64,000 nt of DNA from Klebsormidium nitens (GCA_000708835.1 DF237332.1:26461-90460), one strand, 5' to 3'. Counted from the stretch's first letter, positions 1 through 64,000 are shown. The notes: a model not told the origin generated them from the letters alone. Made by a program: numbers and translations.

Positions 1-177
1 AGAAAAGGGCCTCGATCATACTGCGCTAACATTAACTCCTTTCCAAAAACCCGTCAGCATTACTTGATCCCAAGGTGAGCTTGAAATGGAATGTGCTCCT
101 TTCACGAGGGCTTTCAAGCGAATGAGTTTACATCGTCACCTGCTCATAAAGGCGTAAGCTTATGCATACGTCCTCAC

Positions 178-3100
178 CTCGCGAGGTCGGATCTCGGGCG
201 GCGCACGGAGCGCCTCTCTTTTGACCAAGAACTGGTCCAGTCCGCCGTCCCAAGCCAGCCCCTCCTTGCTGTCCCGCACGGCTGAAACAAGAGGATTGGG
301 GGAAATGTCAAACGGCTCTAAATAATACCGACATGCTGAAAGCTTAGAACTGGGAGCAGATAAAACAGATTCAACGTTCTTGCGCAGAGGTGGCAGCCGG
401 ACCAGTCTTTCCTCCAACGATTCCGTCCATTAAGAAGTACCTACACGGCCAAAACGTCCAGATATCCGAACGCGGCAGGTTCATGATGTGCCTACGAGCT
501 CTATCGGGCGCCCGCTGCGTTTGCTTGTGCCTTCAGACTGACTTGTTGCGATTCACAATATGTAACCATCAGGAGTGGGACTATTCGCGAACGAGCGGAC
601 GGGGTACACGTCCAATTGCAATGGAAGCATTTGGTGCGCGAAATAAGGACAGGCCTGAGATGACAGGTTTCACTCCTACAATGCTTCGTCGTCACAAGCG
701 GAACGGAACGGAGCTTACCGAAACGGGATCCACCCGGAGCCGCGGCCTTGGTGGGGCTCTTCCTCTTGAGCCACGAGCTCATTCCCGAGAGCACGCCCTT
801 CCTTCTCGGCGACTTGCTCCCTTTCTCCACCACATCCATGGTCGCCATCTCCTCCCTGGCGACAGCCTTCCAATCTTCGGAGTAAAAGGCGACCTCAGCT
901 TCGCCCGCGCTCTCCTGCGAGCCAAAGTACTCGTCGGAGAAGGTCCGCTCCGGCGACCCGTACGCGCCTCCCTCCGCCTCCACGTCGCCGTCGGAGCCGC
1001 CCGGACCCCATGACGTCACAGCGGCGGCACCTTCTGTTAGCCCGAAGGCTTCCGAGGCCCTGTGAGGGGCTTGTACGTCGGTAGGAGAGCCTGAAATTGG
1101 TTTTGAAACGGGCGGCGAATCCACTTCCGGGGCCTCTTCCTCCTCCGTCATAAGCGCCCGGATCGCCGCCCACTCACTGTCGGTGCTGGCGGCCAGCAGG
1201 TCCTCTTCTCCCTCCTCTAGTTCGTCCTCCTGGAAACGGGGCTCGTAAGAACCTCGCGTCTCTCCCGCCTCTAGTTCGTCCGGACGGGACGACTTCACAC
1301 TGCCGTCCCCTTGGTCCGAGAACCCGGGCGTGTTTACACTCGTGGTCACAACGGATCGCCCTGTCTCCGACTTCAGCGCCTCGTTATCAACCTCGAGTGT
1401 GAATAAGCTCTCCGTCGACACCCCAGGGTCTGCCACGTGTCCCGGCTCAACGTGGGCTACCGCGTCTGACGTCATGTTAACGGCAGCAAGCTCGGGGGAC
1501 GGGTGCTTTTTGGGTGGGGAGTTGGTGGGGCCCTGTGGCACGGGTGACAGCGGGTCCTCATCGGCAAAATCGGGCATGTCCTGCTCCAACGGGGCCTCCA
1601 AACCGGCGCAGCTCGCAACCTGTAATGCGCAAAAAGTGGCCGTTGGATTCCCTATGGTTGCAAGAGTCTGTCGTGCATGGGCGGCAACACGGAATGCGCA
1701 GTTCCACATTTTGAAAGAGAAGAACGGACTTTGGTGATCTAAGTTCCTGAAGAAAAGCCTCTCTTCCAAAGTGCGGTGCTGAATTAACTCATTGTCAAAG
1801 CTTTTTATACTGGGCCCTACAGTTGCTTCCGTCGGAGACCGTCGTGAGACAGGGGCAGCGAACAAGAAGACACTCTACCAAAAGAACCGCTGAGAACCTC
1901 TGAGTATGTAGAGAGGCCCGGACAAGCTCTTTGTCTCCTTTGAACGGTGACACTTCTGCTGTATATGCAAGTTCCAGTAAAACTGTTTTGCTTTCACATT
2001 GCAAAATAGTAGCCTTCGCATGGAACGCGTTTCAAAAAAAAGAGACAGAGTCAACGGAATGTCTACTAGAAGCTGATTAGTTGAGGATGCCAGAAGGAAA
2101 AAATAGAAAGAAGGAAGAGGAAAATTACCAACAAGTTCGTGGATCACAGGTGTAGATCGCAGAAGGCTCCAAATCGATTGTCTCGCTTAGATACGGGTAC
2201 AATGGAGGCGGTATGCTTCATGTCAAACTGAAGCTCTCACCTCTGACCCCATGCTGTGACTCCGTTGCGTTTTGAGCGAGGCCTTCCGCTTGTTGAAGTC
2301 CCGGACCTTGGACTCCCAAAACCCTAAACCCTTGCTGCCGCCGGAGACTGCCGCCAGGCGCCGCGCGACCTCCTTCTGGTCGGATGGGGACAGTAGAACC
2401 GGCGCGCTCGCGTCAGCGGCGATGTCAGCGGGAGTGGCTGACGGGGCTGGCGGGATGTCGTCATCTGGGGCGTGGATAGGAGTGGTGACTCTGCAAAAAA
2501 AAAAAAAAAAAGATTCTGAGACAAGAAGCTCCAGAAGTGGGGATGCGGGCCTTGGCGTTGAGCATGTGAAAACATTTTGGAACTGCCTGGCACTGTTTGA
2601 GGATAAAGGAACAAAGAGAAGTCTGATAGTTGAACACTCCGATAGCAGAGTCGTCCATATTGGTTGTACAAGGGGCAAAGATTTTAAAGAAGAGAAGGAG
2701 CTGAGCGTGGCCTCGATGAAAGGATAGACAAAGGACTGATGTGCAAAAGTGACGTGGCTGATTGGCAGGAACTGACTAACAACAAATCGTCGGCTAACTT
2801 GCAAATTTCTACGATCAAAGCCCTTTGCAAGAGCAACCAGTAGGGAAGACAACTCTATCTCACGGCCGCCCCGATACGAGAAGCAAGAGTCTTACCTGTG
2901 CTGTCGCGACTTAAGCCGCTTCAACGGCGACTTCTTGGGAGCCTTCGCTGCGTCTTCCTCAGCCGAGACCCTAGAGACCACAACCGGAACGGGCTCCTCT
3001 GGCAAGTTTTCGCTCTCCTCCGCAGCAGCGAAAGCCCCAAAAGCTTGCAGCCCTTTCGGCCGCCAGTCTTCTTCCGGCCCCTCTTCCGCATAATCCTCTG

Positions 3101-5489
3101 CTTTAATCGGTTGGATATCCGAAGGGGCTTCAAGAACCGGCTCGTTTTCGGGGGCTTCGCTGACGGCACTGGGCTGGGGCGCGAGAGCTGGCGCCGACGA
3201 CCCGTCCGCTTCCGCCTGGGGGACCGGCTCGTCCTTGGCTGCCTCGCTGACGTCAACCCGAGCAGGTGCTGACGTCACGTCCGGCTCCTCGTCGCTCAGC
3301 TGCACCAGGCCCTCCGTCCACGCGGATGGCGCCGCTGTTGGACGGTACTCCGCGTCCGAACCTCGCCCCACCTTCTTGGACGAGAACATCCGGGCAAAGG
3401 GCGACCTCGCCCTGCCCTCCTTGTGCTTCTTGGTCGCCATCTCCGGTGCTTCATGGTCGGCCGCTTTCGGGACCGGTTCAGGCCGCTGGAAGGGCGACTT
3501 GGACCTGCCACGTGTTTTCACGACGGGGTTCAGAAGCGCGAGGTCCCCGCCAGGCAGGTGGCCCTTGACGAACAGCAGCTGCACGGCTGCCACGTGGTTC
3601 TGGTCCCTCATCATTGGGGGCTCTTCTTTCGGCCCCTTCTTCCCAAAGCGGGGCATGCGGAAGGGCGACTTTGAACGGGCGCGCTTGGATGCTTCGGCTG
3701 CTGGACCCTTGGTCCCCTCTGCCGTTTCTTCGTTGCCCCCCTCCAACAAGCGGACTTTCTTGTCAAACCCGTAGGTCTCCATCGGCTTTTGCACAGGTTC
3801 TGGGAGGTTAGCCGCTTCGGAACTAGGGGCGGGGACTGTTGGGTCAGAGCCGCCCTTGCTCTTGCCCCCAAACCGCAGCCGACTGAACGGCGACTTTGAT
3901 CTTTCCCGCTCGTTGACGCCGTCCCCTCCGCCTTGCTCTGCAGCCCGCTTTCCAAACCCGGGCATCCTGAAAGGGGACTTTGAGCGCGCCCGCTCCTCAT
4001 GTTCTCCACCTTTTTCTTGAGGCTTCCTGCCAAACAGGGGCGACTTGGACCGCGCCCGTTTCTCCATCTTCCCCTCCAAGTGCTCCTCCTCAGAAGGTGC
4101 CCTTCCCTTGAACGCCCGCCCAAACCCAGGGAATCGGAATGGGGACTTTGAGCGCTCCTTGGAGACTGCTGCCACCCCCTCCGCGCCTTCCCCGTCATGA
4201 CCGCCTGCTTCCCGCCCCCTGCCAAAGATGGCCATCTTGAACGGAGATCGAGCTCTACCCTTCTTTTCCTCTGCCGCCGCAGCAACATTGGTCTCGGCGC
4301 GAGTGTCAACGTTCTCCTTCTGCTTGCGATGGGCTTTCCTCTCCCTGTGACCCTTCTTGGACGCCTTTGGCTTGTTAGCTGCAACTTCTTGGGAACCTTC
4401 CTCCACCTCCCCAGCACAGGACGCAGGCACACCGCCCCCGCTGTTGAACTCAACGCTCCGAAAAGGGCGCCTTCCGGCCACGACCCCTGCGACCAGTTCC
4501 TCATCGGGACTGCCGACATCGGACGCCCCAGACAACTTCGTGACAGGGGGGCTAAATACTGCCGCCTTGGTGACATCACCTTGGCGCGCGGGGCTAGCCG
4601 GGACCTTGCCCTTCGCCTGTCGGTGCGGGTTGCTTTCTGTGCTCAAGCTCCCCTCCTTCAGCTGCGCAATCCCGCTGTCCCCATCCCCCTCTCCGTGCAC
4701 ATTCCCTCTATTTCTACCTGGCTTCGCAAACTGCCGGTCGCCAAGAGGCCCTGTCCTCAGGTTTGGTGGCGCGATGTCCACTGGACGCGCCAGGACAATC
4801 TGCTCACTCCGGGGCCTGCTCACTGGCATGGTGGAAACCTCCTCACAGACCTCCTCAATCGTCTCGTCCACCTTCATGAAGGAGAACGAAGAGTCGCTCG
4901 CGAAAGCGGGGTCCCGCTTCTTCGATCTCCGGTGCGGCCGCGCCTCGACAGACGTGTCGCTGCCGACCGCGCCCTCGGTCCGGAGCGCTCGCTGAGACGA
5001 CGTCTCGCCCTTCTCCCCCGTGTTGCTCCTCTCCAAACCGCCCCGCTCCCTGACCCTTTCTTCATGCGGCTGCTCAAAACTCGGCTCCTCCCCCAGAGAC
5101 CTTACGGAAAGCACTCTGCGCAATTCGCCGTTGTTTGGCTGCCGGATAAACTTGACAGAGTCGTCGCTGTCCGCGCCGCTCGACCCCTGGCGCAGCCTCG
5201 CAGCGCTGGCGCTCAGTTTTGCCGCACTCCTCGCCCGCCTGCTGGCGCTGCGGCTCCTCTCCAAGTCGCGCTCCCTGCCCCGCCCCTGCCGGCTGCTGCT
5301 CTCAAAGCTGGTGTCGCGCCCCTTCTGCTGCTCCCATTTGTAGGACTGCGTCCCCAAAGACGGACGCCAGCTGGACACAGACTCGTGCGTGGCGTCAGAG
5401 GAGACGTTGTCCGAAGACCCAGGGGCTGCGGGCTTCAGGGACTTGCGGCGGGAACCGCGTGAGCGTTTGGTGTTGCGGGGGGGAGGCAT
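178..5489 (-). CDS. Large, mostly disordered Ser/Glu/Lys/Arg-rich protein with repeated R-S-K-S-P-F motifs; 3' end runs off the window (possibly Raf-like/TKL kinase)
   Basis: Minus-strand exons 5489(ATG)-2896, 2490-2241, 1619-719 and 281-178 join with GT-AG borders in matching phases (2,0,1). A CAG acceptor at 5530-5529 adds 13 in-frame codons, so an upstream exon 6577-6512 (MEAPPGGSSMEEHVRHSHKPRK, donor AAG|GTAAG) may hold the true start. A possible 16-nt exon at 79-64 reads LTLGS. Confidence 0.75.
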
Positions 5490-6949
5490 GGCGCTGGGGG
5501 AGAGGGGTGGGTCGGCGGGGTTCTTGTACTGCAGTATAGAGGAAGAGGGGTCAGTTGGAGGAGAGGTAGGTTAAAGGTATCTGGTGCAAGATGCTGGAAT
5601 AAGTGGGGTTCCTGTCTTAGGACCCAAGAAAGTCTAAGGAGATTGAGAATATGGAAGGAGGCCTCTGATCTTTTATTACGCAAGACCTGTCCAGCTTATC
5701 TATCACAGTAGGAACTCTGTTTGCAATACGTTACTTCACGAGCCATGGCCTATTGAATTGGCTATTGTAACAAAGAGTGAGTATGCAGTCTGACAGCCTT
5801 TCTTTCAAGTTCTCTCACCTAGCCCGCTCAGAAGCTTCTCTAAGGATGTGGGCAGGAGGGCAAGAACAGAGTGCACAGAAAAGAACGAAGCTGGCGAGCA
5901 TGCTCTCAGGCTTAATCAGGAGCATTGCCAGCAACTAAAACTGAAAGAGTTGCAGCATTTGCAAGCCAGTCATATGCATCAGCTAAGAACCATACCAGTT
6001 GCTTATCAGCTTGGAAAGTGAGTGCTCTGATCAAGCTGTGCAGGACAATACCTTCTAGATTTATAGTTTAGAGCTGCGAGTGGCAGCCAGACTACTGAGG
6101 ATTTTGTCCCAGCATAATTGCATGCTTTGCAGAGCTTCATATTCAGACAACATAGCATGTTTCTCTATGGACAAAACTTTCTCCCATGCTGTAACTTCCT
6201 TTCTGAAACCCTGAGCTTATAACATGGAACCAGCTGCCAGGTATTGAGTTTGAATTATGGCAACCTCAGGCTAACTCCTTTCCATACAAGAAGCGTTCAG
6301 ATTGCAGATGATATTCAGCAAAATGCTCTCTCATTTTACTAGAAGGTTGGCACAGTCCCCATACATCTCAATCATACCAGGTTTTCAAATCAAAACTTAC
6401 GGAGCTCTCAGGAATCGTTTACAACAGCATGGCTTCAGGTATAAAGCTTTAGGCGACTTTAATCAAATATCAAAGCTCTGTTCCAAACGAGTGAACCTCG
6501 AAACATCTTACCTTTCTTGGCTTGTGTGAATGCCTCACGTGCTCCTCCATAGAGGAACCTCCTGGAGGCGCTTCCATCAGCGTCGGTGGCTGTCTCCTCT
6601 CCCTAAGGCAAGCTTTCAGCTTTTCTCATCGTCTCCAAGGAACTATTGCTCAAGCCCAGAGGGACTTAGAGGACATCTGAACCGAGGTAAGGGGCGCCGT
6701 TGCACCAAGACAGGAGCGTTTATCAAAGCACTTGATCTTACTTTTGCTGCAAATGTACCTCCGTGCAGCCACACATACCCAAATGTCAAGTGAACCTCTT
6801 CCTTGTGAACCTTTCTGCGGCTCAACATGTCAATGCAAGGGGCTTTTTGCGCACCCAAGCACTACCTAGTTTGTGTAGAGTTCTGAAAGTGCTTTGATGC
6901 TGTTGCAAGTGCTTTTGTCAGTGTTGATGTGGTGGGTGTTTCCAGCTGG

Positions 6950-7110
6950 CGCCCATTTCGAACTCAAATTGAAATGCCCGACGAACCGTTGAGCAACCTC
7001 TACAAAGCAGATCAACGGCGGAGCCAGGCGGTCTCTGCGCGCACGTGCAAAGACAATTACGCGCGCACGCGCCTCAGTATCTTTGAAGTTGCCCAGTGAG
7101 AACGAGCCCT
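6950..7110. promoter_or_regulatory. Probable divergent promoter between the RSKSPF gene and the Toc34-like/PHR2 gene, containing a G-box
   Basis: GC-rich patch with GCGCGCAC repeats and CACGTG at 7042-7047, between two head-to-head genes. A 6-mer alone is weak evidence. Confidence 0.3.
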
Positions 7111-7269
7111 TCCGCTCTAGTTCCCGGCTAGCTCAGCAGAGCAGGACAGTTGCAGAGTGCTCTTCTGCTCGAAAACGACGCCTGCTGCAAAGCTAGGAGG
7201 AAGGCACTCTTGAAGGCGCAGTGGAAGGCACAGACCTCGTTGGTCACTCGCCTGTTGCGCTTCTGAGAC

Positions 7270-10200
7270 ATGGCTTCCGTCCAGGAATGCAGGGGTGCTC
7301 TGGTGGGAGCTGGCCCTTTGACGGTGCTCGTGGTTGGCCCTGCTGGGGCTGGCAAGAGCTCCACTGTGAATGCGGTCTTCGGGAGACATTTCCTGGCGGC
7401 GAAGCCTGCTGAGGTAAGCAGTTTTGCTCAGAGCAATGTGGATTTTACTTGACCGAATGCAGCTTGCTCGTATTGTATTGCCAAAATGAGGCATTTGCAT
7501 CTCTTTTGGACTGTTTTCTGCTAAAGGTGGTTGGCTCCATGGTTGGCTGCACAGGGGCAAGCATTGGAGCAGGTTTGGGGACCCCTACTGTGCATAGCTT
7601 GTTATGATGCAGTTTTCAATGACCAAAGAGTATGGCACAGTTCCAGAAAAGCCGAATGCTCCAACGTATTTATATTAGCAGTCAATGCAACTCCAAGCGA
7701 CCATGCATGTTTTGCTTGTTGACCCAAGAGACAAGCATGTGGGTTCCCGCTTAGGTTTATTATCCTAGCCATTCGCTCACGGGTTTCCGTATTCAATCTG
7801 CTGTTTCTGATTCATGTCAGCATTACTTGCAAGAGTGGCTGTTTCAGAAGATGCAAATGCGCACATTCGTCTCCCTTCTTTGCAAAGCTAAGATAAACTT
7901 GGGTCGTTCTGCATTTGTCAAACATGGAATTTTTGCCATGATTGAGTCCGTGCGGCCCCTGGTAATGGTTGGAACAGGCGCCACCGATGCAAGCAATATT
8001 GAATCCATTCGTGCCAAAAATATTGACCGCAGTGCACTTGAGAGTGCCTGGTTGGGCTTTGCTTTTCTTATATTTGCTCCTTCCCGATCGAGTTGAAAGA
8101 ATATGCTTTTGTTGTAATTACTCCGGAGTAACTTCCTTCATGTGCCTGTCGGCTGCTTCTGTTGGTGGCTGTATTCAGGTAAATTGGGTGATGGATGCTC
8201 CAGTAGGCAGGATTTTGTACCACAACCTCATAAACCCTACGCAGAGCATCTCTGCCTTTCATACTTGAAAGCAAGGGGATAAATATGCACTTGCCAGCTT
8301 TTTGACTTCCTAGCATGCCATTGACCAATCTGAGAGGTGTTTGCTCAAGTAGTTGAGCTCCCGCATGCTGCTTGCAAAGCTTTTGTGTGCTTTCATCATC
8401 CAATAGTGTGGAAAATCAAGCGTTTTCTTGGTCCTTGTGAGCGGCATGCAGCCAGCTGTTGTTACCCATCCGTCGCAGGCTTCCGCCGGTCGCTTCAAGC
8501 TCGAGGAGTGCGTGCAGACCATCAATGGTTCCAAGGTCGTCGTGCTCGAGGCCTCTGGCCTGAGCAAGGCTAAGGATGTAGAGGAGCTCCGTAAGAGCCT
8601 GTCCAAGAAGCGGAAGACGGTGGACCTCGTGCTGCTCGTAGAGGCTCTGCAGCAGGCCGGCAGTGTGGATGTGGCCAGCGAGATGGGAGCCAAGTTTGGC
8701 GCGCAGCTGCTTAATGCTGCGGTGCCTGTCTTTGCCTGCGGCCACGTTCAGGTATGGTGCCACCCGTTGCGTCTATTTTCGCATGACAGAAATCAATATG
8801 TACACCAGTAATTGATTTTCAGATATGCTGCATGTCGTTGATCAAGCACTGACGGCTTGTGCAGCACTTGCATGCGCTGTCCATTTTGAGACTACAGGAC
8901 ATAGAAAGATTAAAGGCTGGTAGAAGTTTGAGAAAATGGAAAAGGAAAATGACTAGCAGGCGTCATGTATAAACTTGACGTCGGCTATGGTCAAGCCTGG
9001 CTTGTAGCATAGACCTTTATGAATGAAATTGCACAAGGGTAACGTGAACATGCTGAACGGCGCAGGCATTCACTTTTTGTTTTTTCTCAGGAGGAGGCCG
9101 ATGAAGAGAGCAAGGCTCTGTATGCCAAGCGCAGCGCTGCTGTTCTCGCTGCCTTCGGCGCAAACGGCGCTGAGGTGCCGTCCAGGGTCATTCCTCTGGA
9201 GCTGGAGGGTGCTTCAGTCTGCGAGGAGGGTTTGAAGGTGGTTCTGGAGGTGAGCTTTTGTAACTGTGAAGACTTCAATGTTAGGATGTTATATTCCACG
9301 CTTCCTGCTGCTGATATACTGGGACAGATTATTCTATTGTTCGAGCATTTGGCATCCTCTCTGAGCAGCGGTGTGACAACACAGAGCGCATATTAGCCTT
9401 GTCTTTTCAGCAGAAAGTCTAAGAAACGACTGACGCTCCGGTGTTGAGCAGGGGGTTTGGCAGATACGATGTTGTACCTCGCTGCCTATGTTGCACATCC
9501 AGGTGCATTTTGCTTGTCAAGCATACGGAGCATCCTGACTTGACTTTCTCATTTTTCCCTCTTCGTCAGGAGATGCGCCGCGTGCGCGCTCAGAAGACGC
9601 CAGCATTTGTCCCTGCCACCACTATGGACGCTGACCTCAAGGACCTGAGCCTGGTCATGGACCACAACATGTCGGTCGCCAGCTTCAATGCTGCCCCCGC
9701 GTTCCTGCCCAAGCAGGCGCCTGTGAAGGTGAGTTCTGGATGGTGGCATCTCCTTGGCACAGGATTTTGCAGAGATGTTGCGTGTGTCTGCTAGGATTTT
9801 GTTCTTGTGAGACAAGGTTCGGATGGTTTGACACAATGAGACTGCTAATAGAACCAGCATCTCGCCATCAAGCGCAGCAAAAGGGACCTCAAAATGGGCT
9901 CGTCGTCTTTGGATTGCGAAAGATATTTTTAGATATATCCCCAATTCTTTGAGCTATGTTCTCAGACTCAGTCCACATGCCCGGCGTTCGCTGTCTCTCA
10001 ACACTAACTCCAGGGTAAAGGAATCAGGTTTTCCTACCAGGCAACCGTCGCGCTGTTGAAAGTTTGTCAACAAGCCTGCTGACATTTTGCGGCTCTTAAC
10101 CCTGCCCCACATGAAGGGTTTTTAAAACAGGAAGCCTAAAACTGTTTTTTTCCTGTCCGATTATGTTTTCAGACTCCTTCCACAAATCATTCTTGCAACC

Positions 10201-13200
10201 ATCATCCTGACGCTTTGTATCTTCTCAAATTCAGGTCGTGCGCGCCCCCACTAAGGAGGCCGCCCCTGCGCCCCCCGCCAAGCTCGCGGAGGCAGCCCCC
10301 AAGGCCCCGGTGCAGCAGTCGTTCCCCGCGCCTCCGCCCAACGTCGCGGGCGCCGCCTCGATCTCAATCGCCGTGCAGTCGGCCGCGAGCATGCTCGCGC
10401 CTGCCTTGCAGGCTGCCGCAGCTACCCAGGTCAAGAAGCTGCGTAACCTCCGTGGGGGTGTCCCTATGATCGCCCCCCGGTCCCCAATCGACTGCCCCGC
10501 GATCAAGGTCACCAAGACGCTCGTGCCGGCGAGGGACGCGGCCGCGAGCAAGACGACCATGCTGTCGTCGGCGGCGAGCTCGTTCGCGCCCGTCGCGGCG
10601 GCTGTTTTGGCGCCGAGCAAGCCGGCGGCGAACAACAAGCTCATGGGGCTGTCGGCGTTCCCCGACATGCAGAAGCTGCGGGGGGGCGACTTCGCCGGGC
10701 CTGCGGGCGCGGCAGCGGCGCGCAACGTGTCCATTGTCTGGTTCAGGTGAGTCTTTGTCCGATTTGCTTGCAACTCAGCAGCCCCCTGGGCTCCCAGAGC
10801 GACAGCATGCATTGAAAGCCTGAGTACCTTTATGAGAGGGGTGCACCAGTTGGTGTATGAAATGGATTGCTCTTATACATAAGAAGAGCAAAGTTCCTAC
10901 GGGTTATGGATCTTTGTCAATCAGAAACCCTAATCGAAACTACTTCGGAAATCTGGTCAGGAGTATTCCTGATGAAGTCTACTCTCCTTTGACTACACTT
11001 TCGTGAATGAACTGTTTGTTGGCTCCATTTCAAAGACCAGGGCTTTGCATTCGATCTCAAACAGGCTTGACTACTCAGCTTCAATTGACCTTAGCGCTTT
11101 CCGCTTAAGTCCGCTACCCATTCTACGTAGACCTCTACACACACCATTGGTCTTCCAATCACAAGTTTCTCTAGTGATTGCAAGCCTTGAAACTTGGCAT
11201 GTGTCAAATCAGACGCCAATGCGATTTCAAGCTTTCAACTTTTGCTTGTGCCGTTTTACATGCTGATCAAATCTTTGTTTTTTTTGCAGGAACGACCTGC
11301 GCGTCCACGACAACGAGGCTTTGGCCATGGCTCAGCAGGCGTCGAGCTCCATCGTGCCGGTGTACTGCTTCGACCCCCGTGACTACGGCAAGTCTTCGAG
11401 CGGTTTCGACAAGACGGGGCCGTACCGGGCCAAGTTCCTCATCGAGTGCGTCGCAGACCTGCGCAAGAACCTGCGGGAGAGGGGCAGCGAGCTGGTTGTC
11501 AGGATCGGGAAGCCGGAGGAGGTGAGGTTCATCTGCAGACATTGCGTGCCTCTGATGTCAGTAGCATGCCCAGTATCATCTTCGGCCTGTGGCATCGTCT
11601 CGTGAAAAGGACGCTATGACAAGTAAGGGGAAGTTGAACTTAGCGAACGGCCAACTATGATTCTCAGAGGTTTCGCCTAAGTAACAGTACTTCGAGCCCC
11701 TAAGGCCGAGGCAAGTGAGCAGGAGGCAGGGTTTTATTAAGCATATGTGCAGCCAAGTGCGGAAAGGTTTCCTCGTCCAATCAACACCTCAGTAACTGAC
11801 TTTGCAGGTCCTGGCTGACCTGGCGCGCAAGACTGGCGCCAAGACGCTGTTTGCGCACCAGGAGGTGACGCACGAGGAACTGCAGTCGGAGCGCAAGGTG
11901 TGCGCGGCGCTCAAGGACGCGGGCGTGCAGGCCAAGTTCTTCTGGGGCAGCACGCTGTACCACATCGACGACCTGCCCTTCAAGCTGGAGAGCATGCCCT
12001 CCAATTACGCCGGCTTCAGGGAGCAGGTGCGAGGCTCGTCGTTTTTTTTTTTAAATGCTAAATCTATAGGACCACAGTTCCTTTGCATGTTTCGGTTTCG
12101 CTGTTCAGCTTTCTTCGGGCGTTGTTTGGTAAGAAGGTGCCTCCCAACTACGCCGCCTTCAGGGAACAGTTGCGGGGCATTGTTATGTACATTCTGCGGA
12201 GGCTCCCAGCATCTATCTGGTACTGAGTGTTCGAAGCTTCATTGTCCTTTGCCCCTGGCTACTGACGAATCATCTTTGATGATATAATGACCGCTGCATC
12301 AGCGAGAATTTGCTACGTTTCCGAGCGTCGCACCTGCTACGTATCTGAGCGTGTCTGGACTCTGGGGCATCGCATCCTTGTAACCTCGTGCCACTGGCAC
12401 TAGCATCAAACAGCCAAGTTGTGCAGCTTAACGTTGGGTAAACGGGCCACTTTGCGATCGTGAGTCTTCTGGTTGTTCAGCCAACCCTGCAGCAATTGTG
12501 GCAACCAGCCTTACGCCCAATCTCTGTGCTCAGGTGAAGGACCTGAAGGTGCGCAAGACCGCGGCCGCGCTCAAGACGCTCAAGGGCCTGCCGAAGCTGA
12601 GCAGCGTCGAGGTCGGGAAGGTGCCTACCCTGCAGGACCTCGGCCTAGACGCCTCAAAGTCCACCCGGCATGTAAGCGAAGTCACTCGCTTTGGCTCCTT
12701 TCATTGAGACGGATCTCAATCACTGTCATTGGAATTTCTGAGCAACCGAGGTCGTCGGTTGGGTGGGTGTCATGGGGAAAATGTCCCCAAGTCAAGGAAA
12801 CGACTGAGCACTGAAGAGCACTGAAGCATTGAAGAGCTATCGCAAGTAGGTGCGTTTGTTGTCTGGAGGCGTCCTTGTGGAGTATTTCTTGCTCCGCACT
12901 CTTCGGTGCATGCATTTATAGTTCATCAGAACCTTGGGGCTGGGTATGTGGTAGGTTGAGATCTTTACTTTTGATGCGCTGCATGATGTCATTCAAAAAG
13001 GGTCGTCCCTAACTTTTAACTTCAATCTGTACAGGAGACTGGAGCCCAGGCCCTGATTGGAGGAGAGTCGGAGGCCCTCGACAGGCTTAAGAGCTTTGTA
13101 GCGGATGCAACCGGTGAGTTTCTGAAGTAGCTGCCCGCCTCTTCCTTTCAGGAAATGAGGGGTGATATCTGCACTCTGGCAAAGGAGCTGTCTTCAAATA

Positions 13201-14063
13201 ATTGCTTTTGGAATCAATCTGGCTCCCCTGGAGTGAAAGATTGCGCAGCATCCGTCTTCGCTTGAAGAAACCCTCTGGAGGAGAAACTGTTCGAGCTCCT
13301 TCTATGTTTGTTCTGCTGTCGTCGGCAAAAGTCAATCTTGTGACCTCACGTTTGTCCAACTACCTCTTTATGTCTTGACGATTTGTCCTGATCCGTCTTA
13401 AGTCGTCCTCGTTTTTGCAAGCATTCTCGAAAGCTGCCGTTCCGTCGCACGAGTTGTATCTGATCCAGTCCCGGTCTTTTCTCCTTGCAGCCGGCGCCAA
13501 GAAGGCCGCCGACAACCTGAACGGCGCCAACTTCTCGTGCAAGATCTCGCCCTGGCTGGCGATGGGCTGCCTGTCTCCCCGCCGCATGTATGAGGACCTG
13601 GCCGCCAGCGGGGGCGCCCGGGCCATCACCGCCACGGCGCAAAAGTCGCCCTCGGAGGATGCGAACGGCCTCAGCTGGCTGACGTTCGAGCTGCTGTGGA
13701 GGGACTTCTTCAGGTAGGGGCGCTTATCTGAGTGGCCGACCGCTTGGAACGGCTCGATCTGTCGTTAATAGACTCGGGGATCTCCTTTTTAAGGAGCTGT
13801 CGTTTCAGAAGATGTCTTTAGAGCTCTCGTTCATCAGCTTGCTTCACTCTGCTAACCAAATTCTATTTGCAAGGGGGGGCAGAGTAGGTTAGTTGAAGCA
13901 TGTGATGGCGTGCGAGTCTCGCCCCTTTCTGATGCAAACTAAAACTGGCTTCTGACATGTAAGTCGGATTCTGCCCAGGTTCATCACCAAGAAGTATGGC
14001 ACTGCCAACAAGAGTGCAAGCACCGCAGCATCCCCCGCTTCCGCTATGGCTGTCGCTGTCTAG
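7270..14063 (+). CDS. PHR2: Toc34-like degenerate GTPase domain fused to blue-light photoreceptor/photolyase-family protein PHR2 (749 aa)
   Basis: Exons 7270-7413, 8452-8751, 9091-9249, 9570-9728, 10235-10746, 11290-11521, 11808-12026, 12534-12671, 13035-13113, 13491-13713 and 13979-14063 total 2250 nt with no internal stop, and all phases match. An in-frame TGA sits just upstream of ATG 7270. PHR2 signatures: SIVWFRNDLRVHDNE, PVYCFDPRDYGKSSSGFDKTGPYRAKFL, FFWGSTLYHIDDLPF, GANFSCKISPWLAMG, WLTFELLWRDFFRFITKKY. The N-terminus has GPAGAGKSSTVN, TVDLVLLV and YAKRSAAVL, resembling Toc33/34. Confidence 0.85.
12137..12174 (+). repeat. Intronic decayed copy of the 3' end of PHR2 exon 7
   Basis: GTGCCTCCCAACTACGCCGCCTTCAGGGAACAGTTGCG against exon-end ATGCCCTCCAATTACGCCGGCTTCAGGGAGCAG|GTGCG (11994-12031). 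The donor GT has become TT in the copy. Confidence 0.8.
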
Positions 14064-15599
14064 AGGTATAAGCTATTGCGCCTCGAGAGGAACGGAGGAG
14101 AGGAAGTGTGTAGGTTCAATATTGCCTGCTGAGCCAGACCTGTCGCTGTCGATCGTCAGTAGGTGTCTCGGGCAAGGCCAAGAGCTGGCGGCTGGTAGTT
14201 AGATCGAGCAGGCCTCTGTACAGTGACTCAAGATCTGCTGGCCCATTAGGCCGCCACTGAATTGTCAAGACCTCGAGGGAATGCACAAAGAGTCATCGGT
14301 TTACTCTCTTGCTGTTGGAAGCGATTCGCAGCCCTCATATCTCTTGCAGCAGAAGCCCGACGGCGAGCCTGACGTACGCTGCTATGGGATTGTCCGTGTA
14401 AATACGTGACGCATCTTCTTTAGTTATGCATGTCACTGGCCCGCAAAGTCATGTCACATCCGAGTGACCATCACGGTTTCATGAACCAACGGATTCAATT
14501 AATTGAGTAGTGATGTCCTTTAGTTGGTCTATATTCGCACGCAAGATACAATGACCACCGTGGGCAGAGTTTGAGTCTGATGCCAGGCATGACAGCAGCT
14601 TCTGTGCACACGTAAGTTCATGCATGGTCAATTAGACGGCAATTGTCAATTAATGCATGATGCGCACCTTCAAGCACAACGTACAACAACTTTTACTCGA
14701 TCCTCGGAATTATGTCGCGATGAACACAATGATCGCAATATTACCAGCCGGGAGCGCACTAATGCAGCCGGTGCATACACATATATGTGAGACGTGTACC
14801 TGATTGCGACAGGAGCTAGGTTGCATCAACAATGATGATGTGCGGTATAGCTAGTGACAGTCAGTGACTGAGATGATGGTACGATCATGTACCGTCATCA
14901 CAGTCGACTGCATGTGACTGTGATGACTGCACAAGCTGAACATACACAGCTTAGTGCTACAAAGTAGATAGATGTAGAACCTTATAATGAATTGATGTTG
15001 TTGTTGTTGCTAGCCTGGAATCAAACGCTTGATCGTTAGGTGAGGACCCGTAGATAAATCCGTCCATCACAAAATGTACACGTCTTCTTTGCCCTCTGGG
15101 CTATACCGAAAGAAACCATCACTGCATGTGGCCACATTCGGCCGTCTCATGTTTGAGCTTCGATCAATAAAACCTCAGTTGTAATCGTCCGGCATGAGAC
15201 AAAGTAACCTTGCATGATGGTTGGCCGTGTCCAATTCAGATACATAGGCCGCCTCAGCTACATTCAACGATATCTGCCAGCATGCATGCAATCCCGGGCC
15301 TGTGATCGAGCTACTAATACGTAAAGGCATTGCAACCGGCGCGTGCATTGCATGCGTGATAAGTAATTTGTCCTGATTAACTCAGATATATGCGGTAGAT
15401 ATATACGATCTTGCCACCGACAGTCGTCCTGCTCATTAGTAACAACAATGTACGTTTGCTGCAGATAGCATGGTCGTCGAACTCGCACCGGCCTCATCTG
15501 CCGGGTACATGGATCCATAATCATCTCTGCAGGTTGCCATTGCTATAGATGAAGCTAGGACTCCATCGAAAGCTTGCAGAAGTGATAGTTTATGGGATC

Positions 15600-18500
15600 T
15601 GTCACTGAAGTATCCTGAATATTTGCGAATCACGCGAACCCTTCCTCCTCGATGTTGAGCAACAGCTATCGTTAACATTGATGACATTCTCCTGAGTAAG
15701 CCCGTAAGTTCACGGAAAATCCCAAGGAGCTCCACATCAATTTCACGGTGCCACCGAAACCAGGAGCTTCGCCCTATCTTCGAGTGTCTTGATGCTTGCT
15801 TTGATCGCGTCTCTCTGTCTCGTCGTCTTCGCATCTTCCTGCAGTTGTCGATTATGACAATATCAGGTGCTTATTGGATGCTTGGTCTACCTCAAACGCA
15901 AAGTCTCTGTCTTTTGAAATACAACAAAAACAAGCAGAAGCTTAATGACTTCGCACTCCAACAAGAGCTCTAAGATAAAAACCACAGCAACGAATCGCCC
16001 ACGATTCGATGACGAACTCTGAGAGTCAAATTGCATATCAAAAATTCAACATTACCGTCAACATTAAGTGATACTGTATCCGCTGAGACGCAGTGATTTG
16101 TCACCGACGATCAATTGTTTGGAGCTGAATCTTAAGCACAAGACGTAACCCTTCAGCTGTCACATATTGTCAACCTGAACCACGGTAGTCTGGCAGCAGC
16201 TGTTGGCCAAGCTGTTTTTTGAGACCCACCTTCATGAGGTTCAGCAAGCCCGGGCCGTCGGCGCCCAGGTTCTGCCTCAGCACCTTGTCCATGTCGCCCA
16301 AGAGAGCCTGAAACAGCGTTTTGACAGTGTTTGTCACCGCCCTGGGATTAAACAGCTTGACGAGCGCTTCGACAGCGACAGCACAACAGTAAACAGCGCC
16401 ATGTTTTGACATTGAAGAGACTATTTGTGATTTTAATGCTCAATGGACCGAATGAGAATCTTGAAAGTGTTTGCCAAAGCGTATTAGCACCATTAAGCTT
16501 TCAGGGCGAGCTCGCAACAGAATGAGCGGCGTACCTGATACAAACATCCCCTCGGAGAACGGATCCAGCGTTTGTAAAGCAAGACAAAAGAGCAGCTGAC
16601 AAGACTAGATTTGCGGTTCGATGTTTCACCTCCTCCATTCAGAAACGGAGCTCTTTCGGAATAATGTCGATGAGGATCTTATGGATCACTTTCCAGTATG
16701 CGTACACGCTTATCTGCGAAAGGGGTAATAAAAGGTCAGGGGACTTCGCAAATCAATAAAAATGGTGGTGCTACCGCGTCTCTGAGGTAGCTCTGGCTGC
16801 TTTCGGAACAGCATACCCATTGTGGATCTGATATTCCGTAGATGCTTTCCAACATGACCCGGTTCCGAAGGTCAGGGGACATACTCGAGACGCGGCAGCA
16901 AGAAGTACAATGCAATCTGATCGCCATTTGAACACTGAGGCGCCGCTTACCCTGAAATCTGTCTTTACCTGCATGACTTGGAGGGCTTGTGACGCGTTGT
17001 CAACCAATGGAGCCTTGAGGAAGCCTTCAGGTGCGTCCTCAAGGGATGCAGGAAGCTGAATAGCGTGCCCGTGTCCACAGCGCACTGTGCCATTATATGA
17101 TGTCGGCCAGTTTCTTGCGTCGTGCCCGTGCGCACATTGGAGGTCCTTGCACTCATCCAACCCCTTCGTCAGGCTGCTCACAGTGTCCATGTAGTAGTGG
17201 TTGAACGTGCACACTATGGCCTGACTCTTCTCCAGTTCCCTTTCGATGAACTTGTAGGCAGTCTGTTGGGAAGCGCCGAGTCTCTGCGAGCACATTCACA
17301 AAGAGTAACGTTGCTTTTGTGATTTTCTCAAAATGATCAAACGTTGTGCCGATGAGGTTTTCTTCGTCGAGCTGATGTCTGTACAGCATTAACGTACCCA
17401 CCGTTGAGCATGAAACGCTGAAGGATCCGGTTCTTTGCTGGTCGTGGTAAAGCGCTTGCAGCAAGCAGAAGAACAACGAAAGTACAGTTACCAAAACATG
17501 CTGTGAGAGCGTCACAAATTGTTTCACAATCTGGTTATCATATTTGTTTGTTGACTGACCTGTCCAGCCGTTTCTTTCATGGTCGTGGCCAAACCTGGCA
17601 ACGACGCCGCACAGATGTCGATGACCTCGTCAGATACCCGCAAGGTATACTCCACAACTTTCTCGAGAACTTCGAAACAGACGGGCTTGCACTTCTCCAC
17701 CTCCTCGTGCAGGAGCTGTAAAGAAGAGAAAAAGGCCCACTGATCAAGAAGTCGACAAATGGTTTCTGTAACACAATTTGATTACTCAACCGACTGCGCA
17801 GTATTTGCGCGGTGCCTTTCACGGCATCAACCAGAGTCTTGCCACACGTGGCAACATCTAGCTCCAACGGATGCATCCTGCTTTTAATTTCAGACATTCT
17901 GCCAGCTATGGTTAAAGATTTGGCAACGTCATGAAAGATGATAACACGGTATGTTCTGAAGAGGGGATTGAAATCTAGCAATCGTGCATAGAGTCCTCTC
18001 AACGAGCGGGAAGCCTATTCCAGTAAGAAAGTTCCAAAACGAATCTTGTTTTCAATAGCTTAGAAAGACTGAAGTGCTTGCCGACCTGTTTGAAGACCGA
18101 GTGAGACAGGAAGTTCGCCACTGCGAATCCCACCGTGGCTGTCTTGACCCTGTTCCTGAACCCCTCTGAGAAAAACTTGGAGGTAGCCCCTCGAAGAGTC
18201 TCCTCAAGATCCTCGAATAGCGAGTTGAGCTTCGAGGGATAGAGCATCTCCTCGTCGTCATAAAATTCAACGTGCCTGTCACCCCTCAGCATGAGGCCCT
18301 CCATGATTCGGGTCCTTTCGCTCGTGATCCGCAGAAACTCCATCATGGCTTCCGCCTCAGTCACAACGCTTGGTGGAAGCCTCTGAAGGGCGCTCTGTTT
18401 CTCCGTAAGCTTGTTCTGGAGAATGCAAGGGGTTTCAGCGATGTTACTCATAATGTTCAGTCAATTCGAGAACAGGAGAGTTGAGAAAGCAGAAGTCGTC

Positions 18501-20243
18501 ACATCCTGTCGCTCTCCTAAGCTTTGGAGGGTTCCGCGTTCGCACTATTGACAGAAGGGGATTGAGAATTAAAACTGACTAAAGTTGTCTGTAGACCTGC
18601 GTGGATTCCAAGGTTCCAGAATCAAGCCAGCTGCCATTGGAATTCTTGGCGTTAAACATAGATAAATCTTTCAGTACTTTTCATAGTTGACAGAGACGTC
18701 GGTTCTACGATTATAACTTTTCTGGCTAGAGTATTCCGTTCATGAGTAAACGACCCCATTCCATTCGAACACAGACTAAGATAAGCCGAAGACAAAAGTC
18801 CACGGTTTCTTTCAACCGCGTAATCTACCTATACATGCAAGTCGGTCAAAGAGGTCGAAGGTATACCAATGAAGTCGCGAAGAACGTTCTTGCTGCAAAG
18901 AAATCAAAGAGTGAACGAGAGAAGCGGTTGTTTTCTCACGTGAAGCTGTGAGCGGATCTTTGGGAGGCTCCCGTTGATTCGCTTCCCTTGGATTGCGGTC
19001 AGGATTCTTCCAAGCGCTTCTCATCCCAACATGTCAGCATCAAGCGTCCTCAGCTTCGGATGCGAGAAGAGCAGGTCGCTCTCATACTTGGCAGCAGAGT
19101 CCTTCGGCAAGGAAGTCACATCATCTGTTGCACGGTTGCATACCAGCACGTACCCTAGACCCACATTGACGTCATTAGCCAGGACCTGCAGAAGGGTTGA
19201 GGGGTCAGCAAAATGAATATTTTATGTTTCCTTGCTTAATCGTCAACTTTAGAAAAGGGAAACGTGTGTCTATCATCGGGGATTCTGATTTGCTGGACGA
19301 TTGGAAGAAAAAAGCAAATGTTGGACGACGAAATTCTTCCGTCCTCTATTGGAGAGTTTCATTTCAAAGTGCAATATGGAAGATGTGGAAGTAGATTATT
19401 AAGATGATCAATTCTAACAGAATGAAAACGGGCTCTAAAATCCTCTTAGATGTGACCCGAATGTGATCATGATCATATATATCGGTTGCAGAGGATGCGT
19501 GGACAGCGTTTATAGACATGGCCCAGGCATGGTTTTGCACAGACACTAATTCTGGCGGTACTGTGATGATGATGGCTTACCTTCTCGTATGCGCCGTCTG
19601 GCTCCCTGTCAACTTTGGTCACCACCGCCAGAGTCCGGGAGCCTTCTTGATCGACTTCCTTGGACAAGTTGAAGGACTCGCAGGTGGCCCAATCAACTTC
19701 AGCCGAGATGACGTTTAGGATTACCGTCTCTTCCGGCTTGATCTGCTCTCTTATCATGTTCACAACCTGCTGGTAAATGTCCTGCGGCTGGCCCTTGATT
19801 GGGACTCTCGTGATACCTGGCAGGTCCACAAGAGTGAGATCTGGGAGGTCGGGTCCACAGACACTCAAGTTGATAGGCTTAGGACAAACGCCCTTCTCAT
19901 CACCGGCCAGGATCCGGGTCGCTTCTCTCACCGCTTCTTCCACTTCCTCATGCATTATATTCTTCTTCTCGCTCCCGTACTCAATCAAGATGTCCAGTTC
20001 TTCTGTAGACTCGCTGCTTTTGATTCTCATGACCAATGGGACCCGCGTCACTATTCCCTTTCCTCGTGGCAGAGAGACTCCCGACAGCCGCTCAATCACA
20101 GAGCTTTTCCCACTTGACTGATCCCCGATGACCACGATGGTAGGCAGCTTGATGCCTTCATCGGCCACGCCAATCTTCCTGAGGGTGTCTATTGTGTCTA
20201 GAAGAGGGCGCATGGTCTTCTCATAGACCTGCGTGAGCGCCAT
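15600..20243 (-). pseudogene. Mx-like / DRP4-like dynamin-related GTPase, disrupted
   Basis: Exons 20243-19581 (G1 GDQSSGKSS, G2 GIVTR, G3 DLPG, G4 TKVD), 19185-18940, 18415-18086, 17715-17560, 17283-16969, about 16917-16775, 16307-16230 and a decayed last exon from 15691 (approximate left end). In-frame TGA at 19023-19021 (DMLG*EALGRIL). GED-like residues around 16917-16830 are split across reading frames. Confidence 0.85.
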
Positions 20244-23200
20244 GACGCCAGGATCTGACAAGCAGAGAGGCTACTTCCGTTGAGATCGCTAATCGCTTTG
20301 TGTCGATTTGTAAAAGCTACGTCTGGTAGAAAAGAAGACGCTAGGCTTCTGAATCACTTCAATCTCCAGTCTATTATCGCAAGACGTCAAACATCCACTC
20401 CAAGCCTTCCTCTTTCCTGACCTTCAGATGATTGAATGTGAAAAGCAAATGAAGATGCCCCTGCCTGACTGTAGGAAGGTACTAGAGTACAATCTCTGTA
20501 AAGGCTAGCAAAAGACAAATGGATATGGATGGCGGATGAGTGATGGATATTAAAAGTACCAGAAATTGAGGTACGTATGCAATAGCCCTCCCGTTTATTG
20601 CGGTTGCCGCAATTGTGACGGTCGATGAACCTTTGACGTGACCGACATCGCCGGACGTTCATGTTTTGAACGCCGTTGTACCAAACACTGATATTCCGGA
20701 GGACAAACATTTTCCCTCGTCTTTCGATACCTTTGTCCTATCCCGCTTTGTATTTGTTCTGACAAGTATCCCGCCTCAGTGAGTTGCTACACCCGAGCAT
20801 TTCAGTGGCCTGTCAAGAAAGAGCTGCATTTGGAGCTGATTTGAGGAACATTCTGGGGTGTGTCGAAGGGGAGGTGGCAAGCGCAGCGACGTTCGTCGGT
20901 GTGGACACGGCGTTATTTTGTTGCGACGGTCACGTCCTGCGGCAAGATAGGTGAATCTTGTTTACTCGTGGCTTGTAGTATAGTACATCGATCAGCACAG
21001 GTGTCGGAAGATACATTTGGCCTCCAACCAAGTTTGATGAGCGCATATATTGATTTCCGCCCTATGCTTTGTTCGCTTGACGCGCCGGTCCGGAAAGGGC
21101 GACAGCATGGAGAGTGTGGGAGTGGGCCAGGTTTCCAATGTATCCAGACAGACTCCAGTATAAGACTCCTTGATTACTTAGCGCTGACATGAAACTGATA
21201 TTGGTATGATAGCGAGAATGTTACGTCTATTCTGCCTTTTTGTGAAGAGACGGTGACTTCACCATCTCTTGAGCACCTTCCTTAGTATGGACGGAATCGC
21301 AGGGGCGCCCAAACAGAGGGCCACTCTCATGCCATGATCATAGTCTTGTGTACGACTCATTGGTGCTTCAGTAGGGACACGTGTGCCATGGAAGTTTAGC
21401 GGTCACGCAGACGACAACTTCTATTTTTTGCCCCACATTATTATGGCACTATCATAGGCCATGTTCCACAGTATCCGGAAGTAGAGGCATGGAAGCTAGG
21501 TAAACAGCACAAGCGGCCACTGAAAAGCAGGCATGATGCAAATACGAAACCACGATCGTCGATAACAAACTTTGAAGCAGGGCTGCTCATGATCGATGAA
21601 GACGATGAGGTCGTTTGAGAAATGATGAAACGACGCGCAGGACTTCAATGAGGGCACATGTTTAGAAGAGCTAGCACTTTTCTAGCAGCAACCTGATTCT
21701 ATATAAGGGAGCGTTTCGAAAGTAAAATTCTAAGTGCACAGTCTTATGCATGCTCTTGATCAACCTCAAGCTGCTTCAGAGCTTTCTCGGGTCTCTCATA
21801 TGTACAGCAACTTGTCTACAACACGTGGCCCGACTCTGCAGTAGACGGACTTCAATAGACCTGGCAAATTGGTAGGGCCCCGACCAGAGGACTCAACCTG
21901 GGCCGATGAAACACGACTCCAAAATCATATTCTCGAAGATGTTCGACAGAAATTGATCTTGTCAATCCGCATCTGGTTGTCTGGGGAAACACTGCTACGA
22001 TTCTGTACGACACAACACGTTTTAGTCCTATAGACAGCCAGATCAGGACAGAGTAGCGGCCTCTTACAGTCCTTCTGCTCGAGGAGCTCTCGTCACCACT
22101 ACTGATCACCAAAAACAAGACATAAGTATGCTTGTCGAAGTGAAGCTGTTAACTTGCCGTCCCTGGTGGAGCCGGCGAGCCTTTGCCCCCGGGCTTTTTC
22201 TCAACATCTGCAGGGAAAAGCTTTGGAGATGTTTTAACGACTCGCAACTCTCAATGCAGGGTCCAACTGGAATCAGATTCACTGAAGAACAACTTTTTAG
22301 GCTAGGACTAGAGCCGGAGCATGCAGCCTTGCTTGCATGTAATGAAGAATCTCGGAGGTGGGCCCGAGGATTGAGGAGGCCAAATCATGGACCCTATTTT
22401 TCACGCATATCGATCACCAAAAGACGGACACCTGGTGGGAAACAATCTTGCAGGCCAGTCACGAAGTACAAAAGCCGCAAGCCTGAACCGCTTGGTGCGC
22501 CTGTAAAGCCCTTGTTTCCCCGAATATCAGACAGCCAATGTCACGCTGTAGTGGAAATCATGCGCTGCTGCTAATGACGATGGCCTGACAAGTAAGACCA
22601 GATGAAAACTTTGAACCTCAGCTGGAAGGCTAGGAGCAGAGAAACCACTCTTGATGCAGATTTTAGTCCCAAGAGAAAGCGTCCACCTTTTCTCACCATT
22701 GCTTTTCGATGTAGGAGTTTTCAGCCACAACACCAGCTCGTCAATCGTTTTGTTGAGCCTCTGACTCATCTCCAGCCTGGTATCATTGGCCGCTTTGATT
22801 GTCTCTTTGGCTTCTCCAACCCTTCTTTGGTAGTCTCTCAACAACTCAACCCTCTTCTCATTCATACACCTTACCTCTCCCCCACGTTAAAGATCGTCAA
22901 GCCAGAGTACCCCAGGCAATAACCCGCTGCGAAGATGCATCCAAAGAAGATTGCAACGTCTCTTTTGGACCGGGTGGAGCCGTGACCGAGCTGGCTTGGA
23001 ACAACTTTGCAGCTCTGGCTGAGCTGATCCGGAAGCTGTGGCGCCCGATAGGGATCAACCGGGACGTAGTACACAATGGGACGAGGCAGATCAGGGCGGG
23101 CCCTCCTGAGGTTGTGCTTAGAAGCGGCGCCCTGCTGCGGTGGGTTGCCAACCGGCGGCATAATTGGTTTCAGTACCATATACTACTAGTAATGCTGCAC

Positions 23201-23474
23201 AATTCGAGCATGTCTGAATCCGACTTGGAGTCGATGCTGGATTCGTCCAGAGCGTGACATAGGACAAAACGTTAGGTGACGCTACGATATGACGATACTA
23301 GTGATGTTGGTATCACATGAGAGAAGCAGATCCCACTCAAATGTACTCTCCTTTTGTCTGCTAATTTCAGTCTCTCCTGCTTTGTTGCAGAATGTGCCCA
23401 AGCCTTACCCTGAAACGTTTTACAGCTGTAAATAGGACCTTGGCGCCGCTATGCATGCACAGGGGATCACTTGA

Positions 23475-23613
23475 GTACGCAACCATCAAAAGTGCGCAAA
23501 AGTACGCGAAAGTACGCAAAAGTGCGCAAAATGACGCAACCATCAGTATACGCAAAAGTACGCAACCATCACCAACGCGTCGGCAATCGGTGCCGTGATG
23601 GTTGCGTACTTTT
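23475..23613. repeat. 10-bp tandem array (AAAAGTACGC-type) ending in a perfect 19-bp inverted repeat
   Basis: Array at 23475-23571. AAAAGTACGCAACCATCAC (23554-23572) pairs with GTGATGGTTGCGTACTTTT (23595-23613) across a 22-nt loop. A GCGGCCGC-rich patch follows. Confidence 0.85.
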
Positions 23614-23844
23614 CAAATCCGGCCGGCCGCGGCCGCGGGCCGTACGAGGGTTTGGCTGGGGTTTAGATTGCTACAACTTAAGCCGCGGAAACCAGATTGG
23701 GGCCGTTCATTTTCGGCATTTCAAGCGGACGGTTAAGTCCAAATGCTGCTCGCCACGTATCGGACGGACTACATTGACGGTGGGGCCTGAACACACTGAC
23801 TGAGTGACACAACTGGATGAGGTCACATGATTCGCATTGTCCAG

Positions 23845-24468
23845 TCGAGAACTTGCTGGTCGATGACGGTCCTCTGCAGCCAAGCAGCACCGGTACCCTG
23901 CGCACGCTGTTCCGCTACGTGCGCGCCATCTCGTCACTGCATCTTTCTTATAACATAGGATCATCACAGTAAGCACAGAATCATGCCTCGTGTATCATTT
24001 AATAGCTGCACTAAGAAGCCAGATCACGGACCACTGCACTTGCCAATTCGGCGTGCAATGGACCAATTGCGACATAGAAATACTATAAACTTAGATTCTG
24101 CCCTTATGAATCTCTGCTAGGAACGTGGCTCGAATTCTAATACGAAAGGTCCGTCAGTACTTGAAGACAAGAGATGGAGTCATTATGGTATATCATGAAA
24201 AAGCTGTACCATGGCCATGCAGTCATCGAGGAACTTGACAAAGGTAGTGCATCTCTGTTGTTCAGATTTCTTCTGTCACAAAATCTGGATATTTCCGCAA
24301 CCGGTCAGAGGGGGGAAAATGATCTTTTGTGGTTCGAAAGCAGTACGGCTTCTTGATCAGAACTATCGCTTTTTTGCTGCTGCTCAACCCACAGTTGGAA
24401 ATGTAGCCGTGTTTCTGATTCTGGGATGCAGTTATACTTACCTCGTCCTATATTTCTGCGTATCCTAG
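23845..24468 (+). pseudogene. Possible orphan three-exon gene fragment with an in-frame stop
   Basis: Segments 23845-23968, 24158-24243 and 24395-24468 have AG/GT borders in compatible phases (2,1) and read ENLLVDDGPLQPSSTGTLRTLFRYVRAISS...HT*RQEMESLWYIMKKLYHGHAVIEELDKVGNVAVFLILGCSYTYLVLYFCVS*. No family recognised. Confidence 0.3.
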
Positions 24469-24977
24469 TTGATCTCGGTTCATTTGTCACCTATTTGCAT
24501 ATCGGTAGGCTCTGCCTGAAATCTTTTGAGTGCCCGGCAACTTGACTCTTTGCGCCATGATGGTATATCCAGTGTATCCACCCAACAAAGGCAGCGGTAG
24601 CCAGGGTCTAGGTTCTAGGTCCTAGCCTTTGCAAAAGTGAACTGCGTACTCGCCATCTTTGTGGCATCTCTAGTTCTGTCTGAAAAGTGCGAGCCGATAC
24701 TATATTTTTGTAGCCCATTTGCTTCTCTATCCAAGGGAAGTGAAAGCGCGTGCGGGTCAATTATCTCGTCAATGTCAAGTCCACTACTGAACAGCGCCAG
24801 TCGTCCTTAAAGTGCTTGTGGGGCTGCTACTTCGCAACCCTCTCGCAATCTGTCAACGTGCGCCCGCCCACAATTCGTGAGCCCTGACGCGCTGGTGAAC
24901 CAATCATTACTCATAACATTAGCTTACTAAGTAGCAAACGCAGTTCATTCGCATCTCTCCAACTCGACAGAGCTTCT

Positions 24978-27900
24978 TCAAACCACGTCCTCCGGTGAAA
25001 AGCTCTTCTTCTCTCCGCAACCCGTCTCCTGTCCGCCGCTTCCGTTCGACGAATCAACCCGATCCGGCAGCCCGGTGATCGTCCCCCAACCCCGACCTTC
25101 CGTGCTTTCCTTGCCCGGTACCTCCCTACCGGTCCCTCCTTGGCTCGTACCTGTCTCTTCTTCGCCCCGGTGGGCCGCAATGGCGGCCCGTAACCTCGTC
25201 AGCCGATCCACCAGCTCTGCACTCCTCTGACCGTCCGATCTTCCAGCGACGCTCTCCTGGCCGTCAGTTTCGTCCCGCCCAGTCGGACCTTCTTCCGCAG
25301 GCCTTCCGCTCGCAAAGTACCCGTTGGCGCTCCCTCCGGGGGGGCTCAACGGCAGCTCAATCTGCCCCCCCGTTTCGGACGCGTCGCTGGTGGTCCGCTC
25401 CAAGAGCGCACTAACCAGCGTCGGGCTCTGCGGCTGCCCCTCTGAATCCGCCACCCCCCGGGGGCTCCTCCCGGGCGCTCTTCCCGCGCCACGTGTCAGT
25501 CGCGACACGAACGAACTCAACTTCCCCGGGAAGCCTTGCCGCGGCCGAGATCGCGGCTCAGGGCTCCGTTCCGCGGTGGTGGTTGCGCCGGCGGAAGAGG
25601 GGAGAGGGCTCGCGCGGAAGCTAGAGGGGGGAGGGTTTAGCAGGGGGTTTGGGGTCGACGCGCCTTCGGTTGGCGCGGCCGCAGTCAGGGCAGCAATCTC
25701 GTCGGAGGAGCGCGCTTGGAAGGAGCTCAGCAGAGCCTGCAAGGAAAACGAAGTTCCTACTTACGTTAGGCTACGGCATGATAAAGAACCAATCGCGAAT
25801 GTCTTACTGGCGAATGTGCAACCTTTGCACGAAGCACAGCTTTCCCGTCATGCTCCGATGCAATCCTCTCAAGATCTGTCGTTGCGTCATTTGTTATGCG
25901 GAAGCCAATCTGATCCGATCAAAGCATCAAACCTCCCAAGCGCGTGCTTTCGGCACGAGACTAAAGACGCCTCTGAAACGCTTAAATCATCCATGAAAGA
26001 AACCTCTTGTCTACAAGCTTACCTGGCTCGCAACAGCGCTGCCAGGCTCGTCCAGATTCGCCGAACTCCCCGCGTTGACAGAAACCTCCGCATTCACACC
26101 GTCCGCATTCACACTCGAGCTGCCCGCGTCCGCGGCGGCGCCGTCCGGCAGCGATACGGACGCGACCGCGACGTTGCGGACGAGCTTGCCGTCCGCGTCG
26201 AGTTCCGGCGGATTCTCGATGATGACGAAGCCGGGCGGAATGCTGCCGTCGGAGTAGAGCGGGATGTTGTGCACCTGCTCCGAAAGCGCGCGCGCAGTTA
26301 GAGGCAAAGATCGAAAGATCCACTCCAGTACCAAGGAACATCAGGGACGTATCCTGGAGCCGCTCTTTGCGAATAGTAGTCATGTCTATCTGAGTGCCAT
26401 GTCGAGACGAGTCTACTGCATGGGTCGTTTGCTTTGATGGCCTTTCAGAAAGCACCAATCCCAACAGCAACGAGTTGCGACGTAAAGCTTTCTCTCTTTA
26501 CGACCGCACAGACAACCGAGATTTATCGCCAGTTTTGTTCGACATTGTCGATCGGCCGTCTTTGTATTCATGCTGGACGGCTTCTTGCTCTGTGCTGTCA
26601 AACCTGCAAAGCAAAAATCACAGGCGAAGAAAAGCAGAACGTGGCACTTTGCAGGCGCGCGCGCTCACCTGCGGTGGCGCGCGCGAGCCTGGCCCGTTCC
26701 TCTGGAGCCCGTAAAGGCCGGCCGCGAGCGGGTGCTCGCCGCGCTCGAGGCTCGGCGGCTCGTGCGCGTTGAAGATGTTGGGCCGTTGGAAGCGGAGCAG
26801 GAAACTGCGCGGCAAAGAGGTTCGGCTTTACACACGAAAGCGAGATTTAACTACCAATTGCAGAGTCATCTGAGTGCTCATATTTCAGAAACCGGCACAC
26901 TCAGCATGTATGCACGGTTTTGTTTGCTGCCAGTCTATGGTTTTTAGTGTCTGTCATGAAGGTGTGGAGCTTAATACGGTTCAAAAGCGTTCATTGGATC
27001 CATGGAGCGTGAGTTGGCGCCAATACTCCTGATGAAGATCCTTCTAGTTTGATCCGCAGGGAGCACATCAAGATACTCTGAGGAGAGCAGATGTTGAACG
27101 AGTGTACCAAGATTGGAAATCTCGAAATATATTTTGCTTTCGCTCCCTGCCCTCCTGATGAAGGGAGCAAGCGGCTTCGAAGTAACTCGGCGCAATGTCT
27201 CCAGCGTTTTCAAGCGTTTTGAGGTACATCTGCGACATTCCTTGAAAGGGCAGGAAATGTCGTTAAAACATCAAGAGGCATGGGAAAAGTCTCGTCAACT
27301 GAATCAACATAAGTGAACCGCCAAACACAGCAGGCTTATTGTTAAGCTTCATCATCCCGTACTGTTTGGTGCTCGCACGTCGCCTCACCTGAGCGCAAAG
27401 CAGAAGCCGTACTCGATCGCCTCCGCGGCCATGATGCGGCTCCAGGGATCGCGCTCGTCCAAAATGCTGGACAGCATCTCCAGCTGCGAACACAGATATT
27501 CGAACAAATTCAGGTGATAAGTCGTGACCCACGTGCTACCATTCAAGGAAAGCGAAAGTCGCCTGACCGGGGTTCTAGAGCATCTTTTGTCGAGCGTCTT
27601 GTTTGGAGCATCTTGTGTCGACATGGTCTTTCGAGCGCGAAAGATAGACCGGAAGCGCGGCCTAGTTGTACGATTCGAGGTACAAGCGGATACCAACAAT
27701 GTCTCATATATAGTCGGCTCTAAAGTCCAAGTCAGAATGCAAGACGACGCTTTCCTTCATGATAAACCCGATGTAAGCCGTTTTTAAGTCAGACTGCGAC
27801 GACGCTTTCCATCTCGATAAACCCGTGTAAGCCGTTACTTCAACAGCCGTCTCTAACTTTTACGGAAGCTAAAACTGGTAAATCTCTCCCTAACCTATTC

Positions 27901-30900
27901 CTCAAACTCCCCTCACCATTATCTTGGAGCAGACGTAGGCGAAGAAGAGCAGCTGCAGCGAGCGGTACATGCGCGCCTTGGCGGCCGCGGCGCTCGCGGC
28001 CGCGTCCGCGCGGTCGGCCTGCATGAGGCGCAGCTGAAGGGAGAGCAGCCGGAAGTTGGCCGCGATGCCGCACACCACCGCCGTCAGCTCGATCATGTAC
28101 GCCGTCAGCCGGACCAGCTGCGGACGTCAGCAGTGGCAGAGGGTTAGCTTCGTGGTTTTCAGGTTCGCGGCTCATCAGAAGGCAAACTCAGAGACTTCAG
28201 GTTTTTGGGGGTTTTGAAGGAATGTGCGGATGCTCGATTTGAGGGATGAAGGATGGCACAGCCTTGCTTCGAGTGCGTCAAGCGGACCAGATGCTGCAAA
28301 AGAACTTGGTTAACCTGACGGTGTCGGTTCGTCTCTTGAAAACTCAAAACCTTATTAGTGAATCACGATAGAAGTCATACCGCGGGAGGTCACTTCGAAT
28401 CAACAGGAACAGCCAGAAAGAGCTTCTGATGTGGGTTACGACTCGATTATGAATCGACGTGGAGGCACTTACGAAGGCGACGGGCGTGGCGTACTGCTCG
28501 AACGTCAGCAGCAGGAGCACCGTCATGACCGTCGACGCCATGCCGCGCTTGTCCATGACCAGCAGCTCCGCGCGCGTGACGCACCAGCCGCGCGCGGCCA
28601 TTAGCGTGACCAGGAACACCAGCGTCTGGGTATAGGCCGGGGCGAGCAGGAAGAACTGCTGCAGCCAATTGGGGACGGTCCCTGAGAAGGAAATTGTGTC
28701 AGCGAGATTGTTGAAAGAGGAAGATGGAATCCGAGCTTTGACTGACAACTTGAGTTACACGAATTGAGATAAACTGGGAGTGTCAGTACCCAGTATGTCT
28801 GGGATACGATGGCAAGAACGAAGATGAGATCAATAAAGTATCTCGACGCCTTTCTATAAATGTTCCAAACGTCCAACTTTTGGATCTCGATACACTGGAC
28901 AAAACGGTCGGACTGATAGATTTTAATGTCCTTTATCTCTGGATTTATCTTAAACTCTCAATCAAACAAGTCGCAAAATATTTTGCGCTCTTCCGAAGAG
29001 TTCCGCCGTCCTGGCCGGCCGATAAAGGAGATTCGGATTCGAGCAACTTTTACGATGAATACCAGTCTTATGCTCCCTTGCAGACCAGCAATCCGGACTA
29101 TTCCTTCTGGTTCCATGGTCATTCCATGATTATTCGTACCCCATGAATTCATGAAGTTTGTTCGAGATTCATGCTTCACCTTGTGAAGATAGGAGCGCCC
29201 AGCGTGCGTAGCAGATGGTAACCAAAGCGAGGTGGGCGACGGGCAGGGTGATGACCCACTTGTGCAGGGGGGTGACGCGCTGCAGGAGAACAGGATAGGG
29301 CAATTTACGATCATACGTGGAGCCAACTCATATAGATCGGTTGAGACATTTTCTGGGCGGAAGACATACGCGTTCATACTTTTGTGTAGGTGGAAACGTC
29401 CAGGTGCAGATAATACTTTGAGGCGTCATTGGGAAACGGTTCAGAACTTGAAATGCTTTGTGGGTCGATTCGGTTGGTTGCGCTTTTACCTTCGTGACCG
29501 GTTTGAAGAGGAGGCAAAGCAGATTTTGAAACTTTAATCGGTGTTCCAATCCGCATAGTAAGCTCGTACAAAGGCTTCAGTAACGAAAGGAGGGGCACCT
29601 AACCAGACACCGAAAGTGGGGGCTGTGTGACTACATCAACAATTCATAAGGGCGCCAGAACTAAAAGGGGAAGGAAGAAAAGGGGTTTCGGTTGGCTCAC
29701 TTTCAAATTGGTGATGGTGTGGATGAAGAGCGAGGTAAAGAGCACCATCCACAGAATGAGCATGGCGGTGTACACCAGTTTAACCGGTTCGTACCGGGTG
29801 CCCAGCTGCTCCCCGCCCGGGTTGGTCATGATGAAGTCGACCTGCAAGAACTTGGGTTTACGTTACCATACTCGTGCAAGTCGGAAATGTTTTTAAAAAA
29901 AGTAGGTTTGTGAAAGTCGAAAGCAGCACCAACCACAACAATGGCGATCATTGGCGACCTCTATATGCAGCAGCGGAGAACCTTGTGTCAGTCAGAAGCA
30001 TCTAAAATCTGCGCCAAGCCCGCCCTTCTGGATGTTCGCTCCAGTCACTTGCAGCAGGCTTCGAGCTTAGTCTGTTCCTTTCTTGGAAAGGCTGCGGTAT
30101 CGCAGCTATCCCACCTTCTCAAGAGAATACCCCTTAAAAACCAAAGGGTTATGCGCTAACCTCTTCAAAGACCACCTTCCGGTAGTTGCAGGTGACGAGC
30201 GCGATGTGGACAACCGTCGTCTCGCTGACCATGCTCGAAAACGCCTCTGTCTCACTCGAGAGCGGCTGCAGGAAGCAGTCTGAAAAAAGGGAGAGAGCTG
30301 TCACTCAGTCGGTAACGTGAGCTCTAGTGCGTGCATAGGAATGCGCGTTTGGGATCGGCTCCCGATCGGCTTGAATCACAAAGTTGACTGGGATGAAGTA
30401 CCGGAAGAGCAGCGAAAGCGCTCTGACTGAAGTAGTGCCCGTGCCGAAGGATCTACTTTGGAGGGGCCTCAAAATGCTGATGAGACTCGAGAAGCAACCG
30501 GAAACAAAGGAGGAGCCGAAATCCTTACTACTAAATATGTCAGAAACCCGTCGAGACAATCTGGAGCGAGCGGAAAACTGCGGATAGTGGCTCCTCTCCG
30601 AGTGGAGATTCCCACTAAGTCCGAAAGCTTTTGGCAGACCATCACTTTCGACTTCGTTATGAGAAGACGACATCAAAAATGAACAGATTTTTCAGCCGCA
30701 ATCTGGAGCGCGCATGCGGGACGAACCGGCTATGCAGCACTCAGCAGGGGCTATAGCACCAAGGTAAACTTTGCTGGTTGCCAAGGACCTACACCCCCAT
30801 TTATGAGGGTCAGGAACGAGTTTCTGAGAGAGATGAGAAGGGTGAAATGGTTACCCGCTGCGAACGCGCGGCACCTAGAACCTAAACCTGACCGAAATCT

Positions 30901-32478
30901 TCTGCAGTCTTTCACAGACAGTCGTTCCAAATGGCCCGTACCCGAGCAAGCTCTTAAGAGGAACAGATACCCTACCCCACCGCTTAAGATAAGCCAGAGA
31001 AAATAGCTACACGCCTCCTCGAATCTCTATCTGCACAGGAGGAGTGACAAGCGGACTGACCAGCGGGCGCCTCGAGCGCGTGGCAGGGGAAGCGGCTGTC
31101 CAGCAGCATCTGGAGCGCGTCCGTGATGTCGGACCGCTTGCACGCCGCAAGGTAGACGCCCGCGCCGTCGAAATCCCGGACGTCTTCCAGCTCCTGCATG
31201 TCGCCCTGCGAATGACACGTGGCAGCCGATGAGTGGGTCGGGCAAAGTGGAGTCGTCGTCGCCGGGTCGAGGACTAAGATTTCTCAGGGACTTAACAACG
31301 TTTGACTGGTATTGGCAGGACCCCTTGGAGGTGATGGCGTTTGGTAAAGTTCAACAGCTTCTCTGACGATTGAGGGAGCGATGCCCAGAGATAATCCTCA
31401 TTTTCGGCAGTAGGTTTTGGGAGTCGTTCCGTTGTGGGCCATCAGATTTAAACAGGTCCGCGAAGTCCGCCTTTCAGTTGCGTCGCCATACCACGAAGAC
31501 AGGTGGCAGTCAGACCGCTCACGCCTTGCTTTCACCAGACGCGACCCTTGTTTCTAGTACGGTTTCATTCTGGTAGTTCTAAGATCTCGCAAAAGGTGGC
31601 CGCAAACGAAAGTAGGACTCTGCTGCAAAATACGAGTGGTCTTGTAAACCTGGGGCCATGTCGGCTCTCCTCTGAAGGTACTTTTCAACAGCGACTCTTC
31701 GAAAGACGCGTCGTTCGAAAGATGCGTAGTTGGCCTTGCATGTCTCTCAAACCCGGATTTCATGACCAGAATCAATCAATGCAGATCGCAGAACCCGGAT
31801 TGCTAAGTTACCAAATCGCAAGCATCAGACGGCCTTAGCTTTGCACTCCAAGCGGATCATACCACGCTCGGGTCGGACGGCCAGATCCGACGGATTGTAT
31901 AAAGAAGGGTAGCGGGAGGCATACCATAACGACAGAAACGCCGAGGAGCCCGCCTGCCTTGTAGCCAAACTCGGCGAGCTCCGCCACTGCCCCCCGCGAG
32001 TCACCGCTGGTCAACACCAACCGGTCGGAGCTGCGCAAGATAGCTTTTATGTTCAAACTCGCTCAGGCACGAATACCGACACCTGTGTTTGGACGTAATA
32101 CGTTGGCACGCGTTGGCTCTGCAAAGGAGCCCTGTCCAATGTAGCCGCGACCCTTTAAAGCCCAACGAACTCTTAAAAAGGTCTGCGGCAGAAAAGCTGA
32201 TGACAGCTGTCACTTCGTCAGCAGGTTCAACATAGGCTAACCCATCTCTCTATATTGTCAATAAAACATAGCAATGACAGCTGTCCAATCACGGCAAGCC
32301 TGAGTCCGTCAGACAAATGCACCAACAGCTGTTGAGAAATAAACGATGTTAATAGGACATCAGTTCTAGTGACTCACCCTATCAAAGCATCTACGTGGTG
32401 GCTGCACAAAGAGAGAGCCAGCAGGCATAGCCAGCCCCACAGGCGAGTCGCTGCCGCTGGCCGCCCCACCCATGCCAT
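24978..32478 (-). CDS. GOST-family (GPR107/TMEM87/lung 7TM-like) seven-transmembrane protein with signal peptide and long C-terminal tail (782 aa)
   Basis: Exons 32478-32378, 32030-31925, 31205-31061, 30279-30176, 29841-29701, 29279-29180, 28681-28473, 28117-27917, 27483-27389, 26804-26669, 26274-26023 and 25736-24978 total 2349 nt in phase. Signal peptide MAWVGR...CSHHVDA, luminal AEFGYKAGG and DFIMTNPGGEQLG, LHKW in TM2, GWCV after TM3, seven hydrophobic segments. Confidence 0.85.
27729..27836. repeat. Imperfect tandem duplication of about 55 bp in an intron
   Basis: AAGTCAGAATGCAAGACGACGCTTTCCTTCATGATAAACCCGATGTAAGCCG is followed by AAGTCAGACTGCGACGACGCTTTCCATCTCGATAAACCCGTGTAAGCCG. Confidence 0.8.
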
Positions 32479-34458
32479 GTGGGCTGTTTGTTCTTGACAG
32501 CTGTACCGCCTGCGGAGAGTCAAGGATGAAGGGATCTCGATGTCTGACACGCAACAATCACAGTGATGAATGGTTGTCATTGCTTGATGGGTCATTTCAT
32601 CGACACGCCAAGTAACATCATCCTGGTGAGTGCCGTGGTAGATCTAAAGTGTCAGCAATGATGCGGCACCAAAGTCTCCCTCTGATGAAGTTGAGCTTCA
32701 ATCCGAAAAAATGGTGAACAGGACGGCTATCGTTGCATGCAGCCTTTTGAAGCAAACAGGTGCCCACATGAGCCATTTTTAAGTGCACCTAGAGATCAGA
32801 ACGATGGAGCCAGCATTGCGCCCATCCGTCCAGCTGTCAAACTACTTCAACCTACTGACTTTCACAGCGACCCCTCGACATATCCTCTCCTCACCACCAC
32901 CACCCCACTGGCGCCCTGACAGCTGTAACCACACAGGGCACTTCTTGTAATGACCACCACGGGCAGTTCCTTCGTGAGGAAGCTACTCCCAAACTTGAAA
33001 CCTCGTTAATACCAGGAGACAGGCTGCATGGACTTTGTTTGATATCACCACCCGCTGACGTTCTTCCCACTTCTGTTACAGTGCGGCGCTGATAGTATTT
33101 GCGTGGGTACCTCTTCAAGAGAACAAAAGCGCTCTGAGACGATTGCTCTGGTCTCTTCTTAGGAGGCCATTAGATCAAGGTCGTCACTTACGAGTGGAAA
33201 CTTCCAGACACTCCCAACTGCCTCCGGTCTCTTTGCTTGCAAAGGTGCAGATTGATCGGGCCCCTTGCTTAACACATTCGGCTTCTTCTCTCACAAAACT
33301 CTGTTGCAAAATCAGGGACCTTTGAAGCTCAATAGATTTGCTCCTCCTGTCTGCACAAGTGTGGGCACTGGTCACGCTAGCCAGCACGCCCTCTAATGCC
33401 GAAAGCAAATTTTTGTGGCAATGCTGACCTCAACAAATGTTTGTTCGCATTGGCCTCAACAGATTGCCCTGCCACCTCCGAGCGGTAGCCTGTGCTGTCG
33501 ATGCGGTGCCTTTTACGTCAGCAGACTCGCTTGTGCTGCCCTGCTTGTGATCAGCGCACTTACGGTCCCACTGATCAATGCAGGCCTTTGCTGCCCATCA
33601 ATCTGCTCTCCATGCACAGTTTGACAGTTAAAGTCGGCATTGCGTGCCTGCCATGACAATGCGGCGCTCTCATCCGTGCGTTGTTCAGCGACACACGTAA
33701 TCACCAGAATCCTTACCACTTACGACAGATCAGAGGTGAGAGAGGGCGTCGATGTAGCTGCATTTTGTCATATCTTGCATGCTAAGCTTCACTGTTGATC
33801 ACCCGGTCTCGCTGACGGCGCGCAGACACTACGGCATTGTCTGGATGCTGTGACAGACTCAGATGCACACTTTTTATCCAGGTTCGACAAAAGACAAGGT
33901 GCTCCTAGGTTTGTCACGGTCAAGTCTTTAGCTTGAAATATGACATTGAAGTACGCACTGCTTACTGACTGACTTTCGTACCGACGTCTCCCTGACCCCT
34001 CAACGATTTCATCGTGCGCATGCATGTACCGTACTTGACGTATAAAAGGTACCCAAAGCACGTACAGTCGCGATGTGCCCCCAATAAATTGAAATAACCG
34101 TCTATTGAATCTGTACTAGCCCTCAGAATATCGTGACTCGTTTGACGCCGTCGATTGATTTTCGATTTTTTGTTGTCGCGCGCGCACTTGTTTCAGTGCT
34201 TGGCCCGAGCGGCGGCCCGCGTAGGCCGACACGCGCGGACGCGCAACTGGGGCTGGTACCTAGGTAACCCGGTTTTGATTTTGAGATTTGCAACCTGATC
34301 GACATCATGCAGTGTTGCTTTCCCGCACGATCCGGCTGCCAGTCTGATGTCAACAGTACCTGGAATAAATATGGTTTTACTAAGACCCAATACTAATAGA
34401 CTGGGTTATGTATTAGGCCCCTCTGCTGCATGAGCATTCAGATCCATTCACCAATTTC

Positions 34459-35881
34459 GTGGCATTCACCATGGCTGCGGCTCAAGCGGTCCTGGCAGCT
34501 CCCTGGAGCTCGCAAGCAGCACCAGCTGCCAGGCGCAAGGTCCCTTTCTCTGCTGCAGAAGCGTCTTGCGCTGGCTGCGGCTGCCCTTCCAAACTTTCTC
34601 CATCGTTTAAGAAGCGCATCCGTAACCCTCTCCACACCACATTTGCTCATGCGCAGCATTCGTTCTCGAAGCCTTCTCAGTCTAGAAGGTCTTGCATAGT
34701 CCGAGCAGTTGAGAAAGAGGAGAATGTGCCGACCTGGGCAAAGCCTGGGTCGGAAGAGGTGCCCCCTTGGGCCAAGGAGGACTCGTCAGGGTACCAGAAG
34801 GAGGGGCCTAAGGACCTTCCATTTGGACTGTACCTATTGTTCTCGGTCTTTACCGCAATTGCGGCGGTGAGCTGGACCCACATTTGAAGCCACATTGTTG
34901 CAATTGGCTGTTTCATGCACTCCGAGTCTGAGTCCGCTTTTGCAGCGGACACGGCTTCAAAGTAAACACTGAGGAGAATGTGGGAAGGAAGAAAGGGTCA
35001 TGATTCGCCGCAAAGATGTGCTGTCATGAGCAGTCAAGTACGTAACGAGCGGCACATGGGAAGCGGCCTCCGTTTGCTTAGCACTATCTGGCACAACTGG
35101 ACTATAAGTTAGTGAAACGTTCCAAAGGGCTCAGCACTGATGGCTGTGTCCAGGACGCCCTTTGCATGCATTGGGAAGTGAAGAGATCTTCCTATTTGTA
35201 ACGTGCCTTTATGGTTCGGCTCTTTCGTATCCAATTGTCAGCACCAGTAGTCAAAATCAGCACTGAAAGGCCCTCCATATGAGATGTCAGGCCGGTGCGG
35301 GTCTTTTTTATGAAAGAAGCACTGGCCCCGGAAGTTTCCTGCTGGCATCGGTTTGACCCGACACGCTTCCCTCTCACTGCCCTGACTTTATCCCCTTTTT
35401 TTTTGACAACACGCGTTGCTCTTTGCAGGTCGGATCGATCTACGAGTTTGCAAACAAGAACCCCATATTTGGAGTGATCCAACCAGACAGCGGTCTGTAT
35501 GTCCCAATCTTGGGATTCTTCGTCCTTTCGGGATTCCCAACTGCGGTGAGTCTTTCTCAAACATGCGCTGTCGTGGAAGCGCCTCACAAAAATATTGCAC
35601 GTCAATACTTTTGCAATGACGTTGTCAGTCTAAGAAACACAAACAGGTCTCCCCTTATCTGCATGACCACTTGCTTGAAGTTTCACTTTAATTGTCCGGG
35701 CGGCCGCCACCGCGCGCTTCAATCCAGGGTAAGATTGCTCAGGCTGCACCGATCTTGGCTTTGCTGCTTTAAACTTGAAATGTATCACGTGCAGGGCTTC
35801 TTGTTGTACAAAGCAATCTCAACGGCGAACAAGCTGGCGGAAGCGATGGACAAAGAGGACGGAGTCAACAAGGATTACTAG
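34459..35881 (+). CDS. Conserved plastid (probably thylakoid) membrane protein of unknown function with transit peptide (203 aa)
   Basis: Exons 34459-34866, 35429-35545 and 35795-35881 (612 nt, phase 0). Ala/Ser/Arg-rich N-terminus ending SCIVRA, then WAKPGSEEVPPWA, DLPFGLYLL..TAIAAVGSIYEF..KNPIFG, PILGFFVLSGFPT and ANKLAE..DKEDG, a motif set I recall from green-plant chloroplast proteins. Confidence 0.85.
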
Positions 35882-37316
35882 ACAGCTGCTACTGCATCAG
35901 GACGCAGCCATTTTTGATCTGTATCTACATAGGACGGTAGGATAAAAGAGAGGGTCACTGACGCGTTTATCTAAGCTCCCATGTGTTGTATGTTGAAGTC
36001 TCGCTCAAACACTAAAGCCATGGGTGCATGGTTTCTCAAGCGAGCCATCAGATTCCCCTTGAGTAACCACCGGGTCAACAATCCATCCACAATGATCCCT
36101 AGCTGTCCAGTCCAACACCAACCTTTGCATAAACGGCTTCAAATGGCAGAAAACGTCCTCAGATGTACCCTGTTCCACCACGTTTGATCTCTTACCGTTG
36201 ACCTATGAATAGGCTGCTTCATCGATTGCGTGCCTGCCGCACCGGAAGTGTCGTCTAGGTAAGAGGCCGGAAACCAACCAGAGCCCTGCCGTCAATGCAC
36301 ATGCATGCAGATTACCAAATTGTGACAGAAACGTTTGGCAATCAGTGCATGGCACATCTGGCGCCCGGTCATTGTTGGCTTATGTACGTATGTTGGCCGG
36401 AATACATGCATCGATCATGTTGGACGCGACGCACGCGCAGCCTGGCTTGGATATCATATAGAGACATGGCAGCTATATCTAACATACATACAAGGCCGCC
36501 GACTCTGCATATGTCTGCAGTGAATTATATTGTTGGTCGCCACAAAGTGGTGACAATCGCAAGCATAATATTGGTGAGGAGCTGCATGGCCCCGGCCATG
36601 CACCAGGCGTCCATGAATACTGTAAGTACATACCAGCCTAGATACATACGGTGCGACTCAGACGGTTCACGGCTTCGACAAGTTTGAACATGTGCGTGCC
36701 AGACTATGCAGTCCTGCGACATGTTCGCATCCATGCGCATGCAAGCGCGGGCCAGCAGGCCTACTTTTCTACACGCGCTCTGCAGGTTATTCTAGTCAAA
36801 GTGGCGCTCAGACTGGGCAATCGTTCGAGCCGCCTGGCCTTGGTTGGGATAAGACCTCGCTAACAACAGCTCCGGTCTGATTGAAGCCGCCTCTTGGATA
36901 TCTTGTGAGCATTACGTTGAAAGTGCCAAGGTGAGTGTTGACAGTGTGACAAACTCTACCACTACATACGTCGTGAACAAGACCCTTTCAATTTTGGAAC
37001 AGTAACCACCTTTGCCGATGCTCAAAGAATCTGCCCGTTCGTAAATAAGTGGACCTAGATTGTTGCAAATGACTCTCGCATCGCCAGGCAGAGCGCCAAG
37101 CCCGCTGCCCCTTCTCCTTATCTCAGCTGGTTCTGAATCTCATTAGAGAGAAGTCGGCTTCTTACGACATCTCGTCTTAATCAAAAGTGTGTGTATGTAC
37201 CGCCACATTGCTCAAGCGGGTATGAAAAAGAATCAAAAGCGACCTGCAATGGCTTACAGTTTCTCAATGAATCATACCAAACAGGGTGACCGTTTTCCAG
37301 CGGGTGAACCAAGATG

Positions 37317-39784
37317 CTAGACAACTGCGAACCGGCTCTGCGGGTACCACAACGCCACTAGCAGGCCCACAGCCGCTCCACCCAAGACTTGGAGTGGCGT
37401 GTGACCCAGCAACTCCTTCAACTTTATTTCGCCGACTGGGTGGCCTTCGTACATGTCTTCAATCATCCGGTTCAAAACCTGAAGAGAAACAGCAGGCCTT
37501 CAGTCCCTGCACGGCTACTCAAAGATTTTGATGCTTCTTCGGCAACAAGAACGTAATAAGGAACTGGGGTGCAGAAGCGGTCGACGGCCTTGTTTCAGAC
37601 GCATACGTCTGGACGTTGCAGACAGTCGGTCAGAACGAAGCCGTTGACCAAACGCAGATGACAGCCGGTTTCGTGCGAAGTCATTGCTATCGAACAAGAA
37701 GAGAAGATGGTCAAGGACAGAAACGCCAGAGGACCGCCGAGAAGGCAGCGGACATAAGGCCAGTGTTTCTATCAGCTAGTTAGCACTGAATTAGAAGCAT
37801 TCAAACCGCATGTATGTGATAAGATGGGGCGATGACTGCTGAGAGCGGAAGCTTGGAACAAAGGCCAACTCTTCCGTGCATTACGGGTCTGACCCAGTGA
37901 GTCGGAACCAAGAGGCTTGGATAATCAGACCATTCTTCGCTATGCTGGAGATTTTAAGGCTCGGATACCATTGGACAGAGACGAGTAGAAGCTTCAGGAC
38001 TGCTATCTGCCTGTTGGCGAGCAGTTGGCAAAGTGCAGATAAGGGGAGCGCAGCCGGGGTAACTTGAAGTCCGAAGAAGAAGTGACCTCTGAGGTCATAT
38101 ACCCATTGTAAAAAGCACGGGACGAAAAACCGTTGGGTCAAATCTCAAGCATCTTAAGGTGAAAATCAAGTGAAACGGAGGACGGCCAAAGAAAGATTTG
38201 AGCCGTCAACATTGCCCCGTGTCGCCTGCTCCCTCATAAGCACGTACATCGGGGGCCCTACATGTACATCAGGCGGCAAAAGCAGAAGCAAAAGTGACAA
38301 AGAAGCAGTACGACTACCCTGTCAAAAGAGAGCGGCAAGAGCGGTTACAACAGAGGGCAAGACATGGTGGAGAGGCCCTTCGATTTTCAAAGGACGCTCT
38401 ACAAAAAATGACATACTCTAAGCTAGACGTGTTATTAAAAAGGCAGTGGCCAAAGAGCGAAATGTGTTGAAACTGGTTGAAACTGGTTGAAACTGGTTGA
38501 ACTGGTTGAAAGTGGTTGAAACTGGTTGAAGCCCGATTCCTAGGGAGCGTCCACCTTGATCTGATTCACAGCGCGCATCACATCTGGTCTGAGTACAATT
38601 TCCAGGCTCAAGGTCTACCCTACCCAAGCAGGACAGAATGACACACAAGTGGTTTACACAAGTGGTTTGAAACAGCCGGATCCGACTTCCTTTCCCTCTG
38701 CTTGTGTACAGTTTGTCAGTGCATCTCGTTACACCACACAGAACACGAAGGGTGTCAGAATCCAGGAAAGGCAGACCTTTCTTCTTGGGCAATGACCGCT
38801 TGCCGAATAAAAGAGCCAAAGCAAAGGAGAAGAATGAAAAACCAGACTCGCGTGCGTGCTCTTGAGCGCTCTCATCCTCGAACAAAAATGGAAAGCAGGT
38901 CCGGTGAAGCACACTCAAGAAAGGCCAAAGACGGAAGGAAGGCCGCTTACCTCAGCCTGCTTCCCAGCGTGCAGCCGCACCCCCGCCGCGTCGTACATAA
39001 CAATCAAGCTGAACCCAAGCGCCACCGGGAAAAGCGTCCCCGAGACCCCGTGCACGATCGCGACGCTCGTGGTCAGCGCCACGCACAGGCTGCTGTGCGA
39101 CGACGGCATGCCGCCGGACGCGACCAGCTTCCTGATGTCGAGACGGCCCTCCTTGTAGAGCGTCGTGACCACTTTCAGGCCCTGCGCGAGCGTCCAGGCA
39201 ATGAACGCCGACATGAACGTCGGGTTCCTGCGCAAGGAGCGGCAGAAGTCGGAGACGGCGGCGGGGTAGGCGGCGGGGAGGAGGAGGGCCGTGCTCATTA
39301 GGGCGGTGGAGGGGGGCGGGGTTTGGGGAGGGTTTGAGGGGTTGGATAGGCCAGGGTCAGAGCGGTTGAGGCGGCGGAGGAGGGAGAGGAGCGGGGCGCT
39401 CAGGTGCCAGTAGGCAACGGCAAGGGCGGCGAAAGCTAGGTGTGAAATGTGGGCGCCGAGGGCAGTGCGCAGCGACGGGACTAGTTTCATTGCAACCCCG
39501 CGCGCCGACGCTGTCACGAAGCTGCATTGTGCGGCGCGGTTTCGTTGGCTGCCTGGTCTTCTCAAATCGGCCGCAGCATTGCTGAGCTGGCGTCCTAAGA
39601 GGCCCTTTGCTAATTGCGGTGTGTGCGCTCCTTTTCTATGGTGGGTGCAATCAAACCTCCGGTTGCCCCCTGGGCTTAGCAACAGGCTCTGGCTACCGAG
39701 TGTGCTTCGCTCTCTCCTTTGTTGGGGAGTGCCTGTTGGGGCGCACGCGCCCCGCACTAATGTGTGAGCCGCCGCGCCAGCCAT
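37317..39784 (-). CDS. DUF212 acid phosphatase/vanadium-dependent haloperoxidase-related membrane protein
   Basis: Exon 1 ends at 38951 (GKQAE|GTAAG); start is ATG 39784 or 39490. Exon 2 is 37478-37317. Motifs SGGMPSSHS, VMYDAAGVRLHAGKQAEVLN and LKELLGHTPLQV. Confidence 0.9.
38467..38530. repeat. Intronic 10-bp minisatellite (AACTGGTTGA)n, about 6 units
   Basis: Directly visible: ttga aactggttga aactggttga aactggttga actggttgaa agtggttgaa actggttgaa. Confidence 0.9.
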
Positions 39785-40515
39785 TGACCGTCAAGATCTC
39801 AGAGTTAGCGCAATGCAGAGAAAAGAGGTTGGACGTTTCAAGTGGTGGCTTTTCTGTGCGAGAGTTGAAGGCGTGCTAAGTTTGATGTAAGGGCTGCTGA
39901 ACTAGCTTATGTCTTCACTTCTGCTGGCGGGCTCTGAAGCTATTGCCATTGGCGGAGGGGCGAAGGCTGTGCCTGAACGGGACCTGCAAAAGACACCACT
40001 GCATTGGTGCTTGAATCGCCTTCAAGGTCAATACATCGTCCAAGAGAACAAATCCGCTTTTGCAGAGATCTTGAAGTCCAAGCTCAAGTTTTGAACCTCT
40101 GGCCAATTTGAATTTCCTGCTAGCTTCAAACAGGTAGCCGGAAGTACCTACCCGCCGGTGTAGGAGGGTCGACCGCCTGGAATCCAGGATGTAGACTGCT
40201 TGCAATCGATATCGGGGCCCGGTGCCTGAGAACCGGTTCTCTAAATTGCAATATGGCGGCGGAGTGGAGTCTTCAGACTCTTCACCAGCGAAACGATCAA
40301 GCTCAGGTTTGCGAACTCTGGGGCCTGCCTTTTCAGATCTGCAGGACAACGCAAGTGTCTTTCAAAAGTCTTCCAACTTCAAGCAAGCACTTCCAGAGGA
40401 GCTGTGCCTGCTCTATCCAAAATTTTCAGACGCCACCTCTCCTAGCAGCCTCCGACTTTGCTTTCAAGACTGAAACTGAGCCCCCTCTCCTTGTGTAAGT
40501 TCGCAAAAAGTTGCG

Positions 40516-43500
40516 ATGGCCGTCCGGTGGCAGGCGCAAGGCCAGCCTGCTGTCACCGATGAGTGGTTGAGCCAGGCAGCAAACTCGAGGCATCCGCCAG
40601 GTGAGTAGCCTTAACCGTCCGTTCGTGGTGGCAGTCTGCAAATCAAGCAAGTTTAGCAGTTCCAGTTCTTCACCGCAATGGTGGCACTGTTTCAGCATTT
40701 GACTTGTTGAGAGTGCGGAATGGATACCGCAATTAGTACAGTCTTGTTCTAATGTTTGGTGGGAACATTTGATCCTGACTAATGTTACATTCTGATGCCC
40801 ATTCTATTGGTGATGCTTCTGATAGCTGTGCGCCTGTGGGGAGCTTGAGTTGGATTATGTATATGTAGAGGCGGCACTCCGTTTCAGCTTGCGTCTTGCC
40901 GGATCATATGCGGCCTCCTTTGAGAACAAGACAGGCTGTAATATATACTTTGGCGGGAGTGACAGTTGAATCAATGCACAGACGGCGGCATTTTCAGCCC
41001 AAAGGGCCTATCTTGTTCTACTGGGGTTGTGTGTGCCAACTATCTTCCCAAGGCACGTCAGCTTTTGCAAGGCATCCCAAGATGAATGCGCTGGTGTATG
41101 CTGCTTGTGCTTGCAAAGTGTCCCGGGGAAGATTCCGTTTGGATCTTGTTGTTTTGGTGGTGCTATGTTCAGTAGCGCTCACTTTCACGAGTGAGCACGG
41201 TCGTTCATAGGATTATGCTTGTTGAAATAGTCCACAGGATCTAGACCGGCTTGCACTTAGACTGCTGTCCCTCAGAGCTATGCACTCTCAGTCCTCATGT
41301 TCGCAGCTGATTTGTAAGCTCCTAAAACAGGAGTGGTAGAGGACTTTGACTTTCTACACCATGATTGGAGGGCCCGCAAACAAACGTGGTTACGCGCCTG
41401 ACAGAGCATGGAGTCTTTCGTCCTTCCTTGAAGAAATCATCCATCTGCTTGGACGCACCCCGTAACCATAATTTATGGAACATGAGAAAGATGGTTCACA
41501 TGGAGTTTAGTACAGGACTTTTAAATGTCGACCGGCCACCACTAAGGCCCAGGAAAGCGCTTAACAAGGGGCGTTTGAGTGATGTTGAAACCCGCCTTTT
41601 TACAGAGGAGCGGCCCTCGGTTCGTGCGCACCGGTTGACCGGCACTCTCTGAGACACACGGGAAACGGCCAACATGATTCTGTAGAAGACGTTGATTGTC
41701 GATCCCCAGTATCTCGGTTAAGTGAGTCGAACCTCAAACCCTGCGTTTCTACAGAGGAGCGGCCCTCGGTGCGTGCGCACCGGTTGACTGGCGATCTCCG
41801 AGACACACGAGAAACGGCCAACATGAGCGTGGTGGAAGACTTTGACTACTGGCGGGGGAAGCCGGACCTGGCGGTGGCGGTGGCGGCCATTAAGGCGCTG
41901 ACAGCTGTCATCAAACGGAGCAAAGCGACCACCATGATGGGCCTCGAGATCGAGCTCAAGAGGGCGTCCGAGGAGCTCAAGGTGAGCGCCTGTGCGGACA
42001 ATATCGGACACGTTTTGGACGCATGTGAACAAAGTCTCTATCTTTTGGAGACATTCTGGACATTTCTGGACACGCGTCAAACATGGACTCTGTTTGGGTG
42101 CTGAATATTGAACGGCAGTGAATGTTGTCCCTTACAAGAGGGAGGCTCGCGAGTTGAAGAGGTCGGCCCTTCGAATGCACTCTGAGCGATCCGCGTATGC
42201 TTTACTGTTAGAACTCGGTGAACGCTGCAAAGCAAGCCCACGGCAACGCTGGACTGGAAACGAAACGAAGGAAGGCGTTTGAGGGTGTTCACCTCAGGGT
42301 TGTCTGCAACTGCTCTCTGATGCTCTTCGTCTTTCGTTCAGCGGCTGGGGCACGGCTCCTCAAATGACTCTCACAACTATGTTGACTCTCACAACTATAA
42401 AACAAGCTCTTGAACAGAGTAGCTGGTTTTCCCGGCAACTTCGGTATAGGCTTCACGTTCGTATAGTTTGCTTGGGGGCAAAGGGGCAATATGCGATACC
42501 TGAAAGCGTCTTCGGAACCACGAGAATCTTGGACTCTTGACATGCTGTCAAGCTGGCCGTTTGGGTTCCCATTGAGGCTCGTTGTGAGCCGGTTGGACGA
42601 GCGTGCGTGAGCCTTCAACGTTCGTGTCCATTCGGGTGTCAATTCCTGTCAGACGTCACTAGTTGTGTCTTTGTGGCGCCCTTAACTTCCGGCATTCATC
42701 AGATACTGGCACCAGAAAGACTTGGAACGGAAGGAGCGGTTCCAGGTATCTGTGCGATCATGTCAACTTTTTCGCTACGAGCGCGGATTCACTGCACTTG
42801 AATCAGAACTAAAGAGCATACATTGTCGAAGCTTACGCGCCAGTCAAGATCCATGGAGCGTTCTTCGTCTTCCCAATCCAGAACCAAGTTTGGTCATCCA
42901 TTTTTGGTAGCTTGTCAATTCCTGATAGTTCCTTCAAGAATCGCATCCGCAAGTGGGTGAGAAGAAGTGTGTCCTTCGTCAACACTCTGCCAGAAGATGA
43001 CTCCGTTTCCGTCGCTTCAGGAGCGAGAAAAGTCGTCCATCTCACTTGCGGCGGGCTGCGAGTTGTTCCTGCGCTTTGTCACGCGGACGTCAGCACTGGA
43101 GCACGAGGACATCAACGCGGGGAAGGAGCGGCTCATCGAGCGGGGGGAACAGTTCTCGGAAATCTCCATTAAGGTGAGACTCTGCAGCCTGATTTGCTTC
43201 CTTTCGTAACGTCGTTCTTTCGGGGATCGTCTAAAACTGTATCGATTAGTTCATAGGATCCTTTTCATGCCAGTTTGATGTGGAACCTTCTGTCCGCGGA
43301 GGCACCACTTCCTTGGAGATCCTTGTGAGACTATTCAGGCCGACTCTGTCAAACCTGTTGGGGCTTTTTGGGGGGAAACACGGAGTTCTTCATCAAGGTG
43401 AGACCTTTCAGCCCGGCGTGGGTCGATTCTGTGGGGTCCTTCCCTCCCCATTTTGACATTCTTCAAACCAGTCAATCCGTAGCGTTCTCCCACGCCAATC

Positions 43501-45892
43501 TGACATGAAAAACCAGTCCGCGGGGGAATGGTTTTCGGAGGTTTTTTACCACGGCGAGGTGTTCTCTGTCCAATCTGTAGGGTGCTTCCCGCACCCTCTT
43601 GGCGCAAGATCTGAAGTGGTGTTCTTAACCGGAGCTCGTTAATAGACGGCCAGCGATTCCTTGGAGCACTCAATCAAGGTAATACTTTGTAGTCCGCTTG
43701 GTCCGTTTACAGGTCCGTCCTTTACCCAGTTTGACGTGAGCGGAATCAGTCGGTTTGTAGGGTCCTCACTAGCATCTTGGCTTATCGTCATCTCGCTAGG
43801 GTTTGATGAGTTGGAGGTCGCCCCTTTCTGCAGGCGCGGCAAACGATCTCCAAGGTGGGCGCGGACTTTGTGCGGGACGGGTGCACCATTCTGACGCACG
43901 GCGTGTCGAGGGTCGTGGTGTCGCTGCTCAAGCTGGCGGCGTCGCAAGGGAAACACTTCAGCGTCATCTGCCCAGGTGTGCCCATTTGAAAGTTACTCAG
44001 GTTTCGGTTATTCGTTTTTGGTTTCTTGTCTGTTAGTTTATGGTTATTTCCCCCCCCTTGTTTTCGGTTTTATTTTTAGTATTGGGTTTATGTCTGGTTT
44101 CCGTTTTTACTTTTTAGTTGATTTTTGGTTTAGCGTGTGCGGTTTACCAGGTTAAGAGCCTGAAAGTTCTGGACGAGCCAAACATTGCGTTGTGTCACGA
44201 AGGCGAGGGAAGCTGGACACGAAAACTTCTCGGCTGCAAGCGAAGGGACGAGTCATGTGTAAGTAGGTTCTCGTTTTCCGTGTTCGCTTCTTCATGCTCA
44301 CTTCGAGGTATACTCGTCAAGCATTGTAACGGCAGCAATCCTCCAGAAGAAGGGCGCGCACTGCGCCGAGTTGCGGGATCCCCCTATGGAAGAAGGGATG
44401 AGAGGAACGAGCGCATTGAGACAACCCGGAAGCTGCTGGAAATGCTGAAACGCCCCTGTAAGCTGCCCAGCCATCTCTTAAACTTGAGTGCAGGATTCAA
44501 ACGATGGCCCAACGCAAAAGAACTTCCAAGTAGTTGCCACTGATCGCTAGAGACCATTCTTGAGAAAATTCTTCTTACTGCTCAAAGAGCGTCGATACCT
44601 TCGTCGTTTGTTACTTCTTAAAGACAGACGGACCGACGGCAAGCGAACTTGAACGGCAGAAGTTTGACGCTAGCAGCGGAGTCGTCGTTCGCTGCCAGCG
44701 TTTCTTTCTTGACGGTGTCAATGCTTCTTTCAGAGGGTGCGCCGAACGGAAAGGGCATCCAGACGGCACGCGAGCGGACAGGTGTCGGCATCCCGGTGAC
44801 GCTGATCCTGGACACCGGCGTTGCTTACGTCAGAGACCACATTTGACACAGTCGTATGTCTCTTCGCTTATTGCTTTTCTCAACGCTGACACAGTGTCAA
44901 CTTTTGTCCAGAGGGCCGGCCGGACGGCAAGGGCATCCAAACGGCACGCGAGCTGACAGCTGTCGGCATCCCGGTGACGCTGATCCTGGACACCGGCGTT
45001 GCTTACGTCATGGAGCGTGTCGACATGGTGCTGTGCGGTGCGGAGGGCGTGGTCGAGAGCGGCGGCATCATCAACAACCTGGGCACGTACCAGATCGCGG
45101 TCGTGGCGCGGGCTTTTAATAAGCCGGTGTACGTCGCCGCGGAGAGCTATAAGGTATGTGCGCCGTGCTTGCTCCGATACGTGGAAGCTTTGTGAACGCC
45201 TCCTTTTTGATGTTTGTCTCTGAAGTGCTTGCGACGAATTTTGCTAATGTTTATTCAGACGCGAAGAAGTTTGGGTGACGCGAGCTTTCAATAAGCCGGT
45301 TTACGTCGCTGTAGAGAGTTACAAGGTGCGTAAGCGGGGCCTCTTGTAAACCGCTGTACAGTTTCCGCGAATCTCTTTTTTGTTTGGTGATTCCCTCTAT
45401 GTTTCGTTTTTGAGATCATAGCACGCCAGAGTGGCCCGCGCGTTCAATAAGCCGGTGTTTGTCGCTGCAGAGACTTAATAAGTTACCGTTTGGTAAATGT
45501 CGCTCATTTTAGGGTGCCTGGATGGTGCGCGCGTTTGCCAAGTCGATGCTGATGCTGGTTGTCTTGGGGGGTGGCAAACAAGTCCGAAAGAGGCTATCAA
45601 TACCAAGTCCGTTCTCGAGACCCGTTTCGTTGTCCGGAGGTCGAGGTTCCCTGGATCCAAACACAGGCGCGTGTTGGACGTGCAGTTTGCGCGGCTGTAC
45701 CCGTTGGATCAACGAGATCTGCCCTACGATCCAAAGCCCGTCACCTTTGCCGAGCCGCTGCCGCCCAACATGAAGGTCGACAACCCGTCCCGAGACTACA
45801 CGCCCCCTTCTTGTCTAACGCTGCTTTTCACGGATCTAGGCGTTCTGACGCCTTCCGCCGTCAGTGATGAGCTCATCCAGCTGTACCTATGA
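40516..45892 (+). CDS. EIF2B1: Translation initiation factor eIF2B subunit alpha (about 351 aa with plant-type N-terminal extension)
   Basis: Exons 40516-40600, 41755-41981, 43021-43173, 43834-43975, 44912-45153 and 45686-45892 total 1056 nt in phase. Motifs DLAVAVAAIKAL, SISLAAGCELF.RFVTR, ILTHGVSRVV, GAEGVVESGGIIN..GTYQIA, ESYKFARLYPLDQ and DYTPPS.LTLLFTDLGVLTPSAVSDELIQLY. Exon 1 encodes VTDEWLSQA, recalling the land-plant N-extension. ATG 41823 is the fallback start. Confidence 0.92.
41596..41700 (+). repeat. Intronic duplicate of the eIF2B-alpha exon 2 5' end with intact acceptor
   Basis: TTTTTACAG|AGGAGCGGCCCTCGGTTCGTGCGCACCGGTTGACC...GAGACACACGGGAAACGGCCAACATG matches 41746-41825. In-frame TGA at 41650-41652. 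Confidence 0.9.
44710..44846 (+). repeat. Intronic duplicate of the eIF2B-alpha exon 5 5' end with intact acceptor
   Basis: TTCTTTCAG|AGGGTGCG...GGCATCCCGGTGACGCTGATCCTGGACACCGGCGTTGCTTACGTC matches 44912-45009. It reads EGAPNGKGIQTARERTGVGIPVTLILDTGVAYVRDHI* with TGA at 44844-44846. Confidence 0.9.
45275..45482 (+). repeat. Two intronic copies of the eIF2B-alpha exon 5 3' end
   Basis: 45275-45325 (..TTCAATAAGCCGGTTTACGTCGCTGTAGAGAGTTACAAG|GTGCGT, donor intact) and 45431-45482 (..TTCAATAAGCCGGTGTTTGTCGCTGCAGAGAC..) copy 45103-45153. Confidence 0.85.
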
Positions 45893-46790
45893 CAAACCTT
45901 GCAATAGGGTTTCTAATATGCTCGCTTGGGTTCGAAACATGATAAGGTACCTACCCTTAAAAGGCCAGGATCAGAGATTCTCCGTTCAGGTAACGGCCGC
46001 TGTGTTTCAGCGCAGGACAGTATTCACGTGTTCCAACATCGTGTGGCGTCGCATACGGCTGATGTTGAAATCATGAGACACATGCGTAGGCATGCACTCT
46101 TGTCGAATGTGATTCTTGCATGAGACATGTTACGACAGCCCATTCGCTGGCCTGAGAGTGTAAAACCGTGACAGCTTGTCCGGCGCATGGACACTACAAC
46201 GGATACTTAGCTAGGGGACGGGATCCGGCCTTGCTGTAACTGTTTGCATGGGACTACTGATCGGTAGATGATATATCCAAGAGCTGAATCCTTAATTGAT
46301 TGTCTTCCAGATTGTTAAGCTAAGCCGCTCTCCTAGCGGATGTGAAAATTCTTGGGTCCCCAACGTACGTAGCCGGCGAGCTTGAAGTGAGTCACTCCAA
46401 CATGCAAGTTGGAGTGGACTTGCATGTAAGTAACAATTCGACTTGATCTAAGGTATGCCATGATGAGGTCATGTTTGCGTCTAGCTGGATGCAGGGGTCC
46501 GTTCATGCAGATTCTGAATTGGGCCGAGTCCTTGCAAAGTTACCATGCTCTGGATAACATTTTATGCAATATTGCCGGTATAGCTCTAGCCAGATATGTG
46601 TTGAACTCGCATGTGCTGCATCAAAGCTGGCATGCAGATACGCATATTATTAAGTATTCCATCATAGAAGCAATCCAATTGTAGGATACGAGGTCCCATG
46701 CAATGGCATGGTCAATGTAGAGCCCAGCTAGTACGGGAGCACTCGATCAAGCGGGGGGCAACTGTAATCGACGTGACCTCTAGATGCTAG

Positions 46791-48355
46791 CTAAGTTCGT
46801 TGCCTTTTTACTGGTGGTTCTGTGGTCTCACTTACATATGTCCTCGCATTGAGTGCCACACCCACAAGGAGCTCGCGCACTTGACCAGGCAGATCCAACC
46901 ATTCCCGTCGTTGTCTCAGCATGTTTCTCAAGAGCCGCCCGCACGGCACGGACTCGGGTTCAAAGCGATCGTGCATCGCAATCATTTCTAGACATCTCAA
47001 GCTAGACTCATCTTCGCAAAGCTCTTCCGAGTTACACGAGGAGATCATCACCCGCGAGTAGCAAGCCCCCTGGTCCATCAAGACCTTGCAACAGTTTTCT
47101 GCTCCACATTGTACGGCCCAATCGAGCGCTGTTTCCTCACTTATCGCAAGATCTATATCTGCCCCACTTTTCACCAAGACCGCGCATGTCTTAGCCCTGT
47201 CCCATCGGACGGCTTCCATGAGCGCCGTCCTTTCATTCGCAATCTGGTCCACATCTGCCCCTTTCCTCACAAGCCACTCGCACATCTCGGCCTTGTCTTC
47301 CTCCGCCGCGTGTATGAGTGCAGTCGCCCCTCCGAGCACAGCATTCACATCTGCACCATGCTCCAACAAGACCGCGCAGACTTCCGTGTGCCCCAACGCT
47401 GCCGCCAGCATGAGTGCGGTCCTTCCAAACGTCTCATCGTCTACCTCTGCACCAGCTTCGAGCAGCACCTTACATGTTACAGGGTCCCCTCTGCTCGCAG
47501 CGAATCCAAGCGCGGTCACATGCCCCCGACATCTTCCTCCATCCATCATGCCCTTGCACGGCAGTGCAAGATTCACTTCTGCCCCGTTCGCGAGAAGCAT
47601 TTCGCAGATCTTGACCTTACCACCCCTCGCCGCAACCATGAGCGCACTCCACCCGCCAGCCACCAAGTCGACATCCGCGCCCTTTTGCAACAGCACGCCG
47701 CACACCTTCTCGTCGCCGGAATAGCATGCCATCATGAGAACCGTGTGGCCGCCCTCCTCGTGGTTCACATCTGCTCCGCCATCTATCAACAGTTCGCAGA
47801 TCTCCGCATGCCCCGACAGGGCTGCCTGCCAGAGCAGCGGTTTCCCGTGCCCACCGTTCGCGTCTGCGCCATGTGCTAGGAGCACTCTACAAGTGGCTTC
47901 CTGGTCGCAAGCGACAGCTCGCTCAAGCGCGAATTGTGCATCTGCTCCAAATGTTGCATCCGTTCCAGATTTTGCATCTGCCCCGTGTTCTAGGAGCAAC
48001 TTGCACACTTCAGGATGCCCGAAAAGCCGGCAGCTCGCTGGAGCGCGCTCCATCCGTTTACCGCCGGACCCATATCCGCACCATGCTCTAGAAGCAAGCT
48101 GCAAATGTTTGCATGCCCCGAAGCAGCCGCCCGAAGAAGTGCAGTCCCTCCGTTTGCTGTTATGCAATTTACTGGAGCCCCATGCTCCAAGAGCAATTTG
48201 CAAACTCCTAAATGGCCGGAAGACGCAGCACATTGGAGGGCGGTCCACCCGTCGATGTTATACTTCACATCAGCATCCCCCGTGTCCAGGATCTGCTTGC
48301 ATTCTGCCTCGAACCGGCTGGCGGCGCCCCGCACGAGAAGGGCGGAGAGGCCCAT
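46791..48355 (-). pseudogene. Intronless ankyrin-repeat gene (12 repeats) with one frameshift
   Basis: ORF 47990-48382 (ATG 48355) and ORF 46791-48248 together give continuous TALxxAAxxGH...LLEHGADVN repeats. The frame changes within repeat 3 near 48020-48030. The protein ends PPVKRQRT (NLS-like). An assembly indel cannot be excluded. Confidence 0.8.
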
Positions 48356-48771
48356 CCCTGAACGCCCAAAGAAAGATTTCAAACCTGTTCAAGGGAGAGC
48401 CTAGAGGGAACTTGAAGTTGAAGCTGCAGAATCTTGAACGGACAAGTTGCATGATCTAGCGAGGAATGTTGATTCTTGGGTGATCCCCTTCGCTTACGTC
48501 GGATCACCAGCCTGGGACGGTGGGAATGGTCCATTGGCTGGCAACCATTAGCAGACGGCTCCAAGGGACCGGCATGAATGTCCTACTCTTTCCGCCCGAT
48601 TCGAAAACCGGCAATCTGCCGTACGTCAACTAGAGCGTCGGCGTATCACCAATTTCTTTGCCTGCTTGTGCTTGCTCAGCCTGGCAGCCTCAGCTGGCAG
48701 CGTGCTCGGGCAAAAACTGCTCAACTCTGAGAGACGAACGAAGGAGCTGCAGCTTGCAAAAGCGGGCAACC

Positions 48772-51700
48772 ATGCCTTGTCATAAAGTTTTTCTTCTGCC
48801 CCTGCTCATTGTGACACATCTTACAGTCCCTGCGCTTGCGCTGATTGTCAAACATCCTGTCAGCCAGCTACAATCTGCTCAGATTCCTTCCCGGCACAAT
48901 TTGGACAATAGTCAGGTGCCTCCAAATGCAGGGGACTTGGGAGCGTTCAACCTGGAGTGTTTCTTCTGCAAACGGGCGGTGAACAAGTACCGGGCGCGCG
49001 TTGAAAAGGGAACGGACGCTGCCGAGCAGGCGATTGGCGGGCTATGCAAAGAACTGAAGCTGCAAAAGGACGATGTGGTGAGGCGGCCCCTCCCCGTCAG
49101 AAGATACAATCTCCCCAATCAGCAGACAGCAGACCCCATGTAAAGCTTCAAAGGCTTGTCCTCAAACAGATTCGCGTAACGCAATCGAAGGAGATGAGAA
49201 TTACAGAACGGATTCCCTCACACAAGCCACTGTTGGTCCAACTTTGATCGTCCCCACTGCGATGGCATCATGCAAGAGTTTGGCCCCGAAGTCATCACAT
49301 GCTCGCCCGCCACCTGCTTGACTTTCCACTATGATTTCCCCAACATCTTCCCCTACCTTTTTCAACCCCGTTTTTCAACCCGGCGGAATCATGGTCACCT
49401 TCATCCTCTGCAGTGCGATGGCATCGTGCAAGAGTTTGGCCCGGAGGTGATCACCGTGCTCGCCCGCCGCCTGCTCGACCCCCACCATGTGTGCGCTGAA
49501 GTCTTCCACTACTGCCCACGTAATTCGGGGCGAGCTCCGACCGAGATACCCTGCAATGCCACCCTTTCTTGGGGGGCCCTGCGGGGACTGGTGTCTCAAT
49601 CTGAAAAGGGGTTGGCTTTGTTGAGAGAGCTGGGCTCAGGAGAAGTGTGCGCTGAAGATCAGTGGGGTGGCGGGAAAGTATCAGAGATGGGGAGCGTAAT
49701 GGGCAAAGGGGGCGAGTGTGTGACGTCAAGAAGTGGAAGCGAGAGTGTTCGAAGAGGCAAAACGGAAGATGCACTAAGAGTGAGTGATGAAGGCGAGGCT
49801 AGTACAGAGGATAGTGATGGGCGTGGGGGCGACCGCAGGATACGAAGGCCAGGAGAAAGTCTGGACGTCCAATATAGGGAAAGGACGTCCGAAACCGTCC
49901 AGCAACGGAAGCGGTCCAGCCACGAGGGCGAGAGCGTGTCTGTGGAACAGCAGGAACAAGCCCTGGGACACTTTCTGCAGTTGACAGATATTCACCTGGA
50001 TTTGGAGTATGTGGAAGGCTCGGAGGTGGGCTTCCCCAACAAATCTTTGCTTTCTTTGTTGTCAAGCTTCCATTCGTTTGTATGCCTGTTGCCTTGAGCA
50101 ATGGTGGCAATCTTATATTTGAACTCAACCCGTGCTATATTGTCTTTTATGCATGATCAGAAGAAAGCGACACAAACCTCCTCTGCAGGGATTCCTCAGT
50201 AGACTCGACGCAGTCCGATATGCACGTCGGTGGTCACGTTAGCGAAAGGACCAGTACGTCATGTATAGAACGCGGTATTCTCATAATCAGAACACAAGCT
50301 TACGAACGTCTCCTTGCCATGTACCAATACAAGATTCTCAATACTCCAAAAGTCCTTTCCTCAATAGTTCCAGAATTTCTTGGCCCTTGTCCATCTCTTC
50401 AAAAGTCAACCCCTTTCTCTGCTTGCCAGCTGGCATGTTTTCCATATAAACCTCTTTCCGTGCCTGCCAGGTGGCGTGCGGACGGCCGCTCTGCTGTCGA
50501 AAGGAGGACGGTCCGGCGGCGTCCAACACGTCCGCAGCAGGGCCTTTTGGCGACTACCGCTGCGATGCTGCGCCCGCGTTGTTCGACTCCCTCGCAATGT
50601 TCATCGGGAGCTCGAAGGAGCTTCCGAAGCTAGACTTTGCGGTCTTCACCGGGGACGTGCCTCCGCACGACGTCTGGGAAGGTGAGACGCTTCCGCAAGC
50701 GCTTGTGGGTTGTGTATGACAATTTGTGATTTGGAAAGTTGAGGGATCTGGTCTCCCTGGGGATTTTCGACCTTGGGGATCTGCTACTTGGGGGGGAGCT
50801 TAGAGGCTTTGTGTGATCTCTTTCTGGGTCAGTAGGTGGAATGTTGGGTCAGCGATTTGACCACGTTGGAGATGGGGACTTTATCTTTTGATGCCTCAGA
50901 GGTGCCTAGTTGCCGTTTTGACGTGTCAGCTTCTGGGTGCGAGATTGAAGGGCTTCCAGCTCTTAAGTCTCAGGGGCTTCTTTCATTGGTGAGAGATTTC
51001 CTTTGATCAAGTGGAAAGCTCCCCAAATGGAGAGACTCCGGAACGTTCTCAGCTGTACTCTGAGACGTTTGTAAAATGAAGGGGACCAAGATTGGTCTTT
51101 CATCTTCAGAAGCTGATTGATACGACTCTAGCCCCCGACTGTGCACATGAGTAGAGACGTAACGGATGGCGTAAAACATATAGGCTACCCCTGCAGAGTC
51201 CCGGGTGAAGACGCTGGCGGCCATGGAGACCGTATACGACAGGCTGGCGGTCGCCCTCAAGGGCGTGCCTCTGTACCCAGTTCTGGGGAACCATGCTGGC
51301 GTTCCGGTAGATTCGGTGAGGCGGTTTTGGTGCTTCCGGCCTGCCCAAAAGCGCAGGAGCTTCTGCCTTTCTGGACCTTCAGAGCTTGTCGAAGAGACTC
51401 GTTTGGCGACCGTCCGGTTTCTGAAGTAAGGATGTCTGGGACGCCCGGCGGTCGAAGGTCAAGGCAGTGTTGGAATGAGCAAGTCTCCAGGAAATGGATT
51501 TCCAAGACATAGGTTGCGGCGAGAAAAGCGTTCGTTTTAGGGATCGGAAGGCCTTCGAATCCGCACTTGCTTCAGCAATAATAATTGCAAAGACTCTCAG
51601 GCGCTGAAAAGGCGTCAACTTTCCTGCCTGCAGGCTAGTCCGCAAAGACTGGTCTTAGCACAAGCCACCAAAGACTGCCGTCACCTTGGGGTGTCAATCA

Positions 51701-54368
51701 CCTCGTAATTTCGCCCTCCTTTCCGCTTCTTCTTGTGTCTGCAAATCTGGACGGAAAGCAGATCAGGGGGTTCCTTTCTGCAGTTCCCGGACCCCCCCGC
51801 CCAGAGCTGGCTGATGGACGCCAGCTGGCGCCTCTGGAAGCGGTGGCTGCCGGCGGACGCGGAGGTGACCGTCCGAAAAGGGGGCTACTATACGCTATTG
51901 CACGAGCCGGGCCTGCGGATTGTGGGCCTCAATACGCAGTGAGCAGATTCTTCTGCTAAAAAAAAGTGCGATTCTGGAGCGAGATCACGCAAGAGAACTT
52001 TTGCTTCTCCAACTGCCATTTGTCGGCCCATCTGGAGCGACGTCTGGTCTTCTGATGATCGAGGCGGCTGGAAAGGAATCGCGTCCGCAAGCACGGCTTC
52101 TTTTTCTCGACTTTCCGACTTTTGACGGCAACTGGTCAACGTCTCGAAGTGCGATGTCTTTCGCTAATTCTTACGACGTCGTTTCGAAAGCAACGAAACC
52201 CCTGTGAGCCATCGCCGCAGACCTTTTTCCGCCGCCAAGCCCGGGTACAGAAAGACCGTCAGCAGAGGCGTTGAACTGACGTCAACCGCATTCTGGGCAG
52301 GTACTGCGACACGTTCAACTTCTGGCTGCTCGCGCACACGTCCGAGCCGGACCCCGCCGGACAGCTGGAGTGGCTGCTGCGCGTGCTTGCGGACGCTGAA
52401 GCCGCGTCCGAACGTGTGATCATCCTGGTAAGCGGCCGGAACTTCTTTTACTGTCTTTGTTCATCTTCTTTCGTTCGCTGCGGGGAATGGCCAGAGTTTT
52501 GGAGTCTTGGGGGAACGCTTGGATTTGTAAAGGGCGCTCGGTTAGGCTTCTTGACCGTTTCCAAAGCCCACCACATCTTCGAATGAGGGCTAGAGCTTTA
52601 GAGTAGACTTGGTGAGTTTCTGCGGCGACCTTGTAGGAATCAGGCAAGCTCAATTGGTGCTGCTATCCGTGCAAACGTCCCAAAGTCGGGGGCGGGTTCG
52701 CAGAAAGTCACACGTTGAGGAACTCAATGAGCGACGAGTCGCGCTTTCCGCACTCTGCATATGTAACCCGGTTGCAGACTCCTCTTCATGACGTTACCCG
52801 TGACGTCACCTGCTCTGCTCGCGCAGGGCCACATCCCGATTGGCGCCGACGCGTGCTACGTCAGCTACAGCCAGCGGTACTCGCTCATCTTGGACCGGTT
52901 CCGGAACACGGTGTCCGCACAGATCTTCGGACACACGCACTCGGACAGCTTCAAGCTGTACTATGACGCCGCGACGCTCACAGGTGACGTCAGCGCGTTA
53001 CTTTTCCGTTCTTTCTGGCTCCTTTTCCGTTCGCTTTCCGTTGGCGGGCACACGGCGGCGGCAGGCCGTCAATCGGAGTCCGTACGGGGACGTCCTGACA
53101 AGTAGAGTTCTGCAAAGATTTTGAGAATCGCTGTTTTCCCGAAGCTCATGCTGGCGTAGCAAATTTCTGCGAAGGATTCGATCTCTTTCCCGTCTTTCGG
53201 ATTGTCCAGACACTTGCCTTGTGCTTCACAGACTCCTTCCATGGATGCTAGCAGCTTAGTTGACCGAAGTACCCTCGTAGGCTTTCGTTTTTCTTCGCCC
53301 ACCTTTGCGCTCGTCTTGTGATAATGTCACTTGAATACGCACGGCTTACGTAAGTTCCTGACTTGACGCTGCAGACCCCATCGCGGTCGGTCTTGTGTCC
53401 CCTTCCGTCACCCCCTACACCGGCCGGAATCCGTCCTTCCGTGTGTTCGACTACCGCCGGCCCATCCACGGAACGGCCGCCAACGCGATCCTCGACGACT
53501 ACAAGCAGTACATGTAAGCGCTCCGTCCTTCTCTTCTTGTCAAAACAGAGCTTGTCCGTAGGAACCGTGGGCGGTTTCCTGCGTTGAAGCATACCGTGGG
53601 AACACGTTGCTGCGTGCTGACTGGCCGAGAGGATTTCGTTTAAGGACTTCTCCCGGCTTATTTTGTTTCTCACCCGCCTCAGAAGCCGGCATAGGGCTCG
53701 GACTCTGATTTTGCAACTCGGCGTATCCTGGTCGTCGTTTTACCCAATTATTATTTGGCATAATCCAGAATGTTGGCATCCCGCCTCACACGGTTGGAAA
53801 CTTTTCGACGGACGCTGTCTATCGCATCGTGATTGTCTTTTTGTTCGCCCATTTTTCTTTCATAGCTGTCACTTGCCGGCAGGCCCGTACCACGGCCAGG
53901 TGCGAATTGAGGGGACACGGTTCGCCACCGCGACAAGCGGCGTGGGAAATCTGCCATGACGTATAACAGTTGCAAATGTTCGAGAGAGCAAGGTCCCATA
54001 TCTGCCCTTGCTAATGACTCCGTTTCCGCTTTTCCAGTTTCGACCTCGACTCCGCCAACCACGACCGGAACGGCTCCCTCTGGACGCTCGAGTACGGCGC
54101 CCGCTCAGCCTACAACCTGCCTTCCATGTCGCCCAAAAGCTGGCACGCTCTGCTGCAGCGGCTGGAGAGCGAGCCCGGGCTCCTGGGGGCGTATTTACAC
54201 CGCCGCGCGGCCGGACGGCCGTGGACGTGCGACGCGGAGTGTGAAAAAGCGCTCTTGTGCGACGTCAAGTCGCAGACGTTTGCGCTGTATCAGGAGTGCG
54301 TCGGTGGGAAGATTGGGAGCTTTAGCGCGGCGCTCAAGATCTTATTGAATATGCTACTCAAATGTTGA
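48772..54368 (+). CDS. Acid sphingomyelinase-like phosphodiesterase (signal peptide + saposin B + calcineurin-like metallophosphoesterase + ASMase C-terminus), 718 aa
   Basis: Exons 48772-49077, 49414-50025, 50471-50681, 51197-51315, 51784-51938, 52301-52427, 52827-52983, 53375-53513 and 54038-54368 total 2157 nt in phase. Saposin cysteines (CFFC, LC, C, VC, YC); metal motifs TDIHLD, TGDVPPHD, GNH, GHIP, FGHTH; PSVTPY..RNPSFR and LEY.ARSAY.L. Confidence 0.92.
49258..49312 (+). repeat. Intronic copy of the sphingomyelinase exon 2 5' end with a dead acceptor
   Basis: CAC|TGCGATGGCATCATGCAAGAGTTTGGCCCCGAAGTCATCAC against CAG|TGCGATGGCATCGTGCAAGAGTTTGGCCCGGAGGTGATCAC (49414 onward). Confidence 0.85.
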
Positions 54369-55238
54369 GGGTTTCGGATTTCGATGAAGTGAGGGACTGA
54401 CGGTCACGTACACTAAGCTGCACGCACATGCGACGATTTTGTATATGTTGATTGAAGAAGACAAGAGAGCTTCCTTTTCATGGAGCTGACAGAGAGCTCG
54501 CAAAGCACGTACTGCGCAAATTCTTGATCGTAGGCTTTCCCGATTACCCTGTAATCCCGATTATGTCGGCCGAACTAATATCAAGATCGTTTGAGATCTT
54601 TCTATGCATGCATATCACGACTTATAATCGCGGTGCTTGATCTTAGCGCCACAATCAGGACTCAATATGTCCATCGATTGTCCAGGCCCACGGAGACTTG
54701 TCAAGCTGCTTCACGATGCTTTGATCGATGACCAGCTTCAATCTCACGTTGCAATCTAGGATACTATAACTTAGTGACCGCAGACAAACGGTCGACTACA
54801 CGTGGCTAGACGGTGCGCCCACAGCATGTGCAATTGCCATGAAGTGCACGACAGCTTCAGGCTTGTATCGTCGGAACGCTTTACAAAACATGCATATAGG
54901 CCACGACAAGCGCACTGTACAATCGTACTCTGTGTACTGGGTCATGCTGGCCAGGAATATAAGGGAACTGCACATGTGAGAGGCCGGAGCTCCTATAAGG
55001 TTCTAATTAGTTTCAATGTAAACGCTGGTGGTGAGAATACTGACCGCGAAGAAGCTAGGTGTAGTCTGCTATTTCGTTTAGCAGTATCTGATCAACGTCG
55101 AAACTAATTTGCAAGGGCCAAGTCCGTTCCAGTCGGCTTTGGAGGACACCTGTGCACAGGCGCGAAGAGATTAAACTTGATTTATTTGCTTTCGAGAGTA
55201 CCAAAGAATTTATCAAAAGATCGTGTCCAATTTGCTCA

Positions 55239-56246
55239 TCAAAAAGAGAAAACCTTCGACTTCTTGTACTTCGAGGCAATCCAAGCTACTCCAACTAGCA
55301 ACGAGATTGTCAGCGCTACCGTCGGGGTAGCCCATGCAAGCGCTTCGCTGATCTGTTCACTCACGACCACGAAAGTAGACTTCTGAAGGTCGCATTCCGC
55401 TGTTTTGGTGCGGGGCTCTTGAGATATAACAAAGGCCCTCCCTCCGCATCCCGGAGGTTCGTATCCAACGTCTGTACACAAGCTTGCGTCGAGGAGCAAA
55501 GTCCACGGCTTCCCCTCTATCGACAACACCCGTCCCGGACGCCTGTTGATGGGTGCGAGGAAAGCGTAGGTCTCGGTTGTAATGCCCGCGCATTCGCTTC
55601 CTGAGAGCGAACCATCCAAAGCTATTAAATGCGCCCACCACTCAACCAAAGCCCGTTTTGTGGTGCCAATTGCCCAGCCAGCAGCTTGAGCAGTCTCAAA
55701 TCGTACGGTGACGCGTGTAGGCTCGACGAACGGTTCGTTCGGAAGGATGGTCGTTGCATTTTGCAAGGCCGATCCGTGCCAAGGGGTGTGAGCGCTCCAG
55801 CCCAAGAGTCTTCCCTTCAACCTGCAGATGATTAGGTAATGCGCCACGTGGTCTTCATGCTCTCTGGAGGGTGCGCGATCACTGAAAGCGCCGAATTTTA
55901 ACCTCCTCCGAAACCGGGTTTGTTCAAGACCTGACCAACTTGGCTTCAATTTCGACGTCTTGTGTCTGGATCTGACCACCGCTAGCTGCGCATACCCGCC
56001 TAGCGACGCGACCTCAGCGTCTAGTTCAGCCTCCAAAAGTCCAATTGCGTTTTGTTCATCCTGCTCAAAGGAAAGAGCCTCACCCCCCTCTGGGGCAAGG
56101 AAAGCCGCCTTCCAGATGTGTTTGTTATCCTTCACCAACCGGAGCAAGGACTTGCAGGCAAACGCGGCGCGCGCAAGCGAGGGGGGGTCCTGCGCCGCCA
56201 GTCTTAGAATAACGCACACAAGCAGCTCACTCGGAAGGCGCTCCAT
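55239..56246 (-). CDS. Intronless F-box-like protein with C-terminal transmembrane tail (335 aa)
   Basis: N-terminal MERLPSELLVCVILRL...LARAAFACKSLLRLV...IWK follows the F-box pattern LPxE...IL..L...CK.W/L. C-terminal TVALTISLLVGVAWIA is followed by SKYKKSK. Confidence 0.75.
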   Translation of the reverse strand: MERLPSELLVCVILRLAAQDPPSLARAAFACKSLLRLVKDNKHIWKAAFLAPEGGEALSFEQDEQNAIGLLEAELDAEVASLGGYAQLAVVRSRHKTSKLKPSWSGLEQTRFRRRLKFGAFSDRAPSREHEDHVAHYLIICRLKGRLLGWSAHTPWHGSALQNATTILPNEPFVEPTRVTVRFETAQAAGWAIGTTKRALVEWWAHLIALDGSLSGSECAGITTETYAFLAPINRRPGRVLSIEGKPWTLLLDASLCTDVGYEPPGCGGRAFVISQEPRTKTAECDLQKSTFVVVSEQISEALAWATPTVALTISLLVGVAWIASKYKKSKVFSF

Positions 56247-56742
56247 TGCCGAACTACGATATTGTGGAGAACCTGCAGGCCGCGGTCGATAGAGGCAATC
56301 TGAAAGAGGCAGCGTTTGAGTTTGCCGGGTTGGTTGTCCCGTGAACAAAAACCGAGGACGTTGCACCTTAGACTCCAGCTTGAGAGTCCAGCCACCCTGA
56401 CTAGTGCGATGGCCAGGATCTCGAGTTGCAGCAACCGCTCCGCGCAGATTCTTTCACCGGCGCTTTGAGGCGGTCCGCGGCCGCGACACTGCGCGTTAAG
56501 GCGGCCGCTGCGCGACATCGATCGACATCGAGCCCTAAGTGCCGGCCGCGCTGCCCGGCCGCCATCGTGACCGCCGCGCGGGCCTGGCGCGACTTCAAGC
56601 GCGCTGCCGCGTACCCACTATTGGGTTTTACGCTCTGATCGAACGGCGATTTGCTAGATAGCCTTTGTTTTTTGAACAAACGGTTTCACGTTTATCGTCT
56701 GGGACACCTGCAACTTTGCCTCACATAAGCTCATACCAATAG

Positions 56743-56870
56743 ATGATCGCCTTCCGAGCGAGCTAGTTGCCCACATTCTGCAGAATCTGGCACCAATCTG
56801 GCACTGCACGTACGGCCCGTTCTCGTTTCTGCGCGCCACGTTCGCTTGCAAGTCCTTCGCCGTCGTTTGA
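56743..56870 (+). pseudogene. Inverted F-box relic
   Basis: ATG at 56743 is followed by an apparent 1-nt deletion, then DRLPSELVAHILQNLA...FLRATFACKSFAVV*. It is homologous to the N-termini of both neighbouring F-box genes but on the opposite strand. Confidence 0.75.
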
Positions 56871-57771
56871 ATCCGTTGCTGCTACATCTTTCGCACAGTT
56901 CAAGCGTACGCAAACTTTCGGACAAAAGAGAGGTGCAAACACTAAGTTCCAATCAGCACGACGCGCCATATAACAATCAGACACAGTCGATCCCACAGTA
57001 TGTATCCTAAGCAAGTGCCGGGACGTTGCACCCCGCATGCGAAAGGATTAACGATGTAAGAAGGCGCCGCGGAATCCGGCCTCGAAGGCCGCCGATCACC
57101 AGGCAATCAAACGGCTGTGCGAACATGAAATCTCCCTGTGAACATGGCGTCTCGCCCATGACTTCGAGCTAAGTATTTTGAACTCCATGGAAGCAATGCC
57201 TTTGCCTTCCTGATTGCGAAAGGCCACCCTGCCTGCAATTGGGACACGTACACATATTATGCATTCACTAATCGGCTTACGATCACACAGATGGGAGGCC
57301 CTCGCCACATCAAAATAACAAGATCTGCCACAGTACTTCATGTGTCGCCGATTGATTGTGTCTGCGTTTGCAGCGCATCAATACTGAGTGAGATGTATCA
57401 CAACTATGAGCAACGGCTACAATTGATACGAGCAGAGAGGAAGGTGTTCGTAACATACATGTCTTGGGATGGGTTCCTCGCTGTTACGCAAAATGTGAGG
57501 GGATTTCAGAGGTACAGTACTTGTTCCTACTTAAACATGGTATGTTTGGTGGCGGATTCGTTTTGACATATAATACGTGCCACCACCGAAAGTAGCAAGA
57601 CATCAGGACCTGTCTGCAAGAACCATTTGCGCACCTATTCTTTAATGACACACAAACACGAACACTGAACAGAACCATTCCCGCAAAAAGATGCTGATCA
57701 AACATCAAACATCATGATCAAACAGCCCAAGAGTATTATCGACCAGCCGTAAGCTATCCGAGGGTCAAGTT

Positions 57772-58778
57772 TCATTTTCCAGGCCGCCCAAACCACTGCG
57801 TCAAGTAGCTAAGTCTCGCTAACCCCGTGGTAAACCATGCACGCCAGCTTTGGCTGCCAGCAGGCTCATCAGTAGTGGACATCTGGAGGCCGCTTTGAGC
57901 TGATTCGGTGCGGAATTCCTGCGAAACAATAAAGACTCTGCCTTCGCATTCCGGAGGTTTGTATCCGACTTCTTCGAACAAACTTTTGTCAAGTGTCCAA
58001 ATCCAGCGCTTCCCCTCAATCGACGACACCCGTCGCGGGCACTCGATAAGGGGTTCGAGAAAAGCGTAAGTCTCTGTCGTGATGTCTGTGTCACCTGCGC
58101 GTCTGCTCCCCGCGCGCGCGCTATCATGCAAAGCTCTTACTTCCGCCCACCTCTTAATCAGAACCCTTTGCGACGTGATGCCTTTGCTTAGGCGAGAAGG
58201 CGCTTCGGGGTCGAAAAGCCTACAAACATGAGTGAAGGCCTCCGCCTGAATGGTTTGCTTAGGATAGTTTTAACATCCCTCATTGGCGATCCCTGCCGAG
58301 GGGTCTGAGCTCTCCAGCCCAGGATTCCTCCCCTCAGCCTATAGATGACCAAGAAACGAGCCACGTGGGCATTTTTGAAGTCTCCCATCTTCCAACTAGA
58401 GGACGCGCGGTTCCCAGAATCACCATTGCTGCTGAGCCGGTTTTGTTCAACATCAAACCAGCCTGGCTCTTTCGACGTCCTGTGTCTATATTTTACCAGA
58501 ACTAGCTGTGCATATCCCCCCAGCGAAACGACTTCTTCGTCTAGTTCAGCGTTGCCTTCAACTTTCAGATAATCGACTCCTTTTTGTTCACCCTGCTCGG
58601 AGACAAACGCATCACCTGGCTCTGGAGCAAGGAAAGCTGTCTTCCAGACGTCTTGGTTTTCCCTGACTAAGCGAAGCCAGGACTTGCAGGCGCACGTGGC
58701 GCGCAGAAGGGAGAGAGGGTCCTGCACCGCCAATCTTAGCAGAATGCACACAACCAACTCGCTCGGAAGGCGCCCCAT
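57772..58778 (-). pseudogene. Frameshifted paralog of the 55239-56246 F-box gene
   Basis: ORF from ATG 58778 (MGRLPSELVVCILLRL...ELDEEVVSLGGYAQL...VARFLVIYRLRG) stops at 58188. Homology resumes in the -1 frame (RVLIKRWA...ITTETYAFL...RVSSIEGK.W..LD..L..EVGY.PP.C.GR.F..SQE.RT) to 57772. The shift lies near 58205-58220. Confidence 0.8.
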
Positions 58779-60813
58779 TATTGCTGAGCCAATTTGCAAT
58801 CTTCTCCAAACGCACTCTAGACAGACGGTACGTCGTTTGTTCATATGGTGCGGACTTGCTCCCGCGGGCTTCGCTGGCGTAGGCTTAGAGACGGTGTGCG
58901 CGGCCGCGACGCGGCTTCAGGCGGGCCGCGCGGCCGCGCTTCGAAAGCGCGGTGCCGCCGCCGCCCGCCGCCGCACCCGCTGACGTGGCACGCTAGAGAA
59001 TAAAAGGCCGAACAAGTAATCGATCGAGAACATCGACTCACTCCCAGCATAAAGTATCAATCGCCCTGATTCAAATGGTGTTCCGCCAAGGTGCCGGTGT
59101 TGGAGCAGCTCTACGTGTGCGTTTGCTGGCACCCTTCCACAGAAAGAGGACCACTTTCTGACGTTGATTTGGAGAATAATAAGTGTCTCGCCGCTGGTCG
59201 AGTGATAACGCGAGCCTGACTCTCATAGAACATATTGCAGTCTGGGGTTCGGAAACCGATGAGTCCGTTTATCGTCTTTCAACGCCAGGCATACCCAATA
59301 CCGTGCAAGGCTCCCATACCACCCGACTCAGTGGGCCCGGAAACAAATGCATCGGGGCGACGGTGCAATCCGCACATGATTGTTACTTTCCACGTACGCG
59401 TACGTTGTGTGGCAGCTGGCCGGTCAGTCAAACGCCTGTAGACGGTTGATCTGCTTCAACACAAGCGACGTACTGCAGCGAAAACCCTGGCAATGCATGA
59501 TTTAGAACCGCGCACCCTGAGTCCAGCTCATGCATGCACGTGGCAAGAGGGCAGTGCCTGTTCGAAAGGATAGCTTTGAGTATGTCGGATTCATGCAAAG
59601 CTTTGCAACCTTTCAAGTTGATTCCATGACGATGTAGTTACTTGAACAGCTAGAATTCGAAACAATCAATCTCGTACTTTTGCATCTCAACACAGAGCAG
59701 TTCTGAAGCTAGTGACGGAGGTCAAGTGGAAACGCAGAACATAACAGCTTATTTTAGGATTAAGACTTGAGAATCTCGCATGCACGGAATTGAACGTGGG
59801 CCTCTCATTACACGTGACGGGGCATCATCATGCGAACGACAGAATATATACACAATCAAGGTTGCAAAGAAGGAAAGACTCAGTGTCAATCTTGACACTG
59901 TCAACCATACACAGTATACGCACATATGTCTCAAATCTGCTCTATTCACTTATACCTTTGACGGCCCCTTAGCCACTCAAGTCTAGATCGCTAAGCCTTT
60001 CTACTGGTTTCAAACAAGCCCGCAAGTCTAAAGTCTAACCACCTACATCTACTAATCTCTCAAACCAATATTTCTTCCCACAAGGAGGGTCAAGGCTCCA
60101 GAAAGAATGAACAACCTATCCAAACGCAGGCCGCCTGCCATAAGCTTCATATACATCTGTCAAATAAATAACGCTGTGTCCTACTGCATAATGTCACACT
60201 GAGACACGTAACATAGCCACAACACATAATCCTCAAAATCCTAGAATCCCACCACCCAGTTCGGAGCACCCCGAGCACAATGTTCCACCAAACGCACCAA
60301 CTCAGAAAAGATCATCCCCCGAAACTCCAGAAAACCTTTCCAGCGCTCGTCTTGGGGTCGGCTTCGAGCTTCAACACGTCCAGGTCGTGCACTCCGTGCT
60401 TGACATACGCCGGATACCTGCAGACGACGCGGTGATTTCCAACGAAGCCAACGAATTGACCGGACAGGGTACCTGACTTCATTTACTACTTGGGGTTCTC
60501 GCAATGGAAGTCTGGTCGTTGCTGACTTCTTAAGCCTCCAAGAGGCGAGTTGCTAACTCAAAGGCGCCTCCAACTGCCGAGCCCCAGGCTGCGTAAAATG
60601 CAAGTTAGGTAAGTCAAACGTGGGTACTTGTAAGTCGATTTAAGCGGACCACTGAATTGGCACCTTCTGGTGGCCGCATCAGGGTAATCGAACGGCTCAA
60701 GTTCCTTGTAGCTTGAACTTAATCTGGTCAGGCGGCAAAATAAAATCATCAAAAAATTCGAAAACTATGAAGAAGCGCTGTCGATAATGTGCCTGAATGC
60801 TTTTACCCCTCCG

Positions 60814-63679
60814 TCAGAACGTGTTCCAATAACAAATCGGAACGTCGTGTCTTTCCGCACTCAAGTTGCAGGATGCGTTGATAGCTTCGAGCGCCAGAGT
60901 CATTTGACGTGTTCGAAGCGGCCTAGTACAGGCGGTGACAATGAAAACGGCACGTGGTACCAGCCGGACACGTGGCACTTACACGACCTGACAGCTGTCC
61001 CCGACGATTTGACTGAGCTCATGACGGTAGATGTGCGCTCTGGTGACAGCGATCAATCTCCTGTGCGTTTGCTTAGGAAGACCTGTCCAGCGTCTCCGTA
61101 CTGACGATGAAACTCACAGACACAGCCGGACCTTTCTTCACCGTATCCAAGCAGGTTTGGGAAGAACACTCCGACAGCTGTCTTTGGGCAGCTGTCGAGT
61201 TCTGCTCGCGAGCACGCCGTTTCTGCCCAATGCGTGCCAGGGGAACCACTTGCAGTAGTATCGAGAAAAGCTCGGGAGTGGTTGAAAACGAACCCTAAGC
61301 AGTCGAGAAGGAACGACTCACCAGAAGTAGTCGAGGAGGAATCTGACGGGCGCCGGCATGCCCGGCCGGAACTCCTTTTCGACGTAGTCTTTGCCCGCCC
61401 ACTTGTACATGGAGTGAACGACCCAGGGGCACATCTTGACATTCCCGCTCAGGCCGTGGGCCTTGATGACCTGAGCGACTAACTGCACGAGTGGTCGGGA
61501 GAGGGTGGGAGAGGGCAAAGAGAGGAAACGAAAACCTTGACCGAGGTCTTCCAAAGATCTTCCGTGCGTCACCGGCTCGACCAGTGGTTTGTCTCCGGCG
61601 CCTGCCGTTTGTTGATGGTAGCCAACATGGCAGCAAAATTACTGATCTAAAGCACGGGCGGACAAAGATGGACCATGAGGTCATGTCGAACCAATTGAAA
61701 ATGCAGAAACACCCAGACCCTAAGATTGACGCAAAGCACTGCTGGACAGAGATGAACGCATGGTCATATTCGAACCAAGTGAGAATGCGGAAACACCCGA
61801 ACACGAATCCCCAATCCTGGTATCAGCTCATTGCTAAACGCGGGCTATACACGGGGGCCTGTTTACGACCACTCTTGACAGGAACGTATGATCTCTGCTT
61901 GAACAACCTTTTGATAGCGTACTGCCAATCAGAGGAGCCGGATGTAGTCAATCACTCTCCCTTCTTTTCTTCTTCTTCTTCACAGCCAGTTAGGTTGTTC
62001 GAACAAACCCACCTGCTGATGCTCCTCCTTGGTAAAATGTTCCTTGACCACGGGGGTAAAGAAGCGCTCCTCCTCGTCGAGGTGCTCCCTCAGTTCCGCC
62101 GCCATGTGGGCGACCTTTTGCCTGAGCTCCTCTGCCAAAACTCGCCTCTCACTCAGCGGCAGCTCGGGGGATCCCTCCGTGAGCGGCTTGAAACGCACCT
62201 CCATGGAACTGATATCTTGCAGCATTTGAATTAGCCCCTCGTGCTCGGTGGACATGCGAGCAGGGATCTCGCCGCAGCGGGCCTTCACAGCGGGGAAGAA
62301 GATGGTCTCCTCAATGTTGTGGTGGTGGTTAACCTGCGGGTCAGCAAAAAAACGGGTTAAGTCCATATAACCGGTCGTTGCATATTTACTTGCTCAAGTT
62401 TATGTCGTCCATGTTAGTAGGGATTTCAGACCTGTTTGATAGTTGGGATGAGTCAGCATTGTCAAGCGTCCAAGTCAGGACCATCAGATCTGATGGTTAT
62501 GTTGCAACCCATAAGAGGCTAACTCACATTGCAAATCAGGAGGGTTAGCATATAACAACTTGATTCACTGTTTTCCAGGACCTTAAAAGATCAAACCATT
62601 TGTGCCAAGTACACTGCTCCATGAATCGAGAGACTAGCCTCTGACAAGGCTTCGGCAGTCACAGTGTGGACAATGTGATTGACTGCAGCTACGCAAGCTT
62701 CACCTGGCTTGTAGCATTTTTGCTTTCGACTTGTGATCAAACCTTTTCACAAAGAGCACTTTGCAGATGGCTCGAACCTCCGGCTCACGTTTTACTGCAA
62801 TTGCACAAGCGAGGCTAGCAGGATGATTTGGCCTTTCAAGGATATGTCTGAAGATAAGGAGGAAGTAACTCACGGTGAAAGAGAACCATTCATTGTACCA
62901 TTTGAAGAACGCTGCGACCTTCCAGGGCTGCGTCCCATCAAAGAAGGGCGCCTGCAGCAGACGCTCCATACGGACCAAATCTTCTCGAATGGGCTCGTGC
63001 GGAGTCTGCAAATACCAAATTATAGATCTCTTTCATTTCTTTCGAGAGGAAGCACGGGGGGTTTGGAACTCCAAAAGCTTCCCCAATGACTCACTGGCTG
63101 ACGACTTCTTCAACGGCAACTTTTATCCTTTCTTGACAATGTAGCATGTAGCATGTGCACCAGTTAACGCCTGCCTGTAGCTTGTTGAAGTCTGACCTCT
63201 TGCAAAAAGGTCTGGGCCCAACACAAGTACAAACTATTTCCGAAACTCATGAGCGAATAGGCAACCCTTGAACACCAAAAAGCGAAGGCTGAAGGTTGAC
63301 ATGAAGGATTCACTTCTCCTTGAGAAGAAAGCTGTTCCTGTGTTCGCCATTCTATGTATATTATCAAAAAATGCTGCCAAGAGAAGGTTCTGTCTCTCCT
63401 TGAAACAATACGTGTGATATTGTGGCTCCAGCTCTGCCCGTGCGTACAATGCTGCCAACAAAACCACAACAGTTCGCAGAAAGCTCTTCGCTGTTGTTCA
63501 AAATGCAGTCATCTGCTCTTCAGTTTCCTGAATTTCTGTCCACTAGTACATATGCAACATCATTGCACATGAAGGTGGCCTGTCAGACTCACAAGCATCG
63601 AAGCGTCCGACCAATGGTTGACAACAGGGACTACGGTGGAGAGTGGACCCGAGAACGCAGGCACGTCTGTTGGCGCCAT
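60814..63679 (-). CDS. Stand-alone hemerythrin/HHE cation-binding domain protein (about 269 aa)
   Basis: Exons 63679-63593, 63005-62874, 62333-62013, 61482-61322 and tentatively 60922-60814 total 810 nt in phase. Motifs PHEPIR, HHHNIEETIFFP, EHEGL and HLDEEE. The last exon is the least certain; an unspliced form would stop at 61318. Confidence 0.82.
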
Positions 63680-64000
63680 CTTCTGCGAATGGGCTCACAT
63701 TATGCTGAACAGCCTGCTGCACTGCACAATACCTTCTTCAACTTCAAGGCGCTGGTGCATTCAACTCCGAGGAAGCCGCAGAATAATGTTATCATTACGC
63801 GAGCATTTTTTGGCGGCAACCGTTTTGAGCACTCCCTTCACCGAATGTGCCCCGGTACCTCCTGAAGTACCAGTTCGGTTCGGTTTGCTCGATTATCGGT
63901 TCGATGCCACGATATTCTTTCCAGACAAAGATGGTCTTATCGATTGTGACGCATCGAAACACTCGATGATTCAAGTCTGGACGATCCAAAGGCACCGGGA

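Follow-up and report, generated by a model that had tools for sequence, protein, structure and literature searches.

The PHR2/PPL proteins are a plant-wide branch of the cryptochrome/photolyase family, and their molecular function is, to our knowledge, not yet known. In land plants (At2g47590, PHR2/GERALT, and its orthologs) they are 440-590 residues long. Three PPL-specific motifs have been defined, namely ESxSxxPVYCFDPR (ppl1), ..YGANFSCKI (ppl2) and FFRFxTxK (ppl3) (Deppisch et al. 2022, PMC9498864). Arabidopsis PHR2/GERALT is a stromal protein that has no predicted transit peptide and whose loss results in albino cotyledons (10.1101/2024.08.16.608208), and maize PHR2 also acts in chloroplasts (PMC13626285), while Chrysanthemum PHR2 has been reported to be nuclear.

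Toc33 and Toc34 are the GTPase receptors of the outer-envelope translocon. An arginine finger (atToc33 R130, psToc34 R133) takes part in the homodimer, and PDB entry 3def labels the R130A variant a dimerisation-deficient mutant. Proteins of the Toc159 family (Toc159/132/120/90) have an AIG1-type G domain at their core; in Toc159 its flanks are an acidic A domain and a membrane (M) domain. The GIMAP/IAN (AIG1) GTPases belong to the same Pfam family, PF04548.

We analysed 64,000 nucleotides of Klebsormidium nitens DNA (GCA_000708835.1 DF237332.1:26461-90460; the window, from whose first letter positions are counted), for which the original prediction had proposed a gene joining a Toc34-like GTPase domain to PHR2. 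The C-terminal 330 residues of the encoded protein are orthologous to land-plant PHR2, with which they have in common the alpha/beta domain, a truncated FAD-binding domain and the sequences PVYCFDPR, GANFSCKI and FFRFITKK, and three motifs of the land-plant N-terminal extension are also common to both. Unlike the fusion, land-plant PHR2 starts at or just before the first of these three motifs (motif 1) and has no G domain. The best sequence and fold match for fusion residues 15-205 is Toc33/Toc34, and the two share the P-loop GxxGxGKSS-TVN, the strand order, the Asp after strand beta5 and the final helix. However, the fusion domain is shorter (about 190 versus about 250 residues), has no C-terminal anchor and is followed by 530 more residues; it carries E-A-S-G in place of D-T-P-G, lacks the R130/R133 arginine and retains THAQ only partially (CGHVQ).

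One gene of eleven exons

The gene was rebuilt from the sequence as eleven exons on the plus strand, from 7270 to 14063, which splice in phase into one open reading frame. All introns are GT..AG, with every phase compatible, and the coding sequence of 2223 nt encodes 740 residues followed by a TAG stop. The eleven in-phase exons of the original prediction stand, while its length, given as 749 residues, was slightly miscounted. A public protein, GAQ87857.1/A0A1Y1IGL6 (P0009, 'photolyase/cryptochrome [Klebsormidium nitens]', 740 aa), matches the translation at every residue. The exons are as follows.

Exon 1, 7270-7413 (+): aa 1-48; start codon, strand beta1 and P-loop GPAGAGKS (aa 23-30, nt 7336-7359)
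Exon 2, 8479-8751 (+): aa 49-139; G-domain core, E72-A-S-G75 (nt 8548-8559) and CGHVQ
Exon 3, 9091-9249 (+): aa 140-192; invariant D143, helix alpha4, strand beta6 and beginning of the last G-domain helix
Exon 4, 9570-9728 (+): aa 193-245; end of the last G-domain helix (about aa 200-205, nt ~9608), then PHR2-family motif 1
Exon 5, 10235-10746 (+): aa 246-416; Ala/Pro/Lys-rich linker with motifs 2 and 3; first photolyase alpha/beta strand from nt ~10724
Exon 6, 11290-11521 (+): DNA_photolyase alpha/beta domain (PF00875)
Exon 7, 11808-12026 (+): DNA_photolyase alpha/beta domain (PF00875)
Exons 8 and 9, 12534-12671 and 13035-13113 (+): with exons 10 and 11, inter-domain region and truncated start of the FAD-binding domain, GANFSCKI and FFRFITKK
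Exons 10 and 11, 13491-13713 and 13979-14063 (+): remainder of the region given for exons 8 and 9; TAG stop at 14061-14063

An in-frame TGA at 7264-7266 (+), two codons 5' of the ATG, rules out an N-terminal (transit-peptide) extension in exon 1.

Support from RNA came from spliced contigs of four runs (X1, X9, X10 and X14, from four studies), compared with a 6-kb stretch of the window. The joints 8751>9091, 9249>9570, 9728>10235, 10746>11290, 11521>11808, 12026>12534 and, furthest downstream, 12671>13035 were found in these contigs, and the joint between exons 1 and 2 (7413>8479) was present in X9 and X10 only. The joints on either side of exon 4 (9249>9570 and 9728>10235), earlier singled out as the place to check continuity, were both present in four of four runs. 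A 2042-nt contig of X9 (record 11) has listed pieces that run from 7225 via exons 1, 2, 3, 5 and 6, and exon 4 was assigned to it because both joints of this exon occur at that contig's depth; a contig of X14 (record 10) covers exons 2 to 8. Since RNA supports all the junctions between exons 1 and 9, and a single contig carries exons 1-6, we conclude that there is one transcript. The junctions of exons 9-11 have indirect support from the public annotation and from gap-free collinearity with an mRNA-derived ortholog, P0002/L002 (315 of 331 residues identical, residues 410-740).

In the AF2 model, the last helix of the G domain comprises residues 184-200 and spans the junction of exons 3 and 4, so exon 4 codes for the last residues of the G domain as well as for PHR2-family motif 1, and the boundary between the two halves falls within this exon. 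The predicted order of domains along the exons is correct, but the G domain is not confined to exons 1-3.

These data bear on the reading that two adjacent genes were taken for one, a small GTPase encoded by exons 1-3 and a PHR2 with its own start and transit peptide. Exon 4 does contain Met codons (M194, M211 and M222), the region that follows resembles a green-algal transit peptide in composition, and land-plant PHR2 begins at the equivalent of Met222. Against this, both joints of exon 4 are spliced in all the runs, single contigs extend across the supposed boundary (exons 1-6 in X9, 2-8 in X14), a helix of the G domain spans the exon 3/4 junction, and in other species mRNA contigs (L001, L002, L003 and the K. 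subtile transcript) show the same uninterrupted open reading frame. Two separate genes are extremely improbable, and this reading was rejected for the major transcript on the RNA joints.

Two other observations concern the surroundings of the exons. Intron 7 contains, at 12138-12178 (+), a 41-nt copy that is 83% identical to the end of exon 7 and its donor (11995-12035); its donor GT has become TT, making it a dead duplicate of the splice junction. The neighbouring open reading frames at 2895-5489 (-) and 504-1865 (-) gave no Pfam match.

The N-terminal domain is closest to Toc33 and Toc34

The N-terminal 205 residues form an AIG1-family G domain, nearest to Toc33/Toc34 both by sequence profile and by predicted fold. 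Residues 1-250 of P0009 matched AIG1 (PF04548) with 42.2 bits (E 7.3e-11; Pfam gathering cut-off 27), over profile positions 1-131 of 212 only, and all six fusion N-domains matched this profile. The domain was recognisable only when full-length database proteins were used rather than single exons, as exon 1 alone gave a weak AIG1 match (6e-5) and exons 2-5 gave none singly. When a profile of the six fusion N-domains was compared with PDB, the best matches were atToc33 (1.3e-19), psToc34 (2.5e-17) and Chlamydomonas Toc34 (2.2e-13), followed by GIMAP5 (3.7e-11) and Toc120/90 (1.3e-9).

The AF2 model of residues 1-250 (pLDDT 77.7, pTM 0.78) had Toc34/Toc33 as all of its top 14 Foldseek matches in PDB (E ~1e-9, TM ~0.6) and as the top three in Swiss-Prot AFDB, and its best structural match in the Atlas was a Toc34-like cluster (TM 0.71). 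The Toc159 family is likewise multi-domain, but it matches the fusion less well than Toc33/34 does, and the fusion has neither PF11886 (TOC159_MAD) nor an A domain. GIMAP/IAN proteins gave second-tier matches in both sequence and fold, about eight orders of magnitude below Toc33 in the profile search, and none of them is fused to a photolyase domain.

The C-terminal part is a PHR2

The expectation that the joined protein would match a photolyase profile besides AIG1 was also borne out, PF00875 being found on exon 6 (7.7e-23), on exon 7 (1.1e-11) and on the near-ortholog P0002 (2.7e-45). RNA contigs, together with profile and fold searches, confirm that one transcript and one open reading frame hold the Toc34-type G domain, PHR2 and, between them, a linker rich in Ala and Pro. 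The PPL motifs of K. nitens are ASSSIVPVYCFDPR, NLNGANFSCKI and FFRFITKK, those corresponding to ppl1 and ppl2 each having one flanking mismatch. PHR2 proteins of bryophytes and seed plants share 55-64% identity with the PHR2 domain (E 1e-123 or better) and, judged by sequence, the C-terminal part of the fusion is an ortholog of land-plant PHR2/GERALT. The best 120 matches included no other K. nitens PHR2 protein (PPL/GERALT-type, truncated photolyase-homology).

The closest solved structure to this part is a CRY-DASH protein, Arabidopsis cry3 (PDB 2j4d; E 1.5e-68 to 2.9e-74). The alignment covers residues 38-341 of cry3, whose chain has 525 residues, and the fusion stops at a point corresponding to about residue 342. 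It therefore lacks the greater part of the FAD/catalytic domain, a truncation common to all PHR2 proteins.

The fusion is found in other streptophyte algae

The fusion is not a Klebsormidium oddity. A search for the same architecture found it in K. subtile, in a Klebsormidium-like metatranscriptome contig, in Chara braunii, in Mesostigma viride and in two further algal transcriptomes. Contig L001 derives from ERR12684111 and L003 from ERR2041121, which we take to be in the 1KP accession range. An exhaustive phmmer search with exon 2 alone found four representatives only, and missed Mesostigma and two transcript contigs that were recovered by a full-length profile search, so it understates the distribution of the fusion; a word-indexed search with the N-terminal part missed Chara and is therefore of limited sensitivity. 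A literature search found no paper describing a Toc34-like-PHR2 fusion, in agreement with the original claim that none was described, but the protein was already deposited with PF00875 and PF04548 precomputed. Because of these precomputed domains, and of the occurrence in Chara, Mesostigma, K. subtile and three transcript contigs, the fusion is in part already annotated and widespread.

An unrooted PHR2-domain tree placed the embryophytes in a monophyletic group (92/94 support) with the algal sequences outside it, and L001 and L003, on the long branches of this tree, fell near Spirogloea and near Chara. Land-plant PHR2 proteins start 0-10 residues before motif 1, some of them at a Met aligned to Met222, and retain all three linker motifs without the G domain. 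The presence of fusions across streptophyte algae, and land-plant proteins that start where the G domain ends, argue that the fusion is ancestral and that the G domain was lost in embryophytes. It is highly probable that this architecture is ancestral for streptophytes and that land-plant PHR2 is the same protein minus its G domain.

Residues of the putative nucleotide pocket are conserved

The G1 P-loop (GxxxxGK[ST]) is present as GPAGAGKS at residues 23-30. Across the six aligned fusions, which are just 26-30% identical overall, G23, G26, G28, K29, E72, G75 and D143 are invariant, the last aligning with the Asp of 'PPD' in Toc33/34. The D-T-P-G of G3/switch II is absent. Mesostigma has E-C-E-G at this place and the five other fusions (K. 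nitens, Chara, the Klebsormidium-like metatranscriptome contig and two transcript contigs) have E-A-S-G, so that the Glu and Gly of E-x-x-G are invariant in all six. The T-H-A-Q region of G4 reads C-G-H-V-Q in K. nitens and T-H-T-E in Mesostigma, and other fusions differ.

An arginine finger equivalent to atToc33 R130/psToc34 R133 was not seen in the four sequences read by hand, in which the aligned residue is Q (K. nitens), D (Chara), D (Mesostigma) and L (the contig of the 1KP range); the residue of L001 at this position also appears not to be Arg. No C-terminal membrane anchor was found, the G domain leading into a linker predicted to be disordered and then into PHR2.

Between two Klebsormidium lineages, dN/dS was lowest for PHR2 (0.065), followed by motif 1 (0.11), the G domain (0.17) and the linker (0.18). 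These values bear on the idea that the N-terminal domain is a dead pseudo-GTPase, a remnant in decay that no longer has a function. Such decay would fit the change of the G3 Asp to Glu, the unconserved THAQ, a length shorter than that of Toc34 (the AIG1 match stops at position 131) and the loss of the domain in land plants. However, the dN/dS of the domain, a P-loop, E-x-x-G and D143 that are invariant in six lineages, and a confidently predicted fold argue otherwise, and we consider a dead remnant very improbable. Because the P-loop Gly and Lys, E-x-x-G and the Asp after beta5 are invariant, and in view of the dN/dS, the domain may instead be a working nucleotide-binding module, a proposal for which we judge the chances to be about even. 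As there is no Toc33/34 arginine finger, it would probably be a slow or non-hydrolysing binding switch.

A disordered linker with three conserved motifs

The linker of about 200 residues is predicted to be disordered, and is basic, rich in Ala and Pro and poor in acidic residues. It contains three short conserved motifs.

Motif 1, nt 9633-9683 (+): D-L-x-L-V-M-D-x-N, aa ~214-230, exon 4
Motif 2, nt ~10346-10399 (+): ASISIAVQS, exon 5
Motif 3, nt ~10646-10684 (+): LSAFPDMQKL, exon 5

The sole semi-hydrophobic stretch of the linker is motif 2 (ASISIAVQSAASMLAPAL), which by eye is too weak for a membrane helix. The AF2 model of the full-length protein (pTM 0.47, linker pLDDT 30-45) gave no confident arrangement of the two domains, and neither supports nor opposes docking of the G domain on PHR2.

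The composition of the linker (26% Ala, 13.5% Pro, 3.6% Asp+Glu, net charge +13) is that of a green-algal transit peptide. This raises the alternative that the G domain and linker together form a long removable targeting region, the PHR2 module alone being stromal, through cleavage or through initiation at Met222, with a mature form like that of land plants. The position of Met222 (nt 9657-9659), aligned to the initiator Met of several land-plant PHR2 proteins, and the stromal location of GERALT are compatible with this. However, purifying selection and the retention of nucleotide-pocket residues from Mesostigma to Chara would not be expected in a throw-away presequence, and no alternative joints or starts were found among the spliced contigs of the four runs, contigs being a weak test of these. 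We regard a removable region as distinctly unlikely.

Discussion

The fusion consists of three parts, an anchor-less Toc33/34-type G domain (residues ~15-205) at the N-terminus, a disordered linker and a PHR2 module. The best explanation as a whole, which we find probable by a small measure, is that of one gene with an ancestral architecture, a working G-like module and a partner in TOC or at the chloroplast surface.

The identity of that partner is the most speculative part of this explanation. It is possible, though doubtful, that a TOC GTPase or the chloroplast surface is bound by the G-like domain, which would either tether PHR2 to the import apparatus or control its delivery. A fusion in streptophyte algae that was lost in land plants hints at a link between PHR2 and the chloroplast import machinery and, by Rosetta-stone logic, a functional link between PHR2/GERALT and Toc33/34 would be predicted in land plants. 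For the specific roles put forward in the original prediction, which were docking at TOC, coupling of light or flavin status to import, or action as a decoy, the evidence as read from sequence comparison is mixed. Docking is favoured by the TOC receptors being the closest relatives of the domain, and by the activity in chloroplasts of land-plant PHR2, which has no predicted transit peptide. It is disfavoured by the absence of the Toc33 R130/Toc34 R133 arginine from the fusions examined and by the lack of a membrane anchor. Because the PHR2 part lacks most of the FAD-binding domain, a 'blue/UV-A sensor' role is itself uncertain. Entry into the stroma would also be awkward for a protein that begins with a folded domain not preceded by a transit peptide.

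The G-like domain might have no present role at TOC. It would then be a paralog derived from Toc34 that serves PHR2, in the cytosol or nucleus, as a nucleotide-dependent module for oligomerisation or regulation, in the way that GIMAP/AIG1 proteins have roles other than chloroplast import. The missing arginine finger and membrane anchor, the absence of an N-terminal transit peptide, the position of GIMAP and IAN as next-best matches and the reported nuclear location of Chrysanthemum PHR2 would be accounted for in this way. However, the profile search places Toc33/34 some eight orders of magnitude above the GIMAPs, and PHR2 of Arabidopsis and maize are chloroplast proteins, so that this alternative too is possible but doubtful.

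A more specific form of the TOC proposal is that ancestral PHR2 was a peripheral, TOC-associated regulator, in which the anchor-less Toc34-like domain would pair with the G domains of Toc34/Toc159 in a nucleotide-dependent manner and couple the state of the photolyase module (antenna pterin, flavin or light) to import or biogenesis, the two functions having been split in land plants. This is speculative and, in our estimate, unlikely. If it were true, GERALT/PHR2 and Toc33/34 would still share one pathway; the geralt mutant and the toc33 mutant ppi1 have similar pale phenotypes in young tissue.

The probable disappearance of the G domain as land plants arose would be a clear example of domain loss, and the 'N-terminal extension' of land-plant PHR2 would be what it left behind. 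If the G domain had no connection with TOC, the fusion would still be a new domain architecture for both families, of narrower interest. That algal PHR2 orthologs carry a conserved and selected Toc33/34-type domain, predicted to bind nucleotide, bears directly on the gap in our understanding of PHR2/PPL function, and offers both a hypothesis, that PHR2 may be linked functionally or physically to TOC GTPases or the chloroplast envelope, and three conserved short motifs.

A single gene encodes both halves of the fusion

Candidate exons were read from 6800-14500 and assembled by script, which gave the following sequence-built model.

Exons of the fusion gene
7270-7413 (+), exon 1
8479-8751 (+), exon 2
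9091-9249 (+), exon 3
9570-9728 (+), exon 4
10235-10746 (+), exon 5
11290-11521 (+), exon 6
11808-12026 (+), exon 7
12534-12671 (+), exon 8
13035-13113 (+), exon 9
13491-13713 (+), exon 10
13979-14063 (+), exon 11

All introns are GT..AG with compatible phases, and the 2223-nt CDS encodes 740 aa, not the 749 aa originally predicted. The predicted single ORF of eleven in-phase exons was otherwise recovered, and its translation was identical at every residue to GAQ87857.1 / A0A1Y1IGL6 ('photolyase/cryptochrome [Klebsormidium nitens]'); public annotation already contains this gene model. An in-frame TGA lies two codons upstream of the ATG, so that the protein starts only ~16 residues ahead of the first G-domain strand, and no transit peptide precedes the G domain.

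We compared spliced contigs from RNA runs of four studies (X1, X9, X10 and X14) with a 6-kb stretch of the locus, which leaves out exons 9-11. The two joints singled out for checking, 9249>9570 and 9728>10235, were found in all four runs, as were 8751>9091, 10746>11290, 11521>11808, 12026>12534 and 12671>13035, while 7413>8479 was present in two (X9 and X10). RNA-supported joints had GT..AG ends throughout, and no alternative joints were listed among the spliced contigs of these runs. The listed pieces of a 2042-nt contig (X9 record 11) extend from 7225 via exons 1, 2, 3, 5 and 6; this contig also contains exon 4, since the exon 3>4 and 4>5 joints occur at its depth. Another (X14 record 10) covers exon 2 to exon 8. 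The G domain and PHR2 halves are therefore one gene. Exons 9-11 are backed by an mRNA contig from a related Klebsormidium (P0002/L002), with which they align collinearly and without gaps. In AF2 models the last G-domain helix (residues 184-200) crosses the exon 3/4 junction, and exon 4 next encodes the first motif common to the fusion and land-plant PHR2, placing the seam of the two halves inside one exon.

Other features of the locus
504-1865 (-), long GC-rich open frame upstream of the fusion gene, 454 aa
2895-5489 (-), long GC-rich open frame upstream of the fusion gene, 865 aa from ATG
10861-10900, ~40 nt of intron 5, the only piece of the locus that certain X1 and X14 contigs match
12138-12178, intron 7, 41-nt direct copy (83% identical) of 11995-12035

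No Pfam family matched either upstream frame at E<=0.001, and GC near both is 0.61-0.66, against ~0.5 in the PHR2 gene. The contigs matching 10861-10900 have unrelated sequence on either side (146-255 loose letters outside the matching piece), suggesting a short repeat or an element common to another expressed locus. The segment copied into intron 7 takes in 32 nt from the end of exon 7 and the donor site; the copy sits 143 nt downstream with the donor GT changed to TT, which suggests that a short stretch across the exon-intron boundary was duplicated in tandem and then inactivated. An X1 contig matches from 7183 on, where there is no AG acceptor; the 30 unmatched letters before it are loosely like local sequence and may come from an allele or a paralog, or from a chimeric end of the contig.

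The architecture is present in other algae

A search for the same architecture in other algae found it in three named species and three transcript contigs.

Proteins with the same architecture
Klebsormidium subtile, transcriptome, 741 aa
P0002/L002, JGI metatranscriptome contig, 86% identical
Chara braunii GBG83833.1, 820 aa
Mesostigma viride Mv16955, 725 aa, PF00875 and PF04548 precomputed
L001, contig from ERR12684111, P-loop within an ORF open to the 5' end
L003, contig from ERR2041121, 754 aa

The opening letters of L001 (Logan contig, 1-60) translate as VQTCALPI, as Illumina adapter read-through would, and the one ATG upstream does not share the frame of the P-loop ORF, so this ortholog's real 5' end and start codon were not captured; its database protein (P0052, 702 aa) has an artificial start at an internal Met. 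Two algal PHR2 models lack the G domain: P0054 (Spirogloea muscicola, 435 aa) and P0135 (EukProt transcript, 557 aa), the latter beginning just ahead of linker motif 1, like land-plant PHR2. P0135 groups with the G-domain-bearing L001 (support 100/97, unrooted PHR2-domain tree). Either these models are incomplete or there was more than one loss of the G domain. In Adiantum nelumboides, the PHR2 model P0028 (951 aa) also carries a reverse-transcriptase domain (PF00078), most likely because annotation merged PHR2 with a retroelement.

The N-terminal domain is of Toc34 type

A Pfam scan of single exons gave a weak AIG1 match in the P-loop exon only; on the intact protein AIG1 (PF04548) scored 42.2 bits (cut-off 27). 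Residues 1-250 retrieved pea Toc34 (9e-7) and Arabidopsis Toc33 as top PDB matches by phmmer, with GIMAP5 at 3e-3, and a profile of six fusion N-domains ranked atToc33 (1.3e-19), psToc34 (2.5e-17) and Chlamydomonas Toc34 (2.2e-13) above GIMAP5 (3.7e-11) and Toc120/90 (1.3e-9). The AF2 model of this region (pLDDT 77.7, pTM 0.78) had Toc34/Toc33 as Foldseek matches 1-14 in the PDB and as the top 3 in the Swiss-Prot AFDB, and a 'Toc34-like' cluster as its best structural match in the Atlas (TM 0.71). With Toc34/Toc33 on top by both sequence and fold, the predicted Toc34-type G domain holds as a statement of ancestry and fold.

Unlike canonical Toc34, the fusion G domain has no membrane anchor and spans ~190 rather than ~250 residues. 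An invariant E-x-x-G replaces D-T-P-G, T-H-A-Q is kept in part only, and the arginine equivalent to Toc33 R130 / Toc34 R133 appears to be missing from all fusions; R130A is called dimerisation-deficient in the title of PDB entry 3def. A rival reading makes the domain a dead relic. The six fusion lineages are otherwise only 26-30% identical, yet the nucleotide-pocket residues G23, G26, G28, K29, E72, G75 and D143 are invariant in all six, and dN/dS of the domain is 0.17 (K. nitens vs metatranscriptome Klebsormidium). Judged by its sequence, the domain seems to have been kept as a nucleotide-binding module with altered catalysis, and not to be a relic.

The linker and the PHR2 module

Linker residues ~232-398 had pLDDT 30-45 in the full-length AF2 model, which predicted no inter-domain packing (pTM 0.47). 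The composition (26% Ala, 13.5% Pro, 3.6% Asp+Glu, net charge +13) is like that of a green-algal transit peptide, but the position is internal. Three motifs of the linker are all present again in land-plant PHR2.

Conserved linker motifs
Motif 1, [DE]-L-x-L-[IVL]-M-D-x-N
Motif 2, A-S-[LI]-S-[LI]-A
Motif 3, S-A-F-P-D-[YFM]-x-[KR]-L

The PHR2 assignment was confirmed by DNA_photolyase (PF00875) matches in exons 6 and 7, by 55-64% identity of the last 330 residues to PHR2 of bryophytes and seed plants, and by the PPL motifs of Deppisch et al. (PMC9498864). No second PHR2 of K. nitens, Chara or Mesostigma was among the best 120 matches. Alignment to CRY-DASH structures stops at ~residue 342 of 525, and FAD domain truncation is typical of PHR2 (PMC4564169). 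Because of this truncation, a 'blue/UV-A sensor' role is doubtful.

Possible function of the G domain

We give even chances to the G-like domain binding nucleotide and serving as a switch that works by binding and not by fast GTP hydrolysis. GTPases of the Toc33/34 class tend to pair via their G domains; given this, the descent of the domain from Toc33/34 and the work of land-plant PHR2 in chloroplasts, its partner might be one of the TOC GTPases or the envelope, which we consider less likely than not. GERALT (Arabidopsis PHR2) is stromal without a predicted transit peptide, and the geralt mutant has a chloroplast-biogenesis defect (10.1101/2024.08.16.608208); in maize chloroplasts, ZmPHR2 works together with ISP (PMC13626285). 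Counting against a TOC partner are the seemingly absent dimerisation arginine, the absent membrane anchor, the folded N-terminal domain, unusual at the front of an imported protein, one PHR2 reported as nuclear, and the truncated FAD domain. In a rival reading, the G domain would be a TOC-independent regulatory module.

Origin of the fusion and of land-plant PHR2

Land-plant PHR2 proteins (440-590 aa) start 0-10 residues ahead of motif 1, and K. nitens Met222 aligns with the initiator Met in Sphagnum, Prunus and many seed plants. This alignment fits an internal start at Met222, or an N-terminal part that is a removable targeting region, a less likely reading against which the invariant pocket residues count. 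An unrooted PHR2-domain tree puts embryophytes in one clade (support 92/94) with the algae outside, and groups L003 with Chara. The derived E-x-x-G is common to fusion N-domains from Mesostigma, the deepest streptophyte branch, to Chara, which makes one ancient fusion far likelier than repeated gains. It is thus very probable on these sequence comparisons, although the tree is unrooted, that the fusion arose once, long ago, and that embryophytes and some algae later lost the G domain.

The fusion had been put forward as undescribed. The protein is deposited with both Pfam matches precomputed, so databases already contained the bare architecture; we found no paper on an AIG1-photolyase fusion, and among the papers listed for Toc34 in streptophyte algae none that mentions it, and neither 'GTPase' nor 'Klebsormidium' occurs in the text of a large CPF survey (PMC9498864). 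As far as can be told, what is new is that the fusion is very probably the ancestral streptophyte form of PHR2, and the N-terminal extension of land-plant PHR2 a remnant of this form.
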